This document shows positions 1 to 44,819 of a DNA stretch of 44,819 nt, piece by piece. Source of the stretch: an uncultured Collinsella sp. (GTDB taxonomy: Bacteria > Actinomycetota > Coriobacteriia > Coriobacteriales > Coriobacteriaceae). Numbering within the stretch: position 1 is the first letter of the stretch; each line of letters starts with the position of its first letter. The stretch lies in assembly GCA_937926755.1 (NCBI GenBank), contig CALBBA010000012.1, positions 1-44,819 of the forward strand. The letters run 5' to 3'. The notes beneath the pieces were generated by a model. That model searched no databases. It had not been told where the DNA came from and saw only the letters and a program-made list of their open reading frames with translations. The translations under genes and the position numbers were made by a program.

Positions 1-148
1 TAATGCAATCACTTTTCCCGAGACGCAGGCGTATCTGATTCGTGTCAATAATGCCTGGGTTCGCTACAAGACCCTCTATCCCGATCGGTTCGTATAGGAC
101 TATGCCTGCCGCCTGCGTATACTGCAGATGTACGAGTTAGGAGTATCC

Positions 149-2389
149 ATGGCGGAATTTGAAGTAGAACGCGTTGGTGGTGAACTTAAGCGCTTTGGCG
201 TTGAGGGCGCTGATGTGCCGTTTAAGGTCGTGTCTCCATACGAGCCCGCTGGTTCCCAGCCTAAGGCCATTGAGTCGCTTGTGCAGGGTGTGAGGGACGG
301 AGATCGCTATCAGGTTTTGCTGGGCGTGACTGGTTCGGGCAAGACCTTCACGATGGCTAAGACTATTGAGGCCCTGGGGAAGCCGACGCTGGTCATGGCT
401 CCCAATAAAACGCTCGCCGCTCAGCTTGCGAGCGAGCTCAAAGAGTTCTTTCCCAACAACGCTGTGGTCTACTTCGTCTCGTACTACGACTACTATCAGC
501 CCGAGGCGTATGTGCCGCAAAGCGATACATATATCGAGAAAGACTCCTCGATTAACGAAGAGGTCGAGATGCTGCGCCATCAGGCGACCGCGTCACTGCT
601 CTCTCGACGTGATGTGATCGTTGTCGCATCGGTCTCGTGTATCTATGGCATTGGCTCTCCTGAGGACTATGCGGGTCTGGCTCCAAACGTCGACAAGAAG
701 GTGCCGCTCGAGCGCGATGACTTTATCCATGCACTTATCGACATTCAATATGATCGCAATGACTATGACCTGGCACGTGGCACGTTCCGCGTGCGCGGCG
801 ATGTTGTTGACGTGTATCCGCCTTATGCCGAGCATCCGTTGCGGTTTGAGTTCTTTGGCGACGAGGTCGAGCTGATTGCCGAGATCGATGAGGTCACCGG
901 TGAGATGCTTCGTGAGTACGAGGCCATTCCCGTATGGCCGGCATCGCACTACGTGACCGAGAAGCCGAAGGTCAAGGCGGCTCTGAAATCGATCAGCGAA
1001 GAATGCGAGAAGCGCGTGGCGGAGCTCAAGGCGACCGACAAGTTGCTCGAGGCGCAGCGTCTGCAGCAGCGTACCGATTATGATCTTGAGATGCTCGAGA
1101 CGATGGGCTTTTGCAACGGCATCGAGAACTACTCGCGTCATCTGGACGGTCGCAAGCCGGGTGAGCCGCCGTTTACCCTAATCGATTACTTTCCCAAGGA
1201 TATGCTCTGCATCATCGATGAGAGCCATGTGACGGTGCCGCAGATTCGCGGCATGCACGAAGGTGACCGCTCGCGTAAGGTGACGCTGGTGGAACACGGT
1301 TTTCGCCTGCCCTCGGCGCTCGATAACCGCCCGCTTCGTTTCGATGAGTTTGAGGCAAGGATCCCCCAGTTTATCTATGTTTCGGCCACGCCGGGCGACT
1401 ACGAGCTGCGGGTGAGCCAAAACGACGTGGAGCAGATTATTCGTCCGACCGGCCTGCTCGACCCCAAGATTGACGTGCGTCCAGTTCGCGGTCAGATTGA
1501 CGATCTTGAGGACGAGATTCGCGAGCGCGTTGCCCGCAAGGAGCGCGTGCTGGTGACCACGTTGACCAAGCGCATGGCCGAGGACCTGACCGACCATCTG
1601 CTTGATGCGGGCATTAAGGTCAATTACATGCATTCTGATACGGCGACAATGGACCGTGTCGAGATCCTGCGAACGCTGCGCGAGGGCAAGATCGATGTTC
1701 TCGTTGGCATCAACCTGCTCCGCGAGGGCTTGGATCTTCCCGAGGTCTCACTGGTGGCAATTCTCGATGCCGATAAGGAAGGCTTCTTGCGCAACCGCCG
1801 TTCGCTGATTCAGACGATTGGCCGTGCGGCCCGTAACGCCGATGGCGAAGTCATCATGTATGCAGACGTTGTGACCGATTCGATGAAAGAGGCCATCGAG
1901 GAGACGCAGCGCCGTCGCGAGATTCAGATGGCATATAACGAAGAACATGGCATTGTGCCCAAGACAGTGCGCAAGGCCATCAACGACATCTCAAGTTTTA
2001 TTGCCGAGGCCGAAAAAACTGTGGGCTCCAAGGGACGCTCGAAGGGCGACTCTCTTGGCCATGGCGCATTCTATACGCCCGATGAGTCGGGCGAGGGCGG
2101 TGTGCCGGAAACGGTGGCGCCCGAGCAGACACTTGCGGAGCAGTTGGAAGAACTGCCGCATGACGAGCTTGTGCGGATCGTCGAAACCATGGAAGAGGAT
2201 ATGCGTAACGCTTCTGCCGCTATGGACTTTGAGGAGGCGGCGCGCCTGCGCGATGTTGTCGTTCAGATTCGGGCGATGCTCGAGGGTGCGTCTGAGGACG
2301 AGACGATCGAGCGCTTACGCTCGCAGGCCCGCAAGGGTTCCACGTTCGCATCGGGCAGAAAACGCCAGGGTGCACGGTTTAAGAAATAG
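149..2389 (+). CDS. uvrB: Excinuclease ABC subunit B
   Basis: Walker A GVTGSGKT, beta-hairpin [29 protein letters not shown]-terminal UVR motif ([11 protein letters not shown]). ATG at 149 follows AGGAG at 139-143. Confidence 0.98.
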
Positions 2390-2397
2390 CCGCGAAC

Positions 2398-2438
2398 AGG
2401 CCCCGAGTTCCCTGTGGAGCTCGGGGCCTATGTCTTTT
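2398..2438. terminator. Hairpin between convergent genes, probably a (bidirectional) intrinsic terminator
   Basis: AGGCCCCGAGTTCC (2398-2411), CTGT loop, GGAGCTCGGGGCCT (2416-2429), then ATGTCTTTT. Confidence 0.75.
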
Positions 2439-2457
2439 GCGCGCTGGAATTTGTGCG

Positions 2458-4098
2458 TTAGAGGTCTGCGATCAGGGCTTCAGCACAACGGATGCCGTCG
2501 GTGGCCGCGCTCATGATGCCGCCGGCATATCCAGCTCCCTCACCACAAGGGTAGAGGCCCGGGGTCGACACGGCATGGCACGTTCGGTCTCGGGTGACAG
2601 TGACCGGTGAGCTCGAACGAGTCTCCACGCCGGTAAGAACGGCATCGGGACGGTCGTAGCCTCGTAGCTTTTTTCCGAGTAGGGGAAGTCCCAGGCGGAG
2701 CGACTCGACGATATGCTGCGGTAGGGCTTCGTCAATTGCCGTCCAGGTCACACCGAGCGGATAGGTGGGCTTTACCTTTCCGGGCGCCTTGCTGGCGCGT
2801 CCTGCGAGGAAATCTCCGACGAGTTGTGCCGGTGCGTTCCAGTTGGAACCGCCCAGGCGGTAGGCGGCCGCCTCGCAGGCGCGCTGGAGCTCGATGCCGG
2901 CGAGTGGGTCATCGTTGGGAAGGTCCTCAGGCGTGACATTAACGAGCAGGGCGGCATTTGCGTTGCGTCCGTCGCGGGCATTGAGACTGGCCCCGTTGAC
3001 GCACAGATGGCACGGTTCTGAAGAGGCGGCAACAACCTGTCCGCCGGGGCACATGCAAAACGAGAACACGCTGCGGCCGTTGGGAAGATGGGCGACGAGC
3101 TTGTAGGGGGCTGCCCCGAGCGCTGGATGTCCCGCCGAGGCTCCATATTGGGCTCTGTCGATGTCGCGTTGCGGATGCTCGATGCGAACGCCCATGGCAA
3201 AGGTCTTTTGTGCGAGGGCCACGTTGTGGTCCTTAAGGAGCTCAAAAATATCGCGAGCAGAATGCCCGCAGGCGAGGATGAGGTGCTTTGTCTCGATTGA
3301 CTCGTAAGCGGCGTCTTGGGACGATTGGACATCAATGCCGGTGATGGCGCCAGACGCGTCGATGCGAATGTCGACGAGCTTCGTTCGATAACGGACGACA
3401 CCTCCGAGCTGCTCGATGCGCTGGGATATAGCGGTGACAACCGTGGGAAGGATGTCGGAGCCAATGTGCGGCTTGGCATCCCACAGAATATCGCGGGGCG
3501 CACCCGCCTCGACGAAGGTTTCGAGGATAAGGCGATGGGCGGGATTTTTTGTTCCCGTATTGAGCTTGCCGTCCGAGAAGGTCCCCGCGCCGCCCAGACC
3601 AAACTGAATATTGCTCTCGGGGTCGAGGATGCGCTCCTTTAGAAAGAGGTCGATCGCCTGCGAGCGGCGAAATGCCGGGTCGCCGCGCTCGATAAGCAAG
3701 GGCTTAAGACCTGCTTCGGCGAGCGTGAGCGCAGCGAAAAGGCCGGCGCATCCGGCGCCGACAACGACAGGGCGTTCTTGAGGTGCGTCGGAGACGGGGG
3801 AGGGGAATGAAGGCTCATCGTCTTCTATCGCGCGTACGCGCGAGCGGTCACGCTCGGCAACGCCGTCGACCGCTTCTTGCTCGAGGTGGGGACTAGTCAG
3901 CTCAACACGAAAGCTCAGGATAAAATGGACGTCTCGTTTTTTGCGAGCGTCGATTGACTTGCGGTGGAGCTCGATGGACTTGATCTCGGAGTCCTTGCAA
4001 CGTAGGACGCGCTTGGCGACTCGCTTGCCAACAATGAGACAGGCATTTTCATCGCCGGCTTCATCGAGCGACGCGTTGACTTGGGTGATTTCGATCAT
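2458..4098 (-). CDS. FAD-dependent oxidoreductase (COG2509-like uncharacterised dehydrogenase)
   Basis: VVGAGCAGL dinucleotide fold, GGAGTFSDGKL, MGVRIEHPQ, SFCMCPGG, GVETRSSSP, GEGAGYAGGIMSAA. ATG at 4098 with AAGGAG upstream. Confidence 0.9.
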   Translation of the reverse strand: MIEITQVNASLDEAGDENACLIVGKRVAKRVLRCKDSEIKSIELHRKSIDARKKRDVHFILSFRVELTSPHLEQEAVDGVAERDRSRVRAIEDDEPSFPSPVSDAPQERPVVVGAGCAGLFAALTLAEAGLKPLLIERGDPAFRRSQAIDLFLKERILDPESNIQFGLGGAGTFSDGKLNTGTKNPAHRLILETFVEAGAPRDILWDAKPHIGSDILPTVVTAISQRIEQLGGVVRYRTKLVDIRIDASGAITGIDVQSSQDAAYESIETKHLILACGHSARDIFELLKDHNVALAQKTFAMGVRIEHPQRDIDRAQYGASAGHPALGAAPYKLVAHLPNGRSVFSFCMCPGGQVVAASSEPCHLCVNGASLNARDGRNANAALLVNVTPEDLPNDDPLAGIELQRACEAAAYRLGGSNWNAPAQLVGDFLAGRASKAPGKVKPTYPLGVTWTAIDEALPQHIVESLRLGLPLLGKKLRGYDRPDAVLTGVETRSSSPVTVTRDRTCHAVSTPGLYPCGEGAGYAGGIMSAATDGIRCAEALIADL

Positions 4099-4116
4099 CG
4101 AGGTCTCCTTAGAGGC

Positions 4117-4149
4117 AAGAAAGAGGCCGTCCGGTATTCCAGACGGCCC
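4117..4149 (-). terminator. Terminator-like hairpin between the two flavoprotein genes
   Basis: Minus strand GGGCCGTCTGG-AATA-CCGGACGGCCT followed by CTTTCTT. Confidence 0.55.
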
Positions 4150-4178
4150 GAATGCGTTTTTGATTATAGACTGCGCGG

Positions 4179-5450
4179 CTACAGGCTGCTTGCAGCGCGA
4201 ATGCCCGAGAGCCAGGCCCACGCAAGGTTAAAGCCTCCGCAATCGGCGTCGATGTCGAGCGCTTCGCCGCAGACGTAAAGCGGGGCGTCGACAACGCTGC
4301 ACGCGCGTAGACTGGGTGTTGAGATGCTCTCGACAGATACGCCACCACGCGTGACCTGCGCCGAGCGCTCCTCGGCTGTTCCCTCGACGAGCAACTTAAA
4401 GTGCTTGAGGACCGAGACCAGGTGGATGACATCGTTGGAGCCTGGATGGCACTGCTCGAACGCCGTGCAGACGACGCGGGAGAGTTGCGGGGCGAGCATG
4501 CCGTCGAGCCAACGGGGATCGCGGGGCGAAAAGCCGCCGAGCAGCTCAACGCGTCGGTTGAGCATATCGAGCAGCTTGTCTTTGGAGAGGTCGGGGAAAA
4601 CGTCGAGCAGGATCGTATCGCCGCGCTGGATACGACGGGAGAGGTTGAAGACAGCGACGCCCGAGATGCCGAAGGCTCGAAACAGGACTTCACCGTCTTC
4701 GTGCCAGAGCTCATTATGATTGCGGGCGAGCGTCAAGCGGGCGCGGACGCGCAGGCCATCCAACGTCTTGAGTGCCGTCCGATCGCCGACGACCGTTGCC
4801 GATACGGGGCAGAGGATGGGGCGCAGCGAAGTGAGGGGGAGGCGAAACGTATCGGCGATACCGGTGGGGTTGCCGCCCGTGGCGATAATTACGGCATGTG
4901 CCTGCAGGGCCACGTTCTTGCGAGGGACATCAGCGAGCGCTTTCCGAAGCGAGCGGAGCTCCGATTTTCGGTCGTCGTGCTTTTTTGCCTTGAGCACCCG
5001 CGCTGGACGGTCTATTTGGAGTGCCCAGCCTTCGGAAGCTTTGTGCGCCGAGGCAACGTTGGCTCCGCAGATTAAGGTGATACCTAGGCGGTCGCAAACG
5101 TTGAGAAGCGCGTCGCGCACCGATTCAGCGCGAAGGGAGCGCGGGTACAGCCGGCCTTCCTCGGAGGTTGTCATGATACCCAGCGAGGAGAAGAAACCCA
5201 TAAGCTCTTGTTCGGGCTGGGGGCCCATGACGGATTCGACGAATGCGGGGTGGTTATACCGCTGAGGATCAATCGATTCGTTGGAGAGGTTGCAGCGGCC
5301 GTTACCGGTCGCAAGGAGCTTAAGGCCACAGGCGACATCGCGCTCAACGATGCAGACGCTTTTGCCAGCGCGTGCGGCCGTAATGGCAGCGGCGAGGCCT
5401 GAAGCCCCGCCGCCGATTACCAGGACGTCATAGAAGGCGCTCGCGTTCAC
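4179..5450 (-). CDS. HI0933/BaiN-family NAD(P)/FAD-dependent flavoprotein
   Basis: IGGGASGL, KLLATGNGRCNLSN, EEGRLYP, AQVTRGGV, GEALDIDADCGGFNLAWAWLSG. GTG start abuts the mrp stop codon. Confidence 0.92.
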   Translation of the reverse strand: MNASAFYDVLVIGGGASGLAAAITAARAGKSVCIVERDVACGLKLLATGNGRCNLSNESIDPQRYNHPAFVESVMGPQPEQELMGFFSSLGIMTTSEEGRLYPRSLRAESVRDALLNVCDRLGITLICGANVASAHKASEGWALQIDRPARVLKAKKHDDRKSELRSLRKALADVPRKNVALQAHAVIIATGGNPTGIADTFRLPLTSLRPILCPVSATVVGDRTALKTLDGLRVRARLTLARNHNELWHEDGEVLFRAFGISGVAVFNLSRRIQRGDTILLDVFPDLSKDKLLDMLNRRVELLGGFSPRDPRWLDGMLAPQLSRVVCTAFEQCHPGSNDVIHLVSVLKHFKLLVEGTAEERSAQVTRGGVSVESISTPSLRACSVVDAPLYVCGEALDIDADCGGFNLAWAWLSGIRAASSL

Positions 5451-6281
5451 TTAGGCCTCGTCGGTCTCGTGCGGGGTAATAGCCTCGACGGCAGAGACTG
5501 CCTTGGGCAACATGCCATCGGGCAGCGCGGTCTCGACCTCGCCCTTATCGCAGGCCTCGGCGAGTGCCGGATTAATGGGAAGCTGGCCCAAGATGTCGAG
5601 GTTATAGCGATCTGCGACCTCGGGGAGCTTGCTCTTGCCAAAGACCTCAATCTTCTTGCCGCAGTCGGGGCACTCAATATAGCTCATGTTCTCGACAATG
5701 CCCAGAATGGGGACGTTCATCTTCTCGGCCATGTTGACCGCCTTGGCGACGATCATCGAGACCAGATCCTGCGGGCTCGTGACGATGACGATGCCGTCGA
5801 CGGGCAGCGACTGGAAGACGGTGAGCGCGACGTCGCCTGTTCCCGGAGGCATGTCGACCAGCAGGTAGTCGATGGGGCCCCACGAGGTCTCGCTCCAGAA
5901 CTGCCTAATGGCGCCTGCGATGACCGGACCGCGCCAAAGGACGGGGTCGGTCTCGTTTTGGAGCAGCAGGTTGGAGCTCATGACCTTGACGCCGTGCTCG
6001 GAGATTTCGGGCAGCATAAGGTTGCCAAGGGCATGGACGTGGCGTCCACTCATACCGAACATCTTGGGGATAGAGGGACCGGTGATGTCGGCATCGAGGA
6101 CGCCGACCTTGTGGCCGTGACGGGCAAGCTCGGTGGCGATGGCACCGGTGACAAACGACTTGCCGACACCGCCCTTGCCGGAAAGCACGGCGATGACGCG
6201 TTTGACCTCGGACAGCGTGTTCTCCTCAAATTGCGACGGCGACGTTTGTCCGCCGGCGGCCTGTGCGTGCTCGCAACCCAT
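5451..6281 (-). CDS. mrp: Mrp/NBP35-family ATP-binding Fe-S carrier protein
   Basis: SGKGGVGKS, DADITGPSIP, WRGP, DMPPGTGD, ENMSYIECPDC (CxxC). ATG at 6281 with AAGGAG. Confidence 0.95.
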   Translation of the reverse strand: MGCEHAQAAGGQTSPSQFEENTLSEVKRVIAVLSGKGGVGKSFVTGAIATELARHGHKVGVLDADITGPSIPKMFGMSGRHVHALGNLMLPEISEHGVKVMSSNLLLQNETDPVLWRGPVIAGAIRQFWSETSWGPIDYLLVDMPPGTGDVALTVFQSLPVDGIVIVTSPQDLVSMIVAKAVNMAEKMNVPILGIVENMSYIECPDCGKKIEVFGKSKLPEVADRYNLDILGQLPINPALAEACDKGEVETALPDGMLPKAVSAVEAITPHETDEA

Positions 6282-6426
6282 GTATGACTCCTTTGTATAT
6301 GCTGGGGCCGGGGCCCCGCGATGTGACACGAGCGTCATTGTACCCTCGTTTGCGAGCGGGAGTCATTTGCGATGCGTTTGGGCCGAGCGTGCTTGCAATA
6401 CGATGGGCCCAAGCGAATGGGCGGGC

Positions 6427-8580
6427 TTACTGAACTTTGCTGGCGAACTCGAGGTATTGCATGCGCTGCAGCTTGTCGATCGTCGAGGCGTATGGGCTGT
6501 CTTCAGATTCCAAGTCGTAGCGCAGCCCGTCGGCACCAAGGTAGCCGGCGACATTGATGGTGGGCACATCTGACCTTGTTGCAAGCAGGGCCTTTTGATA
6601 GTCGGTGAGCGGGGCGCCGATCTTATTAAGGGTAATGGCTGCAATCTCGTTTGCCCCGACGGTGTCGTAGACGTTGAGCTCGGTATTGCCGGCGATTTCA
6701 TAGTTAGCCCAGACGAAATAGGTCGACTGATAGATACGGAAAGCGTGGCTTGCCGTATCTTCCTGAGGGTACAGCTCGTCGTTGAGAGTCGTTGCGGCGC
6801 TCGGCTGATGGTCGCCAAAAAAGACAAGGACAACCGGTCTGCTGATATTGCGGAGCTCGTTGATAAAATACTCGAGGTCCCGGTCGGACGCGTTGATGCA
6901 GGTGAGATAGGTGTTGAGCGCGCTATTGGCGCCCTCGCTGGCTCCCTCGACCCAATAGTTTGTCAGCTCTTCGGCGGGAACGGTGCCATAGTCGTAGCCG
7001 CCGTGATTTTGCATCGTGACGTCAAAGATGAACTGCGGCGCTTCGTCGGTTCTAAGCAGGTCGAGTATCTTGTCGTAGGTGGCGTAGTCGCATACGCCGG
7101 CATGGTAACAGGGCGCACCTTCGAAATCGCCGATTGAAAGAAAGTCTCCAAAGCCCAGCTGCTGATAGATCTTATCTCGATGGTAGTTGACGGGGTTTTG
7201 CGGGTGCATAGCGGTAGCGGTATACCCAAGCTCCTTAAGGTCCTTTGCCAGGCTGTTGACGCCATTCATCTGATATAGCTGATAGGGGATTTTGCCTAAT
7301 CCGACAAAGGCCGTTGTCGCTCCGGTCAAAAATTCGAATTCGGAGTTCGCCGTTCCGCCACCGGCGACCGAAGCGAGCATGGTGCCGCGAACAAGTGTGT
7401 CGGGAAGCGAGTTGTAGAATGCGGGGCCGGTGTACCCGGCCGCCTGGAGCTGCTCAAAGCACGAAAGGTCGCTAAAACTCTCATTCATGACGGCAACAAT
7501 CGTCGGCTTGATTTCATTGAACTGGGCAACGGCCGCCGCGCGCTGCTCGCTCGAGCCATACGTGCTGTCGTAGGTGGCGGCGAGCTCCTGCTCGATGCTC
7601 TGCGCCTCATCGGGCGTATAGTCTTCGGGCTTCTCAATGGGCAACTCGTTGACCATTTCGGTGAACGAAGTGATAAAACCCTGAGACGCATACGTGGTGA
7701 TGGGCTGCCAACGGTCAAATCCAAAATTCAGCGCCTGCTCCAAGTCGATGCTGGAAAAGCCCGAGAGCCCCACAACGGTCACTAGCAGAAAAGCGCAGAG
7801 GTTAGCGGCGATTGCGGGGAAGACATGGGTGGGCGTACGGAGCTTTCTCGGTCGGATAAGCGAAAGAAGCCCTAGGGAAATCTCCAGCAGGGCTAGAGAG
7901 GTTACGATTCCGGCGGTAAAGGTAAACTCGTATCCCTCGCTCACTTCCATTGCGGTGCCAAGGGCCAAGATATCGCTTGGCAGGATGGCTTCGCCTTTAA
8001 ACGTTATGACGAAGTGCTCGGCAATGCCAAGGATGCAACAGACGACGGGCACGAGGGCCATGACGCCTCCATGACGCTGTCCCAGCAAATAAAGGGAGAG
8101 CAGAACCGTCGCGAGCAGCCCGACGGAAAACCCGAATGAGTTGGCGGGAATGCGATAGAACGTTTCGTTGCAGGCAATTTCGAGTGAAACGAACGAGAGC
8201 GCTGAAACGGCGGCGATGACAAGGATGTCACGGCAAATACAGGCAACCGTTCCCGTCGCAAGATCGGTTTGGTCGATAAGTCCCGAAACCAAGGGCTCGA
8301 CAAGAAGTATGAAGGCGGTAGCACCGAGCGCCGAATAAGAAAGGACCCATAGGGAATTGTCCTCATTTACGAGCAATTGATTCGTAATCCATGCAGCTAC
8401 CATGCCGAGCGGGATGAGGAGCGTCGCGCACCAAAAGACGCGGGCAATGGGCGGCTTTTCATTGTGTTTGATTGAAAAATATACGCGCACCACGACGATG
8501 GCCACGATAAGGACGGCGATGAATATGGGCAGATTGGCCATGTCGCTCGAAGTGATTTCAAGGGGGATATCTTCGGTCAT
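6427..8580 (-). CDS. LTA-synthase (LtaS)-family membrane protein, alkaline phosphatase/sulfatase superfamily
   Basis: N-terminal multi-pass hydrophobic region, then MNESFSD, GGGTANSEF (catalytic Thr position), TMQNHGGY, FFGDHQP. ATG at 8580 with AGAGGA. Confidence 0.85.
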   Translation of the reverse strand: MTEDIPLEITSSDMANLPIFIAVLIVAIVVVRVYFSIKHNEKPPIARVFWCATLLIPLGMVAAWITNQLLVNEDNSLWVLSYSALGATAFILLVEPLVSGLIDQTDLATGTVACICRDILVIAAVSALSFVSLEIACNETFYRIPANSFGFSVGLLATVLLSLYLLGQRHGGVMALVPVVCCILGIAEHFVITFKGEAILPSDILALGTAMEVSEGYEFTFTAGIVTSLALLEISLGLLSLIRPRKLRTPTHVFPAIAANLCAFLLVTVVGLSGFSSIDLEQALNFGFDRWQPITTYASQGFITSFTEMVNELPIEKPEDYTPDEAQSIEQELAATYDSTYGSSEQRAAAVAQFNEIKPTIVAVMNESFSDLSCFEQLQAAGYTGPAFYNSLPDTLVRGTMLASVAGGGTANSEFEFLTGATTAFVGLGKIPYQLYQMNGVNSLAKDLKELGYTATAMHPQNPVNYHRDKIYQQLGFGDFLSIGDFEGAPCYHAGVCDYATYDKILDLLRTDEAPQFIFDVTMQNHGGYDYGTVPAEELTNYWVEGASEGANSALNTYLTCINASDRDLEYFINELRNISRPVVLVFFGDHQPSAATTLNDELYPQEDTASHAFRIYQSTYFVWANYEIAGNTELNVYDTVGANEIAAITLNKIGAPLTDYQKALLATRSDVPTINVAGYLGADGLRYDLESEDSPYASTIDKLQRMQYLEFASKVQ

Positions 8581-8698
8581 GGACGTTCCTCTGTTACGGC
8601 AAATTAAGTTCAGTATTAGATTACTGTAACCTTTCCACGGCATTTCGAGAAACAAAGTGCCCGATACGCAAAGCTAAAGGTCTGCGAATCTTGTATTA

Positions 8699-8712
8699 CG
8701 AACATCTGTGCG
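8699..8712. promoter_or_regulatory. Putative LexA (SOS) box upstream of uvrA
   Basis: CGAAC-ATCT-GTGCG, one mismatch from the Gram-positive CGAAC-N4-GTTCG consensus, about 60 bp before the uvrA start. Confidence 0.6.
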
Positions 8713-8773
8713 CGTCGAGTGCGCTAAACTCATCGACAGTATGATTCGATGCAATAGGAGGCAAGGAGCTTCC

Positions 8774-11653
8774 ATGTCTGATTCCTCTATCGTTATTCGC
8801 GGCGCTCGTGAGCACAACCTCCGTGATATCGATGTTTCCATTCCGCGTGACCAACTCGTGGTCATTACCGGTCTTTCTGGCTCGGGCAAGAGTTCGCTGG
8901 CATTTGACACTATCTATGCCGAGGGCCAGCGTCGATACGTCGAGAGTCTTTCGAGCTATGCGCGCCAGTTCTTGGGCCAGATGGACAAACCCGACTTGGA
9001 TTCAATCGACGGCCTTTCGCCGGCGGTGTCGATCGACCAAAAGACGACGTCTAAAAACCCTCGCTCGACGGTTGGCACCGTAACCGAGATTTATGACTAT
9101 CTGCGCCTGCTGTTCGCCCGTGTGGGCACCCCGCACTGTCCCGAATGCGGCCGCGTCATTGAGCGTCAGACGACCGACCAGGTTGCCGACAAGGTCTTGG
9201 CGGCGGGGGAGGGCCGCCGCGCGTTTGTGCTGGCACCGGTGGTGCGCGGGCGAAAAGGCGAGTACACCAAGCTGTTTGAGGACCTTCGCGCCGAGGGCTT
9301 TAGCCGCGTGCGTGTCGACGGTGAAGTGCGCTCGCTCGACGATCCGATCGATCTGGACAAGAAGTTCAAGCACGATATCGAGGTCGTAGTCGATCGCATC
9401 GTGATCCGTGAGAACTCTCTGGGCCGTATCGCCGAGTCTGTTGAGCAGGCGACCGCGCTGGCCCACGGCAATGTAAACGTGTACATGCTGCCCGATCGTG
9501 ATGCTCCCGAGGGGACCGAGGGCGAGCTGCTGGAGTATTCGTTGGCCTTGGCGTGCCCGGAGCATGGTCACTCCATTGACGATCTTCAGCCGCGTGATTT
9601 TTCGTTCAACGCTCCCTATGGCGCATGTCCTGAGTGCGACGGCCTGGGCTTTAAGAAAACCGTTGATGCCGAGGCGTTGATCGAGGACCCCTCGAAGTCC
9701 ATTGCCGACGGAGTCTTTGGTAGCCTGTTTGGCAACTCGAACTACTATCCGCAGATTTTTGCTGCGGTCTGCAAACACTTTAAGGTGAGCACCGATACGC
9801 CGTGGGAGGACTTGCCCCCTCGCGTGCGTCGTGCATTCTTGGATGGCCTGGGCGATACGAAGATCTCGGTCGACTACCAAAAGCTCGACGGACGTCGCAG
9901 CCAGTGGGATACCAAGTTTTCGGGCGTTCGCAACATCCTGTACGAACGCTATACCGAGACGACGAACGAGAACACCAAGGCGCGCCTGGAGAAGTACATT
10001 CGCGAGGAGCCGTGCTCGAGCTGCCACGGCGCTCGTTTGCGCCCTGAGATGCTCGCCGTCACCGTGGGCGGCAAGTCCATTTACGAGGTTTGTTGCCTGT
10101 CGTGCCGTGAATCGCTCGAGTTTTTTGAGGGCCTGGAACTCACCGAGCGCCAACAGTTTATCGGCGGCCGTATCGTCAAGGAAATCCTGGAGCGCTTGCG
10201 TTTTCTGGTCGATGTTGGACTCGACTATCTGACGCTCGATCGTGCCTCGGCGACGCTTTCCGGTGGCGAGGCGCAGCGTATTCGCCTGGCAACGCAGATC
10301 GGCGCGGGTCTCATGGGCGTGCTCTATATTCTGGACGAGCCCTCGATCGGTCTTCATCAGCGTGACAACGAGCGCTTGATCAAGACGCTCGAGCGCCTGC
10401 GCGATATCGGCAATACCGTTATCGTCGTCGAACACGACGAGGATACAATCCGTGCCGCCGATTACGTGATCGACGTGGGGCCCGGCGCCGGCGTCAACGG
10501 CGGACACGTAGTCGCGGCGGGAACGCCTGCCGATATCATGGCGTGTCCTGAGTCGATGACGGGCGCTTATCTGACCGGCAAACGAATGATCCGGGTGCCT
10601 GATGAACGGCGCAAGCCCGGTCGCGGCTGCCTTAAGATCACGGGCGCCCGCGCCAACAACCTCAAAAACGTTACCGCCAAGATCGAGTTTGGTACGCTTA
10701 CGGTCGTTACCGGCGTGTCGGGATCGGGTAAGAGCTCCCTGGTTACCGACACTATCGCACCTGCCCTTACGAATGCCATTCACCGTTCGACGCGCCCTGT
10801 GGGTCCGTATAAGAAAATCGAGGGCATCGAGTGTATCGATAAGGTTATCGATATCGACCAGTCGCCGATTGGCCGCACGCCGCGTTCCAACCCTGCTACC
10901 TATATCGGCCTGTGGGATGATCTTCGCGCGCTGTTTGCGAGTACGCCGGAGTCGAAGGCGCGCGGCTACTCGCCGGGTCGTTTCTCCTTTAATGTGAGTG
11001 GCGGGCGCTGTGAGGCGTGCAAGGGCGACGGGCAGATCAAGATCGAGATGCACTTCCTTCCTGATATCTACGTTCCCTGCGAAGTTTGCGGCGGTAAACG
11101 CTACAACCGCGAGACACTCGAGGTCACCTACCGTGGCAAGACCATCTCGGACGTGCTCGACATGAGCGTCACCGAGGCGCTGGCCTTCTTTGGGAATATC
11201 CCGCAGATTAAGCGCAAGCTCCAGACGCTGTACGATGTAGGCTTGGGCTACGTGAGCCTGGGCCAGCCCGCCACGACGCTTTCGGGCGGCGAGGCGCAGC
11301 GTGTGAAACTCGCCAAGGAGCTTCATCGACGCCAGACGGGCAAGACGTTCTATATTTTGGACGAGCCGACGACCGGCCTTCATTTTGAGGACGTCCGCCA
11401 GCTGCTCGATGTGCTGCAGCGCTTGGTCGATGCGGGCAACACGGTGCTGGTGATTGAACACAACCTTGATGTCATCAAGGTTGCCGACCGCCTGATCGAT
11501 ATGGGTCCCGAGGGCGGTAACGGCGGCGGAACCGTCGTGGTTTCGGGCACACCGGAGCAGGTTGCGGACTGTCCGCAGAGTTATACGGGCAAGTTTTTGG
11601 CGCCGTTGCTCAGGCGTGACCGGGAGCGTCAGGCTCAACTTGATGCTCAATAA
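8774..11653 (+). CDS. uvrA: Excinuclease ABC subunit A
   Basis: GAREHNL, two Walker A motifs ([18 protein letters not shown]), zinc fingers, two LSGGEAQR signatures. ATG at 8774 with AAGGAG. Confidence 0.98.
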
Positions 11654-11673
11654 ATAGGCGATTCAGTTTATGG

Positions 11674-11706
11674 GCGCCATCGACTCCTTGTGATTCGATG
11701 GCGCTT
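11674..11706 (+). terminator. Hairpin after uvrA
   Basis: GCGCCATCGA (11674-11683) pairs with TCGATGGCGC (11695-11704). The U-tract is weak. Confidence 0.5.
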
Positions 11707-11785
11707 GCTGTGCCGAAGTGACGTATGCAGCCGAATTGGACATATACTTAATCCTTGCGTCCGAATGCGAGGGAAAGGATATGTC

Positions 11786-12286
11786 ATGGCAAAGGCTGTA
11801 AAGACGCCAAAAACCAATGCGATGCGCGAGCTGGAAAGCGCCGGCATTTCCTATGTTCTACATACGTACGAAGACGATGGTGATGAGTCGGTGGGCCTGG
11901 GTGTCGCGATTTCGGAGCAGCTTGGCGAGGAGCCCGGTCAAGGATTTAAGACTTTGGTCTGCGTGACACCGTCCAACGACTATGTCGTGTGCTGTATCCC
12001 TGTTGCCGACGAGCTCGATCTAAAGTCCGCCGCGCGTGCCGCGGGGGAGAAGTCCTTGGCCATGATGCATGTGAAGGATTTGCTTGCGGCGACTGGCTAC
12101 GTTCGCGGCGGCTGCAGCCCGGTCGGTATGAAAAAACGCTACCGGACGCTCATTGATGAGACATGTGTCCTTTGGGATACCATTTTTATTTCGGGAGGCA
12201 AGCGTGGTTATCAGCTCGAGCTTGCACCCGATGATTTAATTGCATTTTGCGGGGCGACGGTTGCCGCGATTACGAGAGAGGACTGA
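11786..12286 (+). CDS. ybaK: Cys-tRNA(Pro) deacylase (YbaK/EbsC family)
   Basis: KTNAMRELE, FKTLV, LDLK, TGYVRGGCSPVGMKK, SGGKRG. Confidence 0.93.
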   Translation: MAKAVKTPKTNAMRELESAGISYVLHTYEDDGDESVGLGVAISEQLGEEPGQGFKTLVCVTPSNDYVVCCIPVADELDLKSAARAAGEKSLAMMHVKDLLAATGYVRGGCSPVGMKKRYRTLIDETCVLWDTIFISGGKRGYQLELAPDDLIAFCGATVAAITRED

Positions 12287-12289
12287 GCG

Positions 12290-13972
12290 ATGCCGCAGGA
12301 AGAATTGAAGTGCGGAGCTCATTTTGCAAAAGAATCTGCGCCTCAGACACCCTCATCCGAAGCTTCTTCGTCGCGAGACGACACTGACGACATGGGCTCG
12401 TCGGACTACTCCACGGTTGGTCGTTCCGCCGGGCTTATGACCATCCTGACCATTGTGTCTCGCGTCACCGGTTTTATCCGCACGTGGGCAATGGCGGCCG
12501 CTATCGGCATGTCGCTGCTCTCGTCCTCCTATCAGGTCGCCAACAACCTGCCCAATATGCTCTACGAACTCGTGATGGGCGGCATGCTCGTGACGGCGTT
12601 TTTGCCCGTGTACATGGGCGTGAGGCGTGAGCAGGGTCGCGAGGCCTCGAACGAGTACGTGGGCAACCTGCTCGGCATTCTGCTTTTGGTGCTGGGTGGC
12701 ATTTCGTTTCTGGGGACCGTGTTCGCCCCGGGCTTTATCTGGACGCAATCGTTCCTTTCGGGTGACGGCGGCAGCATGGATACCGCTGCGTTCATGTTCC
12801 GTTTCTTTGCCATCCAGATTCTGTTTTATGGTTTGGGCTCGGTGTTCTCGGGCGTTCTCAATGCACACCGCGACTACTTCTGGTCGACGTTTGCCCCGGT
12901 CCTCAACAATGTGATCGTCATTGCGAGCTTTATGGGTTTTGCGCCCGTGTCCGCACAGTTTGGCGAACGTGCCGGCATCATCTTGATTGCGGCCGGTACG
13001 ACCCTCGGTGTCTTTGTTCAGATGGCATGTCAGATTCCCGCGCTTAGCAAGCACGGCGTGCATCCCCATATCCATATCGACTTTAAGGACCCCGCGCTGC
13101 GCCAGACGATTGCGCTCGGTATCCCGACGCTGCTCGCCACGGTGTGCATGTTTGTCTCGACTTCTATCACCAACGCTGCCGCGCTGGTGGTCCAGCCCGA
13201 GACTGGTCCTTCCGTCATCGCCTATGCGCGCCTGTGGTACACGCTGCCCTACGCGCTGATTGCCGCCTCGCTTTCGACGGCGCTCTATACCGAGCTCTCT
13301 CACGACGCACAGGAGAAGGATTACGACAGCGTACGCACGGGCATTTCGCGTGGCGTCGCCCAGATGCTGTTCTTCCTGATTCCGTTCGCACTGTACCTGA
13401 TTGTCTTCGCACGTCCGCTCAACATGATCTACTGCGCTGGCAAGTTCGATGAATCCGGAGTGGCGCTGGTGTCCGAGTACCTTGTCTACCTGGCGCTCTC
13501 GCTGCCGCTCTACGGCGTGGTCGTGTTGATGCAGAAGAGCTTCTCTGCCTTGCTCGACATGAAGCCCTATAGCCGCTATTGCCTGTATTCTGCCATCGGC
13601 CAGGCCGGCTCGGTTCTGCTGTTTGGCGTTGTACTGGGCTTCGGTATGCCGGCAATCGCGCTTTCGTATGTCGTCGACTACGTGATCTTGGTCGGCTGTT
13701 CGCTGTGGTGGCTGCGTCGTCGCCTGCGTGGCCTTCAGGTCAAATCTATCCTGCATGGCGGTTTCTTTGGCCTTTTGCTCGGTGGCCTGGGTGCTGCCGC
13801 AGGCGCCGGCGTCATGTGGGCGCTTGAGCACTTTGTCGGGGCACTTGGCGGCTCGATTCTGATTACTCTTGGCTACGTTTGCGTTGCGGGTGTCGTCTCG
13901 CTTGCTGTTACCTTTGGCCTTGCCGTCGTCCTTAAGATGCCTGAGGTCTCGGCGCTGCTTCGTCGCAAGTAG
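12290..13972 (+). CDS. murJ: Lipid II flippase MurJ (MviN family)
   Basis: SRVTGFIR, YQVANNLPNMLYELVMGG, GVLNAH..APVLNN and many hydrophobic helices. The true start could be a little downstream. Confidence 0.9.
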   Translation: MPQEELKCGAHFAKESAPQTPSSEASSSRDDTDDMGSSDYSTVGRSAGLMTILTIVSRVTGFIRTWAMAAAIGMSLLSSSYQVANNLPNMLYELVMGGMLVTAFLPVYMGVRREQGREASNEYVGNLLGILLLVLGGISFLGTVFAPGFIWTQSFLSGDGGSMDTAAFMFRFFAIQILFYGLGSVFSGVLNAHRDYFWSTFAPVLNNVIVIASFMGFAPVSAQFGERAGIILIAAGTTLGVFVQMACQIPALSKHGVHPHIHIDFKDPALRQTIALGIPTLLATVCMFVSTSITNAAALVVQPETGPSVIAYARLWYTLPYALIAASLSTALYTELSHDAQEKDYDSVRTGISRGVAQMLFFLIPFALYLIVFARPLNMIYCAGKFDESGVALVSEYLVYLALSLPLYGVVVLMQKSFSALLDMKPYSRYCLYSAIGQAGSVLLFGVVLGFGMPAIALSYVVDYVILVGCSLWWLRRRLRGLQVKSILHGGFFGLLLGGLGAAAGAGVMWALEHFVGALGGSILITLGYVCVAGVVSLAVTFGLAVVLKMPEVSALLRRK

Positions 13973-15919
13973 GTGCGTGTGGCCGGTCACGACAACATTC
14001 CAACGCTTGCCGAGCAGGTTTCGCGCGTTCCCACACAGCCCGGATGCTACCTTTGGAAGGATGCCAAGGGCGATGTCATCTACGTGGGCAAGGCAAAAAA
14101 CTTGCGTTCCCGTATGCGCCAGTACGTGACACTGCAGGATGAGCGTCAAAAGATCCCGCTGATGATGCAGCTGGTGGCGAGCTTTGACTATATCGTGGTG
14201 GAGACCGAGCACGAGGCGTTGGTGCTCGAGCGCAATTTGATTGGTCAGTACCATCCGTACTTTAACGTCGACCTCAAGGATGACAAGAGCTACCCCTTTA
14301 TCGCCATTACAAAGGGCGACCTGTATCCCGCTATCAAATATACGCGCGAGCGTCATAAGCCGGGAACGCGTTATTTTGGTCCCTATACCGATAGCCGTGC
14401 GGCACGTGAGACGATAGATACGCTGCGCAAGGTTATCCCCATCTGCTCCGCATCCTGTGCGGAGTGGCGTCGTTGTCGTCGTATCGTCGAGTCCCACAGG
14501 GGCGAGGAAGACATCGTCAATATGATTTGCGCGCAAAACGGGCGTCCCTGCTTTGACTACCATGTCGGGCGCGGCCCGGGTGCGTGTGTCGGCGCGATTT
14601 CTCCTACGGACTATGCCAAGAACGTCAAACGTGTCGAACGTTTTTTGTCGGGCCATCGCAAGGATGTCGTCGATGAGCTGACCTCCGAGATGACGGATGC
14701 CGCCGAGGCGCTCGACTTTGAGCGCGCGGCACGCGTCAAACGTCGTTTGGAGGTCATCAGGGGTCTGGACGACCGTCAGCAAGTCGTTTTTCCCTCCAGT
14801 GTCGATATCGATGTCATCGGTTTCTATCGCGAGGAGACCATCTCCGCCGCTTGCGTCTTTGTCGTGCGTGAGGGTCGAACGGTTCGAACCTGCGAGTTTA
14901 TTCTCGATAAGGGTTTGGATGTCGACGAAGAGGAGCTTCAATCGGGCTTTCTTAAGCGCTATTACGACGAGACGGCTGATATTCCAGCTGAGATAAACCT
15001 CTCTGTCGAGCTTGAGGATGCGGAGGCGCTGGGGGAGTGGCTTGCGGGCAAGCGTGAGCGTTCCTGCCATCTCCATAGGCCGCAGCGTGGCGAAAAGCAC
15101 CGTCTGCTCGATATGGCATCCAAAAATGCGCGCCATGCCCTCATGCGCTACATGATGCGAACGGGGTACGCTGACGACCGCACCAATCAAGCGCTCCTGG
15201 AGCTCGAAAGCGCGCTGGCGCTGCCGGCGCCGCCGATGCGTATCGAGTGCTTCGATATCTCTACACTGCATGGCACCTTTACGGTCGCCTCGATGGTGGT
15301 GTTTACCAACGGGCGCGCCGACAAGAGTCAGTATCGTCGTTTTAAAATTCAGGCCGAATTGGACGAGGCAAACGACTTCGTGTCGATGTCCGAGGTTTTG
15401 GGACGACGCTATGCTCCCGAGCGCATGGCCGACGAGCGTTTTGGCTCGCGCCCCGATTTGCTCGTTGTCGATGGCGGTAAGCCGCAATTGACCGCTGCGA
15501 TCAAGCAACTTGAGGCTCTTGGGCTCGATATACCAGTTTGTGGCTTGGCAAAGGCCGATGAGGAAGTTTTTGTGCCTTGGGACGAGACTCCCGTCGTGCT
15601 GCCGACCGGGTCTGCTTCGCTCTATCTAATTAAACAGGTGCGCGATGAATCGCACCGTTTTGCAATCACATTCCATCGTGAGTTGCGCGATAAAGCCATG
15701 ACAGTTTCGGTACTCGATGACGTTCCAGGCGTGGGACCCACCAGAAAACGTGCCCTTATGCGCCATTTTGGTTCGATGAAGCGTTTGCGCGCGGCGAGCG
15801 AGCAAGAGATCGCGGAAGTTCGCGGCATACCTGCCGATGTTGCCAAGGCGGTCCACGAGGCGCTCGTTGCGTGGAATGCCGAGCGCGCCGAGGCGGCGGC
15901 TGGCCATTCCGATAGCTAA
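13973..15919 (+). CDS. uvrC: Excinuclease ABC subunit C
   Basis: GIY-YIG (PGCY..IYVGKAKNLRSR), UVR domain, RIECFDIS, VDGGKPQL, RDESHRFA, HhH (PGVGP). GTG start at 13973 or 13979. Confidence 0.97.
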   Translation: MRVAGHDNIPTLAEQVSRVPTQPGCYLWKDAKGDVIYVGKAKNLRSRMRQYVTLQDERQKIPLMMQLVASFDYIVVETEHEALVLERNLIGQYHPYFNVDLKDDKSYPFIAITKGDLYPAIKYTRERHKPGTRYFGPYTDSRAARETIDTLRKVIPICSASCAEWRRCRRIVESHRGEEDIVNMICAQNGRPCFDYHVGRGPGACVGAISPTDYAKNVKRVERFLSGHRKDVVDELTSEMTDAAEALDFERAARVKRRLEVIRGLDDRQQVVFPSSVDIDVIGFYREETISAACVFVVREGRTVRTCEFILDKGLDVDEEELQSGFLKRYYDETADIPAEINLSVELEDAEALGEWLAGKRERSCHLHRPQRGEKHRLLDMASKNARHALMRYMMRTGYADDRTNQALLELESALALPAPPMRIECFDISTLHGTFTVASMVVFTNGRADKSQYRRFKIQAELDEANDFVSMSEVLGRRYAPERMADERFGSRPDLLVVDGGKPQLTAAIKQLEALGLDIPVCGLAKADEEVFVPWDETPVVLPTGSASLYLIKQVRDESHRFAITFHRELRDKAMTVSVLDDVPGVGPTRKRALMRHFGSMKRLRAASEQEIAEVRGIPADVAKAVHEALVAWNAERAEAAAGHSDS

Positions 15920-16284
15920 ACACGAGCCTAAACTACTGATATACATGATTGCGTGATTTTCAACCATTTATTTCGCCATGATTGCATGCTGGTTTCGGGT
16001 TTTATTAACGCTAAAACGTTTGACTAGTCATGGTGAACAACCCTGCTATCCTGCGGGTTGACGAAGACTGATATCTCACCTCGTCGATACATACTGTCTG
16101 GCGAATCATTTGTCAATGAATTCGGTGAACGGTAGTAAATACCGTTCAAGCGTATGTATGTATCGGTCGCCGAGCGCGGCACCTCAGTTGGGTTCGTCGG
16201 TAGGTAAGGTATATATCGTCCGCAAGTTGCGCGGGGGCAAGTCTAGGTGCTCCCGAGTAAGATTCTCTATTGATAGGAGAAGAC

Positions 16285-17898
16285 ATGGCCATCATCAACA
16301 AGGGTATGTCCAGGCGTTCGTTCCTCGGCCTCACCGGCAGCGTCGCTGCTGTCGCCGGCCTTGGTCTCACTGGCTGCGGTGGCAGCTCTAGCGACGAGGG
16401 TTCCGCTTCCGGCTCCACCGATTCCGCCAACCGTGGCGGCGGCGTGATCACCGCTGGTTCCGCTTACGCTCCGTCCAGCTTCGATCCCGCCAGCACCGGC
16501 TCCGCTGTGGGCCTGGGTGCTAACTGGCACGTCGTCGAGGGCCTCTACGGCATCGATTACCACGACTACAGCACCTTCAACGAGCTCGCCACCGACGATC
16601 CCAAGTCTGTGGACGACACCACTTTCGAGGTCACCATCCGCAAGGGCGCCAAGTTCTCCGATGGCACCGAGGTCACCGCTGACGATGTCGTTGCCTCCTA
16701 CACCGCTTGCGCCGCTTCCGCTACCTATGCTCCGTTCTTCCAGCCCTTCGAGTCCATCGAGGCCAAGGACGCCAGCACCGTGACGGTCAAGACCAAGGTC
16801 CCCAACTTCTCCCTGCTCAAGGATCGTCTGGCCATCGTCCGCGTTACCCCGGCCACCCAGACCGAGGAGGATCGCGCCAAGCAGCCGATCGGCTCCGGCC
16901 CCTGGATGTACGACTCTATCTCCGATACCGAGATCACCCTGGTTCCCAACCCCGAGTACAACGGTGAGTATGCTGCCGAGGATAAGAAGATCCAGTACAG
17001 CATCCTGACCGACCCCACTGCTCGCGTTACCGCTCAGCAGGAGGGCTCCACGCTCGTTATGGAGCTCGTTACCGCTGACGCCGTCGACCAGCTCGAGAGC
17101 GCCGGCTGCAAGATTGACAACGTTCAGGGTTTCGGCACCCGCTTCATCATGTTCAACGTCGCCAAGGAGCCTTGGAACAACGTCAAGGTCCGTCAGGCTG
17201 TCATGTATGCGCTCGACACCGAGAAGATGGTCAGCAACACCTTCGCCGGCCTTGCCACCGCTGCCAGCTGCTACCTGCCCAAGAGCTTCACCAACTATCA
17301 TGAGGCTTCCACGGTGTACAAGACCGACACCAAGAAGGCTAAGAAGCTCATCGAGGAGTCTGGCATCACCCCGGGTGCCATCACCCTGCGCACCACCGAC
17401 AACGAGCAGATTAAGGGCATGGCCGCCCAGGTCAAGAACGACCTCGACGCTCTCGGCTTCGATGTGACCATCCAGACCGATACCTCGCCGGCCACCTACG
17501 CCGCCATCGACGGCGGCGAGGCCTACGATATCCTCCTTGCCCCTGGCGATCCTTCCTGCTTCGGCGCCGACCCCGACCTGCTGCTCAACTGGTGGTACGG
17601 CGACAACGTCTGGATGCAGACCCGTTGCCCGTGGAAGGAGTCCGCTGAGTGGCAGAAGCTCCACGGTCTCATGGACGAGGCTCTTGCCGCCGAGGGCGAC
17701 GAGCAGCAGAAGAAGTGGAACGAGTGTTTCGACATCATTGCCGACAACGCCGTTCTGTACCCCGTTGTCCACGTCAAGACCGTCTCCGCTTCTTGGGACG
17801 ATCCGTCCACTGCGCCCAATGGCGAGGCCCTCGATGGTTTCAAGGGCATCGGCACGACGAGCATGTCCTTCAGGGGCGTTGCGACCGTCAAGGCGTAA
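16285..17898 (+). CDS. ABC transporter family-5 solute-binding lipoprotein, probably for sialic acid
   Basis: Twin-arginine signal SRRSFLG and lipobox LTGC; SBP_bac_5 motifs (AKFSDGTEVTADDV, PIGSGPW, NVKVRQAV). First gene of a cluster with nanA/K/E, which is the basis for the substrate guess. Confidence 0.85.
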   Translation: MAIINKGMSRRSFLGLTGSVAAVAGLGLTGCGGSSSDEGSASGSTDSANRGGGVITAGSAYAPSSFDPASTGSAVGLGANWHVVEGLYGIDYHDYSTFNELATDDPKSVDDTTFEVTIRKGAKFSDGTEVTADDVVASYTACAASATYAPFFQPFESIEAKDASTVTVKTKVPNFSLLKDRLAIVRVTPATQTEEDRAKQPIGSGPWMYDSISDTEITLVPNPEYNGEYAAEDKKIQYSILTDPTARVTAQQEGSTLVMELVTADAVDQLESAGCKIDNVQGFGTRFIMFNVAKEPWNNVKVRQAVMYALDTEKMVSNTFAGLATAASCYLPKSFTNYHEASTVYKTDTKKAKKLIEESGITPGAITLRTTDNEQIKGMAAQVKNDLDALGFDVTIQTDTSPATYAAIDGGEAYDILLAPGDPSCFGADPDLLLNWWYGDNVWMQTRCPWKESAEWQKLHGLMDEALAAEGDEQQKKWNECFDIIADNAVLYPVVHVKTVSASWDDPSTAPNGEALDGFKGIGTTSMSFRGVATVKA

Positions 17899-18055
17899 GA
17901 CTCGCTTGAGTCTGTATGCAGGATGTCGGTCGTTGGGACCGTATCCTCATAGTTGAAACAAAGACCCGGGCGACCTCGATGTCGCTCGGGTCTTGTAATG
18001 AGTATCCGTACTCATATACCAGTTGGTCCTACCGACAAAAGAAAGGGGAGAGAAC

Positions 18056-19012
18056 GTGAACAACTTGCTACGTTTGATTGGAAGGCGTCTTGTGGCGCTG
18101 CCGATCATGGCATTGGGCGTCACCGTCCTGGTGTTCTTCCTTATGTCGTTCTCCAAGACCGACCCCGCCTACACGGCGTTGGGTGACGGTGCCTCGCCCG
18201 AGGCGGTTGCCGAGTACCATGAGAAGTATGGTCTGGACGACCCCTGGCCCGTGCGCTACGTGCGCTATATGGGCGATTTGATCCATGGCGACATGGGCAC
18301 CTATGGTGCTGCCCGCAACTCCGTTGCCAAGCGCATCTCCACGGCCCTGCCCGTCACGATGCAGCTGACCTTCATCGGTCTTGCCATCGGTGCGGTCGTT
18401 TCGTTTTTGCTCGGCGTCATCGCGGCACTGTATCGCGACAAATGGCCGGACCAAGTAATCCGTGTCTTTTCCATCGCCGGCTTGGCAACCCCGTCGTTCT
18501 GGCTTGCCGTTCTGTTGATCCTGCTGTTCTCTTCCTACCTTAAGGTGCTCCCGGCATCGGGCGCTCTGCCTCACTTCACCACGAATCCGGTTGGCTATCT
18601 GGGGCGTATGATCATGCCCGCTATCGCCTTGGCATTTCCGCTGACGGGCCAGATGACTCGTATCGTGCGTACCGCCATGGTCGAGGAGCTCGACAAGGAT
18701 TATGTCCGTATGGCTCGCGGCGCCGGCGTTCCCGAGAAGGTCGTCGTCGGCATCAACGTTCTTCGCAATGCGCTGATCACCCCGGTCACCACCCTCGGTC
18801 TTAAGATCGGTTACCTCATGGGCGGTGCCGTCGTCATCGAGGTTATCTTCAACCTCCCCGGCATGGGCACCGCGATTCTGCAGGGCGTTCAGGGCAACGA
18901 GGCGAACCTGGTTCAGGGCGTCGTCATCGTCGTTGCTCTTGCCTTCATCATCATCAACATCGTGGTTGACATGCTCTACCTGCTCATCAACCCGCGCATC
19001 AGGACGGTGTAG
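18056..19012 (+). CDS. ABC transporter permease (DppB/OppB type) of the putative sialic acid transporter
   Basis: GLDDP..RY, TPSFWLA, DYVRMARGAG, VIEVIFNLPGMG. GTG at 18056 after AAAGGGGAG. Confidence 0.9.
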   Translation: MNNLLRLIGRRLVALPIMALGVTVLVFFLMSFSKTDPAYTALGDGASPEAVAEYHEKYGLDDPWPVRYVRYMGDLIHGDMGTYGAARNSVAKRISTALPVTMQLTFIGLAIGAVVSFLLGVIAALYRDKWPDQVIRVFSIAGLATPSFWLAVLLILLFSSYLKVLPASGALPHFTTNPVGYLGRMIMPAIALAFPLTGQMTRIVRTAMVEELDKDYVRMARGAGVPEKVVVGINVLRNALITPVTTLGLKIGYLMGGAVVIEVIFNLPGMGTAILQGVQGNEANLVQGVVIVVALAFIIINIVVDMLYLLINPRIRTV

Positions 19013-19015
19013 ATT

Positions 19016-21031
19016 ATGGTAAAGATTCGAGAGAAGCAAACCGAGCAGCTCGAGAAGGCTGCCTCCAAGGGGCTCAAGCTCGGTGGCTGGAAGAAGATGA
19101 CGCTGTCTTCTAAGATTGCCGCCGTCGTGCTGGTGCTGGTCGCCCTGACTGCGATTCTGGCGCCCCTTCTTGCCCCCTATAGCCCGGTCGAGATCTTTAC
19201 GGCTCGCCAGGCTCCCGGCAACGGATTTATCTTCGGTACCGACGATAAGGGTCGCGACATTCTGTCGCGTATGCTCTACGGTGGTCGTTACTCGCTGATT
19301 ATCGGCTTTGGCGCCACTGCCATGGCTCTGGTCTGCGGCTCGGTCGTGGGCGCCCTTGCAGCGGTTTCGCGCAAGGCCGTCTCCGAGACGATCATGCGTA
19401 TCTTGGACATCATCATGTCCATCCCGGGCATCGCCCTCGCGGCCGTCTTCGTCTCCATCCTGGGCAACTCCGTGCCGTCGATCATCTTCGCCATCGGCTT
19501 TATGTACACTCCGCAGATTGCCCGTATCGTACGCGCCAATATCGTGTCCGAGTACGGCGAGGACTATGTCCGCGCGGTCATCGTTTCCGGCGCCAAGGCT
19601 CCGTGGATTTTGATTAAGCATGTTCTGCGTAACTGCATCGCCCCGATCATGGTCTTCACCGTTACCCTGGTCGCCGACGCCATCATCTTCGAGGCCTCGC
19701 TGACCTTCATCGGCGCTGGTATCCAGGAGCCCACCGCTACCTGGGGCAACATCCTCGCCGACGCCCGCGGCGGCGTGCTCGCCGGTCGTTGGTGGCAGGC
19801 GCTGTTCCCGGGCCTAGCCATCATGATCACCTGCCTGGCGCTCAACATCCTCTCCGAGGGCATTACCGACGCCATGGCCGCTGCTCCCTCCGCTGCCCTG
19901 GATCCTACCGATTCCTCCAAGCGTCGCGAGGCCGACCTGCTGGTCTCCGACCCCGTTCGCGCCTACAAGGAGCAGGCCCAGTCCCTCTCCGCTCGCCTTG
20001 GCGCCCTGCGCGATGTCGAGCTCAAGCGTGACGATCGCCACGTGCCCGACGAGTCCGTTGAGCCGATTCTCTCGGTCCGTGACTTCTGCATCCAGTTTGA
20101 GCATCACGGTGATATCAACGTCGTCGACCATGTCAACTTTGACGTTCGTCCTGGTCAGACCATGGGCCTGGTGGGCGAGTCCGGTTGCGGTAAGTCCATC
20201 ACCACGCTGGCCATCATGGGCCTGACCGACGATGACGAGCATCTTTCCGGCGAGGTTCTCTGGGAGGGTCGCGACCTGCTCAAGATGAGCAAGAAGGAGT
20301 GGTTCGGCCTGCGCGGTACCGATATCGCTATGGTCTATCAGGACGCCCTGTCCTCGCTTAATCCCTCCATGCTCATCTCTGCCCAGATGAAGCAGCTCAC
20401 CAAGCGCGGCGGAACCCGCAGCGCCGAGGAGCTCCTGGAGCTCGTCGGCCTCGATCCCAAGCGCACGCTCGAGAGCTATCCGCACGAGCTTTCCGGCGGC
20501 CAGCGTCAGCGTGTCCTGATCGCTATGGCCCTTACCCGCGACCCCAAGCTGGTCATCTGCGACGAGCCCACGACCGCTCTGGACGTTACCGTCCAGAAGC
20601 AGGTCATCAAGCTGCTCAACGATCTTCAGGCCAAGCTCGGCTTTGCCATGATCTTTGTTTCGCATGACCTGGCTCTGGTCGCCGAGGTTGCCCATAACAT
20701 CACGGTTATGTACGCTGGCCAGGTTATCGAGCAGGCACCCACCAAGGAGCTGCTCACCAACCCGATCCACGAGTACACCCGCGGTCTTCTGGGCTCCGTT
20801 CTGTCCATCGAGAGCGGCTCGGGCCGTCTGCACCAGGTCCCCGGCGCCGTTCCCAGCCCGCGCGATTTCCCCAAGGGCGATCGCTTCGCACCCCGCTCGA
20901 GCCATCCGCGTATTGGCCTGGATACCCGTCCGGTCTTCAAGCGCGTGCCCGGCACCGAGCACTTCTATTCCGAGCTCCCCGACGAGGTGCTCAAGGCAAA
21001 TGGTTTGACCCCTCACGCGGAGGTGATGTAG
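19016..21031 (+). CDS. Fused ABC permease (DppC type) and ATPase (DppD type)
   Basis: N-terminal GTDDKGRDILSR permease half; C-terminal GESGCGKS, YPHELSGGQRQR, DEPTTALD. Confidence 0.93.
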   Translation: MVKIREKQTEQLEKAASKGLKLGGWKKMTLSSKIAAVVLVLVALTAILAPLLAPYSPVEIFTARQAPGNGFIFGTDDKGRDILSRMLYGGRYSLIIGFGATAMALVCGSVVGALAAVSRKAVSETIMRILDIIMSIPGIALAAVFVSILGNSVPSIIFAIGFMYTPQIARIVRANIVSEYGEDYVRAVIVSGAKAPWILIKHVLRNCIAPIMVFTVTLVADAIIFEASLTFIGAGIQEPTATWGNILADARGGVLAGRWWQALFPGLAIMITCLALNILSEGITDAMAAAPSAALDPTDSSKRREADLLVSDPVRAYKEQAQSLSARLGALRDVELKRDDRHVPDESVEPILSVRDFCIQFEHHGDINVVDHVNFDVRPGQTMGLVGESGCGKSITTLAIMGLTDDDEHLSGEVLWEGRDLLKMSKKEWFGLRGTDIAMVYQDALSSLNPSMLISAQMKQLTKRGGTRSAEELLELVGLDPKRTLESYPHELSGGQRQRVLIAMALTRDPKLVICDEPTTALDVTVQKQVIKLLNDLQAKLGFAMIFVSHDLALVAEVAHNITVMYAGQVIEQAPTKELLTNPIHEYTRGLLGSVLSIESGSGRLHQVPGAVPSPRDFPKGDRFAPRSSHPRIGLDTRPVFKRVPGTEHFYSELPDEVLKANGLTPHAEVM

Positions 21032-21859
21032 ATGAGCGATACCGCAGTCAACGGCGTCGAGCCGATCATCTTCCTTGATGACGTCCACGTCACCTTTAGG
21101 ACCCGTACCGGCTCGATTCTGCACCCCAACCTGGTTCACGCCGTCCAGGGTGTAACGATTAAGCTCATGCCCGGTCAGACGATCGGCATCGTCGGCGAGT
21201 CCGGTTGCGGTAAGTCCACCACCGCTAACGTCATGTGCGGCCTGCAGGCCCCCACGAGCGGCAAGGTCTACTTTAAGGGCAAGGACGTTACCAAACGTAC
21301 CGCCGAGGACCGTCGCCACATGGGTCGCGTCATCTCGGTCGTGTTCCAGAACCCGGCCACGGCGCTCAACCCCCGCATGGTCGTTCGCGAGCAGCTGCTC
21401 GACCCCATGCGCGTCCACAACCTGGGTACCGAGGCCGAGCAGGAGAAGCGCGTCAAGGAACTCTTGGAGCTCACCGGTCTGCCCAGCTCCGCTGCCGAGG
21501 TTCTTCCCGGCCAGCTTTCGGGCGGCCAGCGTCAGCGCGTCGCAATTGCCCGTGCCCTGTCGCTGAACCCCGATGCCATCATCGCCGACGAGCCCACCTC
21601 GGCTCTGGACGTTTCGGTCCGCGCGCAGATTCTGAACCTGTTGACCGACCTTAAGAAGGAGCTCGGCCTGGCCATGGTGTTCATCAGCCATGACATCCAG
21701 ACGGTCCGCTATATCTCTGACGACATCATCGTTATGAATGGCGGCAAGATCGTCGAGCAGGGCGAGGCCAAGCAGGTCTTCCAGCACCCCCAGGACCCCT
21801 ACACCAAGATGCTGCTCGGCGCTGCGCCGTCGCTGCTGCATCCCAAGCTCGGCGAGTAA
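21032..21859 (+). CDS. ABC transporter ATP-binding subunit (DppF type)
   Basis: GESGCGKST, LSGGQRQR, DEPTSALD, ISHD. Confidence 0.93.
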   Translation: MSDTAVNGVEPIIFLDDVHVTFRTRTGSILHPNLVHAVQGVTIKLMPGQTIGIVGESGCGKSTTANVMCGLQAPTSGKVYFKGKDVTKRTAEDRRHMGRVISVVFQNPATALNPRMVVREQLLDPMRVHNLGTEAEQEKRVKELLELTGLPSSAAEVLPGQLSGGQRQRVAIARALSLNPDAIIADEPTSALDVSVRAQILNLLTDLKKELGLAMVFISHDIQTVRYISDDIIVMNGGKIVEQGEAKQVFQHPQDPYTKMLLGAAPSLLHPKLGE

Positions 21860-21939
21860 CCTCGCTTTCCCTCCCGTGCGCCCGGTTCCCTTGCCGGGCG
21901 CACCTCCGTTGCGATTTCGAAAGGTTGGGTTCACGAGCC

Positions 21940-22917
21940 ATGCCAAGTGCTCAGGAGCTACAACATCAATTTGGTGAATATCGAGGCGCCATGCCCCGTC
22001 CATCAGATTTCGATCTCTTTTGGAAGGATCGCATGGCCGAGGCCGACGCCGTCGGGCTTGACTATGCGATCGAGGCGGCATCGGTCGCCGATGCCGCGAC
22101 CTGCCAGCTTTTCGACCTCTGGTATACCGGCATGTGTGGCGCTCGCCTGCATGCCAAGTACCTTAAACCCGTCTCGGACGAGCCCGTGCCATTGGTACTT
22201 CAGTTCCATGGATATCCGGGTGCAAGCCGCAGCTGGTTTGAGCAGGCGTCGTTTGCGGGCATGGGCATGGCACTCATCGCCCTCGACTGCCCCGGTCAAG
22301 GAGGTCCCTCCGAGGACATTGGTGGATTTGAGGGCACAACGGTTGCCGGGCATATCGTCGCCGGCATCGACGGCGACCCGGCCAACCTCTACTATGTCCG
22401 CTTACACCAAGATATTCGAATCCTGTGCCGTATTGTTCGTGAGCTCGAGGGCATCGATCTTGCCCGTGTGTTTGTGAACGGCGCGTCGCAGGGCGGCGGT
22501 TTGGGTATTGCGACCTGTGCGCTTAATAGCGAGCTTATCAATCGTGCCGCCATCCTCTATCCCTTCCTGTCGGATTTCCGCCTGGTCTGGGATTTGGATG
22601 CCGACGACATTGCCTACGAAGGCCTGCGCTATTGGTCTCGCTGGTTTGATGAGGACTCGACTCGTATTGACGAAGCCTATGCCAAGCTGGCGTACTTCGT
22701 TCCCAAGAACTCCGCCCCTTTGTTCAAAGCCCCCGCGTTGTTCGGTAGTGGCCCAGCCGATATCGTCTGTCCGCCAGCGACGCAGTTTGCGGTCTATAAC
22801 AACCTGACCTGCGAAAAGCGTCATGAGTTCTTTGAAGGCTTTGGCCACGAGGAGATTCAGGATTTTGACGATTTGATCATTCCGTTTTTCTGCAAGGGAG
22901 GGGAGGCTCATGTCTAA
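21940..22917 (+). CDS. Acetyl esterase, AXE1/CE7 family (alpha/beta hydrolase)
   Basis: RPSDFDLFW, FHGY, GQG, nucleophile elbow GASQGGG, DIVCPP and GHE. The Ser-Asp-His triad is intact. Confidence 0.88.
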   Translation: MPSAQELQHQFGEYRGAMPRPSDFDLFWKDRMAEADAVGLDYAIEAASVADAATCQLFDLWYTGMCGARLHAKYLKPVSDEPVPLVLQFHGYPGASRSWFEQASFAGMGMALIALDCPGQGGPSEDIGGFEGTTVAGHIVAGIDGDPANLYYVRLHQDIRILCRIVRELEGIDLARVFVNGASQGGGLGIATCALNSELINRAAILYPFLSDFRLVWDLDADDIAYEGLRYWSRWFDEDSTRIDEAYAKLAYFVPKNSAPLFKAPALFGSGPADIVCPPATQFAVYNNLTCEKRHEFFEGFGHEEIQDFDDLIIPFFCKGGEAHV

Positions 22918-23761
22918 GTGCGAGAGCAATGTTGACGAGCTGATTGTCCCCGGGCTCGTGGGAATTCCTGGAACGGTTTCGTCAAGGCTCGCAGAATATC
23001 GGGACTGGCGCGGTGATGTCCAAGCAGATGTTTCTGATTTAGAGACATGCGCTTCGAATCTTGAGATTCAAGGCCTGGCCATTACGGCGATTGACTTTGT
23101 TAACCCCTGCGCCCGTTACTCGGAGGTCTCCTTTGAGCTCGGTGACGATGCGATTCACGCTCGTTTGATCGAGCCTGTCGGTCGTGCCCGAGTATCTGAG
23201 CGCGTGCCGCTGTGCCTGATGTTCCACGACATCGATCGGCCTGTGCGCGGCTGGCATCACATGACGAGATTTGCCGCCATGGGGTATGCCGTCCTCGCGC
23301 TGGATGACGATGTTGCTGGTGCGGACGACCTGCAGCGGGGGATTTCTTCGTCCGCTTTTGTCGAGCGCGTCCGTTGGGGTTGCGCGTTGGCGAAGGTGGC
23401 GCGCAATCTTGATGGCATGGACCCCGACCGCATCTTTGCATGGGGCGAGGGGCTTGGCGGCGGAGTCGCGCTGGCGGTTTCTGCTCTGGACGAGCGGGGC
23501 CTCGCCTGCACGGCGGTTGCCAATCCGCTTCCTGGCGGCCTCGAGGCGCTGTCGTCTCGGGTGCGCGGATCGGTGCTCATGGGCACATCGCTTATGGATA
23601 CCGTGAGCGATCCCAAGGATCAGTTTGCCGTATTCAACGGTCTTGAGTGTGACCGGAGGCATATCATCTATGCAAAATACGCTCACGAGCGCATCAATGC
23701 GTTCGAAAACGAAGTCGTCGACTTTTTTAACCAAACGTTCTACTCGTGTTCTTTGGCCTAG
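22910..23761 (+). CDS. Degenerate AXE1/CE7-like alpha/beta hydrolase paralogue lacking the nucleophile Ser
   Basis: Same motif order as the upstream gene (IHARLIEP, PLCLMFHD, AAMGYAVLALD, GEGLGGG, DTVSDP..QFAVFN, AHE) but GEGLG replaces GxSQG. Overlaps the upstream stop and has a GGAGG RBS. Confidence 0.75.
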   Translation: MSKCESNVDELIVPGLVGIPGTVSSRLAEYRDWRGDVQADVSDLETCASNLEIQGLAITAIDFVNPCARYSEVSFELGDDAIHARLIEPVGRARVSERVPLCLMFHDIDRPVRGWHHMTRFAAMGYAVLALDDDVAGADDLQRGISSSAFVERVRWGCALAKVARNLDGMDPDRIFAWGEGLGGGVALAVSALDERGLACTAVANPLPGGLEALSSRVRGSVLMGTSLMDTVSDPKDQFAVFNGLECDRRHIIYAKYAHERINAFENEVVDFFNQTFYSCSLA

Positions 23762-23829
23762 ACGGCCTGGACACTGCCAACAAGAGTGGGTGGCATAGGG
23801 CCGCCCGCCAGACAACTAAGGAGATTCTT

Positions 23830-24750
23830 GTGGCAACTCAGAAATTCACCGGCGTTATCCCTCCCGTCGTTGTTCCCGATACCGAAGATCACCAGCTCGA
23901 TGTTGCCTCCTTTGAGCGCAGCATCAACCGCATGATCGATGCCGGCGTCGATGGCCTGTTCTTCCTGGGATCCTCGGGCGAGGTCGTCTTCTCCACCGAC
24001 GAGCGCCGTCGCCAGATTATCGCCGAGGCCGTGCGCATCGTCGATCACCGCGTGCCTGTTCTGGTCGGCATCATCGATACCGAGACCGAGCGCATGATCG
24101 AGCACGGTAAGGTCGCTCAGGAGCTGGGCGCCGATGCGCTTGTCGCCACCTGCCCGTTCTATGCCCTGCAGGGCATGACCGAGGTCGAGGAGCACTTCCG
24201 CATCCTGCACGAGGAGCTCGACCTGCCCATCTTTGCCTATGACATTCCCGTCTGCGTTCACACCAAGCTCCCCTGGAAGCTCCTTGCCAAGCTCGGCGCC
24301 GAGGGCGTCCTTGCTGGCGTCAAGGATTCCTCGGGTGATGACATCTCGTTCCGCTACCTCGTTCAGGAGAACGAGAAGAACGGCCATCCGATGAGTATCC
24401 TCACCGGTCACGAGGTTGTCGTCGACGGCGCTTACCTCGGTGGCGCCGACGGTTCTGTCCCGGGCCTTGCCAACGTTGAGCCCGAGGGCTACGTGCGCCA
24501 GTGGAAGGCCGCTCAGGCCGGTGACTGGGCTACCGTCAAGGCCGAGCAGGATCGCCTCAACGAGATCTCCCACATCTGGGATGTCACCTCGGGCGTCCAG
24601 GGCTATGCCGGTGGCGTCGGCGCCTTCAAGACCGCTATGAACCTCATGGGCATCTTCGACAGCCCGACCATGCCGCGCCCGGTGAAGGCCATGACCGGCG
24701 AGAACGTCGAGGCGATTAAGAAGGTCCTCCAGGACAACGGTCTCCTGTAA
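23830..24750 (+). CDS. nanA: N-acetylneuraminate lyase (DapA/NAL family)
   Basis: FTGVIPP, GSSGE, YDIP, Schiff-base KDSSG; next to a ROK kinase and nanE. GTG at 23830 after TAAGGAG. Confidence 0.85.
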   Translation: MATQKFTGVIPPVVVPDTEDHQLDVASFERSINRMIDAGVDGLFFLGSSGEVVFSTDERRRQIIAEAVRIVDHRVPVLVGIIDTETERMIEHGKVAQELGADALVATCPFYALQGMTEVEEHFRILHEELDLPIFAYDIPVCVHTKLPWKLLAKLGAEGVLAGVKDSSGDDISFRYLVQENEKNGHPMSILTGHEVVVDGAYLGGADGSVPGLANVEPEGYVRQWKAAQAGDWATVKAEQDRLNEISHIWDVTSGVQGYAGGVGAFKTAMNLMGIFDSPTMPRPVKAMTGENVEAIKKVLQDNGLL

Positions 24751-24920
24751 AGCTTCCCCGGGCACCCGATCTTGGGGCTCAAGCGGTCGAGCGTGACCCA
24801 TTAGGTCAACGCCCGACCGCTTTCACCCCAACCTCGGACACCCGGGAAACCTTTACCAAGCTGCGGCGATAACGCAGCCTTCATTTCCTGTAGTTGTTTT
24901 TATCTCCTAAGGAGAGCGAC

Positions 24921-25886
24921 ATGGAGAACAAGTACGTCTGCTCTGTCGATATCGGCGGAACTAAAATTGCGACTGCCATCATGGAGTACCCGGCTGACGG
25001 TAGTGTGCCCCATCCCGTTTTTGAGGCCGAGGTTCCCACAGAGGCCCAAGAGGGCGGCGAGGCCGTCTTCCAGCGTATCGAGGCGTCTATCAAGGCCGCT
25101 CTTGAGGCGAATCCCGATGTCGAGGTCCTTGGCGTCGGTATCGGTGCCGCCGGCGTCGTCGATCCCAAGACGGGCGCCATTGCGTATGCCAATGAGATCA
25201 TGCCCGGCTGGTCCGGCGTTCAGTTGGGGCCGCGTCTGCGCGAGGACCTTGGTCTTCCCGTTGCCGTTGTGGGCGACGTGCAGGCTCATGCTCTGGGCGA
25301 GGCCCACTGGGGTGTCGGCAAGGGCAAGTTCTCCGTCTTGTGTCTTGGCATCGGTACGGGTATCGGCGGCGCATATGTCGAGAACGGCCGCGTGATGCAG
25401 GGCTTCCATGGTGCTGCTGGCCATATGGGCCACATCGAGTGCTCGGCTGCCGCCGGCATTCCCTGCGCCTGCGGGCGTTCCGGCCATCTGGAGTCGGTTG
25501 CTTCGGGCACTTCCATTGGTCGTATGTACGATGAGCGCTTTGGCCGCGTCGACCCCAGCCGTCCTTCGGTCGGTCGCGATGTGAACGACCTGTGCCGTGC
25601 AGGCGACGCAAAGGCGACCGAGGTCATCCATGATGCCGGCTTTGCGCTGGGTGCCAGCTTGGGCTCGCTCGCTAACATCCTGGACCCTGAGGTCATCGTG
25701 CTTTCGGGCGGCGTGATTCACCAAGGTCCCGATTGGCGTTCGCAGACGTGGAAGGATTCGGTGCACGAGGGCTATGCCAGCCAGGCGCTCGATCCGCTTC
25801 AGGACACGCCGATCCTCATCGGTTCTCTGGAGGGCGATGCTCCGCTCATCGGTGCCGCCGAGCATCTTCTTGCTTCGTTGAAGTAA
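24921..25886 (+). CDS. nanK: ROK-family sugar kinase, probably N-acetylmannosamine kinase
   Basis: DIGGTKI, GIGTGIGG, GHMGH..CACGRSGHLE zinc motif, APLIGAA; lies between nanA and nanE. Confidence 0.8.
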   Translation: MENKYVCSVDIGGTKIATAIMEYPADGSVPHPVFEAEVPTEAQEGGEAVFQRIEASIKAALEANPDVEVLGVGIGAAGVVDPKTGAIAYANEIMPGWSGVQLGPRLREDLGLPVAVVGDVQAHALGEAHWGVGKGKFSVLCLGIGTGIGGAYVENGRVMQGFHGAAGHMGHIECSAAAGIPCACGRSGHLESVASGTSIGRMYDERFGRVDPSRPSVGRDVNDLCRAGDAKATEVIHDAGFALGASLGSLANILDPEVIVLSGGVIHQGPDWRSQTWKDSVHEGYASQALDPLQDTPILIGSLEGDAPLIGAAEHLLASLK

Positions 25887-25903
25887 ACATAACTACCAAG
25901 TGT

Positions 25904-26001
25904 GCCTTCTGAGGTGCCGCAGATTGACGTGAAAGAGGAGCGAAGCGTACTTCGGTACGCGAGCGACGGTTTGAACGTCAAGGTGCGGCGTCTCAGAAGG
26001 C
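25904..26001. repeat. Long imperfect palindrome (REP-like) between nanK and nanE
   Basis: GCCTTCTGAG/CTCAGAAGGC, GTGCCGCA/TGCGGCGT, TTGACGT/ACGTCAA and an apical GCGTAC-TTCG-GTACGC. Confidence 0.75.
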
Positions 26002-26026
26002 TGTTTTGAGAAAGGTTGAGTCGAAC

Positions 26027-26713
26027 ATGACCGTTGATTCTTTGATCCAGTCCCTGAAGGGCAAGCTCGTCGTGAGCGTTCAGGCGTATATGGGCGAGCC
26101 GCTTCGTACGCCCGAGACCATGGCTCAAATGTCTCGCGCTTGCGAGCTTGGCGGCGCCGCCGCCATTCGCTGTCAGGGCCTTGCCGACATTGCCGCTATT
26201 AAGGGTCGCTGTGAGGTTCCCGTCATCGGCCTGTGGAAGGATGGACACGAGGGCGTTTACATCACGCCGACGCTGCGTCACGCTCGCGCCTGCGTTGCTG
26301 CCGGTGCCGATATCGTGGCGATCGACGCCACCGATCGTCCGCGTCCCGATGGCAAGACCGTCGAGGATACCTTCCGCCCGCTGCACGAGGAGGGCGTGCT
26401 CCTGATGGCGGATTGTGCCACCATCGAGGACATTCGCCGTGCGGTTGATATGGGCTTTGACCTGGTATCCACCACGCTTTCTCACGGCGTCGCCGCCATC
26501 GACTGCACCATGGCCGATGGCCCCGACCTGCCACTCCTGCGTCAGGCGACCGAGGAATTCCCCGGTCTTCCCATCATCTGCGAGGGCCGCGTGCACACGC
26601 CCGAGGAGGCTCGCGCTGCGATCGATGCTGGCGCCTGGGCCGTTGTCGTCGGCACCGCCATCACGCACCCCACGAGTATTACGAGTTGGTTCAAGGCTGC
26701 GCTTGAGGCGTAA
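26027..26713 (+). CDS. nanE: N-acetylmannosamine-6-phosphate 2-epimerase
   Basis: LVVSVQA..EPL, GAAAIR, PVIGLWK, YITPT, DATDRPRP, LMADC, EGRVHTP, VVGTAITHP. Confidence 0.95.
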   Translation: MTVDSLIQSLKGKLVVSVQAYMGEPLRTPETMAQMSRACELGGAAAIRCQGLADIAAIKGRCEVPVIGLWKDGHEGVYITPTLRHARACVAAGADIVAIDATDRPRPDGKTVEDTFRPLHEEGVLLMADCATIEDIRRAVDMGFDLVSTTLSHGVAAIDCTMADGPDLPLLRQATEEFPGLPIICEGRVHTPEEARAAIDAGAWAVVVGTAITHPTSITSWFKAALEA

Positions 26714-26832
26714 GACAGGCCTCGTATCCGCTCGGGGCGGTATACTCAATATAGGCAATTGACCGCGCGGGATCCGGGTTGCTGGGTCCCGCGCTTGTTT
26801 TTGGGAGGCAGCACATGCAAAAGGGAGATGCC

Positions 26833-27735
26833 ATGGATGCGGCGGAGCGCTCGGAGCGCATCCCCGATATCGTCATCATCACCGGAATGTCCGGATCGGG
26901 CCGCACACAGGCCATGCACGTGTTCGAGGACATGGGCTATTTTTGCATTGATAACCTACCTCCGCGTCTCATCGCCCAGCTTGCCGAGCTCGTCGGCATC
27001 AATACGGGCGTGGGCAGGCATCTCGCCGTCACCTGCGATTTGCGTAGCCAGGGACTGTTTGACGAGTTGCTCGATGCGGTCGCCGCGCTCGAAGAGCGCG
27101 AGATGAGCTGCGACATCGTGTTCCTGGAGGCTTCTGACGAGGTGCTGATTCGTCGCTACAGCGAAAATCGCCGCCGTCATCCCATTGCCAAGCCGGGGGA
27201 GACTACGGCCGATGCCATTCAGCGCGAGCGCCTTCAGCTGCAGGGCGTGCGCGATCGAGCCGATATGATTATCGACACGAGCCGCCTGCGCACCTCTGCC
27301 CTGCGCAACAAATTGCGCATGGCGTTCTCCGAGTTGTCCGACCAGCAGCTCATGGACGTTCACGTGTTCTCGTTTGGCTTTAAGCACGGTATGCCCGTCG
27401 AGGCGGACATTATGATCGACGTTCGCTTCCTGCCCAATCCGTTTTACGATCCCGAGATGCGTACCATGACCGGTCTCGATAAGAAAGTCTCCGACTTTGT
27501 TCTGGACCATCCCAAGACCCAGGAGTTCTGGAAGGCCTGGACGCAGTTGCTCGATACGGTGATGCCGGGCTATATCGCGGAGGGTAAGCCGCAGCTTTCT
27601 ATCGCCATCGGCTGCACGGGCGGACAGCACCGTAGCGTCGCCATTGCCGAGGCCACGGCCCGTTACCTGGAAGGCGCCCAGTATCACGTGAGCATCTCCC
27701 ACCGCGACCTGTCGCGCGCCAACACGAAGGCATAG
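26833..27735 (+). CDS. rapZ: RNase adapter RapZ / YvcJ-family P-loop protein
   Basis: ITGMSGSGRT, GYFCIDNLPP, RRYSENRRRHP, SFGFKHG, DVRFLPNP, GCTGGQHRSV. Confidence 0.95.
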   Translation: MDAAERSERIPDIVIITGMSGSGRTQAMHVFEDMGYFCIDNLPPRLIAQLAELVGINTGVGRHLAVTCDLRSQGLFDELLDAVAALEEREMSCDIVFLEASDEVLIRRYSENRRRHPIAKPGETTADAIQRERLQLQGVRDRADMIIDTSRLRTSALRNKLRMAFSELSDQQLMDVHVFSFGFKHGMPVEADIMIDVRFLPNPFYDPEMRTMTGLDKKVSDFVLDHPKTQEFWKAWTQLLDTVMPGYIAEGKPQLSIAIGCTGGQHRSVAIAEATARYLEGAQYHVSISHRDLSRANTKA

Positions 27736-27741
27736 GCCTGC

Positions 27742-28671
27742 ATGTCGTTTACCGCTGAGGTGCGCGACGAGCTTGCGCGCTGCGAACCCGAATGTGAATA
27801 CTGCGATTTGTCGACGCTTGCCGCCCTGACGCGTGTGAGCGGTACGCTTTCGTTGGCCGGCTCCGGGCGGTATCGTTTGACGGTCGCGACCGAGACGGGA
27901 GCCGTCGCGCGCACGATGATCACGCTGACGCATCGCATTCTTAAGCTCAAAACGGAATTCACCGTTCGTAAATCGGTCTTGCATAAGGTCCGTAACTATC
28001 TCATTACCCTGCCCGATCAACCCGACCTGGACAAGGCTCTGGTGCTGCTGGGCATTCTAGACCGCAGGGGAGGGCTCGTTGCTGGTGTTCCCCGACACAT
28101 CGTTGCCCGTCCCTGCTGCAGGCTTGCCTACATCCGCGGCGCGCTCATCGCGGGCGGCTTCGTGGCCGATCCACGCGGCGATTTTCATTTGGAGATCGCG
28201 GTGCAGGGCGAGCAATATGCCAAGGGGCTTTGCGACCTGTTGGGGCAGATTGGGGTCCATGCTCGTGTTAATGCGCGGCGGGGGTCATATGCCGTGTACA
28301 TTAAGAGCGCCGAGGAAATCGAGCATCTATTAAAGCTGATTGGTGCCAAGCGCAGCGTTGCCGAGATTGAGGAGGCGCGCGCGGTCAAGTTGGTTAAGAA
28401 CGATGTGAACCGTCGCGTGAACGCCGAGCTCGCCAACCAGACCAGAAGCGCCGGTGCTGCCCAACATCAGCTTGCGCTTATCGATGAGCTCGAGCAGCGC
28501 GGCCTTCGCGATGCGCTTCCGGATGCCTTGGCGGTCTTTTGCGACCTGCGCGAGCGCTATCCCGATCTGTCGCTGCGTGATTTAGGGGAGATGGCTGACC
28601 CTCCCTTGTCGAAGTCGGCCCTCTACCATCGAGTTTTGAGGCTTGAAAAGCTCATTGAAGCAAACGGGTAG
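27742..28671 (+). CDS. whiA: DNA-binding protein WhiA
   Basis: MSFTAEVRDEL, YIRGALIAGG..DP..HLEI (LAGLIDADG-like), NRRVNAELAN, C-terminal HTH SLRDLG..PPLSKS. Confidence 0.95.
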   Translation: MSFTAEVRDELARCEPECEYCDLSTLAALTRVSGTLSLAGSGRYRLTVATETGAVARTMITLTHRILKLKTEFTVRKSVLHKVRNYLITLPDQPDLDKALVLLGILDRRGGLVAGVPRHIVARPCCRLAYIRGALIAGGFVADPRGDFHLEIAVQGEQYAKGLCDLLGQIGVHARVNARRGSYAVYIKSAEEIEHLLKLIGAKRSVAEIEEARAVKLVKNDVNRRVNAELANQTRSAGAAQHQLALIDELEQRGLRDALPDALAVFCDLRERYPDLSLRDLGEMADPPLSKSALYHRVLRLEKLIEANG

Positions 28672-28864
28672 TTTAAAGTATCGACTTATATACGGATTTA
28701 GCTGCTATTTTATTCTTTAAAACGTTTTAACGTAAATTTGATTTTCAATTTCGAGCATTCTCGTGAAATTCAAGTCAAAAAAAAGGTATATTAGGCGAGT
28801 GGTTAGTTTGTGGGCCTCAACGGCGGGCGCTGTAGCTTGCGGGGGCCTTACGAAAGGAGACACA

Positions 28865-29890
28865 ATGGCAGTAAAGGTTGCTATTAACGGCTTCGGTCGC
28901 ATCGGTCGTCTGGCTTTCCGTCAGATGTTCGGTCATGAGGGCTCCGAGATTGTCGCTATCAACGACCTCACCTCTCCCGATATGCTCGCTTACCTGCTGA
29001 AGTACGACTCCACGCAGGGCAACTACGCTCGCGATCACGAGGTCGTTGCTGGCGAGGATTCCATCACCGTTGACGGCAAGGAGATCAAGATCTACAAGGA
29101 GGCCGACGCCAACAACCTGCCTTGGGGCGACCTCGACGTCGACGTCGTTCTCGAGTGCACCGGCTTCTACACCAGCAAGGCTAAGGCTCAGGCCCACATC
29201 AACGCTGGCGCCAAGAAGGTCGTCATCTCCGCTCCGGCCGGCAGCGATCTGCCCACCATCGTGTACAACGTCAACCACGAGACGCTGACCGCTGAGGACA
29301 ACATCATCTCCGCTGCTTCCTGCACCACCAACTGCCTCGCCCCGATGGCCAAGGGTCTGAACGACTTCGCTCCCATCGTGTCCGGCATCATGACCACCAT
29401 TCACGCCTGGACCGGCGACCAGATGCCGCTCGACGGCCCGCAGCGCAAGGGCAACAAGCGTCGTAGCCGCGCCTGCGCCGTCAACATCGTCCCCAACACC
29501 ACCGGTGCTGCCAAGGCTATCGGCCTGGTTCTCCCCGAGCTCAACGGTAAGCTCATCGGTGCCGCCCAGCGCGTCCCGACGCCGACCGGCTCCATCACCA
29601 ACCTCTACGCTGTCGTTGACAAGAAGGTCACCGTCGACGAGGTCAACGCCGCTATGAAGGCCTACGCTTCCACCATCTCCGAGACCTTCGGTTACAACGA
29701 GGACGACATCGTCTCCACCGACATCATCGGCGAGACCCACGGCTCCATCTTCGACGCCACTCAGACCATGTGCTCTGACCTCGGCAACGGCCAGACCCTC
29801 GTTCAGGTCACCTCTTGGTACGACAACGAGAACTCCTACACCTCTCAGATGGTCCGCACCATCAAGTACTTCGAGAAGTTCGTTGCTTAA
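28865..29890 (+). CDS. gap: Glyceraldehyde-3-phosphate dehydrogenase (type I)
   Basis: [41 protein letters not shown] and strong codon bias. Confidence 0.98.
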
Positions 29891-29927
29891 TTTAGCTTTT
29901 AGCGAATAGCTCGTTGAGCGTCTAAAG

Positions 29928-29974
29928 AAGGGCGCGGCCTCATAGGGCTTACACCCTAGGGTCGCGCCCTTTTT
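29928..29974 (+). terminator. Intrinsic terminator/stabiliser after gap
   Basis: AAGGGCGCGGCC..GGTCGCGCCCTT followed by a T-run. Confidence 0.75.
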
Positions 29975-30030
29975 ATAGGAAATCGTCTGCCGTAATGGGA
30001 GGCAGACACGTACGAAAGGTAGAAGCAAAC

Positions 30031-31221
30031 ATGGCCTTTACCAAGAAGACCGTCCGCGACATCGATGTCGACGGCAAGCGCGTTCTCGTCCGCGTTGACT
30101 TTAACGTGCCTATCAAGGATGGCGTCGTTGGCGATACCACCCGCATCAAGGCTGCCCTGCCCACCATCAACTACCTCGTTGAGCACAACGCTCGCGTCAT
30201 CCTCATGAGCCACCTCGGCCGTCCCGATGGCACCGGCTTCCAGCCCGAGCTGTCCCTCGAGCCCGTCGCCAAGAAGCTCGCTGAGCTCTCTGGTCTCGAT
30301 GTTGCCTTTGTCGCCGACACCTACGGCGAGAAGGCTGCTGAGGCTGTTGCCGCCGTCGAGCCGGGCAAGGTCCTCGTTCTCGAGAACGTCCGTTTTGACA
30401 AGCGTGAGAAGAAGAACGATCCCGAGATCGCCAAGAAGCTCGCTTCCTATGGTGACGTCTTCGTTCTCGATGCTTTCGGCACCGCTCACCGCGCCCAGGG
30501 TTCCGTCGTGGGCCCCGCCGCTTACCTGCCTGCCGTCGCCGGCTTCCTGCTCGAGAAGGAGGTCGACACGCTGACCGGCATCTTCGCCGAGCCCGAGCGC
30601 CCCTTCGTCGCTATCGTCGGCGGTTCCAAGGTTTCCTCCAAGATCGGCGTTCTCGATCACCTCATCGACTCCGCTGATACCCTGATCATCGGTGGCGGCA
30701 TGGCCTACACCTTCTTCCTGGCTCAGGGTCTGACCGTCGGTCAGTCCCTCAAGGAAGAGGACTGGGTCGAGCGCGCCGGCGAGATGCTCAAGAAGGCCGA
30801 GGAGAAGGGCGTCAAGATCCTGCTCCCCATCGACAACCGCGTTGCCGATCACTTTGGCGAGGACGCTGTCCCCGAGGTTGTCGCTTCCGACGCTATCCCC
30901 GACGATCGTGAGGGCATGGACATCGGCCCCAAGACCGAGGAGCTCTACGCCGAGGCTGTCAAGGGCGCCAAGACCGTGTTCTGGAACGGCCCCATGGGCG
31001 TCTTCGAGTTCGACAACTTCGCTCACGGCACCCAGGCTATCGCCGAGGCCGTCGCCGAGGCCGACTGCACCTCGATCATCGGCGGTGGCGACTCTGTCGC
31101 AGCTGTCAACAAGTTCAACCTGGCCGACAAGATGAGCTGGATCTCCACCGGTGGTGGCGCTTCCATGGAGCTCGTCGAGGGTAAGGCCCTGCCCGGAGTG
31201 GAGGCGCTTCTCGATGCCTAA
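30031..31221 (+). CDS. pgk: Phosphoglycerate kinase
   Basis: RVDFNVP, SHLGRP, LENVRF, DAFGTAHR, WNGPMG, STGGGAS. Confidence 0.98.
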   Translation: MAFTKKTVRDIDVDGKRVLVRVDFNVPIKDGVVGDTTRIKAALPTINYLVEHNARVILMSHLGRPDGTGFQPELSLEPVAKKLAELSGLDVAFVADTYGEKAAEAVAAVEPGKVLVLENVRFDKREKKNDPEIAKKLASYGDVFVLDAFGTAHRAQGSVVGPAAYLPAVAGFLLEKEVDTLTGIFAEPERPFVAIVGGSKVSSKIGVLDHLIDSADTLIIGGGMAYTFFLAQGLTVGQSLKEEDWVERAGEMLKKAEEKGVKILLPIDNRVADHFGEDAVPEVVASDAIPDDREGMDIGPKTEELYAEAVKGAKTVFWNGPMGVFEFDNFAHGTQAIAEAVAEADCTSIIGGGDSVAAVNKFNLADKMSWISTGGGASMELVEGKALPGVEALLDA

Positions 31222-31981
31222 TCGCACCCTTCTTATCGCTGGTAACTGGAAGATGAACAACGACGTCGCCGAGGCCGCCAAGCTCGCCGACGAGCTGGCT
31301 CAGGCTCTGCCCGAGGTTCCGGCTGGCGTCGAGGTGCTCGTCTGCCCTCCGACCATTGACATCACCACGGTTCATGACCGTATTCAGGCTGCCCCCATCG
31401 CCCTCGGTGCTCAGAACGTGTACTGGGAGGCCAAGGGTGCCTTCACCGGTGAGTCCTCTTGCGACATGCTCAAGTCCGCTGGCTGCACCTACTGCATCAT
31501 CGGTCACTCCGAGCGTCGCGACTACTTCCACGAGACCGACGAGGATCAGAACAAGAAGGCCAAGGCCCTCGTTGCCGCCGGTCTTGTTCCCGTCTTCTGC
31601 TGCGGCGAGTCCCTCGAGGTCCGCGAGGCTGGCACCTATGTCGAGCACGTCGTGAACCAGGTCAAGGCTGGCCTTGCTGGTCTTGAGATCACCTGCCCCA
31701 AGCAGGTCGTCGTCGCCTACGAGCCCATCTGGGCTATCGGCACCGGCAAGACCGCTACCGCCGAGGACGCTCAGGAGGTCTGCGGCGCTATCCGTGAGAC
31801 CCTCAAGGAGATGTTCGGCGAGGAGCTCGCCAACGGCATCCGCGTTCTCTACGGTGGTTCCGCCAAGCCCGGTAACATCGCCGAGCTCGTCGCCAAGCCC
31901 GACGTTGACGGCGCCCTCGTGGGCGGCGCTTCGCTCAAGGCTGCCGACTTCGCCTCTATGGTCGTCAAGGCAGGCGAGTAG
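31214..31981 (+). CDS. tpiA: Triosephosphate isomerase
   Basis: AGNWKM, GAFTGE, GHSERR, AYEPIWAIGTG, YGGS, LVGGAS. Overlaps pgk by 8 nt. Confidence 0.98.
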   Translation: MPNRTLLIAGNWKMNNDVAEAAKLADELAQALPEVPAGVEVLVCPPTIDITTVHDRIQAAPIALGAQNVYWEAKGAFTGESSCDMLKSAGCTYCIIGHSERRDYFHETDEDQNKKAKALVAAGLVPVFCCGESLEVREAGTYVEHVVNQVKAGLAGLEITCPKQVVVAYEPIWAIGTGKTATAEDAQEVCGAIRETLKEMFGEELANGIRVLYGGSAKPGNIAELVAKPDVDGALVGGASLKAADFASMVVKAGE

Positions 31982-31986
31982 GACAT

Positions 31987-33540
31987 ATGGCACAACGTCA
32001 TCTTCCTGCGCTCCTGATTATCATGGACGGCTGCGGCCTGGCTCCGGCTGATGGCGAGAACGCCGTCGCCGCTGCCAAGACGCCCTTCCTTGATGGCCTG
32101 TACGAGAAGTATCCTCACACCACGCTCGGTGCTTCGGGCGAGGACGTGGGCCTTCCCGACGGCCAGATGGGCAACTCCGAGGTGGGTCACCTCAACATCG
32201 GTGCCGGTCGCATCGTGTTCCAGGAGCTTTCGCGCATCAACAATGCCATCAAGGACGGCTCCATCGCCAAGAACGAGGTTTTCGTCAAGGCCATGGACGA
32301 TGTCAAGGCTGACGGCAAGACTCTCCACCTCATGGGCCTTATGAGCCCTGGCGGCGTTCACTCCCACATGAACCACGTCGAGGCTCTGGTCAAGATGGCT
32401 GCCGAGCATGGTGTCAAGACCGTTCGCGTCCACGCCTTCATGGATGGCCGCGACGTTGACCCGCAGTCCGGTGCCGGTTACATGAGTGAGTTCTGCGCCT
32501 TCCTGGCCAAGATTTCCGAGGAGACCGGTTGCGACGCTCGCGTTGCCACCGTCTCGGGCCGTTATTGGGCGATGGACCGCGACAACCGTTGGGAGCGCAT
32601 CCAGCGCGCCTACGACGTCATGGTCAACGCGTCCGATGCTGATACCGACCCCGTTGCCGGTATCAAGGCCTACTACGAGAAGGACCCGCGCGGCGACGAG
32701 TTCGTCGAGCCCTTCGCTGCCCACAACGAGGGCATCCACGAGGGCGACGCGGCTATTTTCTTCAACTTCCGTCCCGACCGCGCACGTCAGATGACCCGCG
32801 TGTTCACGGACAAGGAGTTCGACGGCTTTGAGCGCGAGCAGATCAAGCTCTCGCACTTTGTGACGATGACCGAGTACGATCCGACGTTTGACGTCGAGGT
32901 CGCCTTCCCCAAGACGTTCCCCGAGAACGTCCTGGCCGACGTTATCGCCGCCAATGGCCTGAAGCAGCTGCACACCGCCGAGACCGAGAAGTACGCCCAC
33001 GTGACGTTCTTCCTCAACGGTGGCATCGAGGAGCCCAAGGAGGGCGAGGAGCGTGTGCTCGTCGCTTCCCCCAAGGTCGCTACCTACGATTTGCAGCCCG
33101 AGATGAGCGCTCCCGAGGTTACCGAGAAGCTTGTCGCCGCCATCAACGATGATCGCGCTGATTTCTACATCGTGAACTTCGCGAACTGCGACATGGTTGG
33201 TCACACCGGTGTCTTCGACGCTGCCGTTAAGGCCGTTGAGGCTGTTGACGATGCCCTGTCCAAGGTTGTCCCGGCGATTCTCGCCAAGGGCGGCTTTGCA
33301 CTGATTACCGCCGATCACGGCAACGCCGATCACATGTTTGACGTTGCTTCCGACGGTTCCAAGCATCCGTTTACGGCGCACACCACCAACCGCGTGCCGT
33401 TCATCATCGTTGATGAGAAGGCCCAGCTCACCGGTATCGAGGACGGTCGTCTTTCCGATATCGCCCCGACTATGCTCACCATGGCTGGTCTGGAGCCTTC
33501 CGCCGAGATGACGGGCCGCGTGCTCGCCACCGAGGCCTAA
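31987..33540 (+). CDS. gpmI: 2,3-bisphosphoglycerate-independent phosphoglycerate mutase
   Basis: IMDGCG, GQMGNSEVGH, DGRD, GRYWAMDRD, ETEKYAHVTFF, DMVGHTG, TADHGNA. Confidence 0.98.
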   Translation: MAQRHLPALLIIMDGCGLAPADGENAVAAAKTPFLDGLYEKYPHTTLGASGEDVGLPDGQMGNSEVGHLNIGAGRIVFQELSRINNAIKDGSIAKNEVFVKAMDDVKADGKTLHLMGLMSPGGVHSHMNHVEALVKMAAEHGVKTVRVHAFMDGRDVDPQSGAGYMSEFCAFLAKISEETGCDARVATVSGRYWAMDRDNRWERIQRAYDVMVNASDADTDPVAGIKAYYEKDPRGDEFVEPFAAHNEGIHEGDAAIFFNFRPDRARQMTRVFTDKEFDGFEREQIKLSHFVTMTEYDPTFDVEVAFPKTFPENVLADVIAANGLKQLHTAETEKYAHVTFFLNGGIEEPKEGEERVLVASPKVATYDLQPEMSAPEVTEKLVAAINDDRADFYIVNFANCDMVGHTGVFDAAVKAVEAVDDALSKVVPAILAKGGFALITADHGNADHMFDVASDGSKHPFTAHTTNRVPFIIVDEKAQLTGIEDGRLSDIAPTMLTMAGLEPSAEMTGRVLATEA

Positions 33541-33565
33541 GAGAAAACAAATACCGTTTTCTAGC

Positions 33566-33600
33566 AAGGGGGTTGTCCACAATCGGACAATCCCCTTTTT
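33566..33600 (+). terminator. Intrinsic terminator after gpmI
   Basis: AAGGGGGTTGTCC-ACAATC-GGACAATCCCCTTTTT. Confidence 0.8.
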
Positions 33601-33704
33601 GGTATTTCTGCCATTTCCGCCCCGTCCCCGAGTGGCAGGTAGGGGAGAACGGGGGATTGTGGTACAGTACTGGAGTTTGAATTGTTCTATTAAGGAGCTT
33701 ATCT

Positions 33705-33959
33705 ATGGGTCCGTTCCAGATTCTTCTGTTTGTCGTTTGGGCTGTTTCTGCCGTGGCGCTGACGATTCTCGTCCTGATGCATTCCGGTAAGGGTACCGGC
33801 GTTTCGGATATGATTGCCAGCTCGCTGTATAACTCCAGCTCAGCCACAGGCGTTATGGAGCAGAACCTTGACCGCCTGACCGTTATCATGGCTGTCGTGT
33901 TTGCCGTGTGCGTCGTGCTGTGCATGTTCTTCTTCCCGCAGGGCATCGTGGGCTACTAA
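33705..33959 (+). CDS. secG: Preprotein translocase subunit SecG
   Basis: Two hydrophobic helices, LMHSGKGTG, EQNLDRLT. TAAGGAG RBS and an extended -10 TGGTACAGT upstream. Confidence 0.93.
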   Translation: MGPFQILLFVVWAVSAVALTILVLMHSGKGTGVSDMIASSLYNSSSATGVMEQNLDRLTVIMAVVFAVCVVLCMFFFPQGIVGY

Positions 33960-33984
33960 GCATCGGCGTATATACGTTTGCAAT

Positions 33985-34011
33985 GGGTCTCGCATGTGCG
34001 GGACCCTTTTT
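33985..34011 (+). terminator. Intrinsic terminator after secG
   Basis: GGGTCTCGC-ATGT-GCGGGACCC followed by TTTTT. Confidence 0.8.
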
Positions 34012-34249
34012 GTTTACATATTTGTAACAGAGTCAAAATATCCCCACATACTTCGCCCAACTAAAGAAATTCTCGACCGTTAACCGGAATTAGCCCCAAA
34101 TCGTGCATAAAATGCGCTACTGTATTGCGAAACGTTGGCCCGCATTGCATAACCAGCCATAACAGCGGACCGCGTTTGAATGGTTCGATTGGGCTGTCTT
34201 GACGTTGCCCGACCGAACTTACTTTGTCCTATCTCATAAGGAGGATTGC

Positions 34250-35926
34250 ATGGCTGATTCTATGTTCCACCAGCTCGTTATGGGTCGTCGCGCCTTTGTC
34301 GGCGGTACCCTTGCTGCGAGCTCCATGGCTTTTCTTGCCGCATGCGGCAAGAAGGGCGGCGACGCTTCCGGTTCTGAGTCCGGTTCGACGCTGAACTTCT
34401 ACATCAACAACCCGGTCTGCATCGACCCCTATAACGTCCAGGAGGACCAGGGCACTCAGGTCGAGTACCAGCTCTTTGATGCTCTGACCTCTTATGACGC
34501 CGAGAAGGGCGAGATCGTTCCGCTGGCTTGCGAGTCCTTTGAGGCCAACGACGACGCCACCGAGTTCACCTTCAAGATCAAGAAGGCCAAGTTCCACAAC
34601 GGTGACGACGTTACCTCCAAGTCCTTCAAGCTCGGTTGGGAGCGTCTGGTCAACACCAAGTCGGCCATCGCTACCGAGTACGGCCCTTCCGAGGTCTCCT
34701 ATCACCTTTCTATGGTCGAGGGCTATGACGACCTGCTTGCCGGTAACGCTACCGAGCTCAGCGGTGTTACTTGCCCCGACGATGAGACCCTCGTCGTCAA
34801 GCTGTCTTCCGCTTACGCCGACTTCCCCTTCGTCGCCTCTCACCCGGCTCTGGCCCCGGTTCCCGAGTGCGCCGAGTCCGATGTCAAGAGCTTCTATCTT
34901 GCACCGGTCGGTAACGGCCCGTTCATGATGGACGGCAAGTGGGAGGATGGTCAGGAGATCAACCTCAAGAAGTTCGACGATTACTATGGCGACAAGGCCA
35001 AGATCGATGGCATCCACTTCCAGGTCATCAAGGACATGGAGACTGCTTACAAGGAGTTCCAGGCCGGTAACCTCGATGTCTGCGACGTTCCCGTTGCTCA
35101 GATCGATGCCGCCAAGAAGGATCGCGGCGTGTCCAAGGACGGCTACACCATGGGTGACGGCGAGCGCATGCTGCTCGGCGCCGAGCCTTCCACGTACTAT
35201 CTGACCTGCAACACCACGGCCGAGCCGTTCAACAACGCTGACCTGCGCAGGGGCATCTCCTTGGCTATCAACCGTGAGGCCATCTGCAAGACCATCTTCA
35301 AGGGTACCCGTACCCCTGCCGACGGCATTGTTCCTCCGGGCATCGATGGCTACAAGGAGGGCGCATGGGAGTTCTGCGCCTACGATGTCGACAAGGCTAA
35401 CGAGTACCTCGACAAGGTTGCTCCCGCTGGCGCTAACGGGGATCGTGGCATTAGCGTGACCCTTTCCTACAACCAGGACGGCGGTCACAAGGAGATCATG
35501 GAGTCCATCATCGGTGACCTCGCCAAGGTTGGCGTTACCGCTGTCTCCGATACCCCTGAGTGGTCTGCCTTGCTCGAGCAGTACCAGAACTTTAACTATC
35601 AGTTCGGTCGTCTGGGTTGGATTGCCGACTACCCGATTATGGACAACTTCCTGTATCCGCTGTTCCACTCTGATTCCCTCGGTGGCGACAACCGCTCCGG
35701 TTACAACAACCCCGAGTTCGACGCCAAGGTCGATGAGGCCCGTACCACGGTTGACGACGAAGAGCGCGTCGCTAAGATGCAGGAGGCCGATGCAATGGTC
35801 GCTGCCGACTGCCCGGTCATCCCGGTGATGTTCTACACGCACACCATCGCCGGCTCCGATCGCATCAAGCACCTCTATGTCGATCCGCAGAAGCACGCCG
35901 ATCTGGGTACCGCTGAGCTCGCCTAA
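34250..35926 (+). CDS. oppA: Oligopeptide/dipeptide ABC transporter substrate-binding lipoprotein
   Basis: GRRAFVG twin-arginine-like signal, lipobox LAAC, AKFHNGDDVT, PVGNGPF, RLGWIADYP. AAGGAGG RBS. Confidence 0.88.
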   Translation: MADSMFHQLVMGRRAFVGGTLAASSMAFLAACGKKGGDASGSESGSTLNFYINNPVCIDPYNVQEDQGTQVEYQLFDALTSYDAEKGEIVPLACESFEANDDATEFTFKIKKAKFHNGDDVTSKSFKLGWERLVNTKSAIATEYGPSEVSYHLSMVEGYDDLLAGNATELSGVTCPDDETLVVKLSSAYADFPFVASHPALAPVPECAESDVKSFYLAPVGNGPFMMDGKWEDGQEINLKKFDDYYGDKAKIDGIHFQVIKDMETAYKEFQAGNLDVCDVPVAQIDAAKKDRGVSKDGYTMGDGERMLLGAEPSTYYLTCNTTAEPFNNADLRRGISLAINREAICKTIFKGTRTPADGIVPPGIDGYKEGAWEFCAYDVDKANEYLDKVAPAGANGDRGISVTLSYNQDGGHKEIMESIIGDLAKVGVTAVSDTPEWSALLEQYQNFNYQFGRLGWIADYPIMDNFLYPLFHSDSLGGDNRSGYNNPEFDAKVDEARTTVDDEERVAKMQEADAMVAADCPVIPVMFYTHTIAGSDRIKHLYVDPQKHADLGTAELA

Positions 35927-36082
35927 GAGTTTGCAGCTTCCGTGAGGGTCAAGTATTTACGTAGACCTCATGGGAAACATACAGTTCTCCCTAACCTAGG
36001 GTAGACTGGCTTGTGGTAATTTTGGGATGCCGGTCTGGCGATCGGCATCCCATTTAGGTTAATCCCTAGATAGGGGAGTGGT

Positions 36083-37120
36083 ATGGGTAAGTACATCGTT
36101 AAACGTGTGCTTCAGTTCATCCCGGTATTTTTGGGCGTTACGCTGATTCTGTTCGCCCTCCAGAATATCGTGCCGGGAGATCCGATCAAGCTGATCGGTG
36201 GAGACAAGGCTCTGTCCCCCGAGGTGGAGCTTCAGCTTCGCGTTCGCTATCACCTGGTCCAGTCGGACGAGGACGGCAACGCGATCCTTAACGAGAACGG
36301 CGATCCCGTTCAAACGTCGCTCGTGGACCGTTACTTGTATTACATGAACGGCCTGCTTCATGGCGATCTGGGCAATTCGTATCAGCGCAAGCTGCCGGTT
36401 ACGGAAATCTTCGCCCAGAAGTATCCGTATACGATCAAACTTGCCGCGTGCGCCATCGTACTTGAGGCAATCATGGGTATCGGTGCGGGTATCATTTCGG
36501 CGGTAAAGCGTTATTCCTTCTGGGATATTTTGGTAACGCTCACTACGTCGATCCTCGTTGCCGTCCCGGCCTTCTGGCTCGGTATGTTGCTGCAGCTGTT
36601 CTTTGGCGTCGTTCTCAAGGACGCCACGGGCGGTGCATTCTCCATGCCGATCTCGGGTGCCGGCGGTGCCAGCTCTCAGTATCAGGATTGGATGCACTAT
36701 GTGCTTCCGACCATTACGCTGGCTTCGGTTTCGACCGCCTATGCCGCCCGCATTATGCGCTCGCAGCTGCTCGACGTCATGAACCAGGATTACATCCGTA
36801 CGGCAAAGGCCAAGGGACTCTCCAATCGCGCGATCATCATCAAGCATGCGCTTAAGAATGCACTCATCCCGGTCGTTACCTATATTGGTGTCGACTTTGG
36901 CGCCATGCTTTCGGGCGCCATCCTGACCGAGACGGTCTTTAACTGGCCCGGCATCGGTTTTGAGGTCTACCGCGCCATCAGCATGCGCGACTGGCCCGTC
37001 GTGATGGGCGGCGTTACGCTCATCGTCGTCGTCGTTATGGTGATTAACCTGCTCGTCGACATCAGCTATGCATTCCTCGACCCGCGCATCCGCCTTGGCG
37101 GTCCGTCGGATAAGGCCTAA
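36083..37120 (+). CDS. oppB: Peptide ABC transporter permease (OppB/DppB)
   Basis: PGDP, HGDLGNS, PAFWLG, DYIRTAKAKGL, ETVFNWPGIG, LDPRIR. Confidence 0.9.
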   Translation: MGKYIVKRVLQFIPVFLGVTLILFALQNIVPGDPIKLIGGDKALSPEVELQLRVRYHLVQSDEDGNAILNENGDPVQTSLVDRYLYYMNGLLHGDLGNSYQRKLPVTEIFAQKYPYTIKLAACAIVLEAIMGIGAGIISAVKRYSFWDILVTLTTSILVAVPAFWLGMLLQLFFGVVLKDATGGAFSMPISGAGGASSQYQDWMHYVLPTITLASVSTAYAARIMRSQLLDVMNQDYIRTAKAKGLSNRAIIIKHALKNALIPVVTYIGVDFGAMLSGAILTETVFNWPGIGFEVYRAISMRDWPVVMGGVTLIVVVVMVINLLVDISYAFLDPRIRLGGPSDKA

Positions 37121-37134
37121 GGGAGGTACGTCTC

Positions 37135-38070
37135 ATGCAGGAAACTGATTCTCAGTCTCAGGAGCAGGCTACCGCCACCGAGGCCGCGTCTGCTCCCGCT
37201 AAGTCCCGCACGCTGTGGGGTGACGCTTTCAAGCGTCTTCGTAAGAACAAGCTCGCCGTCATCGGCGTCTGCTGGATCGTCATCGTCGTTCTCATTGCGC
37301 TGACTGCCGATCTGTGGGCCCAGCCTTGGCTCGGTTCTCCGACTGCCTCCGACTCGACCACCATGGCAAAGACCGCGCTTATGGCTCCGTGTGCCGAGCA
37401 TCCGTTTGGCACCGACGCTCTTGGTCGCGACATTTTGGTCCGTGTTATCTACGGTGCCCGCGTCTCGCTTTCCGTCGGTATCATGGCGACTGCCATCTCG
37501 ACGGTCATCGGTCTAATCATGGGCGCCCTCGCTGGTTTCTACGGCGGCGTCTGGGATACGATCATCATGCGCTGTGCGGACATCTTCCTGGCGTTCCCGT
37601 ACGTGCTGTTCGTCGTCGCCATGATCGCCGTCATCGGCCGTGGCCTTCAGAACGTCTTTATCGCCATCGGTATTCTCGGGTGGCCTTCGATTGCGCGTGT
37701 CTTCCGCTCTGCAATTTTGACGGTCAAGGAAAACGACTATGTTGACGCTGCGCGCGCGATGGGCGCATCGGACGCCCGTATCGTCATGCGTCACATCTTC
37801 CCGAACTCCGTTGCCTCCATCGTGGTCTACGCGACCATGAACATCGGTGGTGCCATTCTGACCGAGTCCGCTCTGTCCTACCTTGGAATGGGCGTTATTC
37901 CGCCTACGCCTTCTTGGGGCTCGATGATTCAGGACGGTCAGCAATATCTGATGACCGCCCCCTGGATGATGATCATGCCCGGTCTGGCAATTCTTACGAC
38001 GGTGCTCGCCTTCACCCTGCTGGGTGACGGTCTGCGCGACGCCCTCGACGTCAAGATGAAGGACGCATAA
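37135..38070 (+). CDS. oppC: Peptide ABC transporter permease (OppC/DppC)
   Basis: HPFGTDALGRD, YGARVSL, YVDAARAMGA, PSWGSMI, GDGLRDALD. Confidence 0.9.
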   Translation: MQETDSQSQEQATATEAASAPAKSRTLWGDAFKRLRKNKLAVIGVCWIVIVVLIALTADLWAQPWLGSPTASDSTTMAKTALMAPCAEHPFGTDALGRDILVRVIYGARVSLSVGIMATAISTVIGLIMGALAGFYGGVWDTIIMRCADIFLAFPYVLFVVAMIAVIGRGLQNVFIAIGILGWPSIARVFRSAILTVKENDYVDAARAMGASDARIVMRHIFPNSVASIVVYATMNIGGAILTESALSYLGMGVIPPTPSWGSMIQDGQQYLMTAPWMMIMPGLAILTTVLAFTLLGDGLRDALDVKMKDA

Positions 38071-38072
38071 GG

Positions 38073-39164
38073 ATGAAGAAGAACAAGAACTATGTGGACC
38101 TGAAGGACCAGCCGGTTCCCGAGGGCCAGCATCTGCTCGAGGTCGATGACCTTAAGATGTATTTCCACACCGAGGATGGCGTCGTTCGCGCTGTCGACGG
38201 TGTTTCCTACACGCTCGATCGCGGCGAGACCCTGGGCGTCGTCGGTGAGTCCGGCTCCGGTAAGTCCGTGACCGCTATGACCATCATGGGCCTTATCTCG
38301 ATGCCTCCGGGAAAGATCGAGGGCGGTGACGTTCGCTATCGCGGTCGCTCCATCCTCGAGATGACCGAGGAAGAGATGCAGCACATTCGCGGCAACGATA
38401 TCGCGATGATCTTCCAAGATCCCATGACATCCTTGAACCCGGTCTATAAGATCGGCAAGCAGGTGGGCGAGGGCCTTCGTCTGCACCGTGGCTACTCCAA
38501 GCAGGAGGCACTCAAGCGCGCCACCGAGCTTTTGGACCTTGTTGGCATTCCCGAGCCCGAGAAGCGCGTGAATGAGTATCCGCACCAGTTCTCTGGTGGC
38601 ATGCGTCAGCGCGTCATGATTGCCATGGCCCTTGCCTGCGACCCCGATATTCTGATTGCCGACGAACCCACGACTGCCCTGGACGTTACCATTCAGGCTC
38701 AGATTATTGAGCTTATGCAGGAAATGCAGAAGAAGAACGGCAACGCCATCATCATGATTACCCATGACCTGGGCGTTGTCGCCGATATGGCCGACAAAAT
38801 CATGGTTATGTACGCCGGCCGTCCCGTCGAGTTCGGTACTGCTGAGGAAATCTTCTACGAGAGCCGCCATCCCTACACCTGGGGCCTTATCCGCTCCATC
38901 CCGGAGCAGGCTATCGATGAGAAGAAGCCGCTGACGCCGATTCACGGCAACCCGCCTTCGCTCATGAACCTGCCCGAGGGTTGTGTGTTCTCGCCTCGTT
39001 GTCCCTATGCGACCGATAAGTGCCGCAAGCAGCGCCCCGAGCGTGTTGTCATCGAGTCCGGTCACTATTCTGCGTGCCACTACGCCGGCGACCCCGAGTT
39101 CCTCAAGAACGCTCCTGAGACGTCCCGTACGCGCAAGGATTTCAAGAAGGGAGGCGAGGCGTAA
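38073..39164 (+). CDS. oppD: Peptide ABC transporter ATPase (OppD/DppD)
   Basis: GESGSGKS, FQDPMTSLNP, YPHQFSGGMRQR, HPYT and the C-terminal GCxFxPRC Cys motif. Confidence 0.92.
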   Translation: MKKNKNYVDLKDQPVPEGQHLLEVDDLKMYFHTEDGVVRAVDGVSYTLDRGETLGVVGESGSGKSVTAMTIMGLISMPPGKIEGGDVRYRGRSILEMTEEEMQHIRGNDIAMIFQDPMTSLNPVYKIGKQVGEGLRLHRGYSKQEALKRATELLDLVGIPEPEKRVNEYPHQFSGGMRQRVMIAMALACDPDILIADEPTTALDVTIQAQIIELMQEMQKKNGNAIIMITHDLGVVADMADKIMVMYAGRPVEFGTAEEIFYESRHPYTWGLIRSIPEQAIDEKKPLTPIHGNPPSLMNLPEGCVFSPRCPYATDKCRKQRPERVVIESGHYSACHYAGDPEFLKNAPETSRTRKDFKKGGEA

Positions 39165-40193
39165 ATGGCAGACAAAAACACGCGCACTCCGCTGCTGAAG
39201 GTCGAGCACCTCTCTAAGGAGTTCCCTGCAGAGTCCGGCATGTTCGCCAAGCGTTTTTCCAAGCGCGTCGTCTCTGCTGTAAATGACATCTCTTTTGAGA
39301 TTTATCCTGGCGAGACCTTTGGTCTGGTTGGCGAGTCTGGTTGCGGTAAATCCACGACGGGCCGCACTATTATGCGCTTGACCAAGCCGACCGCTGGTAA
39401 GGTGTTTTTCCAGGGCAAAGATGTTGCCGAGATGAGCAAGCATGAGATCAAGGACATGCGTCGTGAGATGCAGTTTATCTTCCAGGATCCTTATGCTTCG
39501 CTCAACCCTCGTATGACGATTGGTGAGATCGTCTCCGAGCCCATGACCATTCACGGCGTGGGAACCAAGGAGGAGCGCATTGAGCGTGTCCGCGAGCTTC
39601 TCGACGTTGTCGGACTGAACCCCGAGCACATCAACCGCTATCCTCATGAGTTCTCCGGCGGTCAGCGTCAGCGTGTCGGCATTGCCCGCGCATTTGCGCT
39701 GAAGCCCAAGCTGATTATCTGCGACGAGCCGGTTTCCGCTCTGGATGTATCCATTCAGGCCCAGGTTTTGAACCTGCTCAAGGAGCTGCAGGACAAGTTT
39801 GGCACGGCGTATCTGTTTATCGCCCACGACCTGTCCGTCGTGCAGCACATCTCCGATCGCGTTGCCGTTATGTATCTGGGTAAGATGGTCGAGGTCTCGG
39901 ACTGGAAGACGCTCTACAGCGAGCCTCACCATCCGTACACGCAGTCGCTGCTGTCTGCCGTGCCGGTTCCCGATCCCGATATCCAGAAGACCCGCAAGCG
40001 TATCATTCTCGCTGGCGATCCGCCCTCGCCGCTTGATCCGCCGACCGGCTGCCGTTTTCACACGCGCTGCCCGATCGCGCAGGGTATCTGCTCCGAGAAG
40101 CTTCCCGAGTTTAAGGAAGTTGCCCCGGGCCACTGCTGCGCGTGCCACTTCGCGGAGCCGTTCCCGATCAAGGAATCGCACATCGACCTGTAG
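39165..40193 (+). CDS. oppF: Peptide ABC transporter ATPase (OppF/DppF)
   Basis: GESGCGKST, FQDPYASLNPR, YPHEFSGGQRQR, DEPVSALD, GCRFHTRCP. Confidence 0.92.
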   Translation: MADKNTRTPLLKVEHLSKEFPAESGMFAKRFSKRVVSAVNDISFEIYPGETFGLVGESGCGKSTTGRTIMRLTKPTAGKVFFQGKDVAEMSKHEIKDMRREMQFIFQDPYASLNPRMTIGEIVSEPMTIHGVGTKEERIERVRELLDVVGLNPEHINRYPHEFSGGQRQRVGIARAFALKPKLIICDEPVSALDVSIQAQVLNLLKELQDKFGTAYLFIAHDLSVVQHISDRVAVMYLGKMVEVSDWKTLYSEPHHPYTQSLLSAVPVPDPDIQKTRKRIILAGDPPSPLDPPTGCRFHTRCPIAQGICSEKLPEFKEVAPGHCCACHFAEPFPIKESHIDL

Positions 40194-40209
40194 TCGGTTG
40201 TTCTCGTCC

Positions 40210-40334
40210 GGGCCCGCCCTGGTGTTACTTTTCAGAACGTCCTCGGACATGTCGGAAGCCCCGCCGCGCGCTACGCGCTGCGGGGCTTCCTCCGTCCTGC
40301 GGGATGTTCTGAAAAGTAACACCAGGGCGGGCCC
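40210..40334 (-). repeat. 125-bp fold-back element, copy 1
   Basis: Perfect 29-bp arms (40210-40238 / 40306-40334), inner 11-bp arms (40254-40264 / 40280-40290), apical GCGC-GTA-GCGC on the minus strand. Confidence 0.9.
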
Positions 40335-40402
40335 TGCGGTAACTCGGCAGGGGGGGGGAGTGCGATTCCTGATCGCTCACTTAATCTAATAAGAAATTGA
40401 GC

Positions 40403-40457
40403 GAGGCCGGAGCTTTTGCTCCGGCCTCCTTATATAAGGGCTCGGCAAAGCCGAGCC
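40403..40457. other. Cluster of short perfect palindromes between the two fold-back elements (possible terminator)
   Basis: GAGGCCGGAGC-TTTT-GCTCCGGCCTC, CCTTATATAAGG and GGCTCGGC-AAA-GCCGAGCC. Confidence 0.7.
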
Positions 40458-40518
40458 ACCAAATTTGCATCAGCCCCCAGAACATGTTTGAGAACTGTGC
40501 CTGAATTACGTATTTGCA

Positions 40519-40643
40519 GGCCCCGAATCGGTGTTGCCTCCCGGCGCATTCCGCAGGGGGAGCGATATTTTGCAGCACGAAGTGCGTAGCAAAATATCGC
40601 TCATGCCCGAGGACGCGCCGGGAGGCAACACCGATTCGGGGCC
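40519..40643 (+). repeat. 125-bp fold-back element, copy 2
   Basis: Perfect 29-bp arms (40519-40547 / 40615-40643), inner 14-bp arms (40560-40573 / 40589-40602), apical GCAC-GAA-GTGC. Confidence 0.9.
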
Positions 40644-40680
40644 GGACATATAGATCTACCAGCGCATTTGCAGATTCGTA

Positions 40681-40730
40681 AACTTTTTTGAAAAAAGTGC
40701 TTGCACAGTTCTCGAATCATAGGTTATTAT
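40681..40730 (+). promoter_or_regulatory. Primary-sigma promoter of tRNA-Leu with an A/T-rich upstream element
   Basis: AACTTTTTTGAAAAAAGT, then TTGCAC (40701-40706), 18 bp, TATTAT (40725-40730). Confidence 0.75.
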
Positions 40731-40786
40731 CTTCCTCGTTGAAAGCGCGGGTTCAACAGAACGAACCGCGATCAACAACATAGCAT

Positions 40787-40876
40787 GTCGGAGTGGCGGA
40801 ATTGGCAGACGCGCTAGCTTGAGGTGCTAGTGACCGCTTTTTGGTCATGCGGGTTCAAGTCCCGCCTCCGACACCA
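40787..40876 (+). tRNA. tRNA-Leu(GAG)
   Basis: Acceptor GTCGGAG/CTCCGAC plus ACCA, anticodon arm CTAGC-TTGAGGT-GCTAG, long variable arm TGACC/GGTCA, T-arm GGTTCAAGTC. Confidence 0.97.
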
Positions 40877-40887
40877 TCGCATTTGAG

Positions 40888-40909
40888 AAGCCTCTTCGGA
40901 GGCTTTTTT
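40888..40909 (+). terminator. Intrinsic terminator after tRNA-Leu
   Basis: AAGCCTC-TTCG-GAGGCTT followed by TTTT (cUUCGg loop). Confidence 0.85.
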
Positions 40910-40935
40910 GTTACCGATAGACGGTGGGGTCCACG

Positions 40936-43281
40936 ATGGAAACGCTTGAACGCAACGAGTGGGCAGACGTTGCCCAACTAGTCGAGATCACGAGCGATGC
41001 TGTCATCATCTGCGAGCTCGACGGAACCATTCTGCATGTGAATAATCGCTTACTTGGTTTGATGTGCGAGGAACGCGCCGACGTCATCGGTGGAGATGTT
41101 AAAGACGTCCTGTACTCGTCCTCTTTTGAACGTGCGACGGAACATCGTCTGCCATTTGAAACTGATGGCTCCGAGAACGAACTGATGCTCAAACTGAGTG
41201 ACGGCTCTTTTATTCCCGTCTTGGTTCGTGCGGGCTCCGTAACGCCTCCACGCATCTTTGGGCGCCGCGCGCCACGTGTCCTGGTGGCGCTTCACAGTAT
41301 TGAGGAACAGTATTCTCACGACCGGCAACTCAAGCGTGCGTTATCGGAGCTTAGAGTGGCGAACAAGCGTCTCTCTGGCACGCTCTCGGTCATTATGAGC
41401 ACTGTGGGCTCCGATGAGTTACCCAGCCTGCTTGATACCGTTTTGAACCAGCTTGTAGGAACGCTCGATGCTTCGGGTGCCGCTATCTATTTTTCTGAGA
41501 GCGGCGGCTTTAAGCTTCGCGGTGTTTCCAAGGAGCTGCTCGACAGCTACCTGCCCGAGTTTTTGCCGTATGGCGCTGGCATTCCGACGTATGTTCTTCG
41601 CGAGTCGCGTGCCTGTCGCTTGTCGATTCAACAGGACCTCGAGGGCGATAGGGCCGCCTCCGGTATGTTCATGGACCTGGACAATCGTTCTAAGCACCTG
41701 TTGCGCGTGCAGGATATGCCTCCGTACCGCAGCGAGATCTGTCTTCCCGTTTTTTACGGTACGCAGATCCTTGGCGTGCTGGAAGTTGGTTGGAAACGCC
41801 CCCAGGCACCGCTCGCCTATGACGTTAATGTGCTCGAGGTTATTTGCGATTACCTGTCTATCCAGCTGGTCGGCATGGCATCGAGCCTTCGCTCTCGTCG
41901 CACGGCCGAGCTTGGCCGCTCGCTCAATGTCTTGCGTGATGAGTTGTTTACCTTTCTAGACGATCCCGCCGCGGCTACCCAGGCGGTATCGTCCGAGATC
42001 TGCAATATGCTCAACTGCCATTTTTGTCCTGTTGAGTATGACGCCAGTCTGGATTCCTACGTCATAGATTTTGAAGGCGGCAGCCGCGTTGCTTTGCCGG
42101 ACGATCCCGAGAAGCTTTTCTTTTCCATGATGGCGCCAGCGGCACGTCTGGGGGCTGGTCCTGATGGCTTTGAGGCATCTGTTTTGGGCGGCACGAGTGC
42201 CGAGGACCTTAAACACGTCCGTATAACGCGCGTTGACGAATCGATGCCTATGGGAGGCTGGCTTAGGGCGCATGGCCTGCCTTGTCAAGGTCTCTACGTC
42301 GACACCGGCATCGAGGCGGGGCGCCCGCGCTCTGAGGGTGATGGCAAGCACAGTAACGACGCGATTGTTCCTGTTTCTGTTGCGAAGAGGCCGACGACGC
42401 GCGCGCTGCTGCTTCGTGATGGTAGCCAAGAGCCGATTGATGACCTTGAATACGACTACTTGGTGCACTTGGCGCATGACTTTGAACTGATCTACGAAGG
42501 CGAATCTCAAAAGCGCGAGGAGCGCCATATCGCTCAGACCCTCCAGATCGGCATGAGAAATTCCCTGGGGGATGTTCCGGGTATCGCAACCGATTCGGTG
42601 TACCTGTCGGCCACGAACTCGGCGTTGGTCGGCGGCGATTTCTATACGCTCATCCGTCTTCCCGACGACTGCGCCGTCATGATTCTGGGTGATGTGTCTG
42701 GCAAGGGCATTGAGGCCGCATCGATGTCCGCGCTCGTCAAGACGGCCCTGACGGCCTATGCCTGGGAGGGCGCTGGACCGGCCCGCATGGCACGCTCCCT
42801 TAACAGCATGCTCATGGGCTTTTCGAGGGTCGAGACGTTTGTGACGGCGTTTATCGCCAAGATCGATCTTAAAGCGGGTCGCGCTACCTATTGCTCTGCG
42901 GGACATCCTCCCACTATGGTCATTAGGCCGTCGTCGACGCCGCTTGGTGGCGGCGAGACCTGCGGGGGAGAAGTGGAGCTCCTTGGGTGCCAATCGGGCG
43001 TGATCGGTGCCTTTGAGAGCATGGTGTACGAGACAGGCGTGTTTACGTTCGCCCCCGGCGACATGCTCTTCATGTATACGGATGGAACGATTGAGGCCCG
43101 CGACCGCACCGGAGCGTTCTTTGGCGAGCAGCGCTTGCGTGATCTTCTGCTTTCTGTTTCGGGGGAGGGCGTGTCGGGCATTTGCGGCAAGGTCTTGGGC
43201 GAGCTTGACCGATTTACCGAATCGGCGCTGGACGATGACATCGCGCTGGTCTCCCTTGAGTTTTTACGAGGTCGATTGTAG
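40936..43281 (+). CDS. PAS-GAF-SpoIIE/PP2C (RsbU-like) serine phosphatase
   Basis: PAS-like DAVIICELDGTILHVN; coiled coil; GAF-like SEICLPVFYGTQILGVLEV; PP2C motifs VGGDFY, LGDVSGKG, SAGHPP, YTDG..EAR, DDDIA. ATG at 40936 (alternative GTG at 40924). Confidence 0.9.
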   Translation: METLERNEWADVAQLVEITSDAVIICELDGTILHVNNRLLGLMCEERADVIGGDVKDVLYSSSFERATEHRLPFETDGSENELMLKLSDGSFIPVLVRAGSVTPPRIFGRRAPRVLVALHSIEEQYSHDRQLKRALSELRVANKRLSGTLSVIMSTVGSDELPSLLDTVLNQLVGTLDASGAAIYFSESGGFKLRGVSKELLDSYLPEFLPYGAGIPTYVLRESRACRLSIQQDLEGDRAASGMFMDLDNRSKHLLRVQDMPPYRSEICLPVFYGTQILGVLEVGWKRPQAPLAYDVNVLEVICDYLSIQLVGMASSLRSRRTAELGRSLNVLRDELFTFLDDPAAATQAVSSEICNMLNCHFCPVEYDASLDSYVIDFEGGSRVALPDDPEKLFFSMMAPAARLGAGPDGFEASVLGGTSAEDLKHVRITRVDESMPMGGWLRAHGLPCQGLYVDTGIEAGRPRSEGDGKHSNDAIVPVSVAKRPTTRALLLRDGSQEPIDDLEYDYLVHLAHDFELIYEGESQKREERHIAQTLQIGMRNSLGDVPGIATDSVYLSATNSALVGGDFYTLIRLPDDCAVMILGDVSGKGIEAASMSALVKTALTAYAWEGAGPARMARSLNSMLMGFSRVETFVTAFIAKIDLKAGRATYCSAGHPPTMVIRPSSTPLGGGETCGGEVELLGCQSGVIGAFESMVYETGVFTFAPGDMLFMYTDGTIEARDRTGAFFGEQRLRDLLLSVSGEGVSGICGKVLGELDRFTESALDDDIALVSLEFLRGRL

Positions 43282-43362
43282 GCCGCGGCATTTGATGGGC
43301 AAAATCTGCGCAGTTGCAGATACGTATGCATCGAGCGAGTTCTTTTGGGGAACCATGGTCGT

Positions 43363-44109
43363 ATGAATGAGTGGAATGACATAGCGGTTTTGACGCCACC
43401 AGGCGATATCGACATCGCCACGGTGCCTGCGCTGCGTCGTCGGTTGGATGCTTTGATTGGCCGCGGCGTGCGTCGTGTCGTCTTCAACTGTCAGGCTGTT
43501 AGCTTTATCGATTCGACGGGCTTGGCATTTCTGCTTACGCACGCTCGTGAGCTCATGAGACGAGAAGGCCTGCTTTCGCTCGTCAATGCATCAGATGAAG
43601 TTGTTCGCTTTTTGAAGATTGCTCGTCTTGTCGATATCCTTCATGTCGCAGGGCCGGCACGGGAGTCTATTCCCGCCATTCCGGTGGGGGAGCTGCCTCG
43701 CTGGAGTAAGAGCGTCGAGGTCCGTCAGGGTATCGAGAATCTTCCATACTACCGACATCGCATCGCCGAACTCCTTGAGTCGCTTCCGTTGCGCCGTGAC
43801 GAGCGCTACGATGTTGCATTGGCGTCGGGGGAGGCGCTGGGTAATGCCTATGACCATGCGGGCGGTATCGGGTGCATCCTGACGGTTCAGGCCTATGGCG
43901 ATCGCGTTGTGGTTGAGGTGCTTGATCGAGGTGCCGGCTATTCTATCGATGAAACGAGCGAGCCGGTCGCATCTGAGGAGCGCGGCCGTGGTATCAAGCT
44001 TATGCGTATGCTCGTCGATAATGTGAAGGTTGGTCGTCGTACGGACGGCGCCGGCACGCGCGTGCAGATGGTGAAGATGTTTAGTGGAGCGCTGGAATCG
44101 CGTGCCTAG
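43363..44109 (+). CDS. Fused STAS (anti-anti-sigma, RsbV-like) and HATPase_c (anti-sigma kinase, RsbW-like) protein
   Basis: N-terminal GDIDIAT..VSFIDSTGL with the phospho-acceptor Ser; C-terminal EALGNAYDHA (N box), VLDRGAG (G1), RGRGIKLM (G2), GTRV. Confidence 0.9.
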   Translation: MNEWNDIAVLTPPGDIDIATVPALRRRLDALIGRGVRRVVFNCQAVSFIDSTGLAFLLTHARELMRREGLLSLVNASDEVVRFLKIARLVDILHVAGPARESIPAIPVGELPRWSKSVEVRQGIENLPYYRHRIAELLESLPLRRDERYDVALASGEALGNAYDHAGGIGCILTVQAYGDRVVVEVLDRGAGYSIDETSEPVASEERGRGIKLMRMLVDNVKVGRRTDGAGTRVQMVKMFSGALESRA

Positions 44110-44153
44110 CCAATCGCTTTAGCACGTTTAGCCACTTAGAACATGCGGCAGAC

Positions 44154-44202
44154 AACTTTTTTGAAAAAAGTACTTGCGTCTTTTGGACAACTCGCGTAAA
44201 TT
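44154..44202 (+). promoter_or_regulatory. Primary-sigma promoter of the first tRNA-Gly
   Basis: AACTTTTTTGAAAAAAGT, then TTGCGT (44174-44179), 17 bp, TAAATT (44197-44202). Confidence 0.75.
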
Positions 44203-44214
44203 AATAACCCGCAA

Positions 44215-44290
44215 GCGGACATGGCTCAGTTGGTAGAGCACAACCTTGCCAAGGTTGGGGTCGCGGGTTCGAGCCCCGTTGTCCGCTCCA
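44215..44290 (+). tRNA. tRNA-Gly(GCC)
   Basis: 76 nt, acceptor GCGGACA/TGTCCGC plus TCCA, anticodon GCC at 44248-44250, T-loop GGTTCGAG. Confidence 0.98.
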
Positions 44291-44478
44291 AGCGCAATAG
44301 CCCGACTACGACAGTAGCCGGGCTTTTTCGTATCCATAGCTTGGGCTCGAACCCGAGAGGGAGCGAGCGTAAAGCAAACGCGGAGCGTTTGTAGCGAGCT
44401 GGCGAGGTCGCCGGCAGGCGGCCGAAGCCGGTGCGGATCCGCGAAGCGGATACGCGGACGCCCCGTTGTCCGCTCCAA
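44273..44478 (+). mobile_element. Putative gene-less mini-element integrated at the tRNA-Gly 3' end
   Basis: 19-bp direct repeat GCCCCGTTGTCCGCTCCAA at 44273-44291 and 44460-44478, with an internal terminator, an inverted T-arm copy and hairpins. Confidence 0.65.
44299..44328 (+). terminator. Terminator after tRNA-Gly (inside the mini-element)
   Basis: AGCCCGACTAC-GACA-GTAGCCGGGCT followed by TTTT. Confidence 0.8.
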
Positions 44479-44485
44479 CTATCTT

Positions 44486-44512
44486 ACGCGGTTCTAACGA
44501 ACCGCGTTTTTT
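44486..44512 (+). terminator. Terminator after the duplicated tRNA 3' end
   Basis: ACGCGGTTC-TAAC-GAACCGCGT followed by TTTTT. Confidence 0.85.
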
Positions 44513-44723
44513 GTTGACGCTGCGCGAGCCCCGGGCATCCCATCTTGCCCCTCAATCGTCGGTCGCGTACATAAAGTACGCTTCCCTCCTCTTTCGCGGC
44601 AACTTGGGGCACCCGGAGCCCGCTCGCTGTCGTGGCCGGAGGCGTGGGCCTTCCGTTCTTTTCACTAATCGATCGATCCGTCCCAGGGGGCCCGAGCTTT
44701 TTTCAATTATTCGAAAATAGTTC

Positions 44724-44752
44724 TTGCATTTGGGTCGATCATCCCGTATATT
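44724..44752 (+). promoter_or_regulatory. Primary-sigma promoter of the second tRNA-Gly
   Basis: TTGCAT (44724-44729), 17 bp, TATATT (44747-44752). Confidence 0.75.
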
Positions 44753-44764
44753 AAATCCTCGCAG

Positions 44765-44819
44765 GCGGACATGGCTCAGTTGGTAGAGCACAACCTTGCC
44801 AAGGTTGGGGTCGCGGGTT
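44765..44819 (+). tRNA. tRNA-Gly(GCC), second copy, cut off by the window end
   Basis: Identical to the first 55 nt of the tRNA at 44215. Confidence 0.93.

Follow-up and report, generated by a model that had tools for sequence, protein, structure and literature searches.

Between an oppF-like gene and a tRNA-Leu gene, the window (the whole stretch of DNA analysed here, 44,819 nucleotides long, from an uncultured Collinsella sp.) carries two long fold-backs that share their architecture and differ in much of their sequence. This raises the question of what kind of element they are and whether they are read as DNA or as part of the neighbouring transcript. An original prediction, made from the letters of the window, had described them as 125-nt fold-backs of the same architecture that align without gaps and lie like the ends of a gene-less element, and had proposed that they are folded single-stranded DNA (ssDNA) substrates for a HUH nuclease or a recombinase encoded elsewhere.

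The two fold-backs of the oppF/tRNA-Leu locus

The predicted setting was recovered, with the following features.

39165..40193, + strand: OppF-like ABC ATPase ORF (ABC_tran, oligo_HPY), whose stop codon precedes copy 1
40210..40334, family strand -: element copy 1, full 125-nt hairpin (repeat finder, alignment, folding)
40239..40251, - strand: copy 1, 3' core box, CATGTCCGAGGAC on the family strand
40268..40278, - strand: copy 1, apical mini-hairpin GCGC-GTA-GCGC (family strand)
40296..40305, - strand: copy 1, 5' core box, ATCCCGCAGG on the family strand
40403..40428, + strand: 11-bp GC-rich small hairpin with T/A-rich tail, in the spacer that separates the copies (repeat finder)
40519..40643, family strand +: element copy 2, full 125-nt hairpin (repeat finder, alignment, folding)
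40548..40557, + strand: copy 2, 5' core box, ATTCCGCAGG
40575..40585, + strand: copy 2, apical mini-hairpin GCAC-GAA-GTGC (C-GNA-G triloop, family strand)
40602..40614, + strand: copy 2, 3' core box, CATGCCCGAGGAC
40787..40876, + strand: tRNA-Leu(GAG), the downstream neighbour

Copy 1 on the minus strand and copy 2 on the plus strand align without internal gaps, and the covariance model matches them at 40200-40342 (-) with 140.2 bits and at 40511-40653 (+) with 136.9 bits, respectively. The repeat finder places the arms of copy 1 at 40210-40242/40302-40334 (33 nt, 97% complementary), its inner arms at 40254-40270/40274-40290 and the arms of copy 2 at 40519-40573/40589-40643. Both copies fold with a minimum free energy (MFE) of -106 to -114 kcal/mol (z = -14 to -17), and none of 200 shuffled sequences was as stable. 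The 12 differences claimed for the 29 outer-arm positions, all of them compensated, were found again in a recount on the alignment, with arms fully paired in the MFE folds. Likewise the conserved ATyCCGCAGG, CATGyCCGAGGAC and apical C-GNA-G are all present in the alignment of the copies. The 5' core box of copy 1 carries a C at a position where most copies have a T.

Copy 1 lies 17 nt past the stop codon of the oppF-like gene, so the oppF transcript would contain its reverse complement. Copy 2 lies 144 nt upstream of the tRNA-Leu gene and has no adjoining gene end. The copies point apart across 184 bp, and this spacer contains two small hairpins. The paired arrangement is kept in several species, at this one locus only; elsewhere dispersed single copies are the rule. 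Since single copies are scattered at about a dozen loci per genome, we abandon the view of the two copies as the ends of a gene-less element. The element-poor or element-free genomes G014 and G015 have an extra ORF of 600-700 aa between the oppF and tRNA-Leu genes and offer no clean empty site.

We also compared positions 38000-42000 of the window with assembled contigs of two RNA-seq runs, one run labelled as metatranscriptome and one probable DNA run. In run X17 the opp contig (mean depth 3166) ends at 40238 inside copy 1 and the spacer contig has a depth of 64.5; the probable DNA run has a flat depth of about 20. Such contigs have one depth each, break at repeats, have loose ends and carry neither strand nor 3' ends, and the drop in X17 is therefore not counted as evidence.

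Family range, conserved core and arm pairing

A covariance-model search showed that the two copies belong to a larger family, with 14 full copies in this genome and one more that is truncated by a contig end. They are found singly, dispersed over 11 contigs, after core genes. The near-complete relative G021 has 13 full copies. All 24 same-genus genomes of the first draw have element matches, among them G015 with only two weak ones, and so have 65 of the 71 Collinsella genomes in the family-wide draw. Most Collinsella species searched have around 10-13 copies each; copy number differs among species and in some no element was detected. Furthermore, there are remnants, namely half-elements and one inner-only remnant, and shorter, minimal versions are found both elsewhere in Collinsella and in a second genus of the Coriobacteriaceae.

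A loose pattern scan over one genome per species returned at least 122 stretches, and 80 loci were scored with the covariance model. Among the matches listed, 37 of these 80 loci were model-positive, all in Collinsella, Coriobacteriaceae or unnamed-bacterium records, and no Streptomyces, Kitasatospora, proteobacterial or other scan match passed the model. In two viral-contig scans (at least 121 and 120 stretches) none of the 240 pattern matches listed had a real outer stem. Rfam 15 contains no family that matched at or above its gathering threshold, the only hits being sub-threshold matches to miRNA-precursor-like hairpins, in agreement with the original prediction, which had recognised no named family. 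Moreover, full-text literature on Collinsella together with REP, palindromic or intergenic hairpins or with Collinsella-1 yielded no description of the element. The motif is absent from the examined rows of the PMC8040213 table (3161 candidates with 243 Collinsella mentions, given without sequences) and may be listed elsewhere in it.

What does not vary is the asymmetric centre of the element, the core 5' CAT-TCC-GCA-G (hairpin) C-GA-GGA-CG 3', and CGAGGACG is unchanged in 14 of the 14 copies of this genome. Minimal versions keep CATTCCGCAG-(4-5 bp stem, 3-5 nt loop)-CGAGGACG within long variable stems, the core being retained even where the upper hairpin has only 4-5 bp. Across genera the unpaired bases of the core stay the same although their surroundings change, an argument for selection acting on a structure that is recognised.

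The arms and the inner stem vary freely, yet they are 97% Watson-Crick paired. Double changes are seen at 39 of 50 pairs within the 14 copies of this genome and at 45 of 50 pairs over 66 distinct sequences, where 97.4% of the cells are paired, compared with 67% after shuffling and 35-49% with slid partners; this bears out the idea of a structure-defined family with conserved linker and boxes. In the outer stem (28 bp) of 85 distinct elements, 2320 of 2380 pairs are Watson-Crick, 16 are G·T, 22 A·C and 22 other mismatches. An excess of G·U was found on neither strand, which is unusual for a stem selected solely as RNA.

The two strands present different motifs. The family strand shows a purine-rich GCA/GA loop and the C-GNA-G triloop, which bear more resemblance to structured recognition motifs; the strand that would be in the mRNA has mostly pyrimidines (UC/UGC) at the conserved unpaired positions and UNC as its apical loop. 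In many copies the outer stem is immediately preceded on its 5' side by G(C/T)AG, and the inner stem by GCAG. The G(C/T)AG belongs to a longer CCGCAG motif that is itself repeated, and other copies have CCGG or different bases. Each core box is itself near-palindromic (GTCC-nn-GGAC). We rejected a palindromic protein site in double-stranded DNA, as the variable half of a box covaries with the other box and not with its own second half. A K-turn was rejected as well, because the covariation next to the loop fits Watson-Crick G-C/A-T pairs and not tandem G·A in the K-turn register.

Element positions are mostly orthologous and stable across species. At orthologous loci of two species with flanks 85-99% identical, the arms differ at 0-11 positions, nearly all of them compensated. 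One outer arm was found with different inner modules, inner modules were exchanged as blocks between loci, and at some orthologous loci whole elements were replaced. After the PEP carboxylase gene of genome G000 (C262:13988-14131) the core is inverted compared with the same locus in three genomes, with unchanged flanks. Neither target-site duplications nor terminal repeats were found in the flanks of the elements. Template switching between inverted repeats is reported to homogenise their arms and to invert spacers (PMC8604942; PMC5941160). Such template switching, or gene conversion, between arms and between copies would keep arm complementarity mainly at the DNA level, and pair-by-pair selection on RNA would be a lesser source. 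These long palindromes, in which arms diverge fast yet remain perfectly paired without wobble intermediates, form a clean natural case, and this combination makes them useful for the study of template-switch correction in bacteria.

Position at gene ends and the readings it allows

In this genome 11 elements are positioned 1-26 nt from a gene end, and in 10 of them the gene runs antisense to the family strand. One example is contig C135, on which three elements within 12.5 kb alternate +,-,+ and their genes -,+,-. Among 105 distinct instances from many species, which are not independent and trace back to about a dozen to twenty underlying loci, an antisense gene end lies 2-46 nt away in 73 and a sense gene end in two; 31 of the 105, like copy 2 of the window, have no adjoining gene end. 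The upstream genes encode OppF, Fba, Pfk, PFOR, GroEL, PEP carboxylase, Asd, a MIP channel, a P-type ATPase and others. The orientation of the elements tracks the neighbouring gene and not a single replication direction.

At the same sites, relatives can have ordinary terminators. The hairpin that follows groEL varies: it is plain, with a T-run or T-rich tail, in two distant Collinsella species, lacks the core in one species, has the minimal core in another and is the full element in others. With the exception of G093, all have the base GGAATCC...GGATTCC and the tail TGCGTTTAC in common. A hairpin with a T-run or T-rich tail is found at the place of the element after fba in five element-free or element-poor species and after pfk in two of these five. 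The element hairpins themselves have no U-tract on their 3' side, their sense-strand tails being CTGCGGTRAC or CTGCGTTTAC, and only one of the 14 elements of this genome is followed by another, ordinary terminator-like hairpin within 170 nt (site 40403-40428). Taken together, the orientation rule and the positional equivalence to the terminators of relatives suggest that the elements act in the transcript or along with it. The orientation rule could also stem from a strand-specific insertion process.

The reading that we favour, and to which we give an even chance, is that of a terminator or 3'-end hairpin without U-tract, combined with a recognition loop for a putative factor and with arms kept perfect by template switching at the DNA level. 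The element would be co-transcribed as a part of the upstream mRNA, and its hairpin would stop or stabilise the upstream transcript and protect its 3' end. The conserved loop is predicted to be a place where a protein or RNase docks, binds or cuts. Several observations count against this reading: the missing U-tract, even though relatives do use U-tracts, the location of the purine-rich loop and the C-GNA-G triloop on the strand opposite to the mRNA, the missing G·U excess, and the instances that, like copy 2, have no gene end beside them. A further proposal, which we consider improbable, is that loop and capping hairpin form a self-contained module that enters the apices of existing terminator hairpins and is read as RNA or ssDNA by a dedicated putative factor. 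If true, the module would be an undescribed kind of element that dwells in terminator hairpins, with arms that renew themselves by template switching.

The ssDNA reading holds that the element is a REP/REPIN-like substrate which a RAYT-like HUH Y1 enzyme encoded elsewhere moves or processes, with secondary effects on the transcript; we judge it unlikely. This genome does contain two RAYT-like genes. One of them (C75:8436-9224) encodes 263 aa with a HUH motif (HFH), the Tyr in YIHLNPV and a C-terminal helix-turn-helix-like tail, and reaches 53 bits against NCBIfam REP_Tyr_transpos, below the cut-off of 80; in the second, Ser replaces the catalytic Tyr, and several species have internal stops. 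RAYT-like genes occur in 23 of the 24 same-genus genomes and are missing in G015 with its two weak element matches, but in roughly half of the element-rich species, which still have around 10-13 elements each, the orthologue of the intact gene (at least 90% identity) is lacking, incomplete or disrupted. Outside Collinsella, in four other drawn genera, 11 of 16 genomes with elements have a homologue, and so do 7 of 13 without. No element was found beside either RAYT-like gene at 12 loci of 11 genomes, nor, in this genome, on the contigs of the RAYT-like genes or of the three Y1_Tnp matches. C-GNA-G triloops are stable in DNA and are counted for an ssDNA reading, as is the strand symmetry of the pairing constraint; the orientation, on the other hand, goes with transcription and not with one replication direction. 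G(C/T)AG and GCAG 5' of the two stems recall the GTAG tag of REPs (PMC3733652), but the architecture is the inverse of a REPIN, with a conserved asymmetric centre and variable arms. Whole-element replacement at some orthologous loci would suit mobility, against which stand the few copies at mostly orthologous positions. The ssDNA/HUH proposal of the original prediction gains little support: two RAYT-like Y1 genes are present, but neither flanking nor co-distribution gave a dependable link to the elements, and the orientation of the elements follows the gene.

A purely selfish or neutral palindrome, that is, an old miniature element which spread into the apices of terminator hairpins and is kept perfect by template switching with no function for the host, also has a rather small probability in our view. 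The groEL element, nested in an older hairpin whose base and tail are common to core-less species, fits this reading, as do inner modules mobile between loci, half-element and inner-only remnants and a variable copy number that falls to zero detected copies in some Collinsella species. It is opposed by the unpaired core invariant across genera, the positional stability across species, the lack of target-site duplications or terminal repeats and the finding of no true member among the 240 viral-contig pattern matches listed. We regard an independent small or antisense RNA as very unlikely, even though the family strand, which would place the GCA/GA loop and the GNA triloop in RNA, bears the motifs most like structured RNA recognition elements, and in copy 2 runs in the same direction as the downstream tRNA: such an RNA would enter the 3' end of its neighbour antisense at 73 of the 75 informative instances, and the wobble excess is missing on the family strand too. 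Finally, the outer arms might serve as inverted repeats of an invertible DNA switch that flips the asymmetric core (66-73 bp) and alters expression of the neighbour. The inverted core of G000 (C262:13988-14131), with flanks as in three other genomes, would be its trace, but it is the single inversion among the orthologous sets examined, no promoter is evident in the core, and occasional core inversion is accounted for by template switching. As the arms are hypervariable, no site-specific invertase could recognise them, and a switch is extremely improbable.

Collinsella is an abundant genus of the human gut whose post-transcriptional biology is almost undescribed. Its genomes carry a family of roughly twelve highly stable hairpins immediately behind genes for glycolysis, chaperones and transporters, with an invariant internal loop common across genera. 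If the elements set the 3' ends or half-lives of mRNAs, they would be a lineage-specific layer of expression control with a defined recognition motif. Besides this, the shared core disrupts assemblies and can yield chimeric contigs in Collinsella metagenome-assembled genomes.

Comparison with known systems

We rate the family as one among the REP/ERIC-like, terminator-associated palindromes. Like REP/BIME and REPIN-RAYT systems of Enterobacteria and Pseudomonas, the elements are intergenic palindromes mostly downstream of genes, with compensatory changes in the hairpin; they can fold in ssDNA or mRNA and are vertically inherited and long-lived (PMC3116915; PMC3733652). The presence of RAYT-like genes in the genome is shared as well, and in many copies G(T/C)AG-like bases 5' of the stem may correspond to the unpaired GTAG (or CGTC) tag at one end of REP hairpins. 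REPINs, however, have two conserved inverted end REPs and a variable middle, whereas the Collinsella elements have a conserved asymmetric middle and variable arms. REPINs also reach tens to hundreds of copies, compared with about 14 here and 13 in G021, and their cognate single-copy RAYT genes are flanked by and co-distributed with the repeats, which the Collinsella RAYT-like genes are not.

Like intrinsic terminators, the elements are GC-rich sense-strand hairpins that follow the stop codon by a few to about 30 nt, and relatives have canonical terminators at these positions. They differ in having no U-tract, a stem that is 3-5 times longer and an asymmetric internal loop that is invariant and common to unrelated loci, and termination is here a prediction from sequence. 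ERIC/IRU and Correia (NEMIS) elements are imperfect palindromes of around 100-150 bp which are co-transcribed and have orientation-dependent effects on mRNA processing or stability. These are conserved over their full length, with terminal inverted repeats, variable loci and, for Correia, target duplications, whereas in the Collinsella elements only the core is conserved, the arms are most variable, the loci are largely fixed and the flanks have no duplication.

Integron attC sites are also structure-recognised, imperfect palindromes of similar length found directly after ORFs. They conserve the base of the stem (R/L boxes) and occur in cassette arrays next to intI, whereas the Collinsella elements conserve the middle and are dispersed after core metabolic genes; no conserved GTTRRRY/RYYYAAC (the attC R-box consensus) was found at the element ends. 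The ends of IS200/IS605, and miniature elements derived from them, have subterminal hairpins tied to a Y1 transposase gene, and no covariance-model match lies on the contigs of the three Y1_Tnp matches of this genome. The Collinsella-1 RNA motif (Rfam: RF01700) is likewise a structured non-coding motif of Collinsella and the human gut (PMC2864571), but its loci in this genome are different ones (C341, C100, C289) and it does not match the elements.

Phage T7 RNase III processing hairpins lie between genes and consist of a lower and an upper stem separated by an asymmetric internal loop; once the loop is cut, a hairpin remains that protects the 3' end. They have no sequence relation to the Collinsella elements, in which the lower stem is much longer. 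The T7 RNase III hairpin may serve as a model of how the conserved loop works.

The fold-back pair and its family

Two near-perfect fold-back elements lie between an OppF-like gene and a tRNA-Leu gene, and further features follow downstream:

39165-40193, OppF-like gene, flanking the two elements on one side
40210-40334, copy 1, near-perfect fold-back of ~125 nt, family strand minus
40519-40643, copy 2, near-perfect fold-back of ~125 nt, family strand plus
40787-40876, tRNA-Leu(GAG), flanking the two elements on the other side
40924-43281, plus strand, GAF-SpoIIE (PP2C-type phosphatase) ORF downstream of tRNA-Leu
44215-44290, plus strand, tRNA-Gly(GCC) downstream of tRNA-Leu

The original prediction had ascribed the same architecture to both copies, with compensated outer arms and inner arms that are unrelated yet paired, and all of this was confirmed. 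The minus-strand reading of copy 1 and the plus-strand reading of copy 2 can be aligned with no gap inside the element, and the outer arms show 12 differences over 29 nt with full pairing to the partner in each copy. Their minimum-free-energy folds come to -106 to -114 kcal/mol, with z between -14 and -17; none of 200 shuffles was equally stable. Directly after copy 1 there is a ten-G run (40349-40358), which is shorter in the near-complete relative G021. Contigs assembled from two sequencing runs of a related organism have 755 additional letters between both hairpins, at window 40465-40475.

The pair had also been read as the ends of a gene-less element. This did not hold, as the two copies are only two among 14 full elements on 11 contigs of the source genome (2.52 Mb, 341 contigs), where nhmmer and a covariance model additionally detected a copy truncated at the end of a contig and a single weak match. 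The CATGyCCGAGGAC box occurs 14 times in this genome. The covariance model was built from 14 copies. In a first draw, all 24 species genomes of the same genus had matches, most of them ~20 over both strands, equal to ~10-13 elements, and among 16 genomes representing other genera in the order a single one matched, weakly. In G021 there are 13 full elements, plus a remnant consisting of the inner part only. In a family-wide draw (E <= 1e-5), 65 of 71 Collinsella genomes had matches and six had none, and 16 of 29 genomes from four other genera matched. The weaker matches are minimal versions, CATTCCGCAG-(4-5-bp stem, 3-5-nt loop)-CGAGGACG, within a long variable outer stem. Among the pattern matches listed, all of those in Streptomyces and other high-GC genomes were rejected by the model, and none of the 240 in viral contigs had a real stem.

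Anatomy of the elements on the family strand, on which the conserved core reads CAT-TCC-GCA-G ... C-GA-GGA-CG

5' flank: often (T/C)(C/T)ACCGCA
Outer stem: at least 28 bp
5' side of the core: C-AT, TCC and GCA, in this order after the outer stem
Helix after GCA: 3-5 bp, GGAC/GTCC, covarying to GGG/CCC, GATC/GATC and GACC/GGTC
Inner stem: ~11-14 bp, missing from minimal forms
Apical stem: 4 bp with a GNA loop
3' side of the core: C-GA-GGA-C-G, then the outer stem
3' flank: often CGGAC

Within the core TCC pairs with GGA, and the unpaired invariant bases are GCA facing GA and AT facing C. Double changes were found at 39 of the 50 pairs among the 14 copies of the source genome. For 66 distinct sequences, whose alignment was fitted to the model and is therefore biased towards the structure, there were double changes at 45 of 50 pairs and 97.4% paired cells versus 67.0% in shuffles (0/500 as high), dropping to 35-49% when the partners were slid by 1-3 columns; the MAFFT alignment A2 gave the same picture.

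Position relative to genes and terminators

A gene end lies 1-26 nt from the element in 11 of the 14 cases in the source genome, and 10 of these 11 genes run antisense to the family strand; the remaining case is the inverted copy. The adjoining genes encode OppF, class II fructose-bisphosphate aldolase, phosphofructokinase, pyruvate:ferredoxin oxidoreductase, GroEL, PEP carboxylase, aspartate-semialdehyde dehydrogenase, a MIP channel, a P-type ATPase, a GHMP kinase and an esterase, and one element separates the acetate kinase and pyruvate formate-lyase genes, which converge on it. Judging from these identities, the adjoining genes are probably highly expressed. A stretch of 12.5 kb on contig C135 has three elements, on strands +,-,+, next to genes on -,+,-. 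Orientation therefore tracks the neighbouring gene and not a single replication direction. Among 105 distinct instances from many genomes, which are related and correspond to some 12-20 independent loci, ORF criteria gave an antisense gene end 2-46 nt away in 73, a sense one in 2 and none in 31, with one convergent-gene instance counted as both sense and antisense.

The sites downstream of groEL form a graded series across distant Collinsella species, from a simple GC-rich hairpin with a T-run or T-rich tail behind it (G093 and G119), over a longer hairpin without the core (G121) and a minimal core (G122), to the long versions (G131 and the source genome). The hairpin base GGAATCC...GGATTCC is common to all compared species except G093, and the tail TGCGTTTAC to the source genome, G121, G122 and G131. 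In element-free or element-poor species, hairpins with T-runs or T-rich tails occupy the corresponding place after fba in 5/5 and after pfk in 2/5. A further terminator-like hairpin up to 170 nt past an element was found in the source genome only at the oppF locus (40403-40428). The elements are not followed by a U-tract; their sense-strand tails are CTGCGGTRAC or CTGCGTTTAC.

Changes at orthologous loci

Most elements of the source genome have an orthologous position in G021, with 400-nt flanks that are 85-99% identical. The outer arms are identical at groEL and at oppF copy 1, where the inner module is different, and show 0-1 differences at the pfk and ATPase loci. At oppF copy 2 the outer-arm differences are compensated in 11 of 11 cases, and the 8-9 differences at the MIP, PEP-carboxylase and GHMP loci are fully compensated. 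Inner modules are swapped as blocks, and in other species one outer arm with its flank was found with differing inner modules. A single locus, C262:13988-14131 behind PEP carboxylase, shows an inverted core between unchanged flanks when set against three other genomes. Two elements, C281:9234-9378 and C303:2347-2488, have non-complementary outer arms (14/28 and 12/28 pairs) and their two flanks map to separate G021 loci, ~1 Mb apart for C281; this points either to copies that recombined with each other or to contigs of this metagenome-style assembly chimerically joined at the common core. In sense direction, the fba element (C271, ~65-105 nt downstream) and the GHMP-kinase element (C135, ~67-120 nt downstream) are each followed by a half-element remnant made up of the loop, the CTGCGGAAT box and one arm, which suggests decayed tandem copies.

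Over the outer 28 bp of 85 distinct elements, 2320 of 2380 pairs are Watson-Crick, the remainder being 16 G·T, 22 A·C and 22 other mismatches. Wobble is thus no commoner than its mirror-image mismatch on either strand, unlike the usual trace of pair-by-pair selection on one RNA strand. The strand-symmetrically perfect arms, the block exchange and the inversion suggest that arm complementarity would be kept by DNA-level correction.

Possible functions and known systems

The best-supported function, judged from sequence comparison, is a putative 3'-end role in the transcript of the upstream gene, favoured by the orientation rule, by how far the elements lie from stop codons and by their taking the place of ordinary terminators. 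The folded core may be recognised by some factor, because its unpaired bases are invariant across genera while the stems and the size of the upper hairpin change. The 3'-end reading is weakened by the lack of a U-tract and by the purine-rich loop and GNA triloop lying on the strand opposite to the mRNA. It is possible that an RNA is made from the family strand, the strand carrying this loop and triloop, or that the elements are functionless selfish palindromes.

The original prediction proposed folded ssDNA or cruciform substrates for a HUH nuclease or recombinase, and an ssDNA/HUH mechanism is likewise possible. The source genome has three Y1_Tnp matches, one IS200-like gene and two RAYT-like genes:

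C75:8436-9224, minus strand, P0001, RAYT-like, 263 aa, with HFH, YIHLNPV and a helix-turn-helix-like C-terminal tail
C188:4921-5940, plus strand, P0002, RAYT-like, 341 aa, with Ser at the expected catalytic Tyr and a helix-turn-helix-like C-terminal tail

Both are single-copy and found in 23 of 24 same-genus genomes, and P0001 scores 53 bits against NCBIfam REP_Tyr_transpos (cut-off 80). Several results speak against a link to the elements: no element flanks either gene at 12 loci, P0002 has stop codons in several sister species, and roughly half of the element-rich species lack a close orthologue of P0001 or have only a fragment of it. In the four other genera, 11 of 16 element-bearing genomes have homologues, versus 7 of 13 without elements.

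Other motifs and repeats were seen in these genomes. The known Collinsella-1 RNA motif (RF01700; PMC2864571) has three above-threshold matches in the source genome (C341:2874-3070, C100:1295-1470 and C289:1985-2172), all away from the elements and unrelated to the hairpin family. G015, a Collinsella species without the family, has two copies of a different palindromic repeat, its arms reading GCCGAGCGTTCGTAAT, in the interval from oppF to tRNA-Leu (locus L174, contig C10, 467-542 and 2473-2558), together with an additional 600-aa ORF. C302 has a 45-69-nt segment ~130-195 nt to the left of its element at 1322-1463; the segment matches G021 at several loci, in both orientations, and represents another small palindromic repeat family.

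As originally noted, no named family was recognised, Rfam 15 giving only sub-threshold hairpin-like miRNA models. Full-text literature searches found no description of the family. The 3161 candidate structured RNAs from human microbiomes in PMC8040213 include many from Collinsella and possibly this family, and the available text of a REP survey (PMC3733652) does not mention Actinobacteria. Tested on defining features, the elements differ from integron attC sites, IS200/IS605 ends, REPINs in the strict sense, K-turns and duplex-DNA palindromic protein sites. Quasi-palindrome mutations are reportedly increased where DNA is highly transcribed (PMC3820800). Template switching is reported to homogenise inverted-repeat arms and to invert the spacer (PMC8604942, PMC5941160), and the arm homogenisation and spacer inversion seen in this family match these reported effects.
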